64,000 bases of DNA from Nitrospirota bacterium. Its GTDB lineage: Bacteria > Nitrospirota > UBA9217. The stretch spans positions 576,001-640,000 of the forward strand of contig CAVVUN010000002.1 in NCBI GenBank assembly GCA_963751455.1, in the 5' to 3' direction. Under the pieces are notes generated by a model, which did no database searches, was not told the DNA's origin, and saw only the letters and a program-made list of their open reading frames with translations. Of the stretch, positions 1 through 64,000 are shown one piece after another. The position numbers and the translations under genes are program-made. How positions within the stretch are numbered: position 1 is the stretch's first letter; each line of letters opens with the position of its first letter.

Positions 1-2091
1 CTTCACACGAGCCCGAAAAACGTCTACCTGCCCCGGGAGACGAGCGCTTTTCTCAATTATGGAATCACGTATGCCCGTGATAATCAGGTAGGGTTCCAGT
101 CATTATCGGCCACCAATAAGCTCGGGGCGCGCGCGGGCGATGTCTTTTTCGTGTCCGACTCCCTGTACAGTAAAACAGAGAGGCAGGAGGAGTTCGTTCG
201 GCTCCAAAGCAGCATAACCTACGAACGCCGGAACGATATGAAATGGATCGTGCTCGGTGACCAGTACGCTAGTTCCGGGGAACTGGGAAGCGCCGTTAAC
301 CTGGGGGGGGTAGGGTTTTCGAAAGTCTATAAGCTTGACCCCTATTTCATCACCCAGCAGGTATACAATCTTCAGGGCGCCGCGATCTACCCCTCTGAGG
401 CTGAAATCTACCTGGACGGGGTTCTTGTCGGGAAGCAGAAGATAGTTCCGGGAACATTCGACTTTAGAAACATCTTCTCTTACAATGGCGCACATAGAAT
501 AGAAGTTGCTCTAAAAGACCCCTTCGGCAACGAGCAGCGCTATTCCTATCCCGCTTACTTCAATACCCTTATGCTGCGAGAGGGGCTGCATGAATATAGT
601 TACAACGCGGGGTTCCTCAGGCAGCGGTACGGCGTGGAGAGCGACGAGTACGGCAAACCGGTATTTTCGGCGTTCCACCGGTACGGGCTGACGAATTCCG
701 TGAATGTCGGGGCGAGGGCGGAAGCCTCGGACGGGATCTATAACGGCGGAGTGTCCGTATCGCTGGTTTCTCCCCTGGCCGGCACCGTGGGTCTTTCTCT
801 TGCAGCCAGCAAAAAGGACGGCAGCGAGGGCTCCGCCGGCTCAATCCAGCACTCTTTCCAAGTCGGAAGTTTCAACACAAACCTGAGCGCGCGCGCTTTT
901 TCGAGCGACTATGCGATTGTCAGCGCGCCCGAGATCTCCGGGGCCGACCAGGCCAGGTATGAAGCGAGTATCGGAGCGGGATTTCTTGTAATGCCGGTGG
1001 GAAGCTTGTCCATGAACCATTCTGAAACGGCAACCTACGGAGGGATTAAAACGAAGGTCACGTCCATGAATTATTCCAGGGGGCTTTCAAGAACGACAAG
1101 CCTGTTTCTGAACGCATCGGAAACGCGGCAGTCAAGCGCAATATACAGCGTATTTGTGGGCCTTAACTTCAATTTTGAAAATAATCTCCGCGGCGCGGCG
1201 CAGTATAATATCACTCGAGGGGCGAACACGGAAACCGTACAAATTCAGAGTGACGTGCCGGTCGGAGAAGGCATGGGATACCGGGCGGCAATAAGCAGGA
1301 ACGAAACCGGCAGTACATCTGCAACTTCTTTCACTCCGTTCTTGCAGTACAACGCGCAATTCGGCATCTACTCAGTTGGTTCCAACATACAGAACGCTGC
1401 AGGCCGAACCACTCAAACGTACAATGTTTCAGCGGCAGGATCCATAGTGAATGCGGGCGGGTTCTTCGGTTTGTCCAGACCGGTCAGCGACAGCTTCAGC
1501 ATTGTCATGATGGACGACGTGCCCGGCGCCAGTGTGCTGAACAACGGCCAGGAAATTGGAACGACAGGCATAACCGGCAGGATGGTGGTTCCGACGCTGA
1601 CCTCTTATGGCAGAAATCAGATCACCGTCGATGTCAAGAAAATCCCTATAGATTACAGCATTTCAGGCGTCAATCAGGCATTGTCCCCCCCGATTTGGAG
1701 CGGCTCGTGTATAGCGTTCGACGCGATCAAGATGCGGGCTGTAACCGGAACCTTGTCTACACGCTTTGAAGAAAAAAGAACGCCGCTTGAATACGTCGAG
1801 GTCTCTATGCAGGTCGGCGCAAAGATCGTGACGTTTCCAACCGGCAAAGATGGAGAGTTTTATCTGGAAAACAGGCTTCCCGCCGAAGAACGGTCAGACG
1901 GTGACAGGCAAAGCTGCCGCGCGATCATTGAACGGAAAAAAACCGGGGCAGACTACATTCGTCCGGGCAGTTATCCGGCCTGGGTAGAAATAGACGGAGC
2001 GAGATGCAATTTTTCTATTATATTCCCGGAGACGGACGATGTAATTAACGACGTCGGCGAATTGAAGTGTGTCATGGCAGGGGGAAAATGA
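1..2091 (+). CDS. Fimbrial/pilus outer-membrane usher protein (5'-partial; frame open from base 1)
   Basis: Frame is open from position 1. Usher-like motifs: G-A-x-x-PSEAEIYLDG, PGTFDF, DPFGNEQ, LREGLHEYSYNAGFLR, LSRPVSDSFSIV; alternating beta-strand pattern. Confidence 0.85.
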   Translation, partial: LHTSPKNVYLPRETSAFLNYGITYARDNQVGFQSLSATNKLGARAGDVFFVSDSLYSKTERQEEFVRLQSSITYERRNDMKWIVLGDQYASSGELGSAVNLGGVGFSKVYKLDPYFITQQVYNLQGAAIYPSEAEIYLDGVLVGKQKIVPGTFDFRNIFSYNGAHRIEVALKDPFGNEQRYSYPAYFNTLMLREGLHEYSYNAGFLRQRYGVESDEYGKPVFSAFHRYGLTNSVNVGARAEASDGIYNGGVSVSLVSPLAGTVGLSLAASKKDGSEGSAGSIQHSFQVGSFNTNLSARAFSSDYAIVSAPEISGADQARYEASIGAGFLVMPVGSLSMNHSETATYGGIKTKVTSMNYSRGLSRTTSLFLNASETRQSSAIYSVFVGLNFNFENNLRGAAQYNITRGANTETVQIQSDVPVGEGMGYRAAISRNETGSTSATSFTPFLQYNAQFGIYSVGSNIQNAAGRTTQTYNVSAAGSIVNAGGFFGLSRPVSDSFSIVMMDDVPGASVLNNGQEIGTTGITGRMVVPTLTSYGRNQITVDVKKIPIDYSISGVNQALSPPIWSGSCIAFDAIKMRAVTGTLSTRFEEKRTPLEYVEVSMQVGAKIVTFPTGKDGEFYLENRLPAEERSDGDRQSCRAIIERKKTGADYIRPGSYPAWVEIDGARCNFSIIFPETDDVINDVGELKCVMAGGK

Positions 2092-2195
2092 CGGTTTCGT
2101 AGGAACTTAGATTGGAGCCCTCGAAACACGATACTATTATCGCCTCTCAGGAATCAGACTGCCCAGGAGAGATGTCCAACTTTCCATCTTTGCAA

Positions 2196-2225
2196 TTGAC
2201 ACCCGTTTCTTCTATCTGGTATAGT
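2196..2225 (+). promoter_or_regulatory. Putative sigma70 promoter of the trp operon
   Basis: TTGACA (2196-2201), 18-nt spacer, TGgTATAGT extended -10; AAGGAG RBS before the trpE ATG. Confidence 0.6.
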
Positions 2226-2255
2226 ACATAAGTCTTTTATTTTGCAAGGAGTTTT

Positions 2256-3740
2256 ATGTTCCAGCCTTCCCTGGACGAGTTCAAACAAAAGGCTAAAAAG
2301 GGCAACCTTATCCCGGTTCACCGGGAAATTCTGGCGGACATGGAAACGCCGGTTTCTGCTTTTTTGAAAATCGATGACCACGCGCATTCGTTTCTGCTCG
2401 AAAGCATGGAGGGCGGCGAGAAGTGGGCGCGTTATTCGTTCCTCGGCAGCCGTCCTTCGGTTATTGTCAGAAGCTCCGGGAAGGCCGCCGAAATCATCAG
2501 AAACGGCAAGACCAGGAAGGTTTCCTTTGAGAAGGACCCGCTCGAAGTCATCAAAAGCGTTCTGTCCGAATACAGACCGGTTCCCGATCCGGCGCTCCCG
2601 CGTTTTTTCGGAGGCGCTGTGGGATTCATGGGCTATGATACAGTCCGTTTTTTTGAGGAACTTCCCAGCCGTCCGAGAAAAGGTCTTGACCTGCCCGATG
2701 TATTCTTCATGATAACCGATACGCTTATCATCTTCGACAATGTTACCCATCGGCTCAAGGTCGTATCAAACGCGCACATAAACGGCTCTTCACCCGCGGC
2801 AGCCTATAAAGAGGCGGTGAGGAAGATCGACGCTCTGGTGAAGAAGCTCAAGAAAGCCGTGAGACGGCAGGCAGCAGGCGGCACGCGCAGAAAAGGGAAA
2901 AAACACGAGCTGACTTCCAACTTCACAAAATCGCAATACGAGCAGGCTGTGCTCAAGGCCAAGGAGTATATCAAGGCCGGGGACATTTTCCAGGTCGTGC
3001 CGTCCCAGCGCTTCGAGACGAAAATCAATATTGAACCGTACGAGATATACCGGGCGCTCCGGCTCATTAATCCTTCTCCGTACATGTACTTTCTGCGCTG
3101 CGGAGAAGCCACGGTCGTCGGTGCTTCCCCCGAGGTGATGGTAAGGCTCGAAGACGGTAAGATCGATCTGCGGCCGATCGCGGGAACGCGCAGGCGGGGC
3201 GCCGGCGAGGAAGAGGACGAGGAACTGGCGCGGGAGCTCCTGGCCGATCCGAAGGAGCGGGCGGAGCATATCATGCTGGTGGACCTCGGGAGGAACGACG
3301 TAGGCAGGGTCAGCGAACCCGGCAGCGTGAATGTGAGCGAGTTGATGGTGATCGAGCGGTACTCTCATGTGATGCATATCGTATCCAACGTCCGGGGCAG
3401 ACTGTCCCTGAACAAGGATTCCTACGATGTGATCCGCGCCTGCTTTCCGGCCGGGACCGTTTCCGGCGCGCCGAAGATACGGGCCATGCAGATCATCGAT
3501 GAACTGGAGCCGACCAGCCGGGGTCCGTATGCGGGCGCTGTCGGGTATTTCGGCTTTTCCGGAAATATGGACACGTGCATAACCATCCGCACACTCGTGA
3601 TCAAGGACGGCGTCGCTTATATCCAGGCAGGCGGCGGCGTGGTCGCGGACAGCAATCCCGGCGAGGAATACCAGGAGACAGTAAACAAGGCCAAGGCCAT
3701 GATGCGCGCCGTGGAAATGGCGGAAAAAGGTTTGGACTGA
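2256..3740 (+). CDS. trpE: Anthranilate synthase component I
   Basis: Motifs [66 protein letters not shown]. Confidence 0.97.
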
Positions 3741-3770
3741 GAACCGCAGAAAAAGCAGCAAAAAACTTTT

Positions 3771-3923
3771 TCTCGCAAAGCCGCAAAGTCGCAAAGAAAA
3801 GCAATGCGAATAATTAGCAAAAAAAAGACATTTGCCAGGATTAACCAAACGCGAGAAAGAAAAAGAATTAGTTTAATTTGAACAAGTTCTGAGATTTCTT
3901 TGCGGTCTTTGCGTTTTGCGAGA
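3771..3923. repeat. Inverted pair of triple CGCAAAG units (intergenic trpE-trpG)
   Basis: tctcgcaaagccgcaaagtcgcaaaga (3771-3797) faces ttctttgcggtctttgcgttttgcgaga (3896-3923). Confidence 0.8.
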
Positions 3924-3942
3924 GATCGCTTTAGAGGTTTTC

Positions 3943-4506
<564 letters not shown>

Positions 4507-4513
4507 GAACCAT

Positions 4514-4602
4514 CGGACACGGATCAAATCCGATAACTACGGATTAATTGGAAAAGAAGTTCCTTTTTGAAATCCGATTTTTCCGTGAAAATCCGTGTCC
4601 CG
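4514..4602. repeat. Inverted pair of ACGGAT-type repeat arrays (intergenic trpG-trpD)
   Basis: cggacacggatcaaatccgataactacggatt faces aatccgatttttccgtgaaaatccgtgtcccg. Confidence 0.7.
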
Positions 4603-4624
4603 ATATTCTGAATCCGGAGGTTCT

Positions 4625-5638
4625 ATGATCAAAGAAGCCATTTCAAAAGTCATTTCCAGGACAAACCTGACGGAGGCCGAAGCCGAGGCAACCATGCGGG
4701 AAATAATGCAGGGTGAAGCTACGGACGCCCAGATATCCTCATACATTACCGCCCTCCGCATGAAGGGTGAAACTGTGGAGGAGATCACGGGATCGGCCAG
4801 GGTCATGCGCGAAAAAGCGGTGCCGATCAAGCTCGATGCCCGATATCAGGTTGATACGTGCGGGACGGGCGGAGACATGGCGCATACGTTCAATATATCA
4901 ACAACATCCGCTTTTGTCGTATCGGGAGCGGGTGTGACGGTGGCCAAGCACGGCAACCGTTCGGTTTCGAGCAAGAGCGGCAGCGCCGATGTGCTCCAGG
5001 CCCTTGGTGTAAATATCGAGATTCCCTGCAACCGGGCCGAAGAATGCATCAGGGAAGCGGGAATCGGCTTCCTCTTTGCTCCCCTTATGCATCAAGCCAT
5101 GAAATACGCGATTGGCCCGCGCCGGGAGATCGGCATCAGGACCATCTTTAATGTGCTCGGTCCGCTTACAAATCCAGCAAAAGTCACGTCCCAGATCATG
5201 GGCGTTTACTCCGCTGAACTGACCAGCCTGCTCGCCCGGGCGCTCGGCAATCTTGGAGCGTCCCATGCCTTCGTTGTGCACGGCATGGATGGGCTCGATG
5301 AAATTACGACAACGGACAGGACGAAGGTGTCCGAGTTCAAACAGGGAACGGTGAAAGACTATTTCATTCATCCGTCCGATTTCGGTCTGCCCGCTTCGCG
5401 CCCGTCCGACCTGAAAGGCGGCGACGCGAAGGACAACGCAGCCATCACCGAGGAAATCCTGAAAGGCGGGAAAGGGCCGCGTCGCGACATTGTCCTCCTG
5501 AACGCAGCCGCGGCGCTGGTGGCGGCCGGCAGGGCAGGCGATTTCAAGCAGGGCCTTCAGCTTGCGGCGGATTCGATCGATTCCGGCGCGGCGCTCGGGA
5601 AACTGGAACAGTTGAAGGCGTTTACGAATAAACCATAA
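4625..5638 (+). CDS. trpD: Anthranilate phosphoribosyltransferase
   Basis: DTCGTGGD, TFNIST, KHGNRSVSSKSGSAD, RTIFNVLGPLTNP, GLDE; GGAGG RBS before ATG 4625. Confidence 0.97.
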   Translation: MIKEAISKVISRTNLTEAEAEATMREIMQGEATDAQISSYITALRMKGETVEEITGSARVMREKAVPIKLDARYQVDTCGTGGDMAHTFNISTTSAFVVSGAGVTVAKHGNRSVSSKSGSADVLQALGVNIEIPCNRAEECIREAGIGFLFAPLMHQAMKYAIGPRREIGIRTIFNVLGPLTNPAKVTSQIMGVYSAELTSLLARALGNLGASHAFVVHGMDGLDEITTTDRTKVSEFKQGTVKDYFIHPSDFGLPASRPSDLKGGDAKDNAAITEEILKGGKGPRRDIVLLNAAAALVAAGRAGDFKQGLQLAADSIDSGAALGKLEQLKAFTNKP

Positions 5639-5639
5639 G

Positions 5640-5784
5640 AAAGTGTCATAGTGTCAGAGAAGTCATAGTGCCGACCTTTTAGAATCTCTGACCCTTTGTC
5701 AAAGCGGAGGCAGTGTCGTAGTGTACAGAAATGCATGCGTCAGGCAATCTCTGACCCTTTGCCACTCTGACTCTTTGACACTTT
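5640..5784. repeat. Inverted pair of AGTGTCA-type repeat arrays (intergenic trpD-trpC)
   Basis: aaagtgtcatagtgtcagaagtcatagtg faces ctctgaccctttgccactctgactctttgacacttt. Confidence 0.65.
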
Positions 5785-5789
5785 TACTT

Positions 5790-6575
5790 TTGATTTTAGA
5801 CGACATCATTGCGAATAAAAAAATAGAATTATCCGAAACGAAACGGCGCTCTCCCCTGGCCGAGCTCAGGGCAAAGGCAGCGGACAGTCTTCCGGTTCGG
5901 GGCTTCGGCAAGGTCCTGTCTCAGGGCAACGAGATCAAGCTGATTGCGGAAGTAAAAAAAGCGTCCCCTTCAAAAGGAGTGATCCGGGAGGATTTCGATC
6001 CTGTTGAAATTGCCAGGACTTACGCGAAAGCCGGGGCGAGCGGCATCTCCGTGCTGACGGAGAGCAGGTTCTTCCAGGGGAGTCTCGATTACCTCGATCA
6101 AATCCGGAAGGCGGTTGAGCTGCCGCTTTTGCGCAAAGACTTTATCGTCGACGAATACCAGATTTTCGAGGCCCGCGCCGCGGGTGCAGATGCAATCCTT
6201 CTGATTGCCGCCTGCCTCGAGCGCAGGCAGATCGAGGATTTTCTCGGGACTGCAGCAGGGCTTGGTCTTGATGTTCTGGTCGAGTCGCATAACTATAAAG
6301 AGCTGGACCGGGCGCTCATGGCAGGCGCTTCGCTGGTCGGAATAAATAACCGCGATCTGGGCAGTTTTATTATCAGCCTTCAGTCCACGTTCGATCTGTT
6401 AAAAGACATTCCCGATGACCGCATCGTGGTAAGCGAGAGCGGCATCACGACGCGGGATGATGTTCTGAAGCTCCAGAAGGCAGGGGTAGACGCAGTGCTG
6501 GTGGGCGAGAGCCTGATGCGGGAGAAGGACGTAGGAAAAAAAGTGAAAGAACTTTTAGGAACTGTGAACCGTTGA
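5790..6575 (+). CDS. trpC: Indole-3-glycerol phosphate synthase
   Basis: IAEVKKASPSKG, SVLTE, LRKDFI, GADAILLI, GINNRDL, VSESGI, LVGESLM. TTG start at 5790 is inferred. Confidence 0.96.
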   Translation: MILDDIIANKKIELSETKRRSPLAELRAKAADSLPVRGFGKVLSQGNEIKLIAEVKKASPSKGVIREDFDPVEIARTYAKAGASGISVLTESRFFQGSLDYLDQIRKAVELPLLRKDFIVDEYQIFEARAAGADAILLIAACLERRQIEDFLGTAAGLGLDVLVESHNYKELDRALMAGASLVGINNRDLGSFIISLQSTFDLLKDIPDDRIVVSESGITTRDDVLKLQKAGVDAVLVGESLMREKDVGKKVKELLGTVNR

Positions 6576-6633
6576 CTATTCAACCTTCATCAATGACAAA
6601 TTTCGACCGGGAATTTCATGCTTGGGTGAATAC

Positions 6634-7254
6634 ATGACCAAAATCAAGATTTGCGGCATAACCAACCTTGACGATGCGTTGTCCGCAGCGGACCTCGGAG
6701 CAGACGCGCTCGGCTTCAATTTTTACCGAAAAAGTCCCCGCTTTGTCGACCCGCAAAAAGCAGCGGAGATCATCGCACAGCTCCCGCCTTTTGTCGTGCC
6801 GGTCGGCATCTTCGTCAATGAGCGTGAAGAAAAAGTCCGGAACGTGATGTTTACCACCGGGATCAAGATCCTTCAGTTTCACGGAGATGAACGCCCGGAA
6901 TTCTGTGAACGTTTCGCAACCCGGGTAATCAAGGCATTCCAGGTGAATGACAAGGAAAGTCTGAAACATGTGGCTCACTACCATGTAAGCGCCCTGCTTC
7001 TTGACAGCTATCGTGAAGGCGTCCGGGGAGGCACCGGCGTTACGTTCGACTGGCACCTTGCGGTTGTCGCTAAAACATTCGGCAGGGTTATCCTTGCCGG
7101 CGGACTTACTCCGAAGAATGTCGCCGAGGCGGTGAAGCTTGTCCAGCCCTATGGGGTGGATGTCGCAGGCGGTGTGGAAAAAGAAAAGGGAATCAAGGAC
7201 CACGCGAAAATGAAGAAATTCATTGCCGAAGTCAGGAAGGCGGCACGAGCATGA
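6634..7254 (+). CDS. trpF: Phosphoribosylanthranilate isomerase
   Basis: [47 protein letters not shown]. Confidence 0.96.
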
Positions 7255-8441
7255 CCTTCCCGGATAAGAAAGGACGTTTCGGTGTTTACGGCGGCAAGTT
7301 CGCGCCTGAAACTCTCATGCCGGCGCTGGCGGAACTCGAGGCAGCCTTCCTTGCATCAGGAAAGGACAAGGGATTTCAGTCCGAGCTTGAGTATTATTCC
7401 CGGGAATTCATCGGCCGGCCGACGCCTCTCTATTGTGCGAAGAGACTGACCGAGCATCTCGGCGGCGCCAGGATATATCTGAAGCGCGAAGACCTTTGCC
7501 ACACGGGCGCTCATAAAATAAACAATTCGCTTGCTCAAGTGCTGTTGGCCAAGCGAATGGGCAAGACGCGGGTTGTAGCGGAGACGGGCGCGGGTCAGCA
7601 TGGCGTAGCGACAGCAACTGCCGCTGCGATGTTCGGCATGGACTGTGAAATCTACATGGGCACCGATGATATCGCGCGCCAGTCGCTCAATGTTTTCCGA
7701 ATGAAACTTCTGGGCTCGAAAGTGCGGGCCGTGGATATAGGAAGCAGGACCCTGAAAGACGCAATCAATGAGGCCATGCGGGACTGGATTACGAATGTCG
7801 GAAACACACATTACGTACTGGGCACGGTCTTCGGTCCTCATCCCTTTCCCGCAATGGTCCGCCATTTTCAATCGGTGATCGGACGGGAAGCCAAAAAACA
7901 AATCCGCAAGCTCGAAGGCAGACTCCCTGACGCACTGATCGCATGCGTCGGCGGCGGTTCGAACGCTATGGGGCTTTTTTACGAATTTCTGGATGATCAA
8001 TCAGTCAAGATGTACGGTGTCGAAGCCGGCGGGCTCGGCATAGAGCCGGGAAAACATGCGGCCCGCTTCGCCGGCGGTTCCCTTGGCGTACTCCAGGGTT
8101 CCAAGACCTATGTCCTGCAGGACGAACACGGACAGATCGAGCTTACCCATTCTGTTTCGGCCGGCCTCGACTATGCCGCGGTTGGCCCGGAACACGCGCA
8201 TTACCACGATACCGGCCGGATCGAATACACCTACGCTGTTGACGAAGAAGCAATGGAAGCTTTTGACCTTCTGTCGCGCCTGGAAGGCATTATCCCGGCG
8301 CTCGAAAGCGCCCATGCCGTTGCCTATTGTCTGAAGCTTGCTCCTACGCTCGAGAAGGACAGGATTATCATTGTGAACGTTTCCGGCCGCGGCGACAAGG
8401 ACGTAATGCAGGTGGCGAAGATCAAGGGCGTGGAGCTGTAA
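7251..8441 (+). CDS. trpB: Tryptophan synthase beta chain
   Basis: [58 protein letters not shown] overlap with trpF. Confidence 0.98.
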
Positions 8442-8469
8442 AAACCACTGCAAGGTGCAAATTAAACCT

Positions 8470-9288
8470 ATGTCGAGAATTAAAAATACATTCAGTCGCC
8501 TGAAGAAAAAGAACGAAACCGCGCTCATACCCTATATCATGGCAGGGGACCCCGATCTCGCCACAACCAGGCGGCTTATTCTCGACATGGAAAAGGCGGG
8601 CTCCGATATAATCGAGCTTGGCGCGCCGTTTTCGGACCCTCTCGCGGACGGTCCGACCATACAGAAAGCGGCGATCCGGTCGCTCAAGAACGGCACAAGC
8701 ATCGGCGATGTGCTCAGCCTGGTGGCCGACATTCGCAGGGAAAGCAGGATTCCGCTTGTTATCATGACCTATTACAATCTGATCTTTAAATACGGCGAGG
8801 AGCGGTTTGTGAACGATGCCGTAGCGGCCGGCCTGGACGGCGTGATTTTGCCGGACCTCCCCCCGGAGGAGGCGGGCGGCCTTGTGACTCTTTCGAAGAA
8901 GGCCGGCCTTGATACGATATTCCTGATTGCTCCGACAAGCACGGATGAACGGATCAGGCTGGTGAGCAAGCTGTCGCAAGGCTTCGTCTATTACGTTTCC
9001 CTTACGGGAGTAACAGGAGCACGGTCAGGCGTTCAGGAGTCGGTCGCGCAATCGCTGCGGAAAATAAAGGCGGTCACGGACAAGCCGGTGGCCGTAGGGT
9101 TCGGTATCTCCACGCCTGACCAGGCCGCGCAAGTGGCGCATTGGGGAGCCGACGCCGTGATCGTCGGCAGCGCGCTCGTAAAGGTGATAGAAGAGAACAT
9201 CGGTTCTCCGGACCTGATCATGAAGGCATCCGGTTTTGTTCACTCTCTGAAAGAGGGGGTGCTTGCGGGGCATGAAGAACAAAAATAA
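8470..9288 (+). CDS. trpA: Tryptophan synthase alpha chain
   Basis: AGDPD, ELGAPFSDPLADGPTIQ, YYN, PDLPPEE, YYVSLTGVTG, VGFGIS, VGSA. Confidence 0.97.
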   Translation: MSRIKNTFSRLKKKNETALIPYIMAGDPDLATTRRLILDMEKAGSDIIELGAPFSDPLADGPTIQKAAIRSLKNGTSIGDVLSLVADIRRESRIPLVIMTYYNLIFKYGEERFVNDAVAAGLDGVILPDLPPEEAGGLVTLSKKAGLDTIFLIAPTSTDERIRLVSKLSQGFVYYVSLTGVTGARSGVQESVAQSLRKIKAVTDKPVAVGFGISTPDQAAQVAHWGADAVIVGSALVKVIEENIGSPDLIMKASGFVHSLKEGVLAGHEEQK

Positions 9289-10999
9289 TAAAGCGCTTGT
9301 TCCATCGAAAAACCCCGGGAAAAACCGCGCAGCACCCGGTCGCTCTGCGGTCAAGGTCAGCCGAAACGCGAAGACCTTGAAAAGCGAAATCAAGACATTC
9401 AAGAAATTGATGCTCCTCCAGAAGGTCAGGCAGGAACTTCTTCGCAGCAAGACAATCGGCCCCACGCAGGTCAACACCCTTCTCTCTGACAATCTCAAAG
9501 TGATTCTGACACTGACCGGAACCGATGCCGGGTCCATCCTGATACAGGAAAACGGCAGTCTCGTGTTTCGAGCGTGTTCGGGACCGGCTTCCCGCCAGCT
9601 CATGGGCAGACAGCTGCCGTGCGACCAGGGCATTGCCGGATGGGTTTTTACGAACGGCAAGAGCTACATGAGTTCCGATGTGTCCGGCGACAAACACTGG
9701 AGCAGCGAGATCAGTTCGAAAGTGCGTTATCCGACCCGGAACATTCTGGCCACGCCGCTTTCGGCCGGAAACCGCATGATCGGCGTTATCGAAATCATCA
9801 ACAAAAAGGGCGGAAGGCCCTTCGGTACGGCGGACCGGGAACTGCTCGAAACACTCGCCAGCCAGCTTGCACTGGACGTGGCATATGCCACGCTGCTCCT
9901 GGAAAGCATGAACGTAGCCCACCGGCGGGCTCTGCAGACTGAACTTGCAATGGTCCTGAACTCTTCCCTGAACCAGCGTGAAGTGCGAACGCGCGCCATT
10001 GAGGCGGTGATAAGCCTGATGGAGGCCGAAGTGGGGTCGCTGCTCCTGGTAGACGAGAAGACGAAAGACCTCTATTTCGAAGTGGCATTGGGTGAAAAAG
10101 GGGAGCGGGTAAAACAGATGCGGCTCAAAATGGGGGAGGGCATTGCCGGGTGGGTCGCGGCCAATAATGAAGCGGCGCTCATCAACGATGTGCAAAACGA
10201 TCCCCGCTATTTCCGCAGGGCCCAGACGATCACGGACTTTATTACGCGGAACATGGTATGCGTTCCTGTCCGTTCGAAGGGACATGTAGTCGGAGTGCTC
10301 CAGGCAATCAACAAGAAGGGCGGCGCGCTTTTCAACGAGGACGACCTGGAGAACTGCTGGGCTCTTTCGAACCAGGTCGCGATCGCGCTCGAGAACGCCC
10401 ATCTGTACGCCGAACTGAAGGAGACTTTCGTAAATACGGCCGAGGCGCTGGCTGCCGCGGTGGAGAAAAGAGACCCCTATACCGGCGGCCACATCAAACG
10501 GGTGGTTGAGTACAGCATGGCGATCGCGCGGCATCTGGCCGTGCCGCTGAGCGAGCAGGAAGACCTGCGGCTGGCAGCCGTGTTGCATGATATCGGGAAA
10601 ATCGGCATCAAGGACAGTGTGCTCCTCAAGCAATCCCGCCTGGACCACGATGAGATAGCGCATATGCGGGAGCATCCTCTCGTCGGAGAGGACATACTGA
10701 TGCACATCGAGCAGATGAAGGGTGTCAGGAAAATCATGCGGGCCCATCACGAGAGGTGGGACGGCAAGGGTTATCCGGACGGTCTGAAAGGTGATCTCAT
10801 TCCCATCCACGCAAGAATCATTACGGTAGCGGACACGTTCGATGCGATAACCACTGACCGGCCCTACCGGAAAGCAGCGGGATGGAAGGACGCTGTCGAA
10901 GAGATCATACGCTGTTCGGGCAAGGAATACGATCCGGCGGTTGTGCAGGCTTTTGTGCGCGCCTGTGAAGCCGGCGATATTACGATAATTCAGGGATGA
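9272..10999 (+). CDS. GAF-GAF-HD-GYP cyclic-dinucleotide phosphodiesterase
   Basis: Two GAF repeats (GIAGWV...NK..G..F...D), RDPYTGGH, HDIGK, HHERWDGKGYPDGL, ADTFDA...RPYRK. Overlaps the trpA 3' end. Confidence 0.9.
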   Translation: MKNKNNKALVPSKNPGKNRAAPGRSAVKVSRNAKTLKSEIKTFKKLMLLQKVRQELLRSKTIGPTQVNTLLSDNLKVILTLTGTDAGSILIQENGSLVFRACSGPASRQLMGRQLPCDQGIAGWVFTNGKSYMSSDVSGDKHWSSEISSKVRYPTRNILATPLSAGNRMIGVIEIINKKGGRPFGTADRELLETLASQLALDVAYATLLLESMNVAHRRALQTELAMVLNSSLNQREVRTRAIEAVISLMEAEVGSLLLVDEKTKDLYFEVALGEKGERVKQMRLKMGEGIAGWVAANNEAALINDVQNDPRYFRRAQTITDFITRNMVCVPVRSKGHVVGVLQAINKKGGALFNEDDLENCWALSNQVAIALENAHLYAELKETFVNTAEALAAAVEKRDPYTGGHIKRVVEYSMAIARHLAVPLSEQEDLRLAAVLHDIGKIGIKDSVLLKQSRLDHDEIAHMREHPLVGEDILMHIEQMKGVRKIMRAHHERWDGKGYPDGLKGDLIPIHARIITVADTFDAITTDRPYRKAAGWKDAVEEIIRCSGKEYDPAVVQAFVRACEAGDITIIQG

Positions 11000-11016
11000 G
11001 GGAGCATCAGCGATTA

Positions 11017-11101
11017 ATCCGCAGATTACGCAGATTGCGCAGAGTTTTAAAGATCAAAGTTGCCTCTTTCATTAAATAAGGGCGATCTGCGAAATCTGCG
11101 G
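11017..11101. repeat. Inverted pair of CGCAGAT 9-mer repeat arrays
   Basis: atccgcagattacgcagattgcgcagag faces atctgcgaaatctgcgg. Near-identical arrays occur at 34216-34302. Confidence 0.8.
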
Positions 11102-11172
11102 CTGGTCTTTTCTGCTGTCTCTGTTTCTTGTAAACTGTTTTTTAATTTAAGTTTTAAGGGGGAGGCAATTTC

Positions 11173-11808
11173 ATGGCCGATGTACAAGCGCAGCTTTTTA
11201 CGAGGTTCGGGAAAAAAATTCCAGGCGGCACCGTGCTTTTTCAGGAAGGAGACCGTGGTGAGGAAATGTTTATCATCCAGTCGGGCAAGGTGAAGATCAG
11301 CAAGCGCATTCGCGGAGTCGAGAAAACGCTTGCCACGCTGGACAAGGGCGAGTTTTTCGGTGAGATGGCGATCCTGAACGATAAACCCCGATCTGCGACG
11401 GCCGAGACGCTCGGAGAATGTGAAATGCTCGTGATTGACAGAAAGACCTTTGACGCGCTTATTCGCGGCAACGTGGAGATCGCCGTGCGGTTCATCAAGC
11501 GGCTTGCAGACCGTTTACGCGAGACCAACGACCAGATGGAAGCGCTCATGATCAAGGACAATACCAGCAGGCTTGTGAGTATTCTCGCCAAACACGTGCG
11601 GGAAAAGAAGGTGTATTCGATTAGCATAGACGACCTTTCCGGGCTCGCAGGAATTGAATCCGAGCAGGTCAGCATGATCCTCGAGAAGCTTGCGAGCGTC
11701 CGGGTACTGGAACTGGCCGGCGATAAAGTGCAGATCTCGAACAAGGAACAGGTTGAACGGCTCCTGCGCTATCTGGAAATGAGAGAGATTTTCGGAGAGA
11801 TGGCGTAA
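11173..11808 (+). CDS. Crp/Fnr-family cyclic-nucleotide-binding protein
   Basis: cNMP-binding motifs LFQEGD, GEFFGEMA, PRSATA; C-terminal winged-helix-like segment. Confidence 0.88.
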   Translation: MADVQAQLFTRFGKKIPGGTVLFQEGDRGEEMFIIQSGKVKISKRIRGVEKTLATLDKGEFFGEMAILNDKPRSATAETLGECEMLVIDRKTFDALIRGNVEIAVRFIKRLADRLRETNDQMEALMIKDNTSRLVSILAKHVREKKVYSISIDDLSGLAGIESEQVSMILEKLASVRVLELAGDKVQISNKEQVERLLRYLEMREIFGEMA

Positions 11809-11902
11809 TAAAATTGCAGAATGCGGATTGCGGATTTCGGAATTATATTGAAATGCACGCGTCTATCTGATTTCAATCCATCCTGCCTGATCAAGGAGTG
11901 AT

Positions 11903-13798
11903 ATGAAACAAAAGAGCAATAAGCGTACAGGAATTATCATTGCGCTTGTCGTGGCATCGGTGCTCTCGCTGCTGCATCTCATTAATTTCCGATTTTTCGA
12001 GATGCTCGAGCAAAAGACGCTTGATATGCGCTTTCTGATCCGCGGCCCTGTTGTCCCGGGACCGGAGACCCTCATCGCTGCCATCGACGAGAAGAGCATC
12101 AATAAGCTTGGACGGTTTCCCTGGCCGCGTTCCGTATGGGGCCGGGTCGTCGAGCGTCTGACGGAAGAAGGCGCAAAAGTTATTGTTTTCGATGTTTTTT
12201 TCACTGAGCCCGAAAACGTCGAATCGGACGATTTGTTCCAACGGGCGATCAGGAGGAGCGGCAGGGTGATCCTTCCGGTGGTTTTTGATTTTTCGGAGAT
12301 CGGATACAAGGAGTCCGGATTCACAAGCAATAAACTGGACTATATGTCTGCTTCCGCCTTTGCGATGATCAGAAATCCCGAGGAGTTATTTTATCCTTTT
12401 CAGGCCAAAATGGTGCTGCCGACGCTCTTTCGCTTTTCGTCGGCTGCAAATTCCCTCGCGCACATCAACATGGTTCCCGACTCGGACGGGACACTTAGAT
12501 GGGAAGTCCTCGCAGTAAAGTACGGTGAGGATTATTTCGCGCCGATCGGGCTCCAGGCGGCCTGGGCCTATCGGGGATTGAAAAGATCGGAACTGGAGCT
12601 CGACTTCCAGGGCGCTGTCAGGCTGGGACAGACTTCGATCCCGATCGATGAACATGCGAGGATGCTCATCAACTATCGGGGGCCGACCGGGACCTTCCCG
12701 ATGTATTCGATCTCGGACATCCTCGACCGGCTGACGCCTGCCGGGACCTTCAAGGACAAGATCGTACTCATCGGCGCAACGGCAATCGGCATTTACGACC
12801 TTCGGGTCACTCCTTTCTCGCCGAATATGGCAGGAATAGAGAAGCATGCAAGCGTTGTAGACAATATCCTTCACGGCGATTTCATCTATCGCTCCGACGC
12901 CATGGTAACGCTCCTGATATTCATTTTTGCGATCACCCTCGGGGTCGCGCTGCCGCGGCTCGGGGCCAGGGCCGGCGGAGCGCTTTTCCTTGTGCTTTTA
13001 TTCGCGTACATAGTCGGAATTTATTATCTTTTTGCAGCCAGGGGCCTCTGGTTCAACCTCGTCTATCCCGGTTCTGCTTTGTTTTTCGGCTATACGAGCC
13101 AGACAGCGTACCGGTTCTTTACCGAGGAGCGGCGGGCCAGAGACATACGCAAGATGTTCTCGAGCTATGTTTCCAAGAGCATCGTCGACGAACTCATCAG
13201 GGACCCGAGCAAGGCAAAGCTCGGCGGCGAACGAAAAGAAATAACGGTCCTCTTCTCGGATATCCGGGGCTTTACCTCGTTCTCGGAAAAACATCAGCCC
13301 GAGGAAGTGGTATCCCTGTTGAACGAATATCTCGGCGCTATGACGGAGATCGTGTTCAATCATGAAGGAACGCTTGACAAGTTCGTTGGCGATGCGATCA
13401 TGGCCCTATGGGGGGCGCCGATTGGTCAACCCGACCATGCGGAGCGGGCATGCAAATGTGCCCTTGCAATGATCGTTAAGTTAAAGGAATTACAGGCTAA
13501 ATGGGTCGCCGAAGGCAGGTATGCGATCGACATCGGGATCGGCATCAATACCGGCGAAATGGTCGTGGGCAACATGGGCGCCGAAGGGAAGAAGATGGAT
13601 TACACCGTCATCGGCGACAATGTAAACCTTGGAGCGCGCTTAGAAGGCTTGACAAGGCAATACAATAATCATATCATCATATCGGAATATACCTATGCCA
13701 AAGTCGAGCACAGGGTACAGGTAAAAGAACTGGGAACGGTCACGGTTAAAGGCAAGCAGCTGCCTGTCGTGGTCTATGATCTGATCGGAGTTAAGTAA
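11903..13798 (+). CDS. CHASE2-domain class III adenylate/guanylate cyclase
   Basis: CHASE2 motifs (IDEKS, FPWPR, DGTLR, DKIVLIG, GIEKHA), three TM helices, LFSDIRGFT, DKFVGDA, GIGINTG, DYTVIGDNVNLGARLE. The K/D specificity residues favour ATP. Confidence 0.93.
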   Translation: MKQKSNKRTGIIIALVVASVLSLLHLINFRFFEMLEQKTLDMRFLIRGPVVPGPETLIAAIDEKSINKLGRFPWPRSVWGRVVERLTEEGAKVIVFDVFFTEPENVESDDLFQRAIRRSGRVILPVVFDFSEIGYKESGFTSNKLDYMSASAFAMIRNPEELFYPFQAKMVLPTLFRFSSAANSLAHINMVPDSDGTLRWEVLAVKYGEDYFAPIGLQAAWAYRGLKRSELELDFQGAVRLGQTSIPIDEHARMLINYRGPTGTFPMYSISDILDRLTPAGTFKDKIVLIGATAIGIYDLRVTPFSPNMAGIEKHASVVDNILHGDFIYRSDAMVTLLIFIFAITLGVALPRLGARAGGALFLVLLFAYIVGIYYLFAARGLWFNLVYPGSALFFGYTSQTAYRFFTEERRARDIRKMFSSYVSKSIVDELIRDPSKAKLGGERKEITVLFSDIRGFTSFSEKHQPEEVVSLLNEYLGAMTEIVFNHEGTLDKFVGDAIMALWGAPIGQPDHAERACKCALAMIVKLKELQAKWVAEGRYAIDIGIGINTGEMVVGNMGAEGKKMDYTVIGDNVNLGARLEGLTRQYNNHIIISEYTYAKVEHRVQVKELGTVTVKGKQLPVVVYDLIGVK

Positions 13799-13848
13799 TT
13801 CGCAGAAACGGCAGAAGCTCTAAATTACCGTACGATCGAGGGAGGGTT

Positions 13849-14616
13849 ATGAAGGTAAAAATTCTGGGTTGCTCCGGGTCAGAAACCATAGGTCACATGC
13901 CTCCGGGTTTCCTCGTGAACGATGTCATGATGCTGGATGCAGGTACGATAACGGCGGCGTTAACAATTGAAGCGCAGAGCAGGATAACCGATATTCTGAT
14001 CAGCCACACCCACCTTGATCATATCAAGTCCATCCTGTTTCTTGCGGACAACATCATCGGCCGGATCAAGAAACCGGTAAACATCCGTGCCATTCCGAAG
14101 GTTATTGATGCCATAAGGACCCATCTCATGAACGACCTCATCTGGCCCGACTTCACCAGGATACCGACGCCCCAGAATCCCGTCCTGGCGTACAAGCCGA
14201 TGGAGACCGGAAAGACTGTTACCATAGCCGGCATGAAAGTAAAAGCGATCCCGATGAATCACCCGGTCCCGGCCGTCGGTTTCCTGGTCAATGACGGAAA
14301 ATCGTCTCTTCTCTACAGCGCGGACACGGGCCCGAATGAAGCCCTGTGGAAGGAAGCTGCGAAAACAAAAAATCTTAACGCAATCATCGTAGACACATCC
14401 TTCCCGAACAGCCTTGAAATGATAGCTGACGCAAGCGGCCACTTTACGCCCGGACAACTCCATAACGACCTTGCAAAGGCACATGTAAACAACGGGGTGC
14501 CGATATATATCTACCACATAAAGCCTGTTCACAAAGCAAAGGTGCTTGGGGAACTGCGTGCAATGGGCAGGAAAAACGTCAAGATCCTCGAGGAAGGGAA
14601 GACGTACCACTTTTAA
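13849..14616 (+). CDS. Metallo-beta-lactamase-fold 3',5'-cyclic-nucleotide phosphodiesterase (class II-like)
   Basis: LDAGT, SHTHLDHI, NDLIWPDF, NHPVP, SADTGP, SFPN, GHFTP, YHIKP. Adjacent to the cyclase. Confidence 0.85.
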   Translation: MKVKILGCSGSETIGHMPPGFLVNDVMMLDAGTITAALTIEAQSRITDILISHTHLDHIKSILFLADNIIGRIKKPVNIRAIPKVIDAIRTHLMNDLIWPDFTRIPTPQNPVLAYKPMETGKTVTIAGMKVKAIPMNHPVPAVGFLVNDGKSSLLYSADTGPNEALWKEAAKTKNLNAIIVDTSFPNSLEMIADASGHFTPGQLHNDLAKAHVNNGVPIYIYHIKPVHKAKVLGELRAMGRKNVKILEEGKTYHF

Positions 14617-14750
14617 AATTCCATATAACAAATTACAAATTTCAAATAATATTCAAATATATAATTCGAATGACAGAAACGTTTTAAATTTGAACCATTG
14701 GAGCTTATTTGGGATTTGATGCTTGATATTTGGTGATTGGATTATCTGAT

Positions 14751-15590
14751 ATGGCCTGGTTTAAGAAAGAACGGGAAAGCACTACCGCGGAAGCGCCGGC
14801 GAAGAAAGTCAAGATTCCGGAGGGGCTCTGGGTAAAGTGCGACAACTGTAAAGAAATTATCTATCGCAAGGAAGTCGATAAGAACTTCAAGGTCTGCCCC
14901 AAGTGCGACTACCACTTCAGGATATCAGCGTCCGAGCGGCTGCCGTACCTCGTGGATGAGGGCAGCTTCCTCGAAGTGGAGGACGGCCTCTCACCGAGGG
15001 ACTTTCTCGGGTTCAAGGACTACAAGGACAAGCTGAAGAGCAGCCGGAAGAAAACCGGCCTGAAGGATGCGGTCATCTCCGGCGAGGCCAAGATCGGCGG
15101 CAGGCCAGTTTCGCTCGTGATCATGGACTTCAATTTCATGGGCGGCAGTATGGGATCGGTTGTCGGCGAAAAAATCGCAAGGGCCGTGGAGCGTGCTATC
15201 GAGAAAAGAACTGCGTTCGTTTCCGTTGCTTCCTCCGGCGGCGCCCGCATGCAGGAGGGGATACTGTCGCTTATGCAGATGGCGAAAACCTCTGCAGCGG
15301 TAGCACGGCTCGGCGATGCCGGGCTTCCGTTCATCTCGGTCCTCACGGACCCTACGTTCGGCGGCGTAACCGCGAGCTTCGCAATGCTGGGCGACATCAT
15401 CGTTGCCGAACCAAAGAGCCTGATCGGGTTCGCCGGTCCGCGCGTCATTGAACAGACGATCAAACAGCAGCTGCCTTCCGGATTTCAGCGGGCCGAATTC
15501 CTCATGGAGCACGGCATGATCGATATGATCGTGCCGCGGAAGGAGATGCGCGCTATCCTCGGCAAAGTCCTCGATTTTTTTGCAGACTGA
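14751..15590 (+). CDS. accD: Acetyl-CoA carboxylase carboxyltransferase beta subunit
   Basis: PEGLWVKCDNC...CPKC zinc finger, FMGGSMGSVVGEK, SGGARMQEG, GFAGPRVIEQT. Confidence 0.97.
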   Translation: MAWFKKERESTTAEAPAKKVKIPEGLWVKCDNCKEIIYRKEVDKNFKVCPKCDYHFRISASERLPYLVDEGSFLEVEDGLSPRDFLGFKDYKDKLKSSRKKTGLKDAVISGEAKIGGRPVSLVIMDFNFMGGSMGSVVGEKIARAVERAIEKRTAFVSVASSGGARMQEGILSLMQMAKTSAAVARLGDAGLPFISVLTDPTFGGVTASFAMLGDIIVAEPKSLIGFAGPRVIEQTIKQQLPSGFQRAEFLMEHGMIDMIVPRKEMRAILGKVLDFFAD

Positions 15591-15608
15591 TCATACTCCG
15601 CGCGTTGT

Positions 15609-15827
15609 ATGGCAGAACTGGCCAAAATACTGATAATTATCGGCATCGTACTCGTTGCCGCCGGGGTTTTGATGTTGTTTGCCCACAAACTGCCTTTGCT
15701 GGGAAAACTTCCCGGTGACCTCATTATCAGGAAGGACAACTTCACCTTCTACTTTCCGCTCGCAACCAGCATCATTATCAGCATAGTGATCAGCCTTATC
15801 CTCTGTATCGTTCAAAAATTCAAATAG
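15609..15827 (+). CDS. DUF2905-like small membrane protein
   Basis: Two TM helices with LGKLPGDLII...FTFYFPLATSIIIS. Confidence 0.85.
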   Translation: MAELAKILIIIGIVLVAAGVLMLFAHKLPLLGKLPGDLIIRKDNFTFYFPLATSIIISIVISLILCIVQKFK

Positions 15828-15858
15828 GAGTGCTTGCCGCAAAAACCGCTGAAACCAT

Positions 15859-17229
15859 ATGAATGATAACGCGTTAAAAAGAGCAGCACTCCTTGTCGCA
15901 GTATTTGCCGCATTTCTTACCCCCTTCATGGTTTCATCCATCAATATCGCGCTGCCCGCTTTAGGCGCGGAATTCGACATGGGCGCAGTCGCCCTGAGTT
16001 GGGTCCCGACCTCCTATCTGCTGGCGGCTGCCATTTTCCTGGTGCCCTTCGGCAGGCTGGCCGACATATACGGAAGAAAAAAAATGTTCGGCTGGGGGAT
16101 CTGGATATTTACGCTCTCTTCGCTTTTTCTTGTCTTTTCCCCCTCATCAGCCGTGCTTATCGCATTTCGCGTCCTCCAGGGCTTCGGCAGCGCCATGATA
16201 TTCGGGACCGGTATGGCCATAATAACGTCCGTATTTCCTCCTGCAGAGCGCGGGCGGGTGCTCGGCATCAACGTTGCAGCCGTTTATCTCGGGCTTTCCC
16301 TGGGTCCTTTTGTCGGCGGTTTTCTCACGCAGCAGTTCGGCTGGAGGAGTATATTTCTTGCGACCGTCCCGGTCGGTTTTATCGTCATCTATCTGCTCGG
16401 TACAAAATTAAAGGGAGAATGGGCCGAAGCCAAGGGAGAGAAGTTCGATCTATCCGGCTCCGTCATATACGGAGCAAGCCTGCTCATGCTGATGTACGGG
16501 CTGTCGCTCCTGCCTGCATCAACCGGGCTGTGGCTCATTCTGAGCGGTCTTAGCGGAATCGTTTTATTCATCTGGTGGGAAACACGCGCTGCAAGCCCGG
16601 TTCTCAACATGAATCTTTTTATAGGCAATCCCGCATTCGCCTTTTCGAACCTTGCCGCCCTGATCAACTATAGTGCCACCTTCGCAGTCATGTTTCTCCT
16701 GAGCCTTTATCTGCAGTATATAAAGAGCTTTACCCCGCAGCAGGCCGGCTTCATTCTTGTTTTTCAGCCGGTAATGATGACTCTTTTCTCGCCGATGGCA
16801 GGAAGACTTTCCGACAAGATAGAACCGAGGATCGTGGCCTCGCTCGGCATGGCGTTTGCCGCGCTGGGACTGTTCCTGTTCACGTTTTTGACCCCCGAAA
16901 CCTCCATTCCGTTCATCATCGCCGGTCTTGTCCTGTTGGGTTTCGGGTTTGCGCTTTTTTCCTCGCCCAACACCAACGCGGTCATGAGCTCCATTGAGAA
17001 ACGCTTCTACGGCGTAGGATCGGCCACTCTCGGCACCATGCGGCTGATCGGGCAGATGCTGAGCATGGGCATCGCGATGGTCATCTTCGCCGTCAATATC
17101 GGCGGCGCCCGCATAACGCCTGAATACTATCCGCTTTTCCTGAAGAGCGTGAAAATCGCATTCTCAATTTTCGCGGCGCTCTGCTTCGGCGGCATCTTTG
17201 CATCCCTGGCGAGAGGAAAGGTACGGTGA
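15859..17229 (+). CDS. MFS drug-efflux transporter (DHA2-like)
   Basis: About 14 hydrophobic segments; GRLADIYGRK, RVLQGFG, GPFVGGFL, GWRSIF. Confidence 0.9.
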   Translation: MNDNALKRAALLVAVFAAFLTPFMVSSINIALPALGAEFDMGAVALSWVPTSYLLAAAIFLVPFGRLADIYGRKKMFGWGIWIFTLSSLFLVFSPSSAVLIAFRVLQGFGSAMIFGTGMAIITSVFPPAERGRVLGINVAAVYLGLSLGPFVGGFLTQQFGWRSIFLATVPVGFIVIYLLGTKLKGEWAEAKGEKFDLSGSVIYGASLLMLMYGLSLLPASTGLWLILSGLSGIVLFIWWETRAASPVLNMNLFIGNPAFAFSNLAALINYSATFAVMFLLSLYLQYIKSFTPQQAGFILVFQPVMMTLFSPMAGRLSDKIEPRIVASLGMAFAALGLFLFTFLTPETSIPFIIAGLVLLGFGFALFSSPNTNAVMSSIEKRFYGVGSATLGTMRLIGQMLSMGIAMVIFAVNIGGARITPEYYPLFLKSVKIAFSIFAALCFGGIFASLARGKVR

Positions 17230-17232
17230 TCC

Positions 17233-17349
17233 ATGGACAGAAGAAGATTCCTGACACTTGCGGCGCTTGCCGGCCGCAGAGCGTACATCGGTATTCGCAG
17301 TATCCGATTCTCGGCACCAGCAACGGAGACCAGATGCCGGGGTAACTAA
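17233..17349. pseudogene. Chimeric scar: Tat-signal N-terminus (+) fused to an inverted 4Fe-4S-protein fragment (-)
   Basis: Plus strand reads MDRRRFLTLAALAG from 17233. Minus strand reads PGIWSPLLVPRIGYCEYRCTLCG. Confidence 0.6.
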
Positions 17350-17427
17350 ATGCGGCGCCGCAGATGCACATCGGAAGTTATCTGGGCAGATTTCTGAACG
17401 TATTATGATATCGAGAGCTTCTTCCTG

Positions 17428-17811
17428 TCAAGAGAGATGCTCCTCGATCCGCTTGCTGAGCTCATGGGAGAATTCGTCCTCGCCCGAAGGGCCGACTTTA
17501 ATGGCAGTTGTTGTGATATCCCGGCCGTGAGATCGCATTAAAATGGTTATATTTGTGCCGTCCGGTCTTGTTGCGTTAATTTCACTTTGGTTGCCGTTCT
17601 TTTTTGCATTTGTGATCTTGATATCGAAATCCCTGAGCGCGGCCTGGGCGGCTTTAAAGGTTATCGTTATGTCCCTGTCGTAGGTCGCCATAAGAACGCC
17701 GTTCGTGTACTGGGCTGTATTCGTTAAAGGATATTCGGATTTCTCCGGACACGCCTGCAGGCAGAGAAAGACCGGCAGCAACAGCATCATCAATCTGCTT
17801 CCTGACCGCAT
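17428..17811 (-). CDS. DUF3568-like lipoprotein
   Basis: AGGAGG RBS, lipobox LQAC, pattern TFKAAQAAL...IKVG..GDE..S. Confidence 0.6.
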   Translation of the reverse strand: MRSGSRLMMLLLPVFLCLQACPEKSEYPLTNTAQYTNGVLMATYDRDITITFKAAQAALRDFDIKITNAKKNGNQSEINATRPDGTNITILMRSHGRDITTTAIKVGPSGEDEFSHELSKRIEEHLS

Positions 17812-18077
17812 CGTATGCCGCCTCCTGAGATAGTCATCCTTGACATGCGTTTCCACTTTGTTTGCAACAGCGCGGAATAGTCAACTACCTTGTTAAATGG
17901 ACCCACCCATAACAATTAATGATCAATGACTATGTTAATTATAGTATAGATCTGTTTGAGACTAATTCTCTTGAACTTTCTTCTTTGTATGGATATAGTA
18001 TTAGGCCTCCCATGTCCGGGACTGCTAAAAAAAGAATGCCGCCAACAGAGTCTGGAAATATCGAGTCTTGCATCAAC

Positions 18078-19090
18078 ATGCAAGAACGCAGCATCAAAAA
18101 ACCTCTCCGTCCGATCGAGGTCCGGGATCTCAAAATCGATCCGCCGATCCTTCTCGCACCCATGGTAGCGCTTACGCACAGCGCGCTCAGGCAGATCGTT
18201 GCGGGTTTCGGAGGGGTTGGCCTCTTATCAACGGAAATGCTCTCCGCGAAAAGACTGCCGCATGAGAACCCCGCTCTGTCCCCGTACCTGATCAGGAGCG
18301 CCTCTGAAAAGCCGCTTTCGTATCAGATCCTGACTTCGCGGGCAAGCGAGGTTTCGGCAGCCATGGACGTACTTCATGAATTGAACGCAGACGCTGTTGA
18401 TCTGAACCTGGGCTGCCCGACCCCCGCTGTCCGCAGGTCCGGAGCAGGCGCCAGGCTGATGGAGCAGCCGGACGACGTCCGCCGGATCGTGGCGGAAGCA
18501 AGGAAACGGACTCAGCTTCCGCTGACCGCAAAAATCCGGCTGGGCATGGAACCGGACGAACAGCCGTTAAAGGACTTCTGCACGATGCTCCAGGACGAGG
18601 GAATCGATATGCTCTCGGTTCACGGACGTCTCAAAAAGGAATCCTTCTCCAGAGCGCCGCGATGGGAGCGCATTGCCGAAGTGAAGGCCTGGCTCAGGAT
18701 TCCCGTTATCGCGAACGGCGGGATATTTTCCGTGCGGGACGCGGAAGAGTGCCTCAGGATCTCCGGCGCCGATGAACTGATGCTGGCGCGCGGGGCGGTG
18801 ATAAAGCCGTGGCTTTGTGCCGAAATTGCCCGAGACCTGTGCGGCTGTGCTATTCCGGCGGCGCGGCTGTATCCTTGCCTGGGCTCTACGGGCATTTTAT
18901 CGAACTCCTGATCGGGCGTTTCCTGCCCGAACACCGGCTGGGCAGGCTAAAACAGTTCACGCGTTATTTCGCACGGAACTATGCGTTCGGACACCATCTT
19001 GCATCAAGGGTTTTGAGCAGCGCTACCCTCGAAGAAGCAGAACAAAGGGCCGGCATTTTTTTTGAAAGCATGCAGAACTCGACAAGGTAG
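18078..19090 (+). pseudogene. tRNA-dihydrouridine synthase family protein, frameshifted near 18860-18870 (pseudogene or sequencing error)
   Basis: LAPM, TEM, VDLNLGCP, GAGARL, TAKIRLG, VHGR, PVIANGGI, MLARG. The C-terminus (VSLPGLY...RLKQFTRYF) continues in another frame to 19090. Confidence 0.8.
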
Positions 19091-19267
19091 GGTCTCCAGG
19101 GGGTGCAGGCAGCGGACAAAAAATCAGAAGCAATGGGGAGCAGGCACCGGGAAAAAGGCCGGAGAGCAGGGCCAGCTACGCTTTTCAGCCTGACTTTCCG
19201 GCTTGGACACACTTTATCTTCAGCGTTTCCCGCGATACTCTAAAATGAATCTTCCTTCCGCCTGTGT

Positions 19268-19582
19268 TTAAAAAACGGTTATTCCGTTATACGGCCTTTT
19301 TCCCTGCGCTTGCGCTGCCGCTGGTCCTCCCGCTGCAGATCCTTTTGCCGACTTCGGCTGTCCAAGGTCAAAATAAGTGACTGCGTTATACGGCTTTGCA
19401 GCGGATGCTTCTTCGATACGTCCTGCTGAATCCGGCTGTGGGGAAGACGTACCCGTATCAAAGTAGGTAATGCCGTTCCCGGGCACTGCGCCCGCCTTCG
19501 AATCCGCTTTGTCGGCAGCATAAACTGAACCGAAGGCAAATACAAACACGAGCGTTGTGAAGACCAGTATGGTCTTTTTCAT
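19268..19582 (-). CDS. Small secreted protein with three NG/A-I/V-T-Y/V-F repeats
   Basis: AAAGGAG RBS, signal peptide ending VYA, repeats GNGITYFD / YNAVTYFD / YNGITVF. Confidence 0.7.
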   Translation of the reverse strand: MKKTILVFTTLVFVFAFGSVYAADKADSKAGAVPGNGITYFDTGTSSPQPDSAGRIEEASAAKPYNAVTYFDLGQPKSAKGSAAGGPAAAQAQGKRPYNGITVF

Positions 19583-19718
19583 GGCGTGCTCCTTTCTTGG
19601 TGCCTCTGTTTACATTATACTCTTTTCCCTGTTATGCTTGCTGCACCTCGTCCATTGCGAAAAAGCAAAACGTCCTTAGATTTGAATTCAACATAAAAAT
19701 TGCCGGCAAAGATAATTT

Positions 19719-19734
19719 TGTGATTCAGATCACA
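19719..19734. promoter_or_regulatory. CRP-type operator TGTGA-N6-TCACA
   Basis: TGTGAttcagaTCACA lies just upstream of a cTGACA...TATAGG promoter-like pair, in a divergent intergenic region. Confidence 0.65.
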
Positions 19735-19793
19735 GGTGCTGACAAACAAAAGTATTATGTATAGGCTGCTGGAAACATATTTTCGGGAGGCAT

Positions 19794-20462
19794 ATGAAAA
19801 AAATCATTATTGTTGACCGCATCAGGCAACAGCTTGGCTTCGAACTCTATCCGGAGGACGGGGACGTCGAGACAATCACGGCGTATTCGAACGAAGGCGC
19901 GCTAAACATGCACCGGAAACAAAGAGCTGACCTCATTATGACTGAGCTGTACGGGTCCGGCATGAAGGGGCTTCAGCTCTGCTCCACCATCAGAGAGGAT
20001 CCGGATCTTCGAAAGGTTTCGACGATCGTCTTTTGCCGCGACAACGACATTGAACTGACTGAAGGCCTGCAATGCAGGGCCAACGCCGTTATGACGCTGC
20101 CGGTCGACTCCGGCTTTCTCCGCCGCACCGTACAGCAGCTCTTGATGATTCCCGCACGGGCCGATTATCGCGGCTCTTTCATTGCCCGATGCGCACGTCT
20201 GTCGGGCCGCAGTTTTATCGACTGTGAAGTCGAAAATATCAGCGTTACCGGGATGCTGATAGAAGCCGACGCGGTCCTGAAAAAAGGCGATCGGCTCAAC
20301 TGCTCCCTTAAACTTCCTCCTGCCGTATCATTAGAAACGCAGGCAGAGGTGATCAGGACAGTCAAAACGACGGCCGATCAACGCTTATACGGTCTACGAT
20401 TTTCTCATCTCAGTCCGTCTGCCCGGCGCGCCATTGAAACCCTCATTCAGCAGAATCGGTAA
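19794..20462 (+). CDS. Atypical receiver domain plus PilZ domain protein
   Basis: REC-like N-terminus (KKIIIVD, ADLIMTE, GLQLC); PilZ motifs RADYR and NISVTG, YGLRF. Confidence 0.8.
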   Translation: MKKIIIVDRIRQQLGFELYPEDGDVETITAYSNEGALNMHRKQRADLIMTELYGSGMKGLQLCSTIREDPDLRKVSTIVFCRDNDIELTEGLQCRANAVMTLPVDSGFLRRTVQQLLMIPARADYRGSFIARCARLSGRSFIDCEVENISVTGMLIEADAVLKKGDRLNCSLKLPPAVSLETQAEVIRTVKTTADQRLYGLRFSHLSPSARRAIETLIQQNR

Positions 20463-20595
20463 GATGCTTGCAAAGCGCCAAGTTTACAAAAAAAACTTCG
20501 GCAAAAAGGGCTAGTCTCAGCAAAACAAGCTTGTTGGATGAAACCAAAATAATTTTTGTTTTGATTAACCGCAAGCGAAATGATACACTCATTGC

Positions 20596-21123
20596 ATGGC
20601 TGACAGCAAATATGAACCAAAGGCGGAAAAGATGGCTGAATCAGGGGCTCAGGACCGGGTAAAGTCGCCTGTGGAATACATCCAGGAGATGCGGGGTTTT
20701 CTTAAGTGCGGCGAGCGAAAGCAGGCGTTCGCCATTATGCTGCACGCGAACCTTCTCTATCCGGACCATCCTATTATTCTGTCGTATTTTGGCTGGCTCC
20801 AGGCGCTTGTTGACAGGAAATATCACAGCGCAGTCACTGCATGTAAAAGAGCTTTCATCGGTTTCAAGCCGGCCGACAGGCATAACGCAAGCACGATTTA
20901 TCCCATCCTCTACCTTAATTTGGGAAGAGCATGCGTTGCCGCCGGAAAGAAGAAAGAAGCGGTTGACAGCTTCGCCAAGGGCTTGAAGTATGATCCGTAT
21001 CATGTCGAGCTCAAGAAGGAAATGCAGCTTCTTGGCATACGAAAAAAAGCTTTCTTGCCTTTTCTCTCCCGGTCCAATCCCCTCAATAAGGTTGTTGGCA
21101 TCCTTCGTTCGCGTTCAGCGTAA
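20596..21123 (+). CDS. Tetratricopeptide-repeat protein
   Basis: TPR pattern YLNLGRA...A...F.KGL..DP; C-terminal LGIRKK..LPFLSRSNPLN. Confidence 0.7.
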   Translation: MADSKYEPKAEKMAESGAQDRVKSPVEYIQEMRGFLKCGERKQAFAIMLHANLLYPDHPIILSYFGWLQALVDRKYHSAVTACKRAFIGFKPADRHNASTIYPILYLNLGRACVAAGKKKEAVDSFAKGLKYDPYHVELKKEMQLLGIRKKAFLPFLSRSNPLNKVVGILRSRSA

Positions 21124-21454
21124 AACGGAACGCACCTTTTGTCAGATAACTCCATTCCTTTTTTTCCTTTCCGCTCCTGCTCTTTGACTCCTTTCGGACA
21201 TGATGCAGCTGTTTCTCCCTGGATTATTCAAATACCATACGATTAAATATCTGCACAGGACCTGCTGCATCCTTATTTCCTGCTATTGTGCAGGATTGTT
21301 ATTTTTATGGTATTAACTATAATTAAGTACAGACTTATTCGGTGGCGTTGCGCTGCATCTCTTTGTGAGGGCAGCTGTAAAGTACGGTTGCCGAATCCAG
21401 GCTGATGGTGCCCGGTATTACGAGGCACAATAACAGAGCTTACTGGAGCTGTCC

Positions 21455-22636
21455 ATGAGCAAACATCTTATCTTCGTCGGCGCCGGACACGCCCACCTTA
21501 TTGCCCTTGCCCGCTGCGCAGAGTATGTCCGGCGCGGCCACAAAGTCACGGTCATCAATCCCTCTCCATACCATTATTATTCCGGCATGGGGCCCGGCGT
21601 GCTGTCCGGCATCTATCGGCCGCAGGACATCCGCTTCAATATCAGGAAGATGGTTGAAGCCCGGGGCGCACTCTTTATCCGAGATGCCGTTGCTGTCATC
21701 GATGCCGCAAAACGCGTGCTGCGCCTGGAGACCGGACAAGAACTGAAATACGACGTGGCCTCGTTCAATACCGGCAGCGGTGTTCCCCTGGAGGGTTTGA
21801 ATTCCGGAAAGAGTGCATCCGACTCAACCCCTGCCGCAGGGAGCTTCAATTCACGTGCGGCCGCGGTTTTTACAGTCAAGCCGATCATCAATCTCATAAA
21901 GGCCAAAGAATGCATCGCCGGAGCAGTCCTCAAAAAAGAACTGGATGTCATTGTTATAGGCGGCGGTCCCGCAGGCCTGGAAGTCGCATCCAACGCCTGG
22001 CGGCTGGTGTATGACCTCGGAGCTAAAGCGCGCATCACCCTTATCGCGGGACAGCAGCTGCTGCAGGGTTATCCGGAGAAGGCCTTTAGGATTGCCAGGG
22101 CGTCGCTCAAGCGGCGCGGCATAAGGCTTTTGAACGGCATACGAGCCGATGCCATGGACAACGGCATTGTGAAATTAGCCGGCGGCGCAACCATACCGTT
22201 CGACGTCTGTTTTGTTGCCACGGGTGTCACGCCTTGGCCGGTGTTCAAGAAAGCGGGGCTGCCCACAGGACAGAGCGGCGGCCTTCTCGTCAACCGGTAC
22301 CTGCAGAGCGTCTTGCATCCGGAGTTGTTCGGAGGCGGAGACTGTATCGATTTCGAAGGCCGGTCCCTTGCAAAAGTGGGCGTATACGCAGTACGTGAGA
22401 GCCCCGTGCTTTTTCGGAATCTGCTTGCGGCTTTGGAGAACGGCCGGATGCGGGAATTCGTTCCCCAGGGAACGTACATGCTCATCTTTAACCTTGGGGA
22501 CGGGACAGGGCTTGTGCGGCGCGGATCCTGGATCTGGAACGGCAGGCTTGCCTTTACGGTAAAGGACCTCATAGACAGGAAATTTATGCGAACATTTCAG
22601 CTATCCGGCGAACGCGAGGAAACTGCAGACCTATGA
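21455..22636 (+). CDS. FAD-dependent pyridine nucleotide-disulfide oxidoreductase (NDH-2 / SelD N-terminal-like)
   Basis: VGAGHAH, YYSGMGPG, VKP, IGGGPAGLE, FGGGDC, KVGVYAVRE, KDLIDRKFM. Confidence 0.85.
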   Translation: MSKHLIFVGAGHAHLIALARCAEYVRRGHKVTVINPSPYHYYSGMGPGVLSGIYRPQDIRFNIRKMVEARGALFIRDAVAVIDAAKRVLRLETGQELKYDVASFNTGSGVPLEGLNSGKSASDSTPAAGSFNSRAAAVFTVKPIINLIKAKECIAGAVLKKELDVIVIGGGPAGLEVASNAWRLVYDLGAKARITLIAGQQLLQGYPEKAFRIARASLKRRGIRLLNGIRADAMDNGIVKLAGGATIPFDVCFVATGVTPWPVFKKAGLPTGQSGGLLVNRYLQSVLHPELFGGGDCIDFEGRSLAKVGVYAVRESPVLFRNLLAALENGRMREFVPQGTYMLIFNLGDGTGLVRRGSWIWNGRLAFTVKDLIDRKFMRTFQLSGEREETADL

Positions 22637-23472
22637 GCATCATTGATTATTTCAAGCCGGTGCCGGCCATGTCGGCGGAAGAGGTAAGGGAAATCTTGAA
22701 CAGGAAAGATCCGTCCGAGTACAACCTGGTGGACGTGAGGCAGCCTCGGGAATACGAACGGGGACATCTTCCGGGCGCACGGCTGATACCCGTGAGCGAA
22801 CTTCCGACACGCGCCCGCGAACTCGATCCGGACAAAATGACGATTGTCTATTGAGGGTCCGGTGTTCGCAGCCGTGCGGCTGCGTCCATACTTGAAAGCT
22901 CCGGTTATACCAATGTCTACAGCATGGATGGAGGCATCCGCGCCTGGCAAGGCCTTACTGCCGCGGGAGCTCCCGAGGCTGGTATGGCTTATTTCCCGGA
23001 GAACGCCTCCGCGGAGGAGCTCATCGGCCTGGCGTGGCTGCTTGAGGACGGCTCCCTGAGATTTTACAGTGAGCTGTCGAAGCGGGTCCGGGACAGTGAT
23101 GCAGCCGGTCTGTTCCGGCAACTCGGTGTCTCGGAACAGCTACATGTATCCGCCCTTACCAGGCTCTATAAGGAAATAACGGACTCAGACCCGAGCTCCG
23201 ACTTCCCCGGCTCATTACTGCGACCCGGTACCCCTGATGACATCATGGAGGGCGGCGTCAGTGTTCCCGGCGCTCTTGACTGGGCAAAAGGGAGCAGCGT
23301 GACGGATGTTCTGGAGCTCGCGCTTGCCCTGGAGGCCAGCTCCTATGATCTCTATATCAAGATGGAGCGGAGAGCGGGGGATAGTAGGTCAAAGAAGGTT
23401 TTCTCAATCCTTTCCTCCGGAGAGAAGAACCATTTAGACCGCCTGGCTTCGCTGATGGGTAGAAAATATTGA
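22633..23472 (+). CDS. Probable selenoprotein: rhodanese domain (Sec at TGA 22852-22854) fused to a ferritin/rubrerythrin-like domain
   Basis: VDVRQPREYERGHLPGA...IVY-TGA-GSGVRSRAAA...SMDGGIRAW is one continuous frame. The TGA sits at the catalytic Cys position. The C-terminal domain has LE..S..FY, E..H, LE..S..LY and E..H motifs. Confidence 0.85.
22867..22884 (+). promoter_or_regulatory. Putative bacterial SECIS hairpin
   Basis: CGCAGCC-GTGC-GGCTGCG stem-loop starts 12 nt after the in-frame UGA. Confidence 0.7.
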
Positions 23473-23561
23473 AATAGTGATTTAATTGCAAAATGCAAAT
23501 TGCAAATTGTAAATGTCAAATCGAGACGCTGATAATGCACACTGGTTAATTTGTAATGCAC

Positions 23562-24593
23562 TTACCTGTTTCCCCGCCGTATTCGCAGCACGATCCTACC
23601 GAGGATGTGGCCCTGTTCGAGCCTCTCGTGCGCCTTGGAAGCTTCCCGCAGGGGAAAAACTTCAGAGATCGGAATAATGAGCCTCGCCTTTGCTGCAGCA
23701 TGCTCCAACCGTTCGAATTCTTTTGGACCGGGCTGCGCATCATAAGAGGTCACTTGGATATTCCTGCGTTTCCGGGGTACAGGCCAGACCCCGTTCGGGT
23801 ATGCAATCCGTCCGTCACTGCGCACCAGATCAAGGCAGGCTTCAAGTGTTTCACTGCCGGCCAGAATGAGCGCTGCATCGATCCCGTCCGGCGCAAGCTG
23901 CCCAAGCCGCTCGACCGCATCGCTGCTCCGGGCGTCGAATACGCCGTTCGAACCGAGTTTTAAGACAAGTTCGGCGCCTTGGCTGTCTGACGCAGTTGCA
24001 ATCACCCGCGCGCCATGGCGCTTTGCGAACTGGATGGCGAGCGTTCCCACTGCTCCCGTGGCTCCGAAGATGAGCACAGTTTCACCGCGGCCCACCCGGA
24101 GCGCATCATCGATACCCTGCAGCGCGGTCAAGCCGGTAGTCGCACCCGCACCTGCCTGTTCGAAGTCCAGGCGGCGCGGCATGTTTCCGACGTGCGCCAC
24201 GTCCACGGCAACGTACTCGGCATAGAACCCGCCCTTCGGATTCGCATAATGGTAGGCCCAGACCCGGTCACCGATATCAAATCGCCTTACGCGCGACCCC
24301 CGAAGAGCCACAATGCCTGCCCCATCGGTTCCGGGAACAAGCGGAAACCTCGGCTTGCCTGAAGGTTTCCACGAACCGTCCCTGACCGAAGAATCCCAGG
24401 AGCCCACACCGGCGGCGTGGAGTTCTATCAGCACTTCGGTCGGCCCAGGCAGCGGCACGGACAGCGTATGAAGTCTGATGACCTGAGGGGGTCCGAACTC
24501 TTCCATCGCAGCCGCGTTCATGGCTCCGGGCACCTTGCCGTTCTGTAAAGATGAGGGTTTCGGCCGGATAGTTTTGTGTATTGTCGTTGTCAT
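23562..24593 (-). CDS. NADP-dependent quinone oxidoreductase / medium-chain dehydrogenase
   Basis: FGPP, PLVPGTDGAG, GDRVW, GGFYAEY, GLTALQG, LIFGATGAVG, AHERLEQGH..GRIVL. Confidence 0.88.
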   Translation of the reverse strand: MTTTIHKTIRPKPSSLQNGKVPGAMNAAAMEEFGPPQVIRLHTLSVPLPGPTEVLIELHAAGVGSWDSSVRDGSWKPSGKPRFPLVPGTDGAGIVALRGSRVRRFDIGDRVWAYHYANPKGGFYAEYVAVDVAHVGNMPRRLDFEQAGAGATTGLTALQGIDDALRVGRGETVLIFGATGAVGTLAIQFAKRHGARVIATASDSQGAELVLKLGSNGVFDARSSDAVERLGQLAPDGIDAALILAGSETLEACLDLVRSDGRIAYPNGVWPVPRKRRNIQVTSYDAQPGPKEFERLEHAAAKARLIIPISEVFPLREASKAHERLEQGHILGRIVLRIRRGNR

Positions 24594-24715
24594 AAGGCAC
24601 CTCCATAAAACTATTATGGAAAAGAGCGCGGGAACAGTCAATTTGACAAAAGGATGATGATGAATCGCTCCCTGGCCCAGCTAAAAAACTGTCCCGCTCG
24701 AAATCCGGCATGCCC

Positions 24716-24743
24716 TGAAAATACCCTTACCGGGGTATTTTCA
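24716..24743. other. Perfect 11-bp inverted repeat in a divergent intergenic region (operator or hairpin)
   Basis: TGAAAATACCC-ttaccg-GGGTATTTTCA. Confidence 0.5.
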
Positions 24744-24844
24744 TTTCAAGGGAAACAATATACAGTAGAGAGTATGGCGGGCACCGAGGCGCATGACGCG
24801 GGGATGCAAGCAATAAGCGAAATCTGATTTTAAAAGGAGAAAGA

Positions 24845-25204
24845 ATGAATCGTATTCAATTTATTAACCATAACGGGAAACAAATTCTGCGCTTGGATTT
24901 CACCCATGCAAAAGCGGAGGAGGTGATCGGGATCATTAACCAGGCGAAACCGGTCATAGCCGCCCAGCCGGTTAAATCTATCAGGACACTGACGGATGTC
25001 ACGGATATGTCTTTCAATACGAAGGCCACCGAGGCACTGAAGGAATTCGCGAGCCACAACAAGCCGTTTGTAACCGCCGCAGCTGTGGTCGGCATTACCG
25101 GTCTCAAGCAGATCATCTATAACGCGGTCGTCAAATTCTCCGGCAGGAACCTGGTAGCATTCGATTCCTCCGACCAGGCAAAAGATTGGCTGGCGAGCCA
25201 GTAA
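24845..25204 (+). CDS. Small STAS/SEC14-like hypothetical protein
   Basis: AAAGGAG RBS; pattern LTDVTD...AVVGITG...F.S..QA..WL. Confidence 0.65.
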   Translation: MNRIQFINHNGKQILRLDFTHAKAEEVIGIINQAKPVIAAQPVKSIRTLTDVTDMSFNTKATEALKEFASHNKPFVTAAAVVGITGLKQIIYNAVVKFSGRNLVAFDSSDQAKDWLASQ

Positions 25205-25271
25205 ATAAGGTCACGTTCGGAACGGTCTTCAGTTCAATTGCCAGCCCCGTGCACTCTCCGAACCGCAATTT

Positions 25272-25757
25272 TCATGCTGCTTCATCCGATTGCGCACGCT
25301 CACCGGGAGCGGTAACTTCGCTTCGATCAAGCTCCAAATTGCCGTCAATGAACTTCAGGTTGTACTTGAACCGGTCTATTCTCCATTCCCCTTCCTTCCT
25401 GACCAGGTGGATATTATAGCTGCCTACGAAGGTCCTCGTATTGCGGTTTGATTTATTCGGCAAATAATGCCAAGCTGTTCCGTAACAGAAGACATTGGCT
25501 TCGTTCTCCATCATGTCCACAAGAAAGTTCCCAGCCTGGTGGTGCACGGCCTTCAAGGCTTTGAGTCCGCGGTCCCAGTTGTCGACAATTTCCCTGGGCG
25601 TTGTCATCGAAGGCCTGCCTCCACTGACCGATTCCATGTCAAAGAAGACGTTTTGTGTGAACAGCGATTCGACCTCTCGCCAATTTCTGTTGTCGGTGTC
25701 GATGAAGAGCCGGTTTACAGTATCTATAACTCGGTCTTTCTCCGTCGAAGTGTTCAT
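25272..25757 (-). CDS. SnoaL-like / NTF2-family protein
   Basis: DNRNW..V..LF, HHQAGNF.V, G.Y...LVR..GEWRI. Confidence 0.85.
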   Translation of the reverse strand: MNTSTEKDRVIDTVNRLFIDTDNRNWREVESLFTQNVFFDMESVSGGRPSMTTPREIVDNWDRGLKALKAVHHQAGNFLVDMMENEANVFCYGTAWHYLPNKSNRNTRTFVGSYNIHLVRKEGEWRIDRFKYNLKFIDGNLELDRSEVTAPGERAQSDEAA

Positions 25758-25807
25758 GCCTGGCCTCCGTACTCTTTTCTGGTTTAAGCAGTAAACAGGT
25801 AAATATC

Positions 25808-26113
25808 TTATGCAGCCTTCCTTCGCCTGCCGTAGAGATCCCGCAGCGCGTCCTTTGCCGATTCCAGCAGGCTGCGGTCCGTCCTGGAAAGCTGCTTTCC
25901 CGCCCGGTTTATATAGAAGGTCAGCATCGACATTGCGGAACGGTACGGATCGCTCTTGCGGTGAGTGCTTCGCTCCGCGGATTTTTTAAGGGAGCGGGCT
26001 ATGCTGCGAGGATCTTTTTTTGAAAACACGCCGGATTCCAGCTCGAGTGCATGGCTCTTTTCGGTCACGCGCCGTGACCACTGTTTACGCTGAGGGGTGC
26101 GGGAGGAAACCAT
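25808..26113 (-). CDS. DUF3175-like protein
   Basis: WSRRVTEKSHAL.LE.GVF, IARSLKKSAE, SAMSMLTFYINRAG. Confidence 0.85.
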   Translation of the reverse strand: MVSSRTPQRKQWSRRVTEKSHALELESGVFSKKDPRSIARSLKKSAERSTHRKSDPYRSAMSMLTFYINRAGKQLSRTDRSLLESAKDALRDLYGRRRKAA

Positions 26114-26288
26114 AGGACACCTCCTGACAGATCTGAAAGATCAAGGGTTGGTACGAGCGACAAAAGAGAATGAGGTGTTGTTCATTCAGACGTTTTATCT
26201 TAATGTCGCTTTGTTTAATTTTAGCAGACCAGCGCAGCTTCATTCTATGGTTGGAAAGAGAAGCGGGGTTATGATTCAATGGAAGAAA

Positions 26289-27110
26289 TTACGCTACGCC
26301 GGGTTTCACGTTTTTCAGCATAAACACGAAGGAACCGATCCTGATCGTGCTCTTCATGAGTACGGGGATCTTCCGGCTGTCGTCAGTGAGCCAGATGAAG
26401 ACTTCGCCTTTGTTCTGGAAGGCGCCTTCGTAGAGAGGGCGCGTCTTGACCTTAATGGTGGAAAATTCTCCTGCAGGCGTTTTTACTTTCTCTCTACCGA
26501 GCGTATGGACCTCGATGGACCAGTTCTTTCCGCTGTCATAGACATCTATGGCAAATACTTTTCCTATTGTGAAGTCGGTCTTCGTTCGGAGATAGTAAAG
26601 CGAGGCGAGACCGTCCTGGACGCGTGCGGGTACGGACCAGGTCTCGGGAGTTCCCTGGCCGAGCCTGCATACCACAGTATTCTGCGATCGGTCGAAGACC
26701 GCGCTCCGATATCTCTTTTTCTTGCCAAAGCTCTCGGCGATGTCAAAGGACAGGCTTTGCATGATCTCCGGGTCGAATATGCTCCTAACCGTATCATTCA
26801 CCGGGAAAACCTTGTTGAGCAGGCCCCTTGACCTGCCGGTCAGGATAAAGGCAAGGACTTGCTTTCCTTTGGGAAGCGTTTCCTGCCTGACTTCCATCAC
26901 TGCGGTTCCTGCTCTCAGCATGTTGGACCAGCTGACGTCATAGGCGAGCATCTCTCCCGGCAGGAGGGCCTGTGACAGCCTTGTTTGCCGTGGTTCCTGG
27001 TTTTCGAAGCTATAAAGACGGGGAACGAATACAAGTCCGAAAATAAGAGTGCAAACAACTGCCGAGGTTGAAATAACCCTGCGGGATTCGTTTCGGAATG
27101 ACTGGAACAT
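26289..27110 (-). CDS. DUF3108-like protein
   Basis: GE.L.Y.VSW...AG.A, D.LAS.YYLR, GRE.V.TPAGEF, IWLTDD.RKIPV. Start is uncertain. Confidence 0.75.
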   Translation of the reverse strand: MFQSFRNESRRVISTSAVVCTLIFGLVFVPRLYSFENQEPRQTRLSQALLPGEMLAYDVSWSNMLRAGTAVMEVRQETLPKGKQVLAFILTGRSRGLLNKVFPVNDTVRSIFDPEIMQSLSFDIAESFGKKKRYRSAVFDRSQNTVVCRLGQGTPETWSVPARVQDGLASLYYLRTKTDFTIGKVFAIDVYDSGKNWSIEVHTLGREKVKTPAGEFSTIKVKTRPLYEGAFQNKGEVFIWLTDDSRKIPVLMKSTIRIGSFVFMLKNVKPGVA

Positions 27111-27211
27111 GGGACAAACTACCAGACCCAGGTCCCTGAAGTCAAATATTTGTACATTCAAGGTATTCGAACGTAAAGAAAATCGTGTACTCGCCGATTA
27201 TTTACATATTT

Positions 27212-27227
27212 TGTGAACCGGGTCACA
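27212..27227. promoter_or_regulatory. CRP-type operator TGTGA-N6-TCACA
   Basis: TGTGAaccgggTCACA with an AT-rich left flank, between divergent genes. Confidence 0.6.
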
Positions 27228-27301
27228 GACCGGGCATTCCTGTTCTGTTATCGTTTGCTTAATACAATAGTATGTCCAAATAGAGAATAGGGCGCTTAAT
27301 T

Positions 27302-28342
27302 ATGGGAAAGTCTTATAAAATGACTGCAGCAGGCCTCAAAAGGGCTTTTATTCCGATTATGGCGGCGGCGTTTCTTGCCGCGATTTCGAATCAAGCGGCT
27401 GCGGTATCGCATTATGACCCGATAACCGAAGCCGAAGTTCTCTCTTCGCAAGCCTTTAATGCGTCGCCGTCCCCGGAACAACCATCAAGGAGAGAAGGCG
27501 TTCACCTGCCGATCATCCTGAATGACAGCGTTGAAGCGTATATTGAACACTTCACAGCCGAAAAAAAGACGTTTCAAGCAGGGTTAAACAATTCGATGCC
27601 ATATCTTCCCCTGATGAAAAAAATATTCAGGGAAGAAAACCTTCCCGAAGAGCTCGTTTACGTAGTAATGATCGAAAGCTGGTTTAATCCGACAGCTGTA
27701 TCCCGTGCGAGCGCCGTAGGGCTCTGGCAGTTTATGGCCGGCACAGCACGCGAGTACGGTCTCCGAAACGACCAATGGATCGATGAACGGAGGGACCATG
27801 TTAAAGCGACCAGAGCTGCTGCGCGGTACTTCAGGGCGCTTCATTCGCGGCTGCGTTCATGGACGCTCGCCATGGCTGCCTACAACGCGGGAATGGGCAA
27901 ACTGCGGCAAGCGATATTCGGTACCGGGTCCGAAGACTTCTGGGACTTGAAACAGTCGGCATATTTGAGAAAGGAAACGAAAAGCTTTGTGCCTAAAATC
28001 ATGGCTGCCGCGATAATCGCCAGAGACCCGGCTGCCTATGGATTCCGGATTTCCGCCCGCCAGCCGCTTCGTTTCGATGTCGTAGAGATCCGAACAAGCA
28101 CGGATCTCCGGAACGTGGCAAAGGAGATCAAGACTCCTTTAGCCACGATCAAATCACTGAACCCCGAGATCAAGGGCAGCTTTACGCCTCCGCGCAGATA
28201 TTTGCTAAAGGTTCCTGAGGGGAAAAGAAAAATATTTATCGCAAAGAGGGGCGGCTCTGGAAGGGATGTGTATAATGCCGGCCGCACTGCTGTTTCTTCA
28301 GGCGTCAGTGCGCGTCTCGGTCCGAATTTGCCGGAAAGTTAG
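27302..28342 (+). CDS. Lytic murein transglycosylase (MltD-like)
   Basis: IES.FNP.AVS.ASAVGLWQFM..TA..YGL, DERRD, AAYNAG, ET..FVPK, LNPE. Confidence 0.9.
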   Translation: MGKSYKMTAAGLKRAFIPIMAAAFLAAISNQAAAVSHYDPITEAEVLSSQAFNASPSPEQPSRREGVHLPIILNDSVEAYIEHFTAEKKTFQAGLNNSMPYLPLMKKIFREENLPEELVYVVMIESWFNPTAVSRASAVGLWQFMAGTAREYGLRNDQWIDERRDHVKATRAAARYFRALHSRLRSWTLAMAAYNAGMGKLRQAIFGTGSEDFWDLKQSAYLRKETKSFVPKIMAAAIIARDPAAYGFRISARQPLRFDVVEIRTSTDLRNVAKEIKTPLATIKSLNPEIKGSFTPPRRYLLKVPEGKRKIFIAKRGGSGRDVYNAGRTAVSSGVSARLGPNLPES

Positions 28343-28670
28343 GTCTATTTCGGATACGTAAGATAACGCCAATGAAGTTCACGATCCTTTTCGTGCAGTC
28401 CACTCACACTGCCGTGCAAGCATGCCACAGTGTTTTTCGGTCTTTCTGATATATAAGGCCACCCTCAGCACCCACGCTTCGCTGTGCTGTTTGGTTTATT
28501 TTTTTGATCATTTTTTTCACACATGACAAAGCACGGTCAGTGTTCGCGAACCGCAGGGCGCTTTTGGAACTGCAAGTGCTGACCAAGAATCGTGAACATG
28601 TGACATGAAGTTCCGGTCCTTTTCTTCAGTCGACGCCTTTAGAACGCATTCCGCAATCCGCAATCCGCAA

Positions 28671-30473
28671 TTAAACCGGCACGGTGAACGTGAACGTGCT
28701 GCCCTTGCCGTGCGTGCTCGTTGCCCATATCCTGCCGCCATGGTGTTCGACGATCTGCCGTGATATGGCAAGACCGAGGCCGGTGCCTTCTATCGCGGCT
28801 GTAAGCTTGTCGTCCAACCGATGGAACTTCTCGAATATCAGCTCAAGATCGCCTGCCGGTATGCCCATGCCGGTATCCGAGATCTCTACAGCAATCTGCG
28901 CCCGCGGAGTTGTTTCATGACGTACCGCAATATGAATTGAGCCGCCTGCCGGCGTGAACTTGACCGCATTTGACAATATGTTCATCATCACCTGAATGAG
29001 GCGGTCCTGGTCCCCGGAGACTGGCGGGAGCGGCGGGCTAATCGCGGTTGTCACGCGCAGTCCTTTGTTCTCGAACAGCACACCCATGCTCATAATAACT
29101 GTCCCGATAACATCTTCGAGGGACACCTTGTCAATTTGCCACTTCATAGAGCCTGCTTCAATCCTGGCAAGATCGAGCAGGTCGGTTATCAGGCGCGTGA
29201 GCCGGTCTGTTTCGACGTTGATAGTGCTCATGAGCTTCACTCTCCGCTCTTGCGGCATCGTCTGCTTAATAAGAAGCAGTTCAACGAACGACTTTATGGT
29301 CGTGAGAGGAGTGCGCAATTCGTGAGAAACCATGGATATAAAGTTGGATTTCATTTTATCGATTGACTGAAGTTTATCATTTGCCTCCTGGAGTTTTGCG
29401 ATAAGTTGCTCCCGCTCCACCTCGGCGCGCTTGCGATCGGTGATGTCGTTCATCAGGCAGACTGTGGCCACAGGTTCTCCGCGTTCATTGTAAATGCTTG
29501 AGGTAGACAAACTCAGCACCCGCTCGTCACTTTCCCGGCGACGGTACATCAGCTCCCTGTTCTGAACCGTTCCGTTCCCAACGATGACTTCAAGTTGTTT
29601 CGCAAAATCGCTGCACTGTGTCATTCCCTGTGACGGCCGTTTTCCGATAAGGTCCTGTTCAGGATAGCCGAGCGTGCTGCAGGTTGCCCGGTTTACCAGC
29701 CTGACGACCCCGTCAGGATCAATAACAATCAGTGCGTCGTTCATGGTGTCGATGATCTCCTGTGCAGCAATCGCCGGTGTGATGTCTACCAGCCGATACC
29801 GCCAGATCGTGCGGGCCACCAGGATTACCATGCAGAACATCGGGAGCGGACTCAGGGGGTAATAGGGCACCCCGAGCGCAGGAAGGAAGTCGAAGGCGCC
29901 GAGATAGCCGATCCCAATGGCGACGAGGAATGCTTTTACGCGGCGCTGCTTCGTTGAATTCGGCACGGACTTCCGGAACTCAACCCAATACAGCCTGAGA
30001 ATGACGACTGTCATTGCAAAGAAATAGGCAACGAACAGGTAGGCAGGCCACCGGTATTCAAGAAAAATGCCCCAGCGGTAGTGGTAAAATCGTTCGAACA
30101 GGACGTTCGTAAGAAGTGTCAGCGCAAGAAAAAGTGCTGATATGATCCATGCAATACGTAAGTGCAGCCGGTTCTGTTTGTCGGTTCCCAGTACCTGGAC
30201 CGTAAAATGAAACAGTGCCGCAGGAATCGCCGTTACGCCTGTGTTGGCCAATTTTATCCATTGGAATGCAATCTGTTCCGAAGAAGAAAACCAGGACATC
30301 GAGGCGGAGAAAAGCCAGGTAGAGGCTGCAAGGGTGTAAATGAGATACAGGAGACTGACGCGCGAACCTTTTTCTCGAACAGCTACGATCAAGCCGAGGA
30401 ACAGGACGGAAAAAGCGGTGACCAGCGACGGCAGGGCATGGATATTAAAGGTATAATTCGATACAGAAAACAT
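28671..30473 (-). CDS. Sensor histidine kinase (7TM + PAS + HisKA/HATPase)
   Basis: Seven hydrophobic segments, PAS (DALIVID..G.V.LVN), SHELRTPL, NILSNAVKF, DTGMGI, GTGLGL. Start is uncertain. Confidence 0.92.
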   Translation of the reverse strand: MFSVSNYTFNIHALPSLVTAFSVLFLGLIVAVREKGSRVSLLYLIYTLAASTWLFSASMSWFSSSEQIAFQWIKLANTGVTAIPAALFHFTVQVLGTDKQNRLHLRIAWIISALFLALTLLTNVLFERFYHYRWGIFLEYRWPAYLFVAYFFAMTVVILRLYWVEFRKSVPNSTKQRRVKAFLVAIGIGYLGAFDFLPALGVPYYPLSPLPMFCMVILVARTIWRYRLVDITPAIAAQEIIDTMNDALIVIDPDGVVRLVNRATCSTLGYPEQDLIGKRPSQGMTQCSDFAKQLEVIVGNGTVQNRELMYRRRESDERVLSLSTSSIYNERGEPVATVCLMNDITDRKRAEVEREQLIAKLQEANDKLQSIDKMKSNFISMVSHELRTPLTTIKSFVELLLIKQTMPQERRVKLMSTINVETDRLTRLITDLLDLARIEAGSMKWQIDKVSLEDVIGTVIMSMGVLFENKGLRVTTAISPPLPPVSGDQDRLIQVMMNILSNAVKFTPAGGSIHIAVRHETTPRAQIAVEISDTGMGIPAGDLELIFEKFHRLDDKLTAAIEGTGLGLAISRQIVEHHGGRIWATSTHGKGSTFTFTVPV

Positions 30474-30809
30474 CCCGTTTACCATACGACTGGCCTGCAT
30501 CATATGTGCAGCAGACTTGAAAACGAGTATATAGAAAAGGGAGCAGGTAGTCAACGCAGAACGGAGGTTCTCTGATAACGACGGCCAACTATTTATGTGA
30601 TATTTCAGGGAATACCACAACATTTTCGGGTCAGACCGCAAACTGTAGCGCAAAAAACGAGTATAAACAAAGGACGCAAAGAAAACAGCGTTTTTATTGC
30701 ACCAGAAACGATGGTCCGGGATGATGCAGGATTTTCGATTCCTTGACTTACATTCACGTCATGCTATCCTAAAAACAGGGAAGCTGAATGCACGGAGGCC
30801 GGTATTTTC

Positions 30810-31457
30810 ATGTCCGAAACCGCGATATCCACACTCTTTCTCGACATCGGCGGTGTTCTTCTTACGAACGGATGGGGCAGGAATTCCCGGAAACTGGCGG
30901 CAGCGAAGTTCAATTTCGATTTTGAGGACATGGACGAGCGGCATCATCTGACCTTCGACACCTATGAAGAAGGGAAATTAAGCCTCGATGAGTACCTGGA
31001 CCGCGTGATATTTCATTGCGAGCGTTCCTTCTCGAGGGACAAATTCAAAAGGTTCATGTTCGAGCAATCCCGGCCCTTTCCGGACATGATCGATCTTATT
31101 GCGGGAATCAAGCTGCGCTACGGACTGAAGATCGTGGCTGTGAATAACGAAGGACGGGAACTCTCGATCTACCGCATCCGAAAATTTGCCCTCGACGCCA
31201 TTATCGATATTTTCGTTTCCTCCTGTTTCGTGCATTTCCGCAAGCCCGATCCCGATTTTTACCGCATGGCGCTTGATATCGCCCATGCGGACCCGGCCGC
31301 TTCACTTTACATTGATGACCGGCAACTGTTTGCGGAAGTTGCGACGGCGCTCGGGATGGCGAAGAGCATCTATCACCGTTCGTACGAGGAGACCCGGATG
31401 GCGCTCGAAAGATACGGCCTCGCAATTGCGCAGCCGCCCGGTAAGCCCGAACAGTGA
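30810..31457 (+). CDS. HAD-family phosphatase
   Basis: FLDIGGVL, VNN, RKPD, YIDD. Confidence 0.88.
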   Translation: MSETAISTLFLDIGGVLLTNGWGRNSRKLAAAKFNFDFEDMDERHHLTFDTYEEGKLSLDEYLDRVIFHCERSFSRDKFKRFMFEQSRPFPDMIDLIAGIKLRYGLKIVAVNNEGRELSIYRIRKFALDAIIDIFVSSCFVHFRKPDPDFYRMALDIAHADPAASLYIDDRQLFAEVATALGMAKSIYHRSYEETRMALERYGLAIAQPPGKPEQ

Positions 31458-31513
31458 ATGAAAATGCCTCGTGAGGGCGCTCTGAATGCCACCTTACCTT
31501 AAAGGCGTTACAC

Positions 31514-32527
31514 GTGAAAAACGGAAATGAACCCGATATGATCCTGGCCGGCGACGTGGGGGGAACGAACACCAGGCTCGGGCTCTTCCGCATGTCCAAG
31601 GCAAGACTGCAGCTGGTTGCGGTGGAAAAATTCCCGAGCAGGGATTATGACGGGCTGGAAACAATCATCAGCAGCTTTCTGGAAAATCGCGAGCCTGTGG
31701 CGGCGGCCTGCTTCGGTGTGGCGGGACCGGTCACGGAAGGGACCGCGATGGTCACCAATCTCGCCTGGACGATTTCGGAAAAAGCCCTGAGACGCTTTTT
31801 ATCGATAGGGACCGTCACCCTCATAAACGATCTGGTCGCGAACGCGTACGGCATAAGCGCGCTGCCGGCGAAAGACTTTGTATCGCTGAACAAGGGGAAA
31901 AAAGACCCGGATGGAAACGCAGGGCTGCTTTCTGCAGGCACCGGCCTGGGCGCATCAATCCTGTTCTGGAACGGGACCCGTTATATACCGTGCCCGTCGG
32001 AAGGAGGGCATGTCGAGTTCGGCCCGAGGAACCGCCTGGAGCTTGAGATGCTCAATTACCTTTTCGACGAATTCGGCCATGTAAGCTATGAGCGCGTCAT
32101 TTCCGGTCCCGGTCTCGTAAATATCTACCGGTTCCTGAAACATACGGGCAAATTCGGGAACGAATCCGCGGTTCTTACCTCACGGCTCGAGCAGGAAGAC
32201 CCGGCTGCGGTGATCGCGGAGACAGCGCTGCTCGGCAAAGACAGACTGTGTGCGAAGGCGCTTGACCTGTTTGTCTCGATATACGGCGCCGCTGCCGGCG
32301 ACCTGGCGCTTCATGTCATGGCTACCGGAGGAATCTATATAGGCGGCGGCATAGCGCCGAAGATCATTGAAAAACTGAAAGACGACACGTTCATGAACGC
32401 CTTCAAGGACAAGGGAAGGCTTTCCCATATCGTCGAACCGATTCCCGTAAAAGTCATTATGAACGATAAGGCGGGCCTCTACGGAACTGCGGTGTGTGCG
32501 GAACGGTTGCTCACGGAAGAGAAATAG
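31514..32527 (+). CDS. glk: Glucokinase
   Basis: LAGDVGGTNTR, GVAGPV, TNL.W, LIND, AGTGLG, SEGGH, ERVISGPG, GGGIAPK, F.DKGR. Confidence 0.93.
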   Translation: MKNGNEPDMILAGDVGGTNTRLGLFRMSKARLQLVAVEKFPSRDYDGLETIISSFLENREPVAAACFGVAGPVTEGTAMVTNLAWTISEKALRRFLSIGTVTLINDLVANAYGISALPAKDFVSLNKGKKDPDGNAGLLSAGTGLGASILFWNGTRYIPCPSEGGHVEFGPRNRLELEMLNYLFDEFGHVSYERVISGPGLVNIYRFLKHTGKFGNESAVLTSRLEQEDPAAVIAETALLGKDRLCAKALDLFVSIYGAAAGDLALHVMATGGIYIGGGIAPKIIEKLKDDTFMNAFKDKGRLSHIVEPIPVKVIMNDKAGLYGTAVCAERLLTEEK

Positions 32528-32585
32528 TGTATCCTGTAGCAAATGGTTCCCGGCGGTTTTCCGGCTTTACAAAAGAGGCCTCCCC

Positions 32586-34109
32586 GTGTACGAACATGCT
32601 CCATTTTCCGCTGACGATAATGACCATACTCTCCTTGATAATGTCCATCCCAAAGACTGGATAAATCCGAAGCCAGCTCCCTGCTATAACCTTGTTGTGA
32701 TAGGGGCCGGGACCGCTGGGCTGGTCACCGCTGCAGGCGCAGCCGGCCTCGGCGCGAAGGTTGCCTTCATTGAACGCCGGTTCCTCGGGGGCGACTGCCT
32801 GAATGCGGGCTGCGTTCCGTCAAAGGGCCTTATCAGGGCCGGCCGTGCCGTCTCAGATGTGAGAACAGCCGGACAGTTCGGCGTAAACATCGCAGGAGAA
32901 ATCTCAGTCGATTTTCGGAAGGCAATGGAGCGGATGCGCCGTGCCAGGGCAGGGATAAGCGTACATGATTCCGTGCAGCGCTTCAATAGGGAACTGGGCG
33001 TGGACGTGTTCTTCGGGGAAGCACGGTTCTCCGGTCGGGACACCATTGACGTGGCCGGCACTTCTCTTCACTTCAAAAAAGCAGCCATCTGCACCGGCAC
33101 CCGGCCGTTGGTGCCAACGGTCCCCGGTATTGAGGCGCTGGACTATTTAACGAACGAAACCGTTTTTTCGCTGGCGGATCTTCCCGAACGGCTCGCAATC
33201 ATCGGCGGCGGGCCGATCGGCTGTGAACTTGGTCAGACCTTCAGCCGCCTCGGGAGCAAAGTCATTCTTATCCAGCGGCCAGCACAGCTTCTGACCCGTG
33301 AGGACGCGGACACTGCCGAAATCGTCCGGAAGGCCCTCGAAAAGGACCGCGTAGACATTCGGCTGAACGCCTTCGCAGCCCGTGTCGCTGTAAGCGGAGC
33401 TGAAAAGATCGTTTTCATAGAGCAGGCAGGAAAAACAGACGAGGTCCGCGTCGACCGGATTCTTGCTGCAAGCGGCAGAACGCCGAACGTCGAGGGGCTT
33501 GATCTCGAAAAAGCCGGCATTGCGTACGATACGCGGGCAGGCGTGAAGGTGAACGATTGCCTTAGAACATCGAACCCGCGCGTGTACGCGGCAGGCGATG
33601 TCTGCTCTGCGTACCGCTACACGCATGTAGCGGACGCGATGGCGCGCATTGTGATAGCGAACGCACTCTTCATGGGAAGGCAGAGAGCATCGCGGCTCAT
33701 AATTCCGTGGTGCACGTATACGGACCCTGAAGTCGCTCATACGGGCCTGTACGAGAGCGAGGCGAGGGACAGGGACATGGATGTCTTCACGCTCACGGTT
33801 CCGCTATCCGATGTGGACCGCGCTGTTCTCGACGGAGAAACGGAAGGCTTCGCGCGGCTGCATATCAAGAGAGGGAGCGACAGGATCCTGGGCGCAACAA
33901 TCGTGGCCCGGCATGCGGGCGAGATGATCAACGAGATAACGCTTGCCATTAACGCGGGAGCGGGCTTGTCGACCATTGCCAAAACGGTCCATCCGTATCC
34001 CACGCAGGCGGAAGCGGTGAAGAAAGCGGCGGACCAATACAACAAAACGAGGCTTACCCCGTTCATAAAAAAAGTGCTTACCGCATGGATGAAACTGCGG
34101 AGAAGGTGA
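32586..34109 (+). CDS. Flavin-disulfide reductase (mercuric reductase-like/LpdA family; no C-terminal CC pair)
   Basis: GAGTAG, GGDCLNAGCVPSK, GGGPIGCE, AAGD, TYTDPEVA, HPYPT.AE. Confidence 0.88.
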   Translation: MYEHAPFSADDNDHTLLDNVHPKDWINPKPAPCYNLVVIGAGTAGLVTAAGAAGLGAKVAFIERRFLGGDCLNAGCVPSKGLIRAGRAVSDVRTAGQFGVNIAGEISVDFRKAMERMRRARAGISVHDSVQRFNRELGVDVFFGEARFSGRDTIDVAGTSLHFKKAAICTGTRPLVPTVPGIEALDYLTNETVFSLADLPERLAIIGGGPIGCELGQTFSRLGSKVILIQRPAQLLTREDADTAEIVRKALEKDRVDIRLNAFAARVAVSGAEKIVFIEQAGKTDEVRVDRILAASGRTPNVEGLDLEKAGIAYDTRAGVKVNDCLRTSNPRVYAAGDVCSAYRYTHVADAMARIVIANALFMGRQRASRLIIPWCTYTDPEVAHTGLYESEARDRDMDVFTLTVPLSDVDRAVLDGETEGFARLHIKRGSDRILGATIVARHAGEMINEITLAINAGAGLSTIAKTVHPYPTQAEAVKKAADQYNKTRLTPFIKKVLTAWMKLRRR

Positions 34110-34215
34110 CAAACGCCTCTCGAAACCGAAGGCCATGTTGATACCTTTTCCGTCTTGCCATGGCGTTCGGAAGAGCTACAGTAAAAATAAATGTAACTAC
34201 TCAGGTCATTTTTTT

Positions 34216-34302
34216 ATCCGCAGATTACGCAGATTTCGCAGATAAAAACAAAACCAGAATTCCGGTTTTAGAATCTGCGTCAATCTTGCGAAATCTGCGG
34301 AT
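34216..34302. repeat. Inverted pair of CGCAGAT 9-mer repeat arrays
   Basis: atccgcagattacgcagatttcgcagat faces aatctgcgtcaatcttgcgaaatctgcggat. Confidence 0.8.
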
Positions 34303-34587
34303 AGAAGGGCTTTTTCTTAGACTTGTCTTAATGCTGTTCTGAAAAGAAGCTGAATAGTTACAGAATAAATGAGGGGTGCAGCGTTTGAAGTATACTCGTG
34401 AATCCATAGCAGCCAGAATAGGGGACAAGGGATATCTCGACCTGGTCTCCATATTCCTTGCCATGGGCTTTGAAAATATTCACGATGTGCCTGATATGCT
34501 CTGGGCCGTTGCAGTCCAGATCTACGAGAAAAAAATGTTCGAAAACGCCGCCTGATCCCGCCGCGGATTCGAAAGCGATCCCCGCTT

Positions 34588-35115
34588 CTAAAGACCAGCC
34601 TGCTTTTCACTCAGCATGGTAAATACCGCCGAAAAGTCAAGATCGCCAAGGCCCCTTCGCACAGCGAGCGCCAGAAGTTCCTTCACGGCATTCTCGAGCG
34701 GCAAGGCAACGCCTGTCTCATACGCTGTGTCCGCGGCGAGCTGTGCGTCCTTATGCATCCACCGGAGCGTCGAGGAACCTCCTCTGCTTCGCCTCGAGCG
34801 CCATTTGCCGCGAAAAAGAAGGGTTCACAGTGCTGCAGTCTATCCAGAGAGACTTCGCCGGGAGGCGGTCCAAAAAGCCCTTTTATGGTCGCATGCCGCT
34901 GCGGCGACCGCATCCGGCGTGGCAAGCATTGTTATGACAATCGTGTCTTTTCAGCAAGCTCCGCCGGCGAAGATGCCCAGGTTGCACCTGCTTCCAAAAG
35001 AGGAGCGGCCTTTTCCTTTGCACGGTTGTAAACCAGAAGGTGGTGGCCTTTTTTCTGCAGGTGCGAAGCCATCCGGCTGCCCATGATTCCGAGACCGATG
35101 AATCCAATTTTAACA
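34588..35115 (-). pseudogene. Degraded beta-hydroxyacid (3-hydroxyisobutyrate-type) dehydrogenase
   Basis: Minus-strand fragments KIGFIGLGIMGSRMA..L.KKGH..VYNR / IVITML / WIDCSTVNP...RFLDAPV / MHKDAQLA...DFSAVF lie in different frames, with a large internal deletion. Confidence 0.8.
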
Positions 35116-35181
35116 GTTGTCCCCCAGAATTATGAGATTACGCAGATGAATCGCGGCAGTGTCGAAAATGAGATATTGCCG

Positions 35182-36879
35182 CTAAACTCTACGGTCAAGC
35201 TTCCCCTGTTCGAAAAGAGGGGTTAGGGGAGATTTCATGAAACATGGTCTCCCGGGCCGCTCTCTTTTTTCAGGTCTTCTCTGGGCCGGCGCTTCGTCAG
35301 GCTTCTCGCGGGACGTACCGGTTGGCGCCCGGTCGATCCGGCGCGGCTGCCGAGATCTGGTCACGGGCAGATTTTCAGGCTGCTGTTGACGGAATACGGA
35401 CGATTCCCGGTTTCGTACAAGCGGCCGCTCGTTTTTCACAGCTTCGGGGCTGGTTCTCCTTACCCGTTCGGGCGGCAGCCGTCGTTCCGAAGCGCGCGGT
35501 TCCCGGCCGATTGTGGTTTGCCCGGTTGCACCGGGTCTTTCCACTCGCGCTGGCGGCGGGGTTTGGGATTGCCCGTTCCTGGTCGGCGTCTCAACGCGCA
35601 GACGGTCGGGTACCCGCTGCCGCTGCTGTTCATGTTCCTCCCGGGGGATGACAATCACGGGGTGTTTCGGCCGGTCCCGGGGAGGCACAACATGGACATC
35701 TGTCCGGTTCTGCTCGCGCTGCTGCTTCATTTCAAGAAAGGGATTTTCCCTTCGCACCGGCACTCGCTTGCCGGTCCCGAAGCTTTCGCGGTTCACTACG
35801 GTCACTGAATTATTGACCCGGGCATTGCTGTAATTCCGGTTCACGACCACCGTATTTACGGTTGTAATGTTGACGCTCCCCGGGCCGTAATAGCCATACC
35901 CGTAATAGATTTCACCCGGTGCAAGCGGAACCCATGCGACGTACGAAGGCGTCACTATCCATCCTACGAACCCCGGGCTCCAGTAGACCGCGCCTATGGC
36001 GGGCGGCACCCAGCACCAGCCGCGAGAGCCGACAAAGGCCCAGCGGCCGTAATGCGAGGGCGCCCAGCCCCACGGATCGTAGTCTATCCAGACATAATTG
36101 CCCCTGATCCAGACCCAGCTTCCATAGCTGTACGGAGCCCAGCCCGCGGGCGCCGCGGTAGGGAGCCAGACATAACCGTAGTCGCTTTCATACTCCCATC
36201 GGCCGTAGCGATCGAAATCCGAGGCATATTCGTGCAGGTCGTCCGGAAGGTAGCGTGAGCTTTCGCCCACGGACGCAAGATACCGGTCGCGTTCCATGTT
36301 CCACTGTTCCCAGTCGTCGGGCGGGCCAATGGGAGCCACTTCAGCGCTTTGTTCGCCCCGCATCGTGAGCGTATTTCCGGCGCTTACGCGGGTGGCGCCG
36401 GCCCTGCTCTCGGCATACACATAACCTTTGAGCACGGAGACTTCCGCTATGCCGTCGTGCGAAACGTCGACCATCATCACGGAATTATCATACGTTCTGA
36501 GCGACGATATGGGCGTGTCCACCTGGACTGTTCTGATACCGCCGCGCCGGTTGTTGATATATATATGTCCCTCGTCCAGATACAGCTGTGCGGAATCGTG
36601 GCTCACGGTGAGAATGTCGAGCGCCGTATCATGATCACCACGAACGAACACTCCTCCCCGGATCTGCAGCTCCGCCTGGCTATGGTCCGGGACCCACAAG
36701 CGGTCGCCTTCGTTCATCGGAAGATTGACGGCCGCGTCCGTCCAGTCGGTTGTATCCTTGATCTGGACCTGGACGTCGCCCTCCGTCAGGCTCAGCCGGA
36801 CTTCTCCAAGGTCGTCTGCAAAAACAAAGGCTGGGACGAGCAGGATACCGGTAACAATCAAATATCTCAATAATCGCAT
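35182..36879 (-). CDS. FecR-domain protein with Trp/Gly-rich (DUF6600-like) region and Pro/Arg-rich tail
   Basis: Signal peptide, RLS..EGDVQ...W..A.VN.P..EGDRLW, YG.W...DYGYVW.P, W.PY..G.W, PWGWAP.HYGRW, WVPLAPGE. Confidence 0.8.
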   Translation of the reverse strand: MRLLRYLIVTGILLVPAFVFADDLGEVRLSLTEGDVQVQIKDTTDWTDAAVNLPMNEGDRLWVPDHSQAELQIRGGVFVRGDHDTALDILTVSHDSAQLYLDEGHIYINNRRGGIRTVQVDTPISSLRTYDNSVMMVDVSHDGIAEVSVLKGYVYAESRAGATRVSAGNTLTMRGEQSAEVAPIGPPDDWEQWNMERDRYLASVGESSRYLPDDLHEYASDFDRYGRWEYESDYGYVWLPTAAPAGWAPYSYGSWVWIRGNYVWIDYDPWGWAPSHYGRWAFVGSRGWCWVPPAIGAVYWSPGFVGWIVTPSYVAWVPLAPGEIYYGYGYYGPGSVNITTVNTVVVNRNYSNARVNNSVTVVNRESFGTGKRVPVRRENPFLEMKQQREQNRTDVHVVPPRDRPKHPVIVIPREEHEQQRQRVPDRLRVETPTRNGQSQTPPPARVERPGATGQTTIGREPRASERRLPPERVRRTSPEAVKNERPLVRNRESSVFRQQQPENLPVTRSRQPRRIDRAPTGTSREKPDEAPAQRRPEKRERPGRPCFMKSPLTPLFEQGKLDRRV

Positions 36880-37109
36880 AGAAGACCTCCCTGGTACCAT
36901 AATCTGTATTTTACCTCTTTGACCGCAGATGCAACAATATTATTTAACCTGTTTTTCGGGCAGCTGGTTAGGGCGTCTGTAACAGATCTTTTCCGTTGAT
37001 GGGGGAACGTTCATGATAGTAATGACACCGTAGGGAGGGAAAGGTTTAAAGCCCACCTGCGTTTGTAATGGGGGTTGACTTTGCTTTCCGGGTGCGCAAA
37101 AATTGATGC

Positions 37110-37739
37110 ATGAACAGGAATGATATGCGTCTCTACGCGGCCATAGGGTTTGCAATGATACTTTGTTCGTGTGCCCCGGTGTTGAACAGGGACGTGATGC
37201 GGGAAGGAAGCCGCGAGGTTTCCTTTGCTGCTCTCAGGGAAAATCCGAAACCATACATGGGAAGGCTTTACATCCTGGGAGGAATCATCGTGGAGACGTC
37301 GTTCACGGCATCAGGGTCCGAGATGGAAGCAGTACATATACCGGTAGACGGATTAGGCTATTTTAGAGAGAGCGGCCAGTCCGAGGGACGTTTTCTCGCG
37401 GTCCTGTCGAAGGACGCACAGATGCTTGATCCCGAAGTGTACGGCCGCGGGAGAAGAGTCACCCTTGCCGGAGAATTTGTTGCAACGCGGAGCGGAAAAA
37501 TCGAGGACATAGATTACCGTTACCCTGTGTTTCAGATTCGGCAGCTATACCTCTGGCCCAGGCAGCGAAACTATAATCCTCCACCCAACTATTACGACCC
37601 CTGGTTTTATCCGTTTCCTTATTTTTACGGCGGGCCGTGGTGGAGCTATTATTACTATGAATCAATACGGCCGGTCCAGAAACGCACGCAGCCCGAAGGC
37701 CCCCGGCCGCGCGGGCAAAGGGAGCCGGTGCGAAGATGA
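37110..37739 (+). CDS. Slp-family outer-membrane lipoprotein
   Basis: Lipobox CSC, LGG.I, SEGRF, LDP.VY..GR.VTLAG, Y.YPV.....LYLW. Confidence 0.85.
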   Translation: MNRNDMRLYAAIGFAMILCSCAPVLNRDVMREGSREVSFAALRENPKPYMGRLYILGGIIVETSFTASGSEMEAVHIPVDGLGYFRESGQSEGRFLAVLSKDAQMLDPEVYGRGRRVTLAGEFVATRSGKIEDIDYRYPVFQIRQLYLWPRQRNYNPPPNYYDPWFYPFPYFYGGPWWSYYYYESIRPVQKRTQPEGPRPRGQREPVRR

Positions 37740-37763
37740 AAAAGGCGCCAAGGAGGGCACATC

Positions 37764-38603
37764 ATGAACAAAACCTTCCAGACTATCGCCCTGGTGTTGT
37801 GTTTGCTCGTTATTCCGCTGACTGCAGCCGCGCCCGGTAAAAAGGTGGTGCGCCTCAGCGACGGCAAGACGGTAGCGTTTGCCGAGATGATCAGCGATCT
37901 TAAAAAGGCGGACATAGTTTTTGTAGGCGAAGTTCACGACAGCACCAAGAACCATCAGCAGCAATTAGACGTGATCAGGGCATTGCATGAATCGAACAAG
38001 CCCGTAGCCGTCGGCCTCGAAATGTTCAGGAGGAACAGCCAGAACGCACTGGATCAATATGTCCGGAAGGAACTCTCGACCGAGAAATTCATACCCGTTT
38101 ACTACAATAACTGGAGCATGCCCTGGCCGCTTTACGGCGGCATCTTCGAATATGCGCGGGAGCAGGGCATAGCGCTGGTGGGCCTGAATATTCCGGACGA
38201 GATAGCCAGGAAAATAGCTCAACAGGGTTTTGAGTCGCTGAGCGATGCAGAAAAAAAAGAGCTGCCCCCGGGAATCAGCTGCAACGTGGACCCCACATAC
38301 ATGGAATTCATCAAACGGGCGTACGCCGGGCACGCGATGCACGGCGGCGATTTTGCGAATTTCTGCCAGGCCCAGATGGTATGGGACAAGACCATGGCGT
38401 GGAATCTGATGAATTATCTCAAGAAGAACCAGGGCACGACCATGATCGTTCTGGCAGGTGTGGGACATGCCTGGAAACGGGGGATTTCAGGCCACGTCGA
38501 GGACGAATCCAACTTGAGCTACAGGGTGGTCCTGCCGCTTCTTTCAGAAGCTCATGAGAGAACGCTGACGACGGAAGACGCGGATTATGTGCTCCTGGAC
38601 TAG
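37764..38603 (+). CDS. ChaN-family (haem-uptake / TIKI-like) protein
   Basis: VFVGEVHD...H..QL, GLEMF, Q..WD.TMA, LAG.GH...GI. Confidence 0.85.
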   Translation: MNKTFQTIALVLCLLVIPLTAAAPGKKVVRLSDGKTVAFAEMISDLKKADIVFVGEVHDSTKNHQQQLDVIRALHESNKPVAVGLEMFRRNSQNALDQYVRKELSTEKFIPVYYNNWSMPWPLYGGIFEYAREQGIALVGLNIPDEIARKIAQQGFESLSDAEKKELPPGISCNVDPTYMEFIKRAYAGHAMHGGDFANFCQAQMVWDKTMAWNLMNYLKKNQGTTMIVLAGVGHAWKRGISGHVEDESNLSYRVVLPLLSEAHERTLTTEDADYVLLD

Positions 38604-38621
38604 AAAGCTTTGAACAAAGCA

Positions 38622-38680
38622 GCCACGAAGGCCAAGCCACGAAGAGTATCACGTTCTTCGCGCCTGAAAGTCTTCGTGGC
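38622..38680. repeat. Inverted pair of CACGAAG/CGCGAAG repeats
   Basis: gccacgaaggccaagccacgaaga faces ttcttcgcgcctgaaagtcttcgtggc. Confidence 0.65.
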
Positions 38681-38708
38681 ACATTTATCCTTTGTCTTCG
38701 TTGAAGGA

Positions 38709-38993
38709 TCACTTGATTTTCTTTACAAAATCCTCGATCGAGATTGCAGGGAACGTGATGAGCTTGACCGATCCGCGTGACCCTATCTCGACGGACATCT
38801 TCATTACGGTCTCGTTGTCCGGAGCTTCAACGAAGTTGACGAAATCGTAAGCGCCCAAAAGAGCGTATTGTTTGTTGATCTTCACGCCCATCGTTTCTAT
38901 TTCCCGGTTCACCTCCATGATGCGCTCAGGTCTCTCTTTGAGTGTTCTGCGGCCCTCGTCCGTCAGCGTGCTCAGGATAATATAACTCGGCAT
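38709..38993 (-). CDS. GYD-domain protein
   Basis: MPSYIIL..LTDEG...K..P.R, LGAYDFV..VEAPD, GSV...T.PA. Confidence 0.88.
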   Translation of the reverse strand: MPSYIILSTLTDEGRRTLKERPERIMEVNREIETMGVKINKQYALLGAYDFVNFVEAPDNETVMKMSVEIGSRGSVKLITFPAISIEDFVKKIK

Positions 38994-39029
38994 GTCGCTT
39001 TCCTCCTTTCAGCCTAAAAACGGCATTTG

Positions 39030-39161
39030 AACACGGATGAACACGGAAACAGCGGATCAAAACAATGTGATAGAGCAAAAAGCCATCTCGCCTTTTGGGT
39101 GAATCCATTACTGTTCGTAACTTCCCTATAAATCCGTGTTGATCAGATTTTATCCGTGTCC
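39030..39161. repeat. Inverted pair of CACGGAT 9-mer repeat arrays
   Basis: aacacggatgaacacggaaacagcggatcaa faces aatccgtgttgatcagattttatccgtgtcc. Confidence 0.75.
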
Positions 39162-39275
39162 AACTGCTTTTTTCAGGTTCAGCCAATAGTACGGTCCTCG
39201 TTCTATTATGCGAACCAACTCCTTTATAATAATTATATCTTTATTTTCAGTATCCGGCATGGTACAGTATGCCGC

Positions 39276-40256
39276 ATGAAAACACCGGCAGCGCGGCTGA
39301 TAATTGTTTTCTTGTTCATTCAGGCTTTTATGTCCCCACGTTCTTCGGTGGCCTTTACCTTCGAAGGCCCTCTGCAGGTGAAGAACCTGTTTCCTCTTTT
39401 CATCCCGGCCGCGCAGCCGTACCTCGAACAGGCATCCCTCCACGATTCCTTTTCCGCCAATATTTCCCATGCAAGCGTCTATATGACACGGGAATCGCCC
39501 GCGTGGAGTTCTCACATGGACCTTGAGTTGACCGAGCTTAACCTCAGGCTTCGGAAAAATTTTCCGGGGCTGTTCGAGGCCGGTGTTGATGTGCCCGTGC
39601 TCCGGGCAACCGCCGGGTTCATGGACCGGCCTCTTGCCTGGTATCATGAGACCTTTGGCTTTCCGGATTACGGTAGAAAGAAGCGGCCGCACAATGAATT
39701 TTTGTATGATATACGAAGAGGCGGCCTGCCGGTTATCCAGGGCAAGAATGACAAAACCGGCTTCGGCGACGTCAGATTAACGTTGAAGAAAGAGATAACA
39801 CACCAGGACCCGGCGCTCAGCATTCTGGCGTTCACAGAGCTGCCGACCGGAGATGCGAAGATTGGCTACGGCAGCGGAAGTTTTGACTGGGGTTTCGCAG
39901 CTCTGCTCGATAAGCAAGTGATGACGGACGCCAGGATATACGCGAACCTGGGCGCATTTTTTCCCGGCGATTTGAAAGCGCACCAGACAGTCAAGTTGAA
40001 CGATTTCTACTACGCGGGCCTGGGAGTGGAATATTTTGCATTTCAGAACCTGAGTCTGTTGGTGCACTGCCTGGCGCAGACTTCTCCCTATCCCCACACC
40101 GGCATTTCAAAAATCGACAATACCGGAATGCTTCTTGTCTTCGGCGGCAGAAAGTACACACGATCGGGCAGCTATGAACTGTCCCTGAGCGAGGACTTGA
40201 GCACGGCCGGCGCGCCCGACTTCATCTTTAACCTTTCCTACATCACCCGATTTTGA
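39276..40256 (+). CDS. DUF3187-like outer-membrane beta-barrel protein
   Basis: Signal peptide, GPL.V.N.FP, D.E, GFMD..L.WYH..FG.P, GDV, LPTGD...G.GSG..D, C-terminal F. Confidence 0.7.
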   Translation: MKTPAARLIIVFLFIQAFMSPRSSVAFTFEGPLQVKNLFPLFIPAAQPYLEQASLHDSFSANISHASVYMTRESPAWSSHMDLELTELNLRLRKNFPGLFEAGVDVPVLRATAGFMDRPLAWYHETFGFPDYGRKKRPHNEFLYDIRRGGLPVIQGKNDKTGFGDVRLTLKKEITHQDPALSILAFTELPTGDAKIGYGSGSFDWGFAALLDKQVMTDARIYANLGAFFPGDLKAHQTVKLNDFYYAGLGVEYFAFQNLSLLVHCLAQTSPYPHTGISKIDNTGMLLVFGGRKYTRSGSYELSLSEDLSTAGAPDFIFNLSYITRF

Positions 40257-40687
40257 TTCCGCGAAAAATTTGTTGATCTTCTGCTTCCGCCTTCAGTAGC
40301 ACCCAATCGAAGACTTATAAATAAATTGGATTAATTTTGTATGAGGGCTGCCCGTATATCAGTCTTTATACGGACAGATTGTTGCCACCCGTGAGAGTGA
40401 GTGTTATTCTTTTACCAGCGTGATGCATGGAGCATCAGTCAGTGCATTCATACGCCTAGCTCTTCACCATCCGGAAGCATGAGTGTTCTTCCGGATACGC
40501 AGCCGCTTTACCAGATTCTCGCATTATTATTTGACAGAAAAAACTAACCGTCGTTATCAAGACCGGCTCAACACGCCAGAAAGAGAGTGGAGGCCGGGAA
40601 GAAAGGAGGGATGAAAGGAAATATTCTCAGAAACGTTTGTTTAAGTCTCTTCAGAGAGTCTCTTCGAACAGGATGGAAGGAGGAACC

Positions 40688-41995
40688 ATGTTTAAAAAAA
40701 TAATCATAGTTTCAAGTCTGTTGTTTATCGCCTGGGTGCTTTTCCCTCCGACGAACGGTAATGCCATGCCGAATTTTGCGCGAGAATACGGCGCGGACTG
40801 CACTATGTGTCATACCAATATTCCGAAATTGAACAGGACCGGATATGAATTCAGGCTGGCCGGCTACCGGTTACCTTCAGAGATCGGGAAGGAAGAGAAG
40901 CCCTTCAATCTCGGAGATTTCTTTGCAGCGCGGTTCCAGGACCAGTTTCGTTATGCGGTATCAAAACCGGCCGTCGGAGAAAAAAGCACCACCAACCAGC
41001 TCGAGTTCCTCGAATTCACAATGTATCCGCTGACCGGTTCCTGGGGAAGAAACTTTGCATCGATAGGGGAACTTTCGATGGCCCCGGATGACGTATTCGA
41101 ATTTGAAAATGCTTATGTTCGGGGTGCGTACGGAAACGACGCAGGGTGGTTCCAGGCAAAAGTCGGCATCATGCATCCATGGGAAGGCTTCGGAGCCTCC
41201 GACCGGCCGATCGGAACGGTCCGTCCGCTGTTCCAGAGGCAGAAAACGGCGGCCTCGCCCTTCGTCCTGTGGAACCTGGACGAGTCGGCCGTAGAAGTGG
41301 GCTATCATATCGGAGCAAGCGGGACGTCGATAGCCGGCCGTCTGAGCAACGGAATCATGTGGAAAGGAGACCAGTCAGGCAATGCAGAGCCTGCGCAGGG
41401 AGGCGCATTATCCAAGACCGAGAATGGAAATACCCTGGGTGTCGACCGCAAGAATTATCAGTTTTTCCTGAACCAGTTCTTTGCCCGGGAGTCGGCAGTG
41501 ACGTTGTATTATTACCGCGGGGTTATTCCGTTTGTGGATACCAGCCTTGATACAATATCCGGGAACACCCTTGAAACCTTTACCCGTTATGCGGCATACG
41601 CGAATTTCTGGGTGGTGCCATCAAAAGTGAACCTTCTTGCGGGTTATGCGATGGGGAAGGACTCCCCGGACGATGGTACGCTGGTTGCTACCGGTGTAAC
41701 CGAGGACGGAACCGTGAGGACCTTCAATGCCGCCAATGCCGGGAAAAGCAAAGGCGCCTTCGGCGAAGTGGATTTCCATGCTTCTCCGAAAGTGGCTTTT
41801 GCCGGCCGCTATGACACTTTTGATCCCTCGGATAAAACCGGAAGGGACAAGCTGACAGCAGAGACCGTATCCGCAAACTGGTATATAGTGAGCGGCCTTC
41901 AGCTGATCGCCGATTACCAGCATAAGGATACGGAGAAAACTGCGGGAAAAACTAAAGACGACTTGTATCAGGCACGCATGATTTTTATCTGGTAG
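40688..41995 (+). CDS. Cyc2-like fused monoheme cytochrome c-porin
   Basis: Signal peptide, then MPNFAREYGADCTMCHTNIPKLNRTGYEFRLAGY. The remainder has a beta-strand pattern and ends in aromatic W. Confidence 0.75.
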   Translation: MFKKIIIVSSLLFIAWVLFPPTNGNAMPNFAREYGADCTMCHTNIPKLNRTGYEFRLAGYRLPSEIGKEEKPFNLGDFFAARFQDQFRYAVSKPAVGEKSTTNQLEFLEFTMYPLTGSWGRNFASIGELSMAPDDVFEFENAYVRGAYGNDAGWFQAKVGIMHPWEGFGASDRPIGTVRPLFQRQKTAASPFVLWNLDESAVEVGYHIGASGTSIAGRLSNGIMWKGDQSGNAEPAQGGALSKTENGNTLGVDRKNYQFFLNQFFARESAVTLYYYRGVIPFVDTSLDTISGNTLETFTRYAAYANFWVVPSKVNLLAGYAMGKDSPDDGTLVATGVTEDGTVRTFNAANAGKSKGAFGEVDFHASPKVAFAGRYDTFDPSDKTGRDKLTAETVSANWYIVSGLQLIADYQHKDTEKTAGKTKDDLYQARMIFIW

Positions 41996-42018
41996 CACGG
42001 AAAGCGTTTGCGTAAAGC

Positions 42019-42050
42019 AGCCGGGCCCCCAAAAGGACCTGGCTTTTTTG
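42019..42050 (+). terminator. Rho-independent terminator
   Basis: agccgggccc...ggacctggct stem followed by a T-tract. Confidence 0.6.
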
Positions 42051-42432
42051 TTTCCTGCTGCTGAATTTCAACGGCTCTCCCCGGTCGAACAGCTGTCCAG
42101 CTCATCAAAGAAGCATGCCCCTTGATTTTGACGCGGATGTATGCTATAGAAGAATAGTAATGACAAAAGATGAGATGGGTCTCAGCCATGAAACAGACAG
42201 CAGATAAACAGAGAAAACAGCAGACGACCTCCGCCAAACCGTCTAAGCCGGCATGTGGAACGCTCATCCACATCGCCGAATGCCGGGGGAGCTTTTGGAA
42301 ACCAGGTTCCATACGGTGGCAGGGCGCGGCCGACACGACGAACAGGACCGTCAGAAAATACAGGGTCGACGGATAAACTTCTGTTCCGTTGTTGTTTCCT
42401 TAATTTTCTAACGCGTACCGGAAAGGCAAGCC

Positions 42433-42624
42433 ATGTGCGATCTTAAGGCATATGTCGCAAAAAACGGGAAAGAGGAGTTGGTCCTCGAATCCGTGAACCA
42501 GGTCGTTGCGGATGGAGATGAGATCGTCATACGCAACCTTTTCGGAGAAGAGAAACGTGTGCGCGGCGCGGTAAAGGAAGTTTCCCTTTCCAGGAGCCGT
42601 CTTGTTGTCGAGCAGGGTAAATAA
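42433..42624 (+). CDS. CooT-family nickel-binding small protein
   Basis: MC..KAY.....EELVLESV......D.I..RNLFGEEK...G..KE.SL. Confidence 0.8.
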   Translation: MCDLKAYVAKNGKEELVLESVNQVVADGDEIVIRNLFGEEKRVRGAVKEVSLSRSRLVVEQGK

Positions 42625-42750
42625 CGGCTATCCGGTTCTTGTTTATTCCGCAATACAACCCACCCAAAAAAAACGCACCAGGCCTGAACCACCGTATCAA
42701 AAATCGATTGACATAGCCGTCGAGAGGGATTAATTTACTGTATCTAAAGT

Positions 42751-44199
42751 ATGTTTAACTATTTCCAAAACATCCCGTTAGTCTATCCTATCTATTTTTT
42801 CTACGGCTCAGCATTCCTTTTTTTAGGCTTTTCAATCTTTATCAAGGACATGAAGGGCAGCAATTTAAAGCTGGCAGACAGCCTCTGGCTCCTTGCGTTG
42901 TTCGGTATCACGCACGGCATCAACGAATTCCTGCAGTTGTATCCGCTGATCGAAGGCGACCATCTGACCCTGTCCCAGATATTCAATGCACGATTGCTTT
43001 CGCTGGTTGTCATGGTGGCATCATATTTTTTTCTGCTCGTGTTCGGCCTTGTTTTAATACTCAATCCCGGCGAAAAACCGCCCCTCTGGATGAAGCTCAT
43101 TCCGGGAATTATTTTTTCCATCTGGATTGTGTTTGTGGCGAAACAGGGCTTCAGCAGAAGCATGAGTTTCCTGGCACAGGCGGAGCTCGGCGCCCGGTAT
43201 ACCTTCGGTTTGTCGGGTGGGCTTATGGCTGCCTATTCCCTGATTTCTTATTCCAAAGAGGTGCGCGTTTTAAGCCAGCGGGTATCGCGTCATTTGAGAT
43301 ACGCCGGTATAACTTTCGTTCTGTATGCCGTTTTTGCAGGCGTTTTCGTTACCGCGTTCTTCCGGCTAGTCAGCTTTCCATACGCAATCGAGCTTCTGCG
43401 GGCTGTGTGCGCGATGATTATTACGTATTTCATAATCAGGGCGCTGAACATATTCAACATCGATACCCGCAGGAGGATTGAACAGCAGATGAAGCATCTT
43501 GCCCAGACCGAAAAGCTGAGCTCGCTCGGACAACTGGCAGCGGGCATAGCCCACGAAATCAACAACCCGCTGACCAATGCATCACTGGGCATCGAAACAA
43601 TACGGCAGAAGCTCATTTCGAACAGCGGCGACCCGGAAATGATCAACAAGCTGAACGCGGTCGAGCGGAACATCGACAGGGCGTCATCCATAGCCCGCGA
43701 ACTGCTGCAGTTGTCCCGGCAGAAAGAGTGTGAATTTGTTCCGGTTGATATCAATTCAGTGATCCAGGCCACCTTGACGCTGATGAAGCACAGGCTCGAA
43801 GACTTCAAACTCAAGCAAAACCTGATGCACGTTGCAGAGATCATGGGCGACCCGGGAAAAATGGAACAGGTTATTATCAATGTTTTGTCAAACTCGATTG
43901 AGGCGATGCCTGAAGGGGGAGCTATTACGATCTCCTCGTTAAGGAGTAATGATTATGTCAAGGTGCAGATCGCGGACAGCGGAATAGGGATACCCGAAAA
44001 AAAGATATCGAGGGTATTCGATCCCTTTTTTACCACGAAGGAGCTGGGAAGAGGAACCGGCCTTGGTCTGACGATATGCTACGGCATCATTCAACAGCAC
44101 CATGGATCCATACAGATAGAGAGCACTGCAGGAAAGGGCACGACCGTTACGATCAAGATCCCGACGAGGGAGCATTATGAAAAATATACTTATCGTTGA
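42751..44199 (+). CDS. Membrane sensor histidine kinase
   Basis: Multi-TM N-terminus (LFGITHG..E), [41 protein letters not shown]. Confidence 0.92.
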
Positions 44200-44830
44200 T
44201 GATGACCCGGAAATCCGGACACATCTTGCTGACATATTAAGGGGCGTAGGTTACCGGACCGAGCAGGCAGCATCCGGCAGCGAGGCGGTAAACAAAGCTT
44301 CTGCAGAAGAGTATGACGTTATTCTCCTGGACATGATCATGCCGAAGGGCGGAGGCGCTGAAGCCCTGGTTGAGCTGAACAAGATTTCGCCGCGGTCCAA
44401 AGTCGTGATGATTACGGCCTTCGCAACCGTGGAAAATGCAGTGGATGCCATGAAACGAGGCGCATCAGATTATATTTCGAAGCCTTTCAAAATAGATGAA
44501 CTGCTTACAACCATCCGGCGCGTGATAGAGGAGACGCGGGTCGAAGAATGCTGCGCGACAAAAGACCTGGATGGTCTCTTCGGCTCGCTCTCGAACCCGA
44601 CCCGGACAAAGATCATGCGCTTAATTGCGTCGAGAAAATCGATGCGGCTCATGGAGCTTGCGCGCGAACTCTCGATAGAGGACCACACAAAAGTCATTTT
44701 TCATCTCAGGATTCTTAAGGAAGCCGGAATAATAAGTCAGAACGACGACAAGGCTTATATCCTCACTGCTCAAGGCGAGAAAACCGTGAGCTGCCTAAAG
44801 ATAATCGATAGACACCTGACCAGACAGTAA
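44177..44830 (+). CDS. Response regulator (REC + ArsR-like winged HTH)
   Basis: ILIVDDD, LLDMIMP, ITAF, KPF; C-terminal LSNPTR.KI..L...FHLRILKEAGII. Confidence 0.88.
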   Translation: MKNILIVDDDPEIRTHLADILRGVGYRTEQAASGSEAVNKASAEEYDVILLDMIMPKGGGAEALVELNKISPRSKVVMITAFATVENAVDAMKRGASDYISKPFKIDELLTTIRRVIEETRVEECCATKDLDGLFGSLSNPTRTKIMRLIASRKSMRLMELARELSIEDHTKVIFHLRILKEAGIISQNDDKAYILTAQGEKTVSCLKIIDRHLTRQ

Positions 44831-44930
44831 TTCCAATAGTTTTTCTCGTCTCACACCACTCTCTCGCTTCAGCAGATATATTGCCCGCAAATTAGTTTCC
44901 TCCTCTTTCCCAAAATTATAATTCGGCAGC

Positions 44931-44950
44931 ATGTGAAATTCGGTTCACAT
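44931..44950. promoter_or_regulatory. Palindromic operator candidate upstream of the octaheme gene
   Basis: ATGTGAA-attcgg-TTCACAT with perfect 7-bp arms. Confidence 0.5.
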
Positions 44951-45146
44951 TCAGGACAGTACTGTGAACACAATGTTACTTGACGAAATTGCCTTGCCGG
45001 TTATTATAAACAATTACAACTATAGTATATGACAATTGGTATCTGAGATGGAATTGCAACGATTTTAGCAACTTAAAGGAGGTGAGGGCGCACCACGTTA
45101 TATTGCTACCGGCCCCCGTATCTCAATTATTGAAAGGAAGAGGAAA

Positions 45147-46636
45147 ATGGTTAAAAAAAATTGGATCTTGTTTGTTTTGTGTGTGGCTGTCGCAACAACA
45201 GCCATGGTTCTGGGAGGCTGCGGAAAGGACAAATCCAGCGGTTCCGGGGCTGTCTTAAGCGCGCCTACTTTTACGCCAATTGACGGCGGCTATGCCGGCA
45301 CTGACACGTGTTTGTATTGCCATGACGGCATAAAAGCCTCCGACAAGAGAAGCTTTAAGCAGTCAGGCCATCCGTATAAGTATACGCACATAGGCGGCGT
45401 TGCGCCGGATTCAACACTGATTCCGAGCTTGTTCACCAGACCAGGAGCTACAAATACGGATTATCTCAACACCTTGAGCATAAACGGTTTAATGGTTGCG
45501 GACGGCAGCGATCTTCTTGACTGGTCGGTCATAAATTATACGATCGGCGGCTACGGCTGGAAGATCCGATGGGGCGTCAAGGACAATGTGAAGAGCGGCG
45601 GTACTGACTCAACGGGTTTCGTATGGGCAGGAAACAAGGCCCAATATAACATCCGGGACGGTTCATGGTCAAAGTATCCGACCACCGTTCCGGCTGACAA
45701 AAAGTACGAGTGCGCAATATGCCACAACACGAACGGCATCGTCTTTACGTCCGGCTATTCCTGCTATACGGACCCGACAACAACTGCCGGCAGCCGCACC
45801 CAGCCCTGGGCGAAGAATGCCGGTATGACTGCTACCGGCTCCCATGGCGGCTATTACAGCTCCTGGACCTTTGACGGTGTTCAGTGCGAGGCATGCCATG
45901 GTCCCGGCGAGACCCATGCAAAATCATACTCCACGAAGCAAAACGTGCTTACATTGGCAGGCGGAACGTTGAAATCTGCGCCAAGTGCCACATCAGGGCT
46001 GAAAACACAACGGGTGTCGGCGCTGAATGCGGAGGGGATTCAGATTCCAGAGTCCTGACTAACGGCGCTGTGGCATCGGGGACGACACCAACAACCGAGT
46101 TCATTTCTCATCACGAGCAGTATAACGAGCTGGTCGGTTACAACGGCGACGGCGCACACGCAGCGCGCAAATGCACGGATTGCCATGATCCGCACAAGAG
46201 GTCAACTAAAGTTGTAAGTTCAGTAGCCGCGCTGCTCGGTATCACCGATAACAATGATTCCGGGGAAACCAGAGGCGCCATCAAGGTGAGCTGCACAAGT
46301 TGCCATGCCGGCTACAAATCATCGGGTTCCGGCAGCACCATGTCAAGCCTCGCTTGCATCGATTGCCACATGGCCGAGGCTACCAAATCGGCCACCGGCA
46401 AATCCGGAACATGGGGCGTCAAAGGCGATGTCAAGACCCATATCTTCAGAATCAGTACGAGTCCGACTGTAACGACCATCTTGAGAAAGAACGCTGACGG
46501 AAAAACAATTGCGACCAACTACCTCACGTACAGATACGCATGCGGCAAGTGCCATGACACCAGTATAGGCGGCACAGTCAATATGAGCGAGGATGCAGTC
46601 AAAACAAAAGCCGTGAACTACCACGGAACAAAGTAG
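45147..46636 (+). CDS. Octaheme c-type cytochrome lipoprotein, split by a frameshift near 45960
   Basis: Lipobox LGGC. CLYCH, CAICH and CEACH are in the first frame; CAKCH, CTDCH, CTSCH, CIDCH and CGKCH are in the second. Adding one base at gcggaac joins them. Confidence 0.85.
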
Positions 46637-46678
46637 AGCGCCGGCGCAAAAGCAAAATCTATATATAGCTCATTATAT

Positions 46679-46707
46679 AAGGCGGGGGGAACCCCGCCTT
46701 ATTTTTT
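46679..46707 (+). terminator. Rho-independent terminator
   Basis: AAGGCGGGG-ggaa-CCCCGCCTT followed by ATTTTTT. Confidence 0.85.
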
Positions 46708-46879
46708 GCCCAGGCGGCATTATGCTCTGTTAGCCGCTTCAAAGATATAAATCTTCCTGTCAGAACTCTTTCCGGGCACGTCCTCCCGTTGCATCACGGT
46801 GACTCGCGCGGTATGCTTAGTAGCAGAAACGTGCCATTGACTTCAAATCAGATCTTTCCGTAAAACAGGAAGCACAGCC

Positions 46880-47296
46880 ATGAAGTTTTTGCAGCGCATA
46901 TTATTGTCCGTGCTCGTTGCAGTCACCATGATTGTCATGTACGTCCTGGACGGCAACTGCAAAGATAATTATTCGGTCGAGATCAGGAGTAACAAGGAAC
47001 TGGGACGGTACCTGGCCGATGCAAAAGGTATGACACTGTATTATTTTCAAATGGATGCAAAAGGGAAAAGCGCGTGCGCCGGCGACTGCGCAAAGCAATG
47101 GCCCCCTTTTTATGCGGAAAAACCGTTACCGAATCCGAACCTGGAGGCATCAGACTTGGGACTGATAACAAGAGAGGACGGCAAGAAACAGTCCTCCTAT
47201 AAGGGCATGCCGTTGTATCGCCATTCCCGCGATCAAAAGCCGGGCGATACAAAAGGCCAGGGTAAATACGGCATGTGGTTTGCTGCAACACCATAA
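46880..47296 (+). CDS. Secreted protein with Yx(FWY)xxD repeats (COG4315-like)
   Basis: GMTLYYF..D, C.G.CA..WPP, R.DG..Q..YKG.PLY....D.KPGD..G.G..G.W. Confidence 0.85.
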   Translation: MKFLQRILLSVLVAVTMIVMYVLDGNCKDNYSVEIRSNKELGRYLADAKGMTLYYFQMDAKGKSACAGDCAKQWPPFYAEKPLPNPNLEASDLGLITREDGKKQSSYKGMPLYRHSRDQKPGDTKGQGKYGMWFAATP

Positions 47297-47391
47297 ACAG
47301 AATGATGGCACATTAGACGAAAAACAGCAGAACAAGCCATATATAAGATTTTACCTCTCAGTTACTTTTCCAGCAAAGGAGGTTGAGCGAC

Positions 47392-47886
47392 ATGACGCCG
47401 TTATCGACAAAAGACGCCGGAAATAGGAAGATGAAACGATCGAATATCATCGTTCTGGCCGTAATCGCGGGCTTCATTGCCATTGCCGTGGTAATATTCC
47501 TTCTGCACGGTCCGCCTCAGCTGCTGGCAAAGTCTGAGTCGCCTGATTTCTGCTCGCAATGCCATGTAATGGAGTCCCAGTACGAGTCGTGGATGCACCA
47601 GGGTGCGCATAGAAGAAAACTCTGCGTTGATTGCCATTTGCCCAACGATAATGCGGCGGTCCATTATGTGTGGAAGTCCATTGACGGGTTGAAAGACGTT
47701 TTATTCTTCTATTCGGGTATGACGCCTGAGCATATAGAACTCTCTTCTCATGGAGCGGACGTCGTGCGTGCAAACTGCATACGGTGCCATGAAAGCACCG
47801 TATCCATGATAAGCCATGAAAGAAAATGCTGGGATTGTCACCGTCGTATCATGCACAAGCGCAGCGGGTCGATTGAAACGGTTTAG
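47392..47886 (+). CDS. nrfH: Cytochrome c nitrite reductase small subunit (tetraheme, NapC/NirT family)
   Basis: N-terminal TM; CSQCH, CVDCH(LP), CIRCH, CWDCH. Directly upstream of nrfA. Confidence 0.92.
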   Translation: MTPLSTKDAGNRKMKRSNIIVLAVIAGFIAIAVVIFLLHGPPQLLAKSESPDFCSQCHVMESQYESWMHQGAHRRKLCVDCHLPNDNAAVHYVWKSIDGLKDVLFFYSGMTPEHIELSSHGADVVRANCIRCHESTVSMISHERKCWDCHRRIMHKRSGSIETV

Positions 47887-47952
47887 TCCTGATCATAGGA
47901 TGACTTCAGCCGGGGCGTGAAGCCCGGATTATGCCGACAAGGAGGGGTAATC

Positions 47953-49416
47953 ATGAAAAAAGTCAACTATCAAGTCCTTATTGCACTGGCAATGATCATG
48001 ACCGTCATATTCATTATCGGCTGCTCTTCACCTAAAAGCGAACAGGTCAGGCCGGTAAAAATATCTGACGGCGAGATGGACCCGGGCGTTTGGGGGAAGG
48101 CGTATCCCGATGAATATGAACTGTGGAAAAGGACCGGCGAACCCACGCCGGCAGATAAGAGTAAATACAAAAAGGGGTACGATGCGGACAAGGTCGTGTA
48201 CGATAAGCTTGCAGAATTCCCCTATATGGCGCTGCTGTTCAACGGATGGGGGTTTGGCGTTGAATACAATGAACCGCGCGGACATCTATTCATGGTAAAG
48301 GACCAGCTTGAAGTCGATCCGTCACGGGTAAAGGCGGGGGGCGTCTGTCTCAGCTGCAAATCTCCCTATGCAGCCGGTCTGGAGAAATCCATGGGCCGGG
48401 ATTATTATTCCGGGCCGTATAAGGAAGTCCTCGGCCGGATTCCCGAAAAGCACCGACAGCTCGGCGCAGCATGTATAGATTGCCACGACAACAAGGATAT
48501 GTCGCTCAAGATCTCCCGCCAATTCACTCTTGGCGCAGCCTTGAAGGATATGGGAGTGGAGGAGGACAAACTCACGCGGCAGGAGATGAGGACGGCCGTC
48601 TGCGCGCAGTGTCATGTCACGTACGTGGTGGGCAAGGACAAGGACATGAAATCCGTTTCGGTCTTTTTCCCGTGGCAGGGAAGCAAATGGGGCGGCATCA
48701 GCATCGAGAATATCATCAAGAAAATCCGGAGCGATCCCTCCTACGGGGAATGGAAACAGAACGTAACCGGTTTTAAACTTGCATTCATACGGCATCCGGA
48801 ATTCGAGATGCTGTCGAATAACAGTGTGCACTGGAAAGCGGGCGCATCGTGCGCCGACTGCCACATGCCGTACACCAAGATAGGGGTCAGCAAGGTCTCG
48901 AACCACCGCGTCATGAGCCCGCTCAAGAACGGCATGCGGCCGTGCATGCAGTGCCATACTGAAACTGCCGAATGGCTTACCCAACAGGTGACTGCCATCC
49001 AGGACAGGACCGCAGCGCAGATGATCCGGTCCGGGTATGCGACCGCAACGGTTGCCAAGCTTTTTGAAATGACGCACAAGGCAAAGGAGGCCGGCAAGAA
49101 GATTGATCAGGGTCTGTATGACAAGGCAAAGGACTATTACGAAGAGGCATTTTACCGCAGCGTTTTTGTGGGTGCTGAGAATTCCGTCGGTTTCCATAAT
49201 CCAACCGAGGCCATGAGGATCCTCGCGGACTCTACTGCATTTGCGACGAAGGCGGAAGCGCTTCTTCGCCAGGCGCTGACAGTCGCAGGAGTAGACGTGC
49301 CGATACAGGTCGACCTTGAACTGCATAAATATCTCGACAACAGGGGAGAAAAGAAACTGAAGGGGAACCCCAAATTCGAGATTAAGGACCCGACCGGGGT
49401 GCAGTATATGTTCTAG
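47953..49416 (+). CDS. nrfA: Ammonia-forming cytochrome c nitrite reductase catalytic subunit
   Basis: YNEPRGH, active-site CLSCK, CIDCH, CAQCHVTY, RHPEFE, CADCHMPY, CMQCH, AENSVGFHNP. Confidence 0.95.
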   Translation: MKKVNYQVLIALAMIMTVIFIIGCSSPKSEQVRPVKISDGEMDPGVWGKAYPDEYELWKRTGEPTPADKSKYKKGYDADKVVYDKLAEFPYMALLFNGWGFGVEYNEPRGHLFMVKDQLEVDPSRVKAGGVCLSCKSPYAAGLEKSMGRDYYSGPYKEVLGRIPEKHRQLGAACIDCHDNKDMSLKISRQFTLGAALKDMGVEEDKLTRQEMRTAVCAQCHVTYVVGKDKDMKSVSVFFPWQGSKWGGISIENIIKKIRSDPSYGEWKQNVTGFKLAFIRHPEFEMLSNNSVHWKAGASCADCHMPYTKIGVSKVSNHRVMSPLKNGMRPCMQCHTETAEWLTQQVTAIQDRTAAQMIRSGYATATVAKLFEMTHKAKEAGKKIDQGLYDKAKDYYEEAFYRSVFVGAENSVGFHNPTEAMRILADSTAFATKAEALLRQALTVAGVDVPIQVDLELHKYLDNRGEKKLKGNPKFEIKDPTGVQYMF

Positions 49417-49420
49417 CTAG

Positions 49421-49626
49421 TGTAGTGTCTCTTAAATGGATGGTGTTATATGATCATTTCTCATCGAACTTATCTTCGCATAAATATTTGCTGATGAATT
49501 TGTAGGGCGACCCTTTAGGGTTGCTGCTGTTCCGGCGCTTTCAGCAAGGCTAAAGCCTTGCCCTACAAGTTTGGCTGCGGCCTACTGCCGCGCTATGATA
49601 ACACCAGTCGTTTGTGAGACACTACA
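49421..49626. mobile_element. MITE-like element with 11-bp TIRs carrying a GTAG-type REP doublet (REPIN)
   Basis: TGTAGTGTCTC (49421-49431) ... GAGACACTACA (49616-49626). Internal GTAGGGCGACCCTTTAGGGTTGC (49502-49524) faces GCAAGGCTAAAGCCTTGCCCTAC (49544-49566). Confidence 0.65.
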
Positions 49627-49721
49627 GTAAATCCAACAGTTCTTCACTTATTTTTCTGTCATCCTGAACGAATCGAAGAATCTCATGTATATGAAAAAGC
49701 GAGGTTCTTCCTTCGGAAGGC

Positions 49722-49780
49722 GTGGACGCGCCAGTATGGGTCGATCTGGAGCAGCAGAAATACCTGGACAACAGGGGAGC
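49722..49780 (+). pseudogene. Diverged remnant of an nrfA 3' end
   Basis: Translates VDAPVWVDLEQQKYLDNRG, compared with VDVPIQVDLELHKYLDNRG in the upstream NrfA. Confidence 0.7.
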
Positions 49781-49862
49781 GGAAGTGCTTCTGCGGCAGG
49801 AGCTGCTGCCCCACGTGAAAATCCCTAAATTGTGTCAGATTTTATTTAATGCGTTCCTGCGC

Positions 49863-49902
49863 AAAAAAAACCCGGAAAGCAGAAGCTCTTTCCGGGTTTT
49901 TT
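49863..49902. terminator. Bidirectional Rho-independent terminator
   Basis: A8-CCCGGAAAG...CTTTCCGGG-T-tract between convergent genes. Confidence 0.85.
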
Positions 49903-49916
49903 AACTCCAGCGATGA

Positions 49917-50258
49917 TCACATGCAGATAGTATAGCCGCCATAGATAGAGCAGTTTGTGAAGCCATAGGTTGCACAGGTCTGGCCGCCATGAAACACGCC
50001 CGACATATAGCCGCAGGTCGCCTCGTCAACGCCCTCATAACAACCCCAGCTGTTGACTATACAGGCCCCTGTTCCGCCGCCACCCCCGCCACCTCCACCG
50101 CCACTGCCGGCATCGTTCGTTCCGGTGCCACTACTGACGATATCATCGATGGTCGTGCGAGGCGCAGTCATCTTATCTCCAGTGCCGCAGCCGAGAGCGA
50201 GGAGCAGCAAGGTGAGGGTGATCAAAATCATTAAAAAAAATACAATTTTATTCGGCAT
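49917..50258 (-). CDS. Small lipoprotein with poly-Gly linker and six-Cys C-terminal domain
   Basis: AAAGGAG RBS, lipobox ALGC, G10 run, six Cys residues in the last ~48 aa. Confidence 0.7.
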   Translation of the reverse strand: MPNKIVFFLMILITLTLLLLALGCGTGDKMTAPRTTIDDIVSSGTGTNDAGSGGGGGGGGGGTGACIVNSWGCYEGVDEATCGYMSGVFHGGQTCATYGFTNCSIYGGYTICM

Positions 50259-50336
50259 GGTTTCTCCTTTTGCGCTCGCTGATCCGGGTCGTTTATGCTT
50301 TATGAGCAGTTCCCGGAACAACGCCGTCGGCTTTTC

Positions 50337-50873
50337 CTAGAAATAGAAATTCGCGTTCACGCCGACAGTACGCGTGCCGAAATAGTTCGAATCAGTATCG
50401 GCGTTATCATCGCTGATCAGCCCAAACCCGACGCCCACGGCGCCCTCGAGGCTGAATTGCTTGCCAAGGAAATATTCCCCGCCGAAAACAGCGGATACAT
50501 CAACCTGGGTCAGGTCTATGCCGGCATTGTCATCTTCAAACATGGCAAGGGACAATTTCGCGCCGACGAAGGGAGCAAAATCATCGACCTTCAGATACTT
50601 GCGTACGCCGCCTGCAAGGCTCAGATAGGTGGCGTCAGCGTCTCCGCCATCAACCCGAAGTCCGAACCCGGCGATGATTGCCATGTCTTTGGTTATTAAA
50701 TAGCGCGCACTGAGATCAACGACATCAGCGGCATTTCCAACGGTCCCCACAACACTGTCTCCCATTCCCACGCTGATGCTGGTCTTTCCCTGCTGCAGGC
50801 TGTTTGCTGCAAATGCGCTTCCGATTCCGATTGCCAGGACGAGTGCGACTGTGATTACGATAATTCTTTTCAT
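50337..50873 (-). CDS. Small outer-membrane beta-barrel protein (OmpA-like/OmpW-type)
   Basis: Signal peptide ending AFA, alternating strands, GGEYF...FSLEG, C-terminal YF. Confidence 0.8.
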   Translation of the reverse strand: MKRIIVITVALVLAIGIGSAFAANSLQQGKTSISVGMGDSVVGTVGNAADVVDLSARYLITKDMAIIAGFGLRVDGGDADATYLSLAGGVRKYLKVDDFAPFVGAKLSLAMFEDDNAGIDLTQVDVSAVFGGEYFLGKQFSLEGAVGVGFGLISDDNADTDSNYFGTRTVGVNANFYF

Positions 50874-51210
50874 GTATTCTCTCCTTTAAACATTAGTTTG
50901 TGATGTGTGAAATTTGGAGAAAAAAGCAAAACTGCGACATAGCTAGTGTTCGGAGCTTATTAGCCCACCTCCTTTCAGGTGATTGCACAATACTGCAGAA
51001 TTTAATTAATTCTAAAGTATTGCAATTAATATTATATAGTACCGAAGCTGTGTTTTTGTCAAGGTCATTTTTCAACTATTTTTTGTTTTTTTTTGGTAAG
51101 TTTTTGGCTTTTGATCAAAGAATAATGCGTGCATGCAACCAAAAATAGCTTGTGAGACTACGAAATATGGAAGCAAAATTAACGCGGGGTTATCAGCAGG
51201 ACTCAAAAAT

Positions 51211-52206
51211 TTAATAGTGGTAGGCCTGACTTCCCACCTTGCCGCTGAAAATAATATAGCTGTATACCGTATAACCGATAACGATCGGCAGAATAATTGC
51301 GGCTCCCCAGAGTGTAAACTCAAGAGTTTTTATCTGAGCCGCAGCATCGACGAACGTCACATCAGGCGGAATGGCATAGGGATACACAGACGCAAACAAC
51401 GAGATATATCCGGCGAAAAAGAAGGACACACTGAAAATAAACGGCATGCGTTCACGGCGCACGCGGATGCTTTTGATAATCCCGTAAAAGGATAACACGC
51501 TGAGTGCAGGAAGAAGCCAGAGAAAATAGATTCGCGGCAGCGAAAGCCAGTTTGAGAGCACCATCGGGTAATGGAAAGGCGTCCAAACAATCATCACGAT
51601 TTGAAAGATCAGCACGACACAGGCTGACCAGAAGGCCTGATGAAACGCCCTTTCCTGCACTCTTCCCGTTGTTTTGAGGATGAGATACGTGGAGGCGAGA
51701 AGAACATAGCCTGCTATCAACCCGGTTGCAGCGCAAATTGAAAAAAGATTCAGCCAGTCTAAAGAACCGCCTGAGAAGCTGCTTTCAGCCACCCGGATTC
51801 CGGACAGGATCCCGCCGAGTGTAAGCCCCTGGGACACCACTGCGGTCAGGCTGCCCAGGAAAAATGCCCTGTCCCATCTGCTTTTTCGTGAAGCATTGCT
51901 CCGAAATTCGAAAGAAACACCGCGGAAGATAAGGCCGTACAAAAATGTAAAGAGAGGAACATACAGGGCGCTGAAGAGCACGGCGTACATCATCGGAAAT
52001 GCGACAAAAAGGCCGCCTCCGCTGAAAACAAGCCAAGTCTGGTTGGCGTCCCAGACCGGCGCTATGCTGTTCATAAGCGTGTTGCGTTCTTCCTCGCTTT
52101 TCGTGAACGGAAACAACAGCCCGATTCCGAGGCCGAAGCCGTCCAGGATTACGTAGAGGATGAGGGCAAGCCCAAGAAGGGCGATCCAGATGTTGACAAG
52201 GTCCAT
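51211..52206 (-). CDS. cydB: Cytochrome bd ubiquinol oxidase subunit II
   Basis: LDGFGLGIG, SIAPVWDANQTWLV..GG.LF.AFP..YA, RGVSFEFR. Confidence 0.95.
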   Translation of the reverse strand: MDLVNIWIALLGLALILYVILDGFGLGIGLLFPFTKSEEERNTLMNSIAPVWDANQTWLVFSGGGLFVAFPMMYAVLFSALYVPLFTFLYGLIFRGVSFEFRSNASRKSRWDRAFFLGSLTAVVSQGLTLGGILSGIRVAESSFSGGSLDWLNLFSICAATGLIAGYVLLASTYLILKTTGRVQERAFHQAFWSACVVLIFQIVMIVWTPFHYPMVLSNWLSLPRIYFLWLLPALSVLSFYGIIKSIRVRRERMPFIFSVSFFFAGYISLFASVYPYAIPPDVTFVDAAAQIKTLEFTLWGAAIILPIVIGYTVYSYIIFSGKVGSQAYHY

Positions 52207-52283
52207 GAATACCGCCAAAGAAGTGTCAGAGTGTCGAAGTATCAAGTGTCACAGTGTCGATTCGTCGAAGAAACTCTGCCTAT

Positions 52284-53645
52284 TTATGATAGCGGCCTCA
52301 TCCCGGCGGGCCGCTGTACAGCCGGTATGGGACTGGAAAGGTCCGGTCCCCGCTGTATTATCTTGAGAACGTAATATGCATAGATTGAACCGATGGCCGC
52401 AAAGATGATCAGAAAAAGGGTCAGGGACCAGACAACATTGCCGGCAGGGATAGGAGAGATGCCCTCAGCGGTCCTCATCATATTGTATACGAGCCAGGGC
52501 TGGCGGCCGACTTCGGTCGAGATCCATCCTGCTTCTACTGCTACAAAACCGAGGGGATGCGTGATCAGGAGCGTCCGGAGAAAAGGGCGGTGTTCGAAAA
52601 GCCTCCTTTTTCTCAGGAGCAGCACTGCCCATACCATGACGAGAAAATACAGCGTTCCGATTCCTATCATGATCCTGAACGCCCAGAACAAGACCGGGAC
52701 ATAGGGCCGATTTTCTCTCCTGACTTCCTTCAGTCCGCTTACCCTGCCTTTTAAGGAATGAGTGGCCAGGAGGCTGAGTCCGCTCGGTATGGAAATCTCA
52801 AGGATGTTTCGTTCAGCCTCCATATCAGGAAAGGCAACGACTGCGAAGTCAGCTCCCCGGTCGATGTTCGTATCCCAGTGACCTTCCAGGGCCGCCAGCT
52901 TGACGGGTTGATGCGTGAACACGCTCCGGCCGCTCATGTCGCCCAGTACGATCTGAAGCGGCGCAAATACCGCGGCCATTGCGAGCGCAAGCCCGAGGGA
53001 ACGACGGAAGAGCCTTATGTGGGAGTTGTTCAGCAGGTAATACGCGCTGACGCCTGCGACCACGAATACGGAGGTTTCGAGCCCCGCCATGGTCATATGA
53101 TACACGCGGACCCAGGTGGAAGGATTCAGGATTGCACTATTAAAATCAATGACGGTGAATCTGCCATCCATCACAGCAAACCCCGCAGGCGTCTGCATCC
53201 AGGAATTTGCGGCAAGGATCCAGAACGAGGAAATGATTGTCCCCGCTGCCACAAGGCATGTGGCAAGGAAATGCATGTGACGGCTGACCCTGTTCCACCC
53301 GAACAGCATGATGCCGAGAAAGCCCGATTCGAGAAAGAACGCGGTCATGACCTCGAAGGCCAGAAGAGGGGAAATCACGTTGCCCGCCATCTGGGAAAAA
53401 CGCGAAAAGTTTGTGCCGAATTCAAATTCGAGCACGATCCCGGTGACGACGCCGACTCCGAAATTGACAGCGAAGAACCTCGTCCAGAAGCGGTACATAC
53501 GGTAATACAGCTCTTCCCTGGTCCTGAGCCAAAGAAACTCAATGACAACAAGGTAAACCGAAAGCCCGATGGTCAGCGTGGGGAAGAGAATATGGAACAG
53601 CGTTGTTACTCCGAATTGTATCCGGGAGAGCAGAACGGTATCCAT
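52284..53645 (-). CDS. cydA: Cytochrome bd ubiquinol oxidase subunit I (short Q-loop)
   Basis: SRIQF...FHILFP, GVVTG...EFEFGTN, AFFLES.F, ANSWMQTP, QP.KLAA.E, GW..TEVGRQPW. Confidence 0.96.
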   Translation of the reverse strand: MDTVLLSRIQFGVTTLFHILFPTLTIGLSVYLVVIEFLWLRTREELYYRMYRFWTRFFAVNFGVGVVTGIVLEFEFGTNFSRFSQMAGNVISPLLAFEVMTAFFLESGFLGIMLFGWNRVSRHMHFLATCLVAAGTIISSFWILAANSWMQTPAGFAVMDGRFTVIDFNSAILNPSTWVRVYHMTMAGLETSVFVVAGVSAYYLLNNSHIRLFRRSLGLALAMAAVFAPLQIVLGDMSGRSVFTHQPVKLAALEGHWDTNIDRGADFAVVAFPDMEAERNILEISIPSGLSLLATHSLKGRVSGLKEVRRENRPYVPVLFWAFRIMIGIGTLYFLVMVWAVLLLRKRRLFEHRPFLRTLLITHPLGFVAVEAGWISTEVGRQPWLVYNMMRTAEGISPIPAGNVVWSLTLFLIIFAAIGSIYAYYVLKIIQRGPDLSSPIPAVQRPAGMRPLS

Positions 53646-53739
53646 GCAATGCCTCGCAGTGAAGGTATATCATTAATGATAGCACGAGCGGATTTAGTCA
53701 GTTACAAGTCAAATTCTTCTCAAAATGGGGAGAATATTT

Positions 53740-53834
53740 ACCGCGAAGGCGCGAAGAACGCGAAGGACATCAAAACAAAGAGGATTTTGTTTTAATTCAA
53801 GACTTGCAAGGTTTTCTTCGCGACCTTCGCGCCT
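53740..53834. repeat. Inverted pair of triple CGCGAAG units; the second copy is split by the IS110 element
   Basis: accgcgaaggcgcgaagaacgcgaag (53740-53765) faces cttcgcgaccttcgcgcCT (53816-53834) plus tcgcggt (55466-55472). Confidence 0.85.
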
Positions 53835-53914
53835 GGTTTATTGCTGTCAAGTATTTTTATTCTTTTTTATGTTTTATCTTTCTTCAAGCTTTGGCTTAAA
53901 AGAATGACTTCGAT

Positions 53915-54080
53915 CTTAGGTGCGGCACCTCGCCCAATCCTGGTATTAGAGGGTCTCGACAGAGCCCAAACCTTGCTTTATTGGGACTAAGGTGCAAGCG
54001 GGGAGTTATGTAAGCTTTGCGAGAAGGTCGGCATAGCCGCCTTAGATGGCGCGAACGATAATCTCCCCCGCCTGCACGCT
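53915..54080 (-). ncRNA. Candidate IS110 bridge/seek RNA downstream of the recombinase (target-binding and donor-binding loops)
   Basis: Two stem / internal-loop / hairpin modules (53992-54077 and 53933-53985). Their loop segments match the reconstructed target and donor sites. Confidence 0.75.
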
Positions 54081-54092
54081 AAAACATTTGAG

Positions 54093-55352
54093 TTACGCAG
54101 CCTCGAGCTGAAACGATTTTTTTATGTAATCTTCTTCGTAAACGCTATGATCACGTACGACGGCAAATATGATTCCGAGAAGCTTCCGCGCGACAGCGAT
54201 CAGCGCTTTGGTCTTGATCATTCCACGATCGAGATACCGCCGATACTGTTGGTGCATTACGCCGTCTTTGCGAACGGTATTGAGCGCGGCAAAGTACAGA
54301 AGTTTCCGGAGCAGCGGCCGGCCTCGCTTGGAAATGCGGCGCGTCCCTCTATGCTTGCCCGAGCTGATCTCAAAGAGGTCAAAACCGGCGAGCTTCATGA
54401 TCTCCCCGAGGGTGCTGAACTTTCGGAAATCGCCCACTTCGCCGATGAGACCGGCAGCGGTGACCTCGCCGATCCCTTTGAACGAAAGAATCGAGTTGCT
54501 GTAGGGAATCTGCTGAAGTTGAAGAACCATCTCCGCTTCCAGTTCGGAGTTAAATTGCTCAGAGACCTCCATAGCGGCAAGAATCGCTCGGATCTCTCGG
54601 AGGATGCTGGCTTGGCCTTCGGTTACGCCTACGGACGATTCTGCGGCCTCGTAGAGCGCTTGGGCTCGGTCTGCTCCAAGCTTGCCCCGGCTCACCTTTC
54701 TGATCGTCTGGGTGAGCTTGTCAACGCATTGCGCCGCAATCTCCTTTGGTGTCGGGCAGTGTTTCAAAAGATGTTTCGCAGTTGCCGTCTTTACATCTTT
54801 CATTACCTGCTTAAACTCTGGAAAAATGATCGCGATCAAGCCCTGAAGCTGATTCACCAATGCCGTGTGACGCTGGGTGCTCCTCTCTCTGGCCTGGGTC
54901 AGCCTCCGAAGCTCGGCGGCGGGACCTTCCGGGATCACCACGCTCAGGGCATGTCCAAGCTCTATGATGTCGGCAATGACCTTGGGGTCTTTCTGGTCCG
55001 TCTTGTTCGGAGAATTGCCCTGGAGCTCTTTAACTCTCTTGGTGTGCATGGGATTTACCTGTACAAGTCGCACGTCTCGCGCCCGCATGAAATGCACCAG
55101 AGCCTCGGCGTACGACCCGGTGGATTCGTATCCAAAGACAATTTCGTCGAGATTATGGATTTCCTTCGCCCGGGATATCCGCTGCCAGAATTCGTGGAAA
55201 CCCGACCCGTTGTTCGAGAAAGGAAAACTCTTCACGTCGGTTCCATCCGGACAGCGCCAGTACCCGTAATGTTTGTCTTTGCCCATATCAGCGGTCACGA
55301 TAAGAGATTTTCCATTGACTACTCTAAACTTTTTTGTTTTAATCTTCTTCAA
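54093..55352 (-). CDS. IS110-family DEDD recombinase/transposase
   Basis: ADMGKDKH, YESTGSY, VNP, KTDQKD, GIG...A..LIGE.GD..KF, SSGK...ISKRG...LR..LY, AVARKL. TTG start at 55352 follows an AGAGG RBS. Confidence 0.95.
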   Translation of the reverse strand: MKKIKTKKFRVVNGKSLIVTADMGKDKHYGYWRCPDGTDVKSFPFSNNGSGFHEFWQRISRAKEIHNLDEIVFGYESTGSYAEALVHFMRARDVRLVQVNPMHTKRVKELQGNSPNKTDQKDPKVIADIIELGHALSVVIPEGPAAELRRLTQARERSTQRHTALVNQLQGLIAIIFPEFKQVMKDVKTATAKHLLKHCPTPKEIAAQCVDKLTQTIRKVSRGKLGADRAQALYEAAESSVGVTEGQASILREIRAILAAMEVSEQFNSELEAEMVLQLQQIPYSNSILSFKGIGEVTAAGLIGEVGDFRKFSTLGEIMKLAGFDLFEISSGKHRGTRRISKRGRPLLRKLLYFAALNTVRKDGVMHQQYRRYLDRGMIKTKALIAVARKLLGIIFAVVRDHSVYEEDYIKKSFQLEAA

Positions 55353-55560
55353 GGCTATACCTCTTTCTTCGGTTTGGATTACCAACTTGCCAGCTGGTTT
55401 CAAATCGAGAAAGAGTATAGCCTTTTTTAAGTAAGGCTCAATTGCTTTCTGCAATATAGCAAGCTTCGCGGTTCCAAGGTTTTAGTTCCGGATTTCCCGG
55501 GTTAGGATCAGAAGCGCTTCTTAATCCCCGCAAAAGAGTCTTTGCCGCATGCTATTTGGA

Positions 55561-55950
55561 TCACCAACTGCTTCTTATGTCGACGATATCCTGGATAAGC
55601 GCCGAAAGTTTTCGAGCTTTTTTTTGCGGTCCGCTGTTCAATGCTTCAAGAAGCGGATCACAGAAATACCATGTGCATCTCCACGGTCTCAGCCAGCGGG
55701 GAGTAATACAGCCGTTCAGACCCATGAACTGGCACGGGCCGTCGGGGAGGAGGGAAGGATCGTACAGGGGGAGAGCCTGCCCAAGAGCCGAGACATAGCG
55801 GGCGTCCACGGCATCGAGGAGGCAGCGCCGCTGTTTGCAGCACACGTCACGGCAGTCCGGACATGTCCGGGCAGTGTATGCGTCTATCAGCGGTGATAGC
55901 TCGATAAGCAGCGCTTTCAGCTTTTGGGCAATTGCTTGTTCTCCGGTCAT
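55561..55950 (-). CDS. Cys-rich hypothetical protein (YkgJ/Fe-S-cluster-like)
   Basis: CPDCRDVCC, CQF.G..GC, RPWRC.WYFC. ATGA overlap with the cyoE stop. Confidence 0.65.
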   Translation of the reverse strand: MTGEQAIAQKLKALLIELSPLIDAYTARTCPDCRDVCCKQRRCLLDAVDARYVSALGQALPLYDPSLLPDGPCQFMGLNGCITPRWLRPWRCTWYFCDPLLEALNSGPQKKARKLSALIQDIVDIRSSW

Positions 55951-56815
55951 GGCATTTTGGGGAACACGCCCCGGATTATTACGACGGACATCAGGAGCAC
56001 GACATAGCCGTTCAGCATTGCGAATGCGGAGAGCGCGTGATCCGGCGTCGAGCGCGGAGTAACGAGCGAATGGCCTTTTATGACGATGTTGATGGCTGCA
56101 GGCAGAAGCAAAAAATAGAGGAGGCCGGGCTTGATCGCTCCGAAAACAGGAAGCAGAAGCGCCGAGGCGGCGGCAGAGCATATCCACGCGAAGGTGATGC
56201 GGGCTATCTGCTTTTTATCGAGCAGCTTGGTGAGCGACGGAAGGCCGGCCAGTTCATATTCCTCGCCGTGATGCAGGACCTGCAGCCAGAAATGGGGCAC
56301 CTGCCACAGAAAAAAACGAAACAGAGGATGAGGAGCCGGGGATCGCTCAAACCGCCGCCGGCCGCGACCCACCCGATGGCAGGAGGGATCATGCCGACAA
56401 GCGCACCAGGCACTGCGGCAAAAGCCGTCAGACGCTTCAGGTTCGTGTAGACGCCGTTGTAGCAGAATGCGGCACTCACGCCCAGTATGAAAGCGGCTTT
56501 TCCAAGCAATGAGAGCAGCGCGAGTCCGCAAAAAATAAGCATGAGCGCAAAGGCATGGGCCTGTATCGGAGAAAGAGCGCCTGAAGGCAGGGGACGTTGT
56601 TTCGTTCGGTCCATGCGGGCGTCGACATCCTGCTCCTGCCACTGGTTAAGCGCGGAAGCGCCGGCGCTCAACACGAAGACGGAGACCGCAGCAACCAGTC
56701 CGTTTGAAAAAGACGCGGGTGATTCCAGCAAATAACCTGCAAGTGCCGAAAAAGCGGCATATACTGCAATGGGAAATCTGCAAAGTCGCCCGTAGGTATT
56801 GAGAATAGCAGTCAT
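55947..56815 (-). CDS. cyoE: Protoheme IX farnesyltransferase (heme o synthase), frameshifted in a T7 run at 56310-56316
   Basis: SALNQ..E...DARMDRT..RPLPSG, YT.LKR and GA..G..PP..GW are in one frame; FLWQVPHFW...EY..AG.P is in the next. Confidence 0.88.
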
Positions 56816-57759
56816 TTCAAGTTTTTGATGTATGCGACGATCCGATCAATCTCTTTGTTCGTCAGCTGCCCCTGCTGCGAAGGCATGATCGGCGGATACC
56901 CCTTTACCCGGTCGAGCTCCGGATTCAGAAGCGTCTGCCTGATAAAGGCCTCGTCAACAACCACGCTGCGCTCTTTTCCCGTATTGATCACTGTTTCCTT
57001 TTTGCCGAACATCCCCTTGAAGGTCGGTCCTACGCTCGGCGTTCCGTCGATGCTGTGGCAGGAGATGCAGCCTTTTTCCCTGACAAGCTCCGCGCCGGAT
57101 TCCGGCTCGGACGGTTCGGATGCGGCAGCGTGCTGCTCCTTCCCGGCCGCCGCAGCTTCTCTCCCGCCGTACCAGGCATTGAAATCCGCGAGGTTCATCA
57201 CTTCCACTTTCGTGGTCATCCGTGCATGCGCGACCCCGCAGTATTCGGTGCAGAACAGATCGTAGGAACCGGTCTCATCAGGCTGGAACCAGAGATAGGT
57301 CTGCCTTCCGGGAACCGCGTCCTCCTTGATGCGGTATGCGGGGATGTAAAGACTGTGAAGTACGTCCTCTGATGTGATGAGCAGCTTCACCGGTTTCCGG
57401 AGCGGTACCCGGAGCACGCTGTCCTGTTTGCCGTTCTCATACTCGAACGTCCAGGAAAACTGACGTGCCGTGACCTTGATCGGCATCGCGTCAGGCGGGA
57501 CCGTTCTCATATATTGAAAGCCCTTCCACCCGGCGAAAAAAATGAGCAGCACGAGGATCGTCGGGATAACGGTCCAGAGTATCTCGATCGAAACACTTTC
57601 CTTTACGTCCTCGGGTTGCGGATTTCTCTTTCTGCTGTACCTGATCGTGAAGAAAATCATGACCCCGGTATTCAGTAACAGAAGGGTAAGGGAAATCCCG
57701 AGAATAAAGAAGAAAACGCTGTCTGCGGGATTCGACATATTTGGCCAGCCGGTTAACAT
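56812..57759 (-). CDS. coxB: Cytochrome c oxidase subunit II with C-terminal cytochrome c
   Basis: EILWT.IP, QFSW.F.Y, DVLHS, K.DAVPG, CTEYCGVAH..M (CuA site), CISCH. Confidence 0.95.
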   Translation of the reverse strand: MLTGWPNMSNPADSVFFFILGISLTLLLLNTGVMIFFTIRYSRKRNPQPEDVKESVSIEILWTVIPTILVLLIFFAGWKGFQYMRTVPPDAMPIKVTARQFSWTFEYENGKQDSVLRVPLRKPVKLLITSEDVLHSLYIPAYRIKEDAVPGRQTYLWFQPDETGSYDLFCTEYCGVAHARMTTKVEVMNLADFNAWYGGREAAAAGKEQHAAASEPSEPESGAELVREKGCISCHSIDGTPSVGPTFKGMFGKKETVINTGKERSVVVDEAFIRQTLLNPELDRVKGYPPIMPSQQGQLTNKEIDRIVAYIKNLK

Positions 57760-57774
57760 ATAATTCCTTTAAGA

Positions 57775-57862
57775 ATTTCAAATATCAAATTTCAAATTGC
57801 AAAATGCAAAGTAAGGATCAATTCAAACTCAATTTGCAATTTACAATTTGCACTTTGCAATA
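57775..57862. repeat. Inverted 7-mer tandem arrays (TTGCAAA/TTTCAAA) within the cox operon
   Basis: atttcaaatatcaaatttcaaattgcaaaatgcaaag faces aatttgcaatttacaatttgcactttgcaat. Confidence 0.7.
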
Positions 57863-57867
57863 TTCTT

Positions 57868-58149
57868 TTACCTGTACCATATGTCATAAAATGTGAGCCA
57901 GATTATGATCGTTATGGTTCCGATGGGCACAAAGAACAGCAGTTTGAATATTCTTTTTTCATACTTGAGGTGCATAAAGAACCAGAGCACGAGGCTGGCT
58001 TTTGTCGATGCGATCAGCAAATTCATCGCCATGCTCCATTGACCCATGTGCATCCGTGCAGCCTGGATCGTTATCGCAGTCAGGCCGAGTAGGGCGATCC
58101 ACGTAATCATGAACGTGCGTGCAGTGGCGTGCTCTTTGTTTGCTGTCAT
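57868..58149 (-). CDS. Cytochrome c oxidase subunit IV
   Basis: W.ALL.LT.IT, IA..KA.LV..FFMHLKYE. Confidence 0.9.
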   Translation of the reverse strand: MTANKEHATARTFMITWIALLGLTAITIQAARMHMGQWSMAMNLLIASTKASLVLWFFMHLKYEKRIFKLLFFVPIGTITIIIWLTFYDIWYR

Positions 58150-58164
58150 TGCGGCTCCTTCGTT

Positions 58165-58464
58165 TCAATCAAGTGTTCTATTGCAGTGCCTGCAGCGTTT
58201 CAGAGGAAGAAGGGACCAGAAAAATAGTTCCATTCCGCAGACGTTAAGGGGCCTGAGCAGTACCGGGACGCGGCAATCCGGACACCGGACAAGGAACGCA
58301 TACAAAGTATATGCTATAACGGTCAGAGCCAGGTATGCCAGAACCATCAGGTGACCAGCCTGAAAATCCCAGGCCCCGAACCCGAGCAGAAAGAACAGGC
58401 CAAGCCAGCAGATGACGATTATTATATTTTTGGATCGCCGGTTCATGATGGCCGGATTCCTCAC
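58165..58464 (-). CDS. Small membrane protein with two CxxC motifs inside the cox operon
   Basis: Two TM helices, RCPDC...RCRHC. Overlaps the coxC stop. Confidence 0.6.
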   Translation of the reverse strand: MRNPAIMNRRSKNIIIVICWLGLFFLLGFGAWDFQAGHLMVLAYLALTVIAYTLYAFLVRCPDCRVPVLLRPLNVCGMELFFWSLLPLKRCRHCNRTLD

Positions 58465-59072
58465 GTAATGAGATAGAAGAGCGGAAACAGGTATATCCAG
58501 ATGATGTCTACGAGGTGCCAGAACAGCCCGGTATTCTCAAGTTTTATATAGTCATTGCTCGAAATGACGCCCCGGCCGGTCAGTACGAGCGTAAACGCTA
58601 TCAGGCCCGCGCCTATCAGAACGTGAACGGCATGAATGCCGGTCATCACGTAGTAGAGTCCGAAATACAGAATCTTTCCGTGGCTCATCGCGAGCAGTTC
58701 AGGTGAATTCGGGAACACGCCGTGCCGGATATGGCTGCTCCATTCAAAAAACTTGTCGACCAGGAAGGCGGCCGCCAGCACGAGAGTAAGGGCCTGGAAG
58801 AGCATTGACAAACGCTTTTCGCCCTTTTTCACTGCCAATATGGAAAGGGCCATAGTCAGGCTGCTCGTCAACAGGATGACGGTATTGACAGCCCCGAGCG
58901 CTACGTTCATGTCCTTCCCGGCTTCGTGAAAATCGGCCGTATGAACCGTCCGGTATACCGCGTACACCAGGAACATGCCGCCGAACAGCAGAATCTCCGT
59001 AAACAGGAAAAGCCACATGCCGAGCTTTGCACCGACGTAATCACGATGTTCGATGTGAGAAGTTTCGTTCAT
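58461..59072 (-). CDS. coxC: Cytochrome c oxidase subunit III
   Basis: GMWLFLFTE...FGG.F..Y, NT.ILLTSS, YYVMTGIH..HV, GLFWHLVD.IW. Confidence 0.94.
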   Translation of the reverse strand: MNETSHIEHRDYVGAKLGMWLFLFTEILLFGGMFLVYAVYRTVHTADFHEAGKDMNVALGAVNTVILLTSSLTMALSILAVKKGEKRLSMLFQALTLVLAAAFLVDKFFEWSSHIRHGVFPNSPELLAMSHGKILYFGLYYVMTGIHAVHVLIGAGLIAFTLVLTGRGVISSNDYIKLENTGLFWHLVDIIWIYLFPLFYLIT

Positions 59073-59164
59073 AAAATGGGATTATCGCAGAGAGCAGAGC
59101 GCATAGCGCATGGGGTCAATATTTCGCACTTACGCTTTGCTCCATGCTCTATGCGCCATGCGGG

Positions 59165-60751
59165 TCAGCTGAACTGATATGGCCCTTTCGTTACTTCAGG
59201 AATTACTTCAAAATTATCCGCAGGCGGGGGCGAGGCTGTCTGCCACTCGAGCGATGCGCCGCTCCAGGGATTGTTGCCGGACTTCGGCCCGGCCCAGATC
59301 GAACGGATCAAATTATAGAACATGATGAACAGGCCGGCCGCCAGGATCCAGGAACCGATTGTTGAAATAAGGTTCGGTGTATTGAACCGCGGCAGGTAGT
59401 CGTAGTACCGTCTGGGCATACCCTGCCAGCCGAGGACGAACATGGAAAAATAGAGCATATTGAACCCGACGAACAGAAGGTAAAAAGCCAGTTTGGCCAG
59501 GTGCTCTTCATAGAGCCTGCCGAACATCTTCGGGAACCAGTAATGGAGACCCGCGAAAAAGCCGAAGGCAGTGCCCCCGAACATTACATAATGGAAGTGC
59601 GCCACAATGAAATGAGTGCCGTGAATATGCAGGTTCGTAGCCAGCGCTCCGTTCACCAGGCCTGTCAGTCCGCCGATGGAGAACAGAAAGATGAAGCCCA
59701 GGGTATAGAGAAGCGGGGCATCAGTCGAGATTGAACCCTTGTAAAGGCTTGCGATCCAGTTGAAGACCTTTACGCCGCTCGGAACCGCAACGATAAACGT
59801 AAGTAGCGAAAAAAGCATCCGTGCGGTATCGCTCATGCCGCTCGTGAACATATGGTGGCCCCAGACGAGGTAGCCGACGAACGCGATGGCGAGGCTGGAG
59901 GCTGCTATCGCCGTATATCCGTAGATGTTTCGTCGGGCAAATACGGGAATAATGTCGGACACCACACCCATTGCGGGGATGATCATGATATATACGGCAG
60001 GGTGGGAATAGATCCAGAACATATGTTCGAACAGGATAGGGTCCCCGCCCTTGGCAGGATCGAAGAAACCGATACCGAAGAACCGTTCCATGATGATCAA
60101 TAAAAGTGTTATTGCAAGCACGGGAGTGGCCAGGAGCTGGACCCACGAGGTCGCATAGATCGCCCAGGTGAAAAGAGTCATGCGTCCCCAGGTCATTCCA
60201 GGCGCCCTTAGCCGGTGGATCGTAGTCAGGAAGTTCATCCCGGTAAGCGTAGAGGAAAGGCCGATCAGGAAAACGCCGAAGACGGCAAGAGAGATATTGG
60301 TGCCCGTCCGGATACTGTACGGAACATAGAATGTCCACCCGGTATCCGGGGGGCCGCCGCCGGTAAAAAGGGATGTGACCGCGAGCGCAGCGCCGGCTAT
60401 GAATAGCCACCAGGAAAGAATGTTGATCCTGGGGAATGCGACATCGCGCGCACCGATCTGGAGGGGGATAATAAAGTTCCCGAACGCCGACGGGATGCCG
60501 GGGATGATGAACAGGAAGATCATGACGACGCCGTGCAGGGTGAAGATCGCATTATACGTGGCCGGGCTGAACAGGTTCATGCCCGATTTGATCAGCTGCA
60601 ATCGCAGCGTTAGTCCAAGGCAGACACCGACAAAGAAGAAGGAGAGCATCGTCGCCAGATAGAGCATGCCGATGCGCTTGTGGTCCGTGGTAAAGAGCCA
60701 CCCGAATATGCCCGGGTATCCGCCGGGAGTTGTATAAAAGGATGTTTGCAT
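59165..60751 (-). CDS. coxA: Cytochrome c oxidase subunit I (A2 type)
   Basis: TTDHKRIG, HG..MIF, GWTFY.P, GGDP.L..H.FW.YSHPAVY, WGHHMF, AHFHYV, GMPRRY. Confidence 0.96.
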   Translation of the reverse strand: MQTSFYTTPGGYPGIFGWLFTTDHKRIGMLYLATMLSFFFVGVCLGLTLRLQLIKSGMNLFSPATYNAIFTLHGVVMIFLFIIPGIPSAFGNFIIPLQIGARDVAFPRINILSWWLFIAGAALAVTSLFTGGGPPDTGWTFYVPYSIRTGTNISLAVFGVFLIGLSSTLTGMNFLTTIHRLRAPGMTWGRMTLFTWAIYATSWVQLLATPVLAITLLLIIMERFFGIGFFDPAKGGDPILFEHMFWIYSHPAVYIMIIPAMGVVSDIIPVFARRNIYGYTAIAASSLAIAFVGYLVWGHHMFTSGMSDTARMLFSLLTFIVAVPSGVKVFNWIASLYKGSISTDAPLLYTLGFIFLFSIGGLTGLVNGALATNLHIHGTHFIVAHFHYVMFGGTAFGFFAGLHYWFPKMFGRLYEEHLAKLAFYLLFVGFNMLYFSMFVLGWQGMPRRYYDYLPRFNTPNLISTIGSWILAAGLFIMFYNLIRSIWAGPKSGNNPWSGASLEWQTASPPPADNFEVIPEVTKGPYQFS

Positions 60752-60771
60752 AAAGTATTTGCTATGCTTTG

Positions 60772-60794
60772 GTAGCCGCAGGCTTCAGCCTGCG
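60772..60794 (+). repeat. GTAG-type REP
   Basis: GTAGC-CGCAGGCT-TC-AGCCTGCG. Confidence 0.85.
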
Positions 60795-60806
60795 TGTTTT
60801 TGTTCG

Positions 60807-61292
60807 CTACATGATGCTATACAAAATACCATTCAGGTCACAACCGAGTGACCCGCTGTATGAGTAATCCCGCCAGTTAAGTACCAAACCTTTTCTGACC
60901 GGATTGTCGAGAATATACCTTATGTGTACTTCTAATTTATCGTCGGACCGTATGATATGATCATAAAAATCTTTTTGCCATTTTAGCTCAGGCCTGTGCG
61001 ACGATAACCAGAACCCGGTTTGTTGTTTATAATTTATTGCCGTTTTCCATAGATCAGAAGCATCTGATTGACCACTTATCAGTAAGTGCAGATGATCCGG
61101 CATGAAACAATAAACCGGCACGATGCAATTTTCTTTCTCTATAGTCTTTCTGAGAATATCTTTGAACACGCTTACGATATTTGCCTCAGCGAAAGACGGC
61201 TTTTTATCCTTCATGCATAATGTGAATGATACGGACACCGGTCCCTTATACAATTCCCTGGGCAACCTATGATTTTTTTCCCGTATCGACAT
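60807..61292 (-). CDS. REP-associated tyrosine transposase (RAYT; Y1 HUH family)
   Basis: RL....Y, F.T.C, YCFMPDHLHLL (HUH), WQ..FYDHIIR, YI..NPV.KGLV. Flanked by REPs. Confidence 0.92.
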   Translation of the reverse strand: MSIREKNHRLPRELYKGPVSVSFTLCMKDKKPSFAEANIVSVFKDILRKTIEKENCIVPVYCFMPDHLHLLISGQSDASDLWKTAINYKQQTGFWLSSHRPELKWQKDFYDHIIRSDDKLEVHIRYILDNPVRKGLVLNWRDYSYSGSLGCDLNGILYSIM

Positions 61293-61305
61293 ATTTATTA
61301 TGAGG

Positions 61306-61376
61306 CGCAGGCTGAAGCCTGCGGCTACCAAGCATGTGTCTTCCGTGAACAAACGCAGGCTAAAGCCTGCGGCTAC
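61306..61376 (-). repeat. Two GTAG-type REPs
   Basis: cgcaggctgaagcctgcggctac (61306-61328) and cgcaggctaaagcctgcggctac (61354-61376), inverted relative to the 60772 copy. Confidence 0.85.
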
Positions 61377-61387
61377 CGATTTTACCG

Positions 61388-62176
61388 TTATGTGTCTCTC
61401 TCGCGTTTTCTTCGTCCGGAAAGCATCAGATACGCAAAAAAAGACCCGATGAACAGGACCATCACTGTCCCGGTGATTTTCAGGATATTGAAGACATAGG
61501 ACTTTTTTACCGGGTCATAGCTGAAACAGTACATAAGCGCACGGCGGGAAGGAGAGCCGACCTTGCCTTCGGCTGCTTCGGTCAGGGCCATGGTCATCTC
61601 GAACGGCAAAAAACCCATGCCCTGGATGTAGCGGACGATCTTTCCGTCCCTGGTCGCGACGACGAGCGTGAGGGGATGTGAAAAATCGTGTTCGCCATCG
61701 CGCTGGAACCTGAAGCCGATCGAGTCGGTAACCGCTTTAATGTTTGAAGCGTCTCCGGTGACGAACTTCCAGGACTCCTCGGGAAACGGCTTGCCGATCG
61801 CCTTCAGATAATTTCTTTTTTTATCTCGAGCGATTTCGGGTGTGTCCCGCTCGTCAAAACTGAGCGCGATAACCGAGTAGTCGATGCCGGGCTTTACGAG
61901 CTGCATCCTGCCCAGCACTTGTGCGAGGCTGTTCAGGAGCATGGGGCATTCGTGCAGACACCCGAAATATACCGGCGCGATGATCGTCGGCTTGTCGATC
62001 ATGTCTTTTAAACGCATTTTTCGGCCGGCATCGTCCGTAAGCACGGCATCAGGGGCAACATATCCGTTCAATTTTTCATCGAGGCTCACGTCGGCTGTTG
62101 GTATCACGCTTCCGTTGCCTGAAGCCTGCGAAGCTGGTGCCAGCGTTATCAACAAGAGCAGAATCGATATTTTCAT
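61388..62176 (-). CDS. SCO-family copper chaperone
   Basis: YFGCLHECP (CxxxC), SFD..DT, W.F.TG, HP, C-terminal TM. First gene of the cox operon. Confidence 0.9.
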   Translation of the reverse strand: MKISILLLLITLAPASQASGNGSVIPTADVSLDEKLNGYVAPDAVLTDDAGRKMRLKDMIDKPTIIAPVYFGCLHECPMLLNSLAQVLGRMQLVKPGIDYSVIALSFDERDTPEIARDKKRNYLKAIGKPFPEESWKFVTGDASNIKAVTDSIGFRFQRDGEHDFSHPLTLVVATRDGKIVRYIQGMGFLPFEMTMALTEAAEGKVGSPSRRALMYCFSYDPVKKSYVFNILKITGTVMVLFIGSFFAYLMLSGRRKRERDT

Positions 62177-62375
62177 GGGCATTTAATCCCGGATAAAACG
62201 ATAACTTAAGTATGAATAAATATAGTGAATAATCTTAAGAATAGCGGAAAAATCAAAAAAGTCAAGATACTGCATCAATTACAACGCCTCGCTTGACACT
62301 CACTCCACGCACTGTATCATTTATTTATAGGTATACCCACGTCACTTTGCCTCGCTTTCCGTACCACAGGATTAC

Positions 62376-63797
62376 ATGAACATTCTTCTGATCAATACGA
62401 ACAGGAACTGCAACCCGGTTTCGGTCCTTCCTGCCGGCTTATGCATGGTCGCGGAGGCCGCAGAGCGAAAGGGGCATACGGTCAGGCTGCTCGATCTTCT
62501 GTTGGAGCGGGATCCGCTGGCAGCGACAAAGGCGGAAATCAGTAAGGGTTATGGCCTGGTCGGGTTGTCCGTCAGGAACATTGACAACAATGACATGCAA
62601 AGCCCTGTTTATTACATTAACGACGTGGCAGCGCTCGCTGATGCCATACGGTCGGCGTGCGATATCCCGATTGTGCTCGGCGGCGCTTCGCTCGCGGTCA
62701 TGCCGGAACAGATCATGCGGGCGACCGGGGTACCGATGGCGGTGACAGGGGACGGAGAGATTGTTTTTCCCGCGCTCGTTGAAAGACTGGCCGCGGGCAT
62801 GCCTTATGACGACCTTTCCGGCATCGCCACAATCAAGGACGGAATCTTTAGAGAAAATCCCCCTGTCCGTGACATTCCGTCAGGCTGCCGCGCCATTGAT
62901 TACACACGCTGGCTCGACTTGAAGACGTATTGCTCGCGCATGGCGACGGCGCCTATCCAGACAAAGCAGGGATGCCAGTTTCAATGTGTATACTGCACAT
63001 ACCGCAAAATTGAGGGCGCTCAGTACCGGTTGTCAGACCCGGCGGTTGTCGCTGAAACCGCCCAGAGGATGGCGAGGTCGGGCATGACGGACATTGAGTT
63101 TGTTGACAATGTATTTAACGCGCCCTACGCGCATGCACTGTCTATATGCGAGGAATTGATACGCGTAAAACCACGCGCCCGTTTCCAGTGCCTGGAGCTG
63201 AACCCCGCTTTTTTCGACCATGAACTGGTTGTTTCGATGGAACGGGCAGGATTCAAGGGCATCGGCATTACCGCGGAAAGCGCGTCAGACAGGGTGCTTA
63301 CAGGCCTCAAAAAAGGGTTCGGCTCCCGCGAAGTGCACGCGGCAGCGGATGCAGTAAGGGCGAACAAAATACCGTGCCTCTGGATATTCATGCTGGGCGG
63401 CCCAGGGGAAACGCGGGAAACGGTCAGGGAAACATTGAGGTTCGCGGAGAAGGTAACGAGACCGAACGATGCTGCGTTCTTCGGAATAGGAATACGCGTG
63501 TATCCCGGTACAGAGCTGGAATCCATAGCGCGAAACCAGGGCGTGCTTTCACATTCTGCCGATAGCATGCTTGAGCCCGTGTTCTATCTTTCTCCGGACG
63601 TCGACGCCCGCTGGTTGCTTCAGCAGGTGAAAAATTCCATGAATAATCATTTGAACTTCATAAGCCCCGATTCTCTCGGGTTTCGCTATCTTCCGCTCAT
63701 ACAACGGCTTGGATGCCGGCTGGGAGTGAAGACCCCTCTCTGGAGATATACAGGTCGCATCCGGAAGGGACTCCGTTCCTTAGGAATGGATGTGTAG
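62376..63797 (+). CDS. B12-binding radical SAM protein
   Basis: N-terminal B12-binding domain (P.GL..VA...GH.V..LD, GLSVRNIDN, LGG); QTKQGCQFQCVYC (CxxxCxxC); GGPGET, RVYPGT. Confidence 0.9.
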   Translation: MNILLINTNRNCNPVSVLPAGLCMVAEAAERKGHTVRLLDLLLERDPLAATKAEISKGYGLVGLSVRNIDNNDMQSPVYYINDVAALADAIRSACDIPIVLGGASLAVMPEQIMRATGVPMAVTGDGEIVFPALVERLAAGMPYDDLSGIATIKDGIFRENPPVRDIPSGCRAIDYTRWLDLKTYCSRMATAPIQTKQGCQFQCVYCTYRKIEGAQYRLSDPAVVAETAQRMARSGMTDIEFVDNVFNAPYAHALSICEELIRVKPRARFQCLELNPAFFDHELVVSMERAGFKGIGITAESASDRVLTGLKKGFGSREVHAAADAVRANKIPCLWIFMLGGPGETRETVRETLRFAEKVTRPNDAAFFGIGIRVYPGTELESIARNQGVLSHSADSMLEPVFYLSPDVDARWLLQQVKNSMNNHLNFISPDSLGFRYLPLIQRLGCRLGVKTPLWRYTGRIRKGLRSLGMDV

Positions 63798-63887
63798 GGT
63801 CAGAGCCTTGATCTGAAAGATCGGTGGGGACACAGTACACCAAAGAGCAGGTGGCAACAGGGTCGTCCATCCTAAAAAGGCAGTTGG

Positions 63888-63999
63888 ACGCAGATAAACG
63901 CAGAAACGTCGGATTAAATCGAAGACTTGGATCGAAACGAAAAGTCACCAAATGAAGTAATGGTTTTTTATTTATCTTTATCCGATGTTATCCGATTTT
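63888..63999. repeat. CGCAGA/CGGAT-type inverted repeat arrays (partly truncated by the window edge)
   Basis: gacgcagataaacgcagaaacgtcggatt faces atccgatgttatccgattt. Confidence 0.55.
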
Positions 64000-64000
64000 T

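Follow-up and report, generated by a model that had tools for sequence, protein, structure and literature searches.

The closest described systems belong to the IS110 family of insertion sequences. IS621 carries a DEDD plus serine recombinase, a CT core and an RNA in which a target loop is followed by a donor loop, as far as the accessible text of two reports goes (PMC11208160, PMC11208158). The same arrangement is found in the element described here, which lies in a stretch of 64,000 nucleotides of DNA from a Nitrospirota bacterium (the window). When this element is read on the plus strand of the window, the order of the guides and the handshake letters are also those given for IS621 in these sources, and in both cases promoter boxes are split between the two ends and the insertion is in a multi-copy intergenic palindrome. 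The target, on the other hand, is a tandem-word hairpin here and the E. coli REP in IS621; the RNA is encoded behind the gene, not in front of it, and gene and RNA run opposite to the CT-bearing strand. The protein has 419 amino acids, against 328 in the solved IS621 chain, to which it gives only a weak match (E 1.8e-9). Proteins of 315–330 amino acids with an upstream RNA, the feature of the IS621/IS492/Piv branch, thus contrast with 419 amino acids and a downstream RNA. The element lies outside the IS621 branch, and because its RNA is behind the gene, IS621 is a distant model.

The IS1111 group (for example, ISEc11, ISKpn4 and ISPa11) has a long non-coding region downstream of the gene, short asymmetric extensions outside the subterminal repeat, a junction promoter and natural reprogramming between relatives, according to the part of PMC11187229 available to us, and all of these are seen here. 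The downstream region of 258 nt holds the RNA, while only 111 nt lie upstream, and the top-strand complement comes ahead of the bottom-strand match, as in the definition given in that paper. However, the same source gives IS1111 subterminal repeats as 11–13 bp, perfect or nearly so, whereas the repeat here is perfect over 6 bp only (8 of 13 overall, by eye); IS1111 transposases as 330–350 amino acids, not 419; and an IS1111 motif GL-P----S(T)G, of which GFDLFEISSG here is without the proline. The element appears IS1111-like in layout, yet lacks two features that define that group. The long transposases of the IS110 subgroup measure 395–455 amino acids, and a downstream non-coding region is already recorded as an exception among some of them (PMC11187229, in part). 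This element shares their length class and their short imperfect subterminal repeats, and it fits the long IS110-type proteins best.

The nearest annotated full-length matches are an IS110 transposase of Clostridium tagluense (34% identity) and members of the ISEc20 (26%) and IS116 (24%) families, and the RNA profile of the present clade found no match in the reference loci of these three. Among plasmid records, 2,381 had a match, none at 60% identity or above, the best among the matches listed being 33–35%. ISPpu9 and ISPpu10 of Pseudomonas putida are IS110 elements that, like this one, insert into multi-copy intergenic hairpin repeats (PMC12288879, bioRxiv 10.64898/2026.03.19.712850; both in part). 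Their target family differs, and a structural requirement is reported for ISPpu10 in the available text of the latter.

That IS110 elements target repeats and are naturally reprogrammed is already in print; the mechanism has been known since 2024 and repeat targeting for longer, and large surveys of bridge RNAs exist (10.64898/2026.10.21.760802, in part). No paper on this clade or its repeat was found in the open literature, which leaves ISfinder and bioRxiv supplements as places where the clade may be listed and subscription journals outside the scope of the search; the end motif of the element was not found in the accessible part of the supplements of PMC11208160. The element probably adds a new case to a known RNA-guided mechanism, its target being a repeat family for which we found no description in print.

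An IS110-family element within a hairpin arm

The element, its gene and the interrupted repeat comprise the following features:

53835–55465, minus strand: IS110-family element, 1,631 bp including one CT core, boundaries taken from the rejoined site (left end 111 nt, gene 1,260 nt, right end 258 nt)
53833–53834, plus strand: core CT at the right end, AG in the direction of the gene; second core CT at 55464–55465
53839–53844, plus strand: short subterminal inverted repeat TATTGC, with its partner GCAATA at 55451–55456; 6 bp perfect, 7 and 4 bases inside the cores
54093–55352, minus strand: IS110 recombinase gene, 419 amino acids, with a putative TTG start at 55352 behind a purine-rich ribosome site
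53845–53850, minus strand: predicted -35 box TTGACA, right end
55453–55458, minus strand: predicted -10-like box TATATT, left end
53693–55508: whole host repeat unit, about 185 bp when empty (53693–53834 plus 55466–55508), with unlike outer ends beyond the arms
53740–53765, plus strand: intact arm with three CGCGAAG words, carrying the same 14-base target without an insertion
53816–53834, minus strand: split arm, inner part (words 2 and 3)
55466–55472, minus strand: split arm, outer part (word 1)
3762–3932: sister hairpin of the CGCAAAG subtype, with 38-nt arms that are 71% complementary; a poorer target, with 2 mismatches to the first guide

Excision of 53835–55465 rebuilds an arm in which 24 of 26 bases equal the reverse complement of 53740–53765 (2 mismatches), as the earlier note had pointed out, and the boundaries and the CT core, with CT present at both 53833–53834 and 55464–55465, are those that it had given. 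An uninterrupted sister repeat on another contig of the same genome (C9) is identical to the rejoined site across 78 bases, of which 52 lie to one side of the junction and 26 to the other. Since this unoccupied copy runs unchanged across the junction, the boundaries are firm beyond the match to the partner arm. Of the 99 BLAST pieces of the rejoined site, 52 span the junction by at least 10 bases on each side. The short core at both ends, the lack of long terminal repeats and the scarless empty site are all as in IS110 elements. The subterminal repeat is poorly kept and variable among relatives, and co-variation within it was sought across these relatives and not found.

The predicted protein matches both recombinase domains above their cut-offs (PF01548, E 2e-26; PF02371, E 9e-22) and scores 210.7 bits against NF033542, for which the cut-off is 140. 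Read against an IS621 alignment, it has all of D22, E76, D119, D122 and S331. The TTG at 55352 is the likely start codon, since a purine-rich site precedes it and the corresponding codon in relatives is ATG, GTG or TTG. A longer reading frame of 453 amino acids from 55454 would begin within the predicted -10 box and probably extends too far, and a 427-amino-acid frame on the plus strand was rejected as a true gene. On every feature that can be tested in sequence, the element is a member of the IS110 family.

Joining of the two ends, as in a circle and only there, would put TTGACA 17 bases ahead of TATATT. Junction promoters of this kind are known for IS621 and ISEc11 (PMC11208160, PMC11187229; both in part). 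A promoter at the joined ends is found in 100 of 109 relatives, a count that is largely circular, since motifs from this element had served to find the ends. A hybrid promoter, in which the outward -35 box would serve toward cydA, was rejected, the flank having no -10-like box at 17 bases.

No second copy of the element was found in the 15-contig assembly (5.37% contamination) by blastn, tblastn, a Pfam search or the RNA profile; two further IS110-type matches above the cut-off are both unrelated to it. Contigs from two other studies, 98–99% identical to the element, enter the same arm letters (26–27 bases on one side and, in one contig, 17 on the other); they show no listed difference in the guides, and have no depth on the neighbouring genes. 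A close transposase is present in 3 of 60 relatives of the same family and phylum. The sequencing runs listed for the element include none of RNA. Four of 24 runs were covered, with the two raw-read runs giving one read each, and the circle joint and the empty joint were absent from so few reads.

A predicted bridge RNA with four guides

Behind the gene lies a region that would encode a bridge RNA:

53925–54079, minus strand: predicted bridge RNA of about 155 nt, with two hairpins, each with a large internal loop
54079–53992, minus strand: predicted target-binding hairpin
about 53995–53925, minus strand: predicted donor-binding hairpin
54048–54055, minus strand: first target guide TTCGCGCC, which complements the core G plus 7 flank bases at 53826–53833 (8/8 pairs)
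54015–54022, minus strand: second target guide TCGCAAAG, against core and flank at 55464–55471 (6 pairs, 1 wobble, 1 mismatch)
53972–53977, minus strand: first donor guide AGCAAG, matching the left end of the element
53939–53944, minus strand: second donor guide ACCAG, matching the right end plus core, then the predicted handshake base at 53939

The right end folds with z = -3.18. A consensus was built from 50 diverse relatives, picked out of 109 at below 90% identity; 26 of its 39 pairs have changes on both sides and 96.6% of the cells are paired, a figure that drops to 33–51% when the partners are slid. Rfam gave one weak match, which was rejected: it lies at the opposite end of the element, with E 0.11 and 24.6 bits where the gathering score is 80.

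The earlier note had singled out an 11-mer, TTCTCGCAAAG, as a guide segment. It is indeed present on the minus strand at 54025–54015 and again at 3770–3780 in the sister hairpin, but only its last 7–8 letters are guide, the first three belonging to a conserved RNA stem. Because so few letters are involved and the reversed genome already contains the 11-mer 11 times, against 21 in the genome itself, this match alone is weak. The better guide is TTCGCGCC, absent from the earlier note, which pairs with the other flank at all eight positions.

Guides and flanks co-vary across related insertions

Relatives were collected by two scans, which gave 80 of 132 and 80 of 510 confirmed matches. Of the 166 loci fetched, 113 had both ends, the RNA and at least 12 flank bases, and 109 of these, this element included, had distinct flanks; 57 were left out (53 incomplete, 4 with duplicate flanks). 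The ends of relatives were located by motifs from this element, and flank letters played no part.

When every RNA column was compared with every target position (7,788 comparisons in the 109 insertions), the top 11 all fell on the two guide diagonals, and the same was true of the 73 insertions with distinct guide pairs. At the variable positions, 10.0 of 12 are paired, against 5.25 in 1,000 shuffles (maximum 6.13), although kinship makes such shuffles overstate the significance. Within the 65 insertions in word arrays (defined below), 10.28 were paired, against 8.22 when shuffled (maximum 8.66), and since the pairing beats the shuffles inside this class alone, the guides track variants of the words and not just the class of target. 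In the remaining 44 insertions, the values were 9.59 and 4.07. The second target guide pairs with the two core letters in 106 and 107 of the 109 relatives. The loose positions of the target are -4 and +1, the latter also tracked by the handshake base: its letter agrees with target position +1 in 79 of 109 insertions (54.8 on average when shuffled, at most 69), a relation known for IS621 orthologues (PMC11208158, in part).

The donor side is far more uniform. Five letters of the first donor guide match the element end in 108 of 109 insertions, in 2 of these via a shared variant, and the middle letter of the second equals the end letter in all 109 (C in 103, A in 4, T in 2); both donor guides thus keep to rare variants of the ends.

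The central proposal of the earlier note, that its RNA directs the element to an intergenic multi-copy repeat distinct from the E. coli REP, is borne out by this co-variation of guides and flanks in 109 insertions. That other copies might sit in unrelated sequence could be addressed through relatives: all four other insertions with guides at most one letter off are in the same type of repeat. One related element is present in eight copies in a single genome (L028–L039), all in word-array arms, and another (L130), at 66% protein identity, has the same guide letters as this element and the same mismatched site.

The host hairpin repeat

BLAST coverage from other loci rises at about 53693–53700 and falls at about 55508, which sets the limits of the repeat unit, and its outer parts are covered by 26–31 pieces. 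The sister hairpin on C1 folds with z = -4.38. A family of CGCRAAG trimers, as envisaged in the earlier note, is only partly what the genome holds: dimers of the form CGCRAAG-NN-CGCRAAG number 66, against 0 in an order-5 Markov simulation, but there are only 2 strict trimers. Spacings of 8, 9 and 17 bases between CGCRAAG words are far more frequent than expected by chance, and the words of the repeat follow a CGCNRAG-like form instead of making up strict CGCRAAG trimers. With a less strict three-word pattern, 262 arms are found, against 23 in the reversed genome; repeat arms occupy 0.14% of the genome. Outside called genes lie 229 of the 262, in a genome of which 23% is non-coding by a rough gene caller. 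Inward-facing pairs of arms number 74, with a spacer below 65 nt in 64 of them.

How many places would the guides recognize? With at most one departure from the guides, there are 57 sites in the genome, 50 of them in repeat arms and 52 outside called genes, against 2 in the reversed genome; counted as sites with one mismatch, they are 56, with 49 in arms. Perfect sites for both guides number 0 in this genome, the occupied site itself having one mismatch, and there are 24 sites of the occupied type. Since the arms are numerous and mostly intergenic, an insertion would rarely break a gene, and to that extent the many safe landing sites that had been proposed are present; on the other hand, the element is there in one copy only and none of the sites is perfect.

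The repeat resembles REP sequences and REPINs in being a multi-copy intergenic inverted pair with a short spacer, and, like REP/REPIN with RAYT and like TIRtrons, it has arms that, in a smaller number of copies, enclose a small enzyme gene (PMC3116915, PMC3733652; both in part). It differs in its tandem 7-base words with a period of 8–9 bases and, in the copies listed and by eye, is without a GTAG or CGTC tag. The gene bracketed by arms of the host type encodes a GxxExxY protein of the PD-(D/E)XK nuclease fold, not an HUH tyrosine transposase (RAYT). Neither CGCAAAG nor CGCAGAG appears in the text of PMC3733652. In its way of working the host repeat is REPIN-like, although it carries no REP tags.

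What the lineage targets

Target classes were assigned by hand-written patterns and labels of our own, GTAG-REP among them. Tandem CRCNRAG arrays (the word class) account for 65 of the 109 insertions; the others are in GTAG-type palindromes (11), short purine-rich sites (10), CCCTC..GGGGAG palindromes (7), GGTTCAAG repeats (4), CCCCCTT..AAGGGGG repeats (2) and elsewhere (10). In the word class, the cut falls after the first word in 57 of 65, and the spacer after the first word is a single base in 60 of 65. The motif that had been suggested for testing, CGCRAAG-NN-CGCRAAG, therefore describes the wrong junction, insertion being between word 1 and word 2, with their one-base spacer. An inverted partner arm is found on the right in 44 of 65 sites and on the left in none; it is absent in 21, of which 9 have less than 150 nt of flank.

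On a tree of 92 distinct proteins, the target class changed at least 22 times (the least possible number being 6, and 35.6 when shuffled), and the word class alone gave 13 changes, 10 of them forced by well-supported branches; support is by SH-aLRT only, and with a midpoint root the tree does not give the direction of change. In the nearest relative (L087, 93%), both guides are retuned to a shifted word variant, and the next relatives, at 74–77% identity, are in short purine-rich sites, and the flank letters inspected show no repeat there. Guide changes have been frequent in the lineage; most were between variants of the word array, and some led to other repeats or to short non-repeat sites.

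How did the insertion arise?

We put the probability that insertion at an exact CT within the hairpin arm came about by bridge-RNA-guided recombination at roughly 90%. Guided insertion is likely because the predicted two-loop RNA behind the gene matches both flanks and both of the element's own ends. What the sequence itself shows, and what this reading builds on, are the boundaries, the core and the recombinase domains, together with four guide matches that change in step with the flanks and ends across 109 insertions.

By analogy with IS621, ISEc11 and CazIS110-1, the last of which served as a model of the mechanism as far as its preprint is accessible (bioRxiv 10.1101/2025.10.25.684509), the element would form a circle, whose joined ends would create a sigma-70 promoter (TTGACA-17-TATATT) from which gene and RNA could then be expressed. 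The recombinase would bind the RNA, whose two loops would pair with a 14-base word-N-word target and with the junction of the circle, respectively, and strand exchange at the core would join target and circle. With the target at the word 1/word 2 junction of an arm, both position and orientation would be fixed, with the right end toward the inside of the hairpin.

Could the element be RNA-guided but newly arrived, its guides fitted to the CGCAAAG variant of the words in a different host, with a single landing at a near-match? We regard this as possible rather than probable. It would account for 0 perfect sites alongside 24 of the occupied type, for the single copy of the element with no second copy of the RNA in the genome, and for the near-identical contigs (98–99%) in other samples that have no depth on the neighbouring genes. 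However, L130, which has diverged to 66%, combines the same guide letters with the same mismatched site, and the mismatched position is also mismatched in 18 of 109 relatives, so that tolerance there looks general. A recent arrival would alter the history of the element and not its mechanism.

It is rather unlikely that base pairing is insufficient and that the hairpin or cruciform of the host repeat provides a second required signal. ISPpu10 does need a stem-loop at its target beyond guide pairing (bioRxiv 10.64898/2026.03.19.712850, in part), the host unit folds well, and a partner arm is present at 44 of 65 sites; yet the relatives at 74–77% identity make do with short purine-rich sites without an evident repeat, 12 of the 65 word-array sites show no partner arm in spite of sufficient flank, and the guides alone already select arms in 50 of the 57 best sites. 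That the position in the repeat is due to chance or to a mis-join between repeat copies, with coincidental guide matches, is very improbable: an assembly of 15 contigs with 5.37% contamination could contain such errors, and no read set spanning the entire locus was found, but the exact empty sister, the two matching guides and the clade-wide co-variation refute this in the main, and independent contigs carry the same junction letters, in arms that are only 0.14% of the genome. Bridge-RNA-guided insertion is thus the reading that we favor. Under it, the lineage amounts to a natural table of mismatch tolerance for a long-type recombinase with a downstream RNA, made up of 109 insertions with near-constant ends and donor loop and 73 guide pairs, and it marks a widespread family of tandem-word hairpins as a long-standing target of mobile DNA.

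A probable link to GxxExxY cassettes

The lineage also offers a handle on the hairpin family and on the GxxExxY genes tied to these hairpins. More speculatively, and with considerable doubt, this distinct IS110 lineage might be a parasite of selfish cassettes that consist of a gene with inverted arms: it would have its fixed base in GxxExxY arms and empty hairpins, track their word variants with its two guides, hop to other cassette families (DUF559-type, GTAG-type palindromes) and perhaps ride along as the cassettes spread. The tie of the other target classes to cassette genes is presumed, in part from a resemblance to one DUF559 locus here. A GxxExxY gene is in the fetched flank of only 2 of the 65 word-class insertions, 32 of which have at least 400 nt of flank. 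A Pfam search of the 95 nearest flank ORFs found GxxExxY twice and DUF559, four-helix and RAYT proteins not at all.

In the genome itself, all eight places with a GxxExxY gene (PF13366, TIGR04256) are bracketed by inverted arms of 18–41 nt made of short repeated words, which are of the CGC type in two of the eight, and the related insertion L142 splits such an arm directly ahead of a GxxExxY gene. Because of these two observations, the host hairpin is likely an empty cassette, in which the inverted arms known from around GxxExxY genes stand without a gene.

Organization of the host repeat

The hairpin repeat that hosts the IS110-family element has outer ends that differ from each other, and both lie outside the arms of tandem 7-base words.

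Outer ends of the host unit (window 53693-53739 / 55473-55508 region)
One side: TAGTCAGTTAC-type
Other side: small CCGG hairpin, then GTTAGG

Because both types of outer end are also found on hairpins built from other words (35 and 17 pattern matches genome-wide), the word arms and the outer ends look, from their sequences, as if they were separate modules. Another word array in the window, at 11020-11044, consists of CGCAGAT words and has the same general build as the host repeat.

Single subtypes of these repeats appear to have expanded recently in the source genome, G000, judging from two near-identical sets. One CGCAAAG arm is present in about ten such copies, in which the 60 bases that follow the arm are also the same, and 103-base hairpins with a spacer of 54-55 bases occur in nine.

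Example positions of the near-identical arm and hairpin copies (G000)
C1:11568, C1:14364, C10:20558, C12:589308
C12:654853, C15:696098, C2:554040, C2:660896

The closest empty sister of the host repeat (G000:C9:64511-64733) carries a 43-base palindrome-like insert in its other arm, and a repeat copy on contig C15 has a similar insert. There seems to be a second small element that uses the arms of this repeat.

Genes beside repeat arms

Co-directional terminal-oxidase genes lie on both sides of the repeat and its IS (window 51211-59072), with cydA 48 bases downstream of the repeat and 190 bases downstream of the IS. Read-through into cydAB could differ as a result of the insertion.

The only DUF559 gene in the genome (G000:C6:154803-155093; locus L177:1437-1903) stands between two perfectly matching inverted arms of 30 bases, which are similar to the CCCTC..GGGGAG targets of seven related IS elements. 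Short tandem-word arrays also adjoin four-helix-bundle (PF05635) genes, the words differing from gene to gene.

PF05635 genes with adjoining word arrays (G000)
C15:113825, C9:376666, C9:369506, C2:320592

Targets and ends of related elements

In the relatives at loci L063 and L066, and in the incomplete L047 and L062, the insertion site is TGCAAAG|GTCTC, a target that we take to be reminiscent of an IS5-family terminal repeat. These insertions may be likened to the targeting of transposon ends by IS4321. The related elements at L009 and L011 occupy a GTAG-type site, where they adjoin IS110 genes that differ from their own. This suggests that several IS110 elements pile up at one repeat.

Several relatives (L007, L008, L014, L089 and others) have right ends 90-150 bases above the usual length, the extra sequence lying behind the predicted RNA, and the right ends of L088 and L093 are longer still. 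The extra sequence could be cargo.

Follow-up and report, generated by a model that had tools for sequence, protein, structure and literature searches.

A near-consensus junction promoter and a leader hairpin predicted to hide the ribosome site in an IS110-family element of a Nitrospirota bacterium

Described relatives and family placement

Promoters that form when the two ends of an IS110 or IS1111 element are joined in a circle are established (PMC11187229, PMC12288879, PMC13626964), as the initial annotation of the locus studied here had stated, and all comparisons with these and the other cited papers refer to the accessible parts of each source. The precedent is not universal: ISPpu9, an IS110 element with an AG core, makes no junction promoter according to the accessible part of PMC12288879. 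ISPpu9 uses a REP target, comparable to the REP-like repeat here, has the same AG core and buries its ribosome site in a leader structure, as is predicted for the present element (PMC8450116, PMC12288879); in ISPpu9 this structure is opened by a separate antisense RNA, whereas the candidate opener here is the element's own junction or right end. ISPpu10 likewise uses a REP target and combines a weak native promoter with a strong junction promoter (PMC12288879). In IS200, a cis hairpin likewise hides the transposase ribosome site, although the transposase is unrelated and no junction-dependent release features in the accessible part of PMC4513863.

Among elements with guide RNAs, IS621 (PMC11208160, PMC13626964) resembles the present one in its DEDD and Tnp20 domains, its core of two bases, its sigma-70 promoter at the junction, its two-loop RNA and its short sub-terminal repeat, and its REP-type target is comparable to the REP-like repeat here, but it is distant in sequence (E 1.8e-9), carries its RNA in the left end and has a core reading CT on the gene strand, and the accessible parts of both papers note neither a leader hairpin nor a junction complement. 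CazIS110-1 (10.1101/2025.10.25.684509) is likened here by features and not by kinship: it is an IS110 element with target and donor loops that forms a circle, and its single-stranded circle bears on one of the alternative readings discussed below. With the ISEc11/IS1111 group and its seekRNA (PMC11187229), the element has in common a long downstream non-coding region, the guide order and a junction promoter; the same source describes IS110-type elements with a downstream non-coding region and gives the IS1111-type order as top-strand guide before bottom-strand guide. In contrast to IS1111 proteins of 330–350 aa with a GL-P----S(t)G motif and sub-terminal inverted repeats of 7–17 bp (PMC11208160), we found 419 aa, no GL-P and repeats of 4–6 bp, and the structured 95-nt leader is a further difference from ISEc11/IS1111. 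Because protein length, serine motif and short inverted repeat fit the IS110 subgroup, the element is here assigned, by these sequence features, to the IS110 family, as IS1111-like in layout but outside the IS1111 group.

The element, its target and its bridge RNA

The window is a stretch of 64,000 nucleotides of a Nitrospirota genome, in which the following features were located (plus or minus strand as given).

53833..55465, minus strand: IS110-family insertion sequence, 1,633 bp including both AG cores; circle 1,631 bp
53833..53834, minus strand: right core dinucleotide AG
55464..55465, minus strand: left core dinucleotide AG
53736..53832, no strand assigned: right part of an interrupted palindromic host repeat (REP-like target), limits approximate
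55466..55508, no strand assigned: left part of the interrupted host repeat
54093..55352, minus strand: recombinase gene, 419 aa, TTG start at 55352; D22, E76, D119, D122 and S331-G332 present
53915..54085, minus strand: predicted bridge RNA with approximate limits, the target-binding loop preceding the donor-binding loop; fold z −2.2
54048..54055, minus strand: target guide for the top strand right of the core, 8/8 complementary to this flank
54015..54022, minus strand: target guide for left flank and core, 6/8 identical, one wobble, one mismatch
53972..53977, minus strand: donor guide for the first six bases of the left end, changing with the donor in relatives
53940..53944, minus strand: donor guide that matches the core together with the final right-end bases

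The element is present once in the host genome and sits in a repeat with palindromic arms and many genomic copies, extragenic at this insertion, with an oxidase-like gene block on one side and a cytochrome bd operon on the other. Rejoining the flanks yielded a sequence that occurs as an uninterrupted repeat with a single AG at C9:64511-64627 (95% over 120 nt); the core was spanned by 57 of the 114 matches to this rebuilt site, and the 15-nt target site was found empty and exact 24 times in the host genome. In eight groups of multi-copy relatives, identity begins and ends at the same two AG cores, bar a few shared target bases. Near-identical elements (95–99%) were recovered from at least seven other data sets, where contigs break off at these ends as well, and in runs X4 and X8 such contigs begin at 53833 and end at 55466. 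The boundaries proposed in the initial annotation were borne out by the empty repeat, the eight relative groups and the co-variation of guides with flanks (see below), and a 1,633-bp IS110-family element has been inserted at the AG core of a dispersed host repeat. No terminal inverted repeats were present among the 25 longest repeat pairs listed. An X4 joint skipping 53769-55464 was rejected as an element joint, being off the boundary and probably derived from another organism's repeat. About 5 kb from the interrupted repeat, the window also encodes a REP-associated tyrosine transposase (60807-61352, minus strand; NF047646, 88 bits, cut-off 80), and a perfect 14-bp palindrome at 53667-53680, preceding the start of cytochrome bd subunit I by around 20 nt, is a possible regulator site.

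The recombinase matches NF033542 with 210 bits (cut-off 140) and combines an N-terminal DEDD domain (PF01548, 93 bits) with a C-terminal Tnp20 domain (PF02371, 78 bits); in the motif before the catalytic serine, leucine occupies the proline position. Its true start is most likely the TTG at 55352, judged from homologues of about 420 aa that have a start codon at the same place, and the longer 453-aa reading frame was rejected as starting too early for these homologues. The initial annotation's suggestion of an intact element appears likely to hold given the open frame, the DEDD and serine residues and both ends, while activity is a prediction from sequence. At residue 181 (54810-54812, minus strand), a lysine replaces a leucine that is near-invariant in relatives.

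A first search with the single protein returned one weak locus, and a viral protein search gave no match for the recombinase. The set of relatives comprised 180 loci, 179 with a protein match (108 clusters), and close relatives were found mostly in Nitrospirota and deltaproteobacterial genomes. Both end anchors were present in 142 loci (84 clusters); the left was missing in 14 loci and the right in 29, many but not all of them at contig ends. The bridge RNA lies in a right end of about 260 nt, the left end measuring about 113 nt, and its consensus from 98 sequences has two loops and 53 pairs, 40 of which show two-sided change as a raw count without shuffle control. Rfam returned only a sub-threshold match (E 0.12). 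Terminators were detected in none of 88 right-end tails by a scan that found only 2 in 200 host gene ends and is hence powerless.

Target guides could be parsed in 158 of the 166 loci having a donor-loop anchor, the top-strand guide coming first and the bottom-strand guide second, with 47 and 58 distinct guides across the clade. Taking one locus per 90% cluster, left guides matched their own flanks at 4.41 of 6 positions against 2.21 after permutation (85 clusters) and right guides at 5.04 of 7 against 2.73 (79 clusters), and in neither case did any of 5000 permutations score as high. In 17 of 79 clusters (e.g. L005, L025, L062, L125), the right target guide fitted best one base farther from the core, and both registers were found inside one cluster, which suggests that a one-base slip of this guide may be tolerated. 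Among the relatives L021-L180, one short-period host repeat family serves as target for many, and a second, purine-rich repeat for others; from their sequences, we read these targets as probable natural reprogramming of guides among dispersed repeats.

The promoter at the joined ends

53845..53850, minus strand: −35 hexamer TTGACA of the junction promoter, with an A-tract just upstream
55453..55461, minus strand: extended −10 of the junction promoter (TG, one base, TATATT); predicted start near 55446, from spacing
53839..53844, minus strand: right arm of a short sub-terminal inverted repeat, partner 55451-55456

The initial annotation had described a near-consensus sigma-70 promoter formed only at the circle junction, and its minus-strand letters and coordinates proved correct throughout: TTGACA at 53850-53845, the AG once, and TATATT at 55458-55453. 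The 17-nt spacer is composed of 53844-53835 (10 nt), AG (2 nt) and 55463-55459 (5 nt), and the −10 is extended by a TG one base before TATATT, with 11 of 12 consensus positions matched overall. The joined ends form what is, by its letters, a near-consensus sigma-70 promoter, and the chance of such a box pair near the ends was roughly estimated at 4e-6 from genome hexamer frequencies, allowing any placement and both strands. The host possesses RpoD (TIGR02393 over cut-off), and promoter spacings in its genome number 373 at 17 nt versus 39–95 at 10–15 and 19–25 nt. Six further long sigma-70-type genes besides RpoD (G000 C1, C10, C15) were noted, four of them just under the RpoS cut-off. The annotated gcaata/tattgc repeat is present, but it is short and not kept in full in relatives, being a perfect 6 bp in 9 of 82 clusters, with a median of 4 bp and never 7 bp or more.

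In the integrated state, the left-end −10 finds a partner with only 0–2 of 6 matches and the right-end −35 likewise 0–2 of 6 (spacers 15–19), and a promoter scan of the integrated element reported none at either junction half. A hybrid promoter that would use the right-end −35 to read outward into the cytochrome bd genes was discarded, having 0–2 of 6 matches.

Conservation was assessed with a left anchor that imposed the TG and a right anchor independent of the −35. Across the 84 clusters, the hexamer at the 17-nt position is TTGACA in 44, TTGACT in 35, a near-match in 3 and unrelated in 2, so that 79 clusters carry TTGACA or TTGACT at this spacing; the −10 reads TATATT in 74, another TAnnnT in 9 and is mis-anchored in 1, its variation being confined to tolerant middle positions. 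After removal of the mis-anchored loci L011, L024 and L128, 82 clusters remained, in 80–82 of which the first four −35 bases, which lie outside the inverted repeat and the donor guides, are invariant while their neighbours vary. The geometry was kept in all 11 parsed sister and distant elements (36–51% identity), with six other donor types and one TG core; these were detected with promoter-like patterns and therefore speak for compatibility and not for frequency.

The junction search in sequence data that had been proposed succeeded for a relative and not for the element itself. A search of genome contigs revealed an exact junction with a single AG between bridge RNA and recombinase start in the sister-clade locus L274, a Thermodesulfobacteriota contig (L274:1-590) in which the recombinase gene is cut off after about 105 codons; a circle, a tandem copy and an assembly loop could each account for it. 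In the 7 contig sets covering the present element, no end-to-end joint of it was found, and none of 270 retrieved loci showed the junction pattern. Of four matches to that pattern in genome contigs, three lacked an IS110 gene, as did the single viral match (L315:1801-1825), which we attribute to chance in a region rich in near-consensus sigma-70 promoters.

By analogy with the described elements, the junction promoter is very probably active on the circle, where it would likely transcribe the recombinase gene and the bridge RNA. As such it is ordinary, being already known in kind for IS110/IS1111. Now that this promoter is supported in an environmental clade whose guides, cores and naturally reprogrammed targets are mapped, the set should be useful for mining bridge recombinases.

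A leader hairpin and an internal promoter-like site

55408..55422, minus strand: anti-Shine-Dalgarno (anti-SD) arm of the leader hairpin
55353..55368, minus strand: Shine-Dalgarno arm, ending at the start codon
55414..55441, minus strand: internal promoter-like site TTGAGC, 16 nt, TATACT, 9/12 consensus

The transcript predicted from the junction promoter begins with a 95-nt leader that folds as one hairpin, in which 55422-55408 pairs with 55368-55353. Its stability is about −36 kcal/mol (z −6.1 to −7.1; no shuffle as stable). Over 88 distinct leaders, 93.9% of cells are paired (13 two-sided), a level reached by none of 500 shuffles, although shuffle counts overstate significance because the relatives are kin; slid-window controls pair 41–64%, and one hairpin pair is open in 30 of the 88. 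Opening the start region would cost 15.9 kcal/mol here versus a host median of 6.5; among 300 host starts sampled from 875, only 8 are equally closed, and the values of 41 of 69 clade members lie above the 95th percentile of the host. Distant relatives fold similar ribosome-site hairpins from unrelated sequence. A small terminator-like hairpin at 55419-55438 (minus strand) overlaps the start of the anti-SD arm and competes in folding.

Leader repression of this kind is known for ISPpu9 (PMC8450116) and IS200 (PMC4513863). These folding models make it probable that the hairpin represses translation of RNA begun at the junction promoter or in host DNA, and the junction transcript may therefore serve mainly for the bridge RNA. 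In IS10 and IS50, protection against read-through is achieved in that RNA begun outside carries the blocking arm; unlike the present element, both have unrelated transposases and no junction-dependent release. The balance of recombinase and bridge RNA and the quiet integrated state become testable by simple reporters, and native leaders may suppress recombinase expression in engineered constructs.

The claim that a promoter exists only at the junction stands for the near-consensus promoter itself but probably not for all transcription of the element, as an internal site was located at 55441-55414. Its −10 lies inside the anti-SD arm with the predicted start at the arm's 3' end, so RNA begun there would omit the arm and be translatable. 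One of 40 shuffles scored as well as this site. This arrangement is found again in clades of distinct sequence, L202 showing a perfect consensus; within the main clade the score is modest (mean 8.0 versus 7.0 shuffled, 5 of 79 reaching 9.5), and a T[AT]G start at a spacer of 16–18 nt occurs in 48 of 78. Whether this weak promoter supplies a basal translatable RNA from the integrated element is, on these sequence data, evenly balanced. CTATACT corresponds to an RpoS −10 motif in the accessible part of PMC11784136, and an RpoS reading of the internal −10 is only a lead, with four host sigma factors at 322–346 bits versus a cut-off of 378.7.

A complement to the element's own junction and competing readings

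55381..55390, minus strand: motif at the leader hairpin apex that can pair with the circle junction across the core, one of the pairs being G-U

Read as a reverse complement, the ten bases at the hairpin apex match the junction, core included. In 82 clusters, the best match of the leader to its own junction averaged 10.8 of 13 versus 8.7 for shuffled leaders, and in 79 clusters the leader-junction duplex averaged −16.5 versus −8.1 kcal/mol for shuffled junctions. A preference for the own junction was observed in two clades, and a sister clade with a different right end carries a matching, different complement (two elements scored, amounting to one evolutionary contrast). With the RNA truncated just ahead of the ribosome-site arm, pairing of the boundary into the loop occurs in 56 of 68 circle contexts versus 13 of 68 flank contexts, the pairing for this element being 0.81 in the circle versus 0.09 in the flank. 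It is the conserved, predicted translational lock together with the conserved complement to the own junction that goes beyond the known junction promoter; neither these nor the internal promoter-like site figured in the initial annotation. A search of mainly open-access literature, by titles, abstract openings and accessible passages, returned no paper describing a transposase leader that is opened by a junction; supplementary tables may already list this clade.

None of the nine distant elements has the loop complement. Among 14 distinct sister and distant elements, which represent about seven lineages (17 further loci being unparseable), 9 instead carry an exact complement of 8–13 nt to the anti-SD arm in the right end, compared with coding-window maxima of 6–8 nt, and for 8 of the 14 the start region opens at a lower energy with the right end than with any of 25 shuffles. 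In four of four elements at 28–29% identity, right-end complementarity did not exceed background.

For the main clade, opening gains over shuffled right ends averaged about 1.7 kcal/mol (lower in 53 of 79, higher in 7 of 79). In this copy, the ribosome site stays closed at equilibrium in junction-crossing RNA (15.9 vs 17.5 kcal/mol; 16.9 vs 18.1 kcal/mol for shuffled right ends). Sequestration of the anti-SD arm by circle RNA found no support in the main clade, at 0.68 in the circle prefix versus 0.64 and 0.65. As neither equilibrium opening nor extra arm sequestration was found, any effect here must be kinetic or topological. One such course, tentatively proposed from these models, is that RNA polymerase would round the 1.63-kb circle and make junction RNA first, which would then pair with the leader loop and disfavour the hairpin. 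That a large clade of long IS110 elements senses its own circular state in RNA, with only circle-crossing RNA unlocking the message, is possible but somewhat doubtful, although translation gated by the circle is the explanation of the junction complement that we favour. We hold with similarly less than even confidence that the junction switches on both transcription and translation and that lineages achieve this with different sequences, namely loop complement or anti-anti-SD. If true, such a circle-sensing translation switch would be a new form of insertion-sequence control and a compact riboregulator. As a whole, the account of a mapped IS110 element with a junction promoter and a leader hairpin that blocks the message, unless the RNA has started inside or crossed the junction, is likely, slightly less so than repression by the hairpin taken separately.

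The junction copy in the leader might instead work in DNA, either by folding back within a single-stranded top-strand circle to replace the absent bottom strand of the donor site, or as a double-stranded decoy bound by the recombinase-RNA complex, dampening transcription. The best-conserved letters (columns 104–109) complement the right-end side and the core, where the left donor guide reads, and G-T wobble would suit single-stranded DNA as well as RNA; CazIS110-1 moreover excises a top-strand circle, and at the LD-RT joint dsDNA integrates about 20-fold better than top-strand DNA (accessible part of 10.1101/2025.10.25.684509). A decoy read by the right donor guide fits poorly with the departures from the complement, which on the sense strand are mostly of the G-U type (97, or 33 once the core column is left out, vs 8 of the A-C type and 43 transversions in 889 cells), and the complement of distant clades falls on the anti-SD arm, far from donor sites, which points to translation control. 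We consider a role in DNA unlikely, though to be taken seriously.

No less and no more improbable is that the design is real for the clade and this copy a stalled relic that no longer circularises: the single copy faces 24 exact empty 15-nt sites, and the lysine at residue 181 and the one mismatch of the left target guide would agree with decay, but the reading frame is uninterrupted, neither the catalytic residues nor the two ends show damage, and contigs of the 95–99% identical elements in at least seven other data sets break off at the same ends.

Opening through the junction is also favoured over long-range 5'-3' or trans pairing of the right end with the leader, which would tie translation to finished bridge RNA and not to circularisation. 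This alternative gains from the distant clades, in which the complement lies wholly in the right end, 35–78 nt from the core, from the sister clade, whose complement is mostly right-end sequence, and from ISPpu9, whose leader is opened by a separate RNA (PMC8450116). We nevertheless regard it as rather improbable, since the complement of this clade spans both core sides, the last 12 nt, when joined to the left end, account for the folding gain, and a hairpin of about −36 kcal/mol would already have formed before a 3' end could invade it.

That the ends are kept only for recognition by recombinase and guides, the promoter being incidental and expression coming from the internal site or host read-through, is very improbable: most of the extended −10 and two bases of the −35 are indeed also covered by the donor guide or the inverted repeat, host genes upstream are oriented towards the element, and read-through alone supports IS621 excision (PMC13626964), but this leaves unexplained the 17-nt spacing, the A-tract and the first four bases of the −35, which persist across donor types, as well as the restriction of −10 variation to tolerant middle positions.

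At 53865-53888, the right end also resembles the region of the recombinase start codon (55330-55353), with 83% agreement over 24 nt, possibly a right-end partner for the leader and possibly an A-rich chance resemblance.

Follow-up and report, generated by a model that had tools for sequence, protein, structure and literature searches.

An IS110-family insertion sequence from a Nitrospirota bacterium with a probable two-loop bridge RNA downstream of its recombinase gene

The window, a 64,000-nucleotide stretch of the genome of a Nitrospirota bacterium, contains an intact insertion sequence of the IS110 family. Four segments of its 3' non-coding region match the landing site and the element's own ends, and this region very probably encodes a bridge RNA with two loops by which the recombinase is guided. 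The element has defined boundaries with CT cores, a recombinase with its catalytic residues, a two-loop RNA structure with compensatory changes among relatives, and guides that covary with the DNA. RNA-guided jumping genes of the IS110 kind have been known since 2024, and the candidate RNA is, judging by its sequence, a bridge RNA of this known kind and not a new kind of system. The features discussed below are as follows.

53747..53832, no strand assigned: host REP-like inverted repeat that holds the insertion; left target half at 53826-53832
53833..53834, plus strand: CT core at the junction with the 3' end of the gene (AG on the strand of the ORF), from the sequence and from the single CT in the empty allele on contig C9
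53835..53850, minus strand: tip of the right end, with the right donor half (53835-53839), the sub-terminal inverted repeat (53839-53844, 6 bp), and the -35 hexamer TTGACA (53850-53845)
53925..53995, minus strand: candidate donor-binding loop (loop 2), from coordinates, consensus structure, and donor and handshake counts
53992..54077, minus strand: candidate target-binding loop (loop 1), from coordinates, consensus structure, and covariation with the flanks
54093..55352, minus strand: IS110-family recombinase gene (419 aa, TTG start), from Pfam and NCBIfam profiles and catalytic residues
55351..55424, minus strand: long 5'-leader hairpin, predicted to cover the ribosome-binding site, from its fold against shuffled sequences
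55451..55463, minus strand: tip of the left end, with the left donor half (55457-55463), the -10 hexamer TATATT (55458-55453), and the sub-terminal inverted repeat (55451-55456, 6 bp)
55464..55470, plus strand: second CT core (55464-55465) and right target half (55466-55470), from the sequence, which continues the empty allele on C9

The element is 1,629 bp long (53835-55463), carries a CT core at each end, and interrupts one arm of a host inverted repeat whose 19-nt arms (53747-53765 and 53816-53834) are 89% complementary. "REP-like" is our own label for this repeat, taken from its shape and copy number. Removal of the element together with one core leaves 78 consecutive bases across the join that are identical to an uninterrupted repeat on contig C9, which bears out the empty target rebuilt in the earlier note and fixes the ends without any use of the guides. 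CT is present at both junctions and only once in the empty allele, i.e., there is a short shared core and no longer target duplication. The right-end motif is also the breakpoint in multicopy relatives. The sub-terminal inverted repeat is perfect over 6 bp and imperfect beyond, and the non-coding ends measure 258 nt on the 3' side of the gene versus 111 nt on the 5' side.

The 14-bp target is found in 24 copies in the genome versus 0.1 expected under an order-3 Markov model, and the corresponding 15-mer, with at most one mismatch, in 53 sites. A genome-wide family of about 50 to 60 intergenic repeats is built on the target motif, often in inverted pairs 55 to 140 bp apart. Among the relatives described below, a second copy of the target lies within 150 bp at just 9 of the 55 empty sites, so that REP targeting is not supported as a trait of the family. 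No further copies of the element and no stand-alone RNAs were found in the 5.7-Mb genome. The neighboring genes, all on the minus strand, resemble what we take to be subunits of a cytochrome bd oxidase (51211-53645, downstream) and a heme-copper oxidase cluster (56204-59072, upstream). Transcripts reading through from upstream could provide the RNA while the element is inserted.

The recombinase passes the curated cut-offs of the Pfam domains DEDD_Tnp_IS110 and Transposase_20 and scores 210.7 bits against NCBIfam NF033542 (cut-off, 140). It combines a DEDD RuvC domain with a Tnp domain that carries the catalytic serine, the pair by which bridge recombination systems are recognized. Residues D22, E76, D119, D122, and S331 are all present and are kept in 67 or 68 of the 68 intact proteins of the relatives. 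The gene is single copy, with one tblastn match in the 5.7-Mb genome. Its probable TTG start is placed by the ribosome-binding site and by an ATG, GTG, or TTG at the same position in relatives. The leader hairpin upstream of it has a predicted folding energy of -38 kcal/mol (z score, -6.36), a value equaled by none of 200 shuffles, and at least three of the five bases of the ribosome-binding site are paired in 45 of 53 distinct leaders of relatives. Relatives show compensatory sequence changes in this hairpin, and in the Firmicute sisters a comparable anti-site pairing can be made out by eye. When the ends are joined, consensus pattern matching finds a -35 element, a 17-nt spacer, and a -10 element in 62 of 62 rebuilt junctions, which constitute a predicted promoter.

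The RNA region lies downstream of the gene and is read on its strand. Loop 1 consists of an outer stem (54077-54063 with 54005-53992) and an inner hairpin (54043-54024); the internal loop between them holds the left target guide, UUCGCGCC, at 54055-54048 and the right target guide, CGCAAAG, at 54021-54015, followed by two handshake bases (54014-54013). Loop 2 has a stem (53985-53980 with 53938-53933), an inner hairpin (53967-53951), the left donor guide AGCAAG (53977-53972), and a right donor guide that spans 53947-53940 with a bulge, includes ACCAG (53944-53940), and is followed by a handshake base at 53939. The segments and CT cores listed in the earlier note are thus confirmed in the sequence at their places on the minus strand; two of its details needed adjustment. 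First, the outer stem of loop 2 is longer than had been claimed, pairing 53995-53980 with 53938-53925; it competes with the lowest four pairs of the loop 1 stem, and the alignment of 42 sequences supports the pairing in loop 2 but not these four pairs. Second, the right donor guide does contain ACCAG and extends beyond the bulge to the distal AA at 53947-53946, which faces donor positions 13 and 14 in 66 of 67 loci.

Taken as a single sequence, this region folds no better than expected by chance (z score, -1.55), with 15 of 200 shuffles doing equally well. Across 42 dereplicated sequences, however, the consensus shows two modules, each made up of a stem, an internal loop, and a hairpin, and 28 of its 39 pairs have compensatory changes. 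The element thus contains a structured non-coding region with two internal loops. Each of the short guide matches alone arises by chance at a rate of 0.9% to 31%. When the first 200 nt of the 3' region are dinucleotide-shuffled 20,000 times, all four never occur together and three of the four do so in 62 shuffles, a control that is rough because the segments were picked after the fact. An Rfam scan of 53600-55700 gave two matches far under the cut-off, neither of them in the RNA region, and no family reached the threshold. No terminator-like site was called within the RNA region.

Relatives were collected in a scan of GTDB contigs, which gave 132 related stretches. The best 80 of these 132 (52 to 77% identity) were used; they come mostly from Nitrospirota and Desulfobacterota-type genomes. 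A search of 40 related genomes found a match in 9, the best at 31% identity. Together with the window, 73 of the 81 sequences have the full RNA region; those left out are five that end within 43 nt past the stop codon, the truncated gene L064, which has no RNA, and the partial L017 and L056. A 14-nt motif, in which one mismatch was tolerated, served to call the left ends and the pattern TTGAC-6/7 nt-AA-NNN-AG the right ends; copies from the same genome diverge at these end motifs (L019-L021, L022-L028, L047-L052, and L066-L069). Guides were parsed solely from anchors in the RNA scaffold. For control of kinship, the 68 intact proteins (5 of the 73 are broken and were left out) were grouped into 46 families at 95% identity.

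The two segments of loop 1 covary with both halves of the target. The left target guide agrees with the reverse complement of the right-end flank at a mean of 5.84 of 7 positions (30 distinct guides at 66 loci with at least 7 nt of flank). When guides are shuffled among the elements with equal freedom of register, the mean is 2.86 (standard deviation, 0.24; maximum, 4.08), and none of 100,000 permutations reaches the observed value. The right target guide agrees with the left-end flank at 4.35 of 5 positions (25 guides, 64 loci), versus 1.55 in permutations (maximum, 2.7; again none of 100,000). Among disjoint pairs of nearest relatives with different guides, the element's own flank is the better match in 16 of 16 pairs for the left guide and in 18 of 20 for the right, with two ties and no losses. 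Proteins that are 78 to 94% identical use different targets, which follow the RNA. The earlier note had proposed a natural RNA-guided recombinase and had named the lack of covariation between loop segments and target or donor sequences across homologues as what would speak against it; the opposite is found, in support of that reading.

The donor guides of loop 2 equal the element ends in 66 of 67 loci on the left and 67 of 67 on the right, including the matched variants AGCACG (2 loci), ACT (2 loci), ATA (7 loci), and ACA (7 loci). This match and covariation with the joined ends rest on about four independent changes, counted on the tree by eye. The left donor half hardly varies, maybe because the -10 box overlaps it, and the constancy of the left end is partly built in, since its motif was called with one mismatch allowed. 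Target position 7 is the complement of the donor-loop handshake base in 61 of 67 loci or, counted by family, in 37 of 41. At 15 loci the handshake base and the left guide predict different bases, and in 13 of these the target follows the handshake base, as the handshake pairing of IS621 predicts (PMC11208158).

Several loci fit poorly. L009 and L062 score 1 of 7 in the fixed register; their right guide is unparsed, which places them outside the right-guide test, and appears poor by eye. The flanks of L066 and L074 are unlike their own guide, and L003 and L005 are shifted by 2 nt. L003, L005, and L004 represent the same element with the same guide; L004 is in register, and L003 and L005 share the left flank, which suggests that the element moved with an extra piece or that the register slipped. 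In L074 (position 3018), the right end runs directly into sequence that resembles a left end and folds into a small hairpin; this chromosomal junction is donor-like and is perhaps an insertion into, or a remnant of, a sister element. The right ends of L001, L002, L008, L018, and L031 measure 370 to 400 nt, versus the usual 200 to 260 or so, with the extra sequence located between the RNA and the end motif.

It is conceivable, although we consider it rather less probable, that loop 1 alone, cut from a long transcript, is the principal RNA, as in the seeker-RNA variant, and that the role of loop 2 is limited to certain steps or to that of an RNA in its own right. Short target-matching RNAs of 70 to 100 nt dominate for ISEc11, ISKpn4, and ISPa11 (PMC11187229), a form with only the target-binding loop (TBL) makes up 90.4% of the RNA bound in CazIS110-1 (10.1101/2025.10.25.684509), and the two loops of the window element are separate stem-loops that could be cut apart. 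However, loop 2 is conserved, and where it varies, both ends and target position 7 vary with it, so it is under selection for DNA pairing, and the same source on CazIS110-1 reports that its full RNA is required for excision and integration. This alternative is compatible with the bridge RNA and alters only which RNA species dominates.

An alternative that we regard as unlikely accepts a bridge RNA by descent and holds that the copy in the window is inactive, stranded with a guide tuned to the repeat of another host, and no longer moves. The element is single copy despite 24 exact copies of its target, and its right guide disagrees with its own site at a single base, target position 11. A perfectly matched target for this guide occurs nowhere in the genome. 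In L014 and L035, the same guide agrees with the flank at every position. On the other hand, the gene, the catalytic residues, both ends, and the promoter halves are intact, and position-11 mismatches are common among relatives (identity, 0.86 at this position), including the eight-copy family L022-L028/L034. The idea that the hairpins are a terminator or an mRNA-stabilizing structure, the matches being due to chance or shared descent and the targeting due to the protein, might draw on the unremarkable single-sequence fold and the chance rate of single matches but is already refuted by the covariation, to judge from the permutation and nearest-relative tests, the missing terminator call, and the close proteins whose different targets track the RNA.

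Under the bridge-RNA interpretation, the element would leave its site as a circle, as may be supposed from IS621, ISEc11, and CazIS110-1. The joined ends would create a sigma-70-type promoter (TTGACA, 17 nt, TATATT) that reads the leader, the gene, and the RNA, and the RNA would be cut out of the transcript of the gene and then associate with the recombinase. Each loop would base-pair with the two strands of one DNA partner: loop 1 with those of the 14-bp target in the host repeat (over 8 nt and over 6 of 7 nt), and loop 2 with those of the circle junction (over 6 nt and over 2 + 5 nt). A RuvC-DEDD/serine tetramer would then swap strands at the CT core, aided by the handshake pairs.

A search of solved structures matches only IS621 and ISCro4. 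These elements (PMC11208160, PMC11208158, and PMC13626964) share many of the features found here: a DEDD RuvC domain with a serine domain, the CT core, 14-bp sites, two simple internal loops with the target loop first, the bulged right donor guide with handshake bases, a short ATA/TAT inverted repeat around the donor, a junction promoter, and a REP-like insertion site. The IS621 guide template given in PMC11208160 has seven left positions plus the core, and five right positions plus the core and two handshake bases, with the donor side written as "rr..rrrcchh"; the guide layout in the window repeats it, including the bulge. A two-loop bridge RNA of about 170 nt, with loop-only forms, is likewise described for the IS110 element CazIS110-1 (10.1101/2025.10.25.684509). 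Unlike in IS621 and ISCro4, the RNA in the window lies 3' of the gene instead of 5', the sites are inverted relative to the ORF, no 5' stem-loop is visible, and the natural right target guide pairs over 7 nt instead of 4. The protein has 419 aa, versus 328 aa in the solved chain, and the similarity between them reaches only an E value of 1.8e-9.

Both the position of the RNA 3' of the gene and the inversion of the CT-core sites relative to the ORF had been recognized correctly in the earlier note, and both are known from the IS1111 group. According to PMC11187229, some IS110-family elements have their non-coding region on the 3' side, and the IS1111 layout has it downstream with the top-strand match first, reversed relative to ISEc21. 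The published IS1111 order means that the sites are inverted relative to the ORF, so both apparent differences are already published features. The window has this long non-coding end with the RNA downstream, and its first guide is complementary to the ORF-sense ("top") strand, as in the IS1111-group elements ISEc11, ISKpn4, ISPa11, and ISPst6. Further likenesses to IS1111-group seekRNA elements in the same source are the junction promoter and, in ISPa11, the targeting of REP sequences. However, the protein in the window is 419 aa long, versus 330 to 350 aa in that group, its inverted repeat is perfect over 6 bp, versus 7 to 17 bp, and its donor loop is a simple internal loop, unlike the multi-loop reported for many IS1111 RNAs (PMC11187229). 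The weakest scores (38 to 46 bits) are to IS4321, ISPsy16, and IS5708, which form a branch of their own (99) apart from the query clade in a quick tree of 13 references and 7 family members, whose long branches permit only a rough placement; full-length relatedness to IS1111 elements is not seen.

The window element instead has the long variable region and the short, imperfect inverted repeats of the long IS110 subgroup (395 to 455 aa). The usual state of the IS110 group, an RNA upstream of the gene, is not found, as the RNA here lies downstream. A bridge RNA has been predicted for 85.7% of the IS110 elements and 93.0% of the IS1111 elements, mostly, though not in every case, by the usual rule (PMC11208160). 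The nearest proteins in the plasmid set are long Firmicutes IS110-group transposases of 426 to 428 aa (L081-L084 and L103-L106), 30 to 35% identical over nearly the full length, with which the window protein groups in the quick tree. Their elements share with the window a 3' RNA, an AG core, and guides that match their own flanks in the same polarity, and they differ in the sequence of the RNA scaffold and in their ends. By eye, the long proteins of the Firmicutes and of the window resemble the cluster of IS650, IS653, ISChy2, and ISCsa4, as far as supplementary text shows it.

Four of four Firmicute plasmid elements carry a 5- to 8-nt copy of the left-end flank plus the AG core downstream of the gene, and two multicopy elements (three and four copies; 30 to 33% identity) have short 5' ends and long 3' ends; this shared layout thus marks a wider branch. 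These boundary comparisons do not include L102 and L105 (different elements or a frame error), and L119, L127, L131, and L133 were stopped at a divergent copy. L103, L104, and L106 are the three-copy element, from a Cytobacillus plasmid (about 33% identity), whose 3' two-loop RNA by eye matches the flanks and the right end in the same polarity. L118, L126, L130, and L132 (genome G036) are the four-copy relative, at 30% identity, with 226 nt shared 3' of the stop codon; their common right boundary ends in a Shine-Dalgarno-like GAGGAGG, with an ATG some 5 to 10 nt further on, and this element may target ribosome-binding sites. A circularly permuted RNA was considered for the Firmicute sisters and dropped, as the usual order fits.

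The combination in the window of a long IS110-group protein, an IS621-shaped RNA, and IS1111 polarity is mildly unusual. In the literature searched, which takes in a minority of the subscription journals, no paper was found to describe a 3' guide RNA for any long element of the IS110 group. A 2026 preprint already applies 86 models to score 32,190 predicted bridge RNAs (10.64898/2026.10.21.760802). Relative to IS621, the gene and the RNA are reversed between the ends, so that the same RNA layout reads the sites in the IS1111 polarity. We tentatively suggest, with a little less than even confidence, that the long IS110-group branch, comprising the Nitrospirota and Desulfobacterota family and, at about 30% identity, its Firmicute sisters, came to the IS1111 layout independently, by turning the gene and the RNA between IS621-like ends.

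The element represents a clean natural case, in which four guides, a handshake base, and a junction promoter can be read from the sequence and checked in relatives, and a single scaffold comes with no fewer than 30 natural variants of the target guide. The element is relevant to a small open point in the field, namely, whether the chemistry is the same for 5' and 3' guide-RNA layouts, and it adds a long-protein scaffold that lies outside the source pool of a human-cell screen of IS621-like orthologues. If the IS1111 layout did arise independently here, the "reversed guide order," which has been read as a difference in mechanism between IS110 and IS1111, would be only the direction of the gene, and this family, whose natural right target guide spans the full 7 nt and whose handshake base prevails over the left guide at position 7, would be a candidate scaffold class for genome editing.
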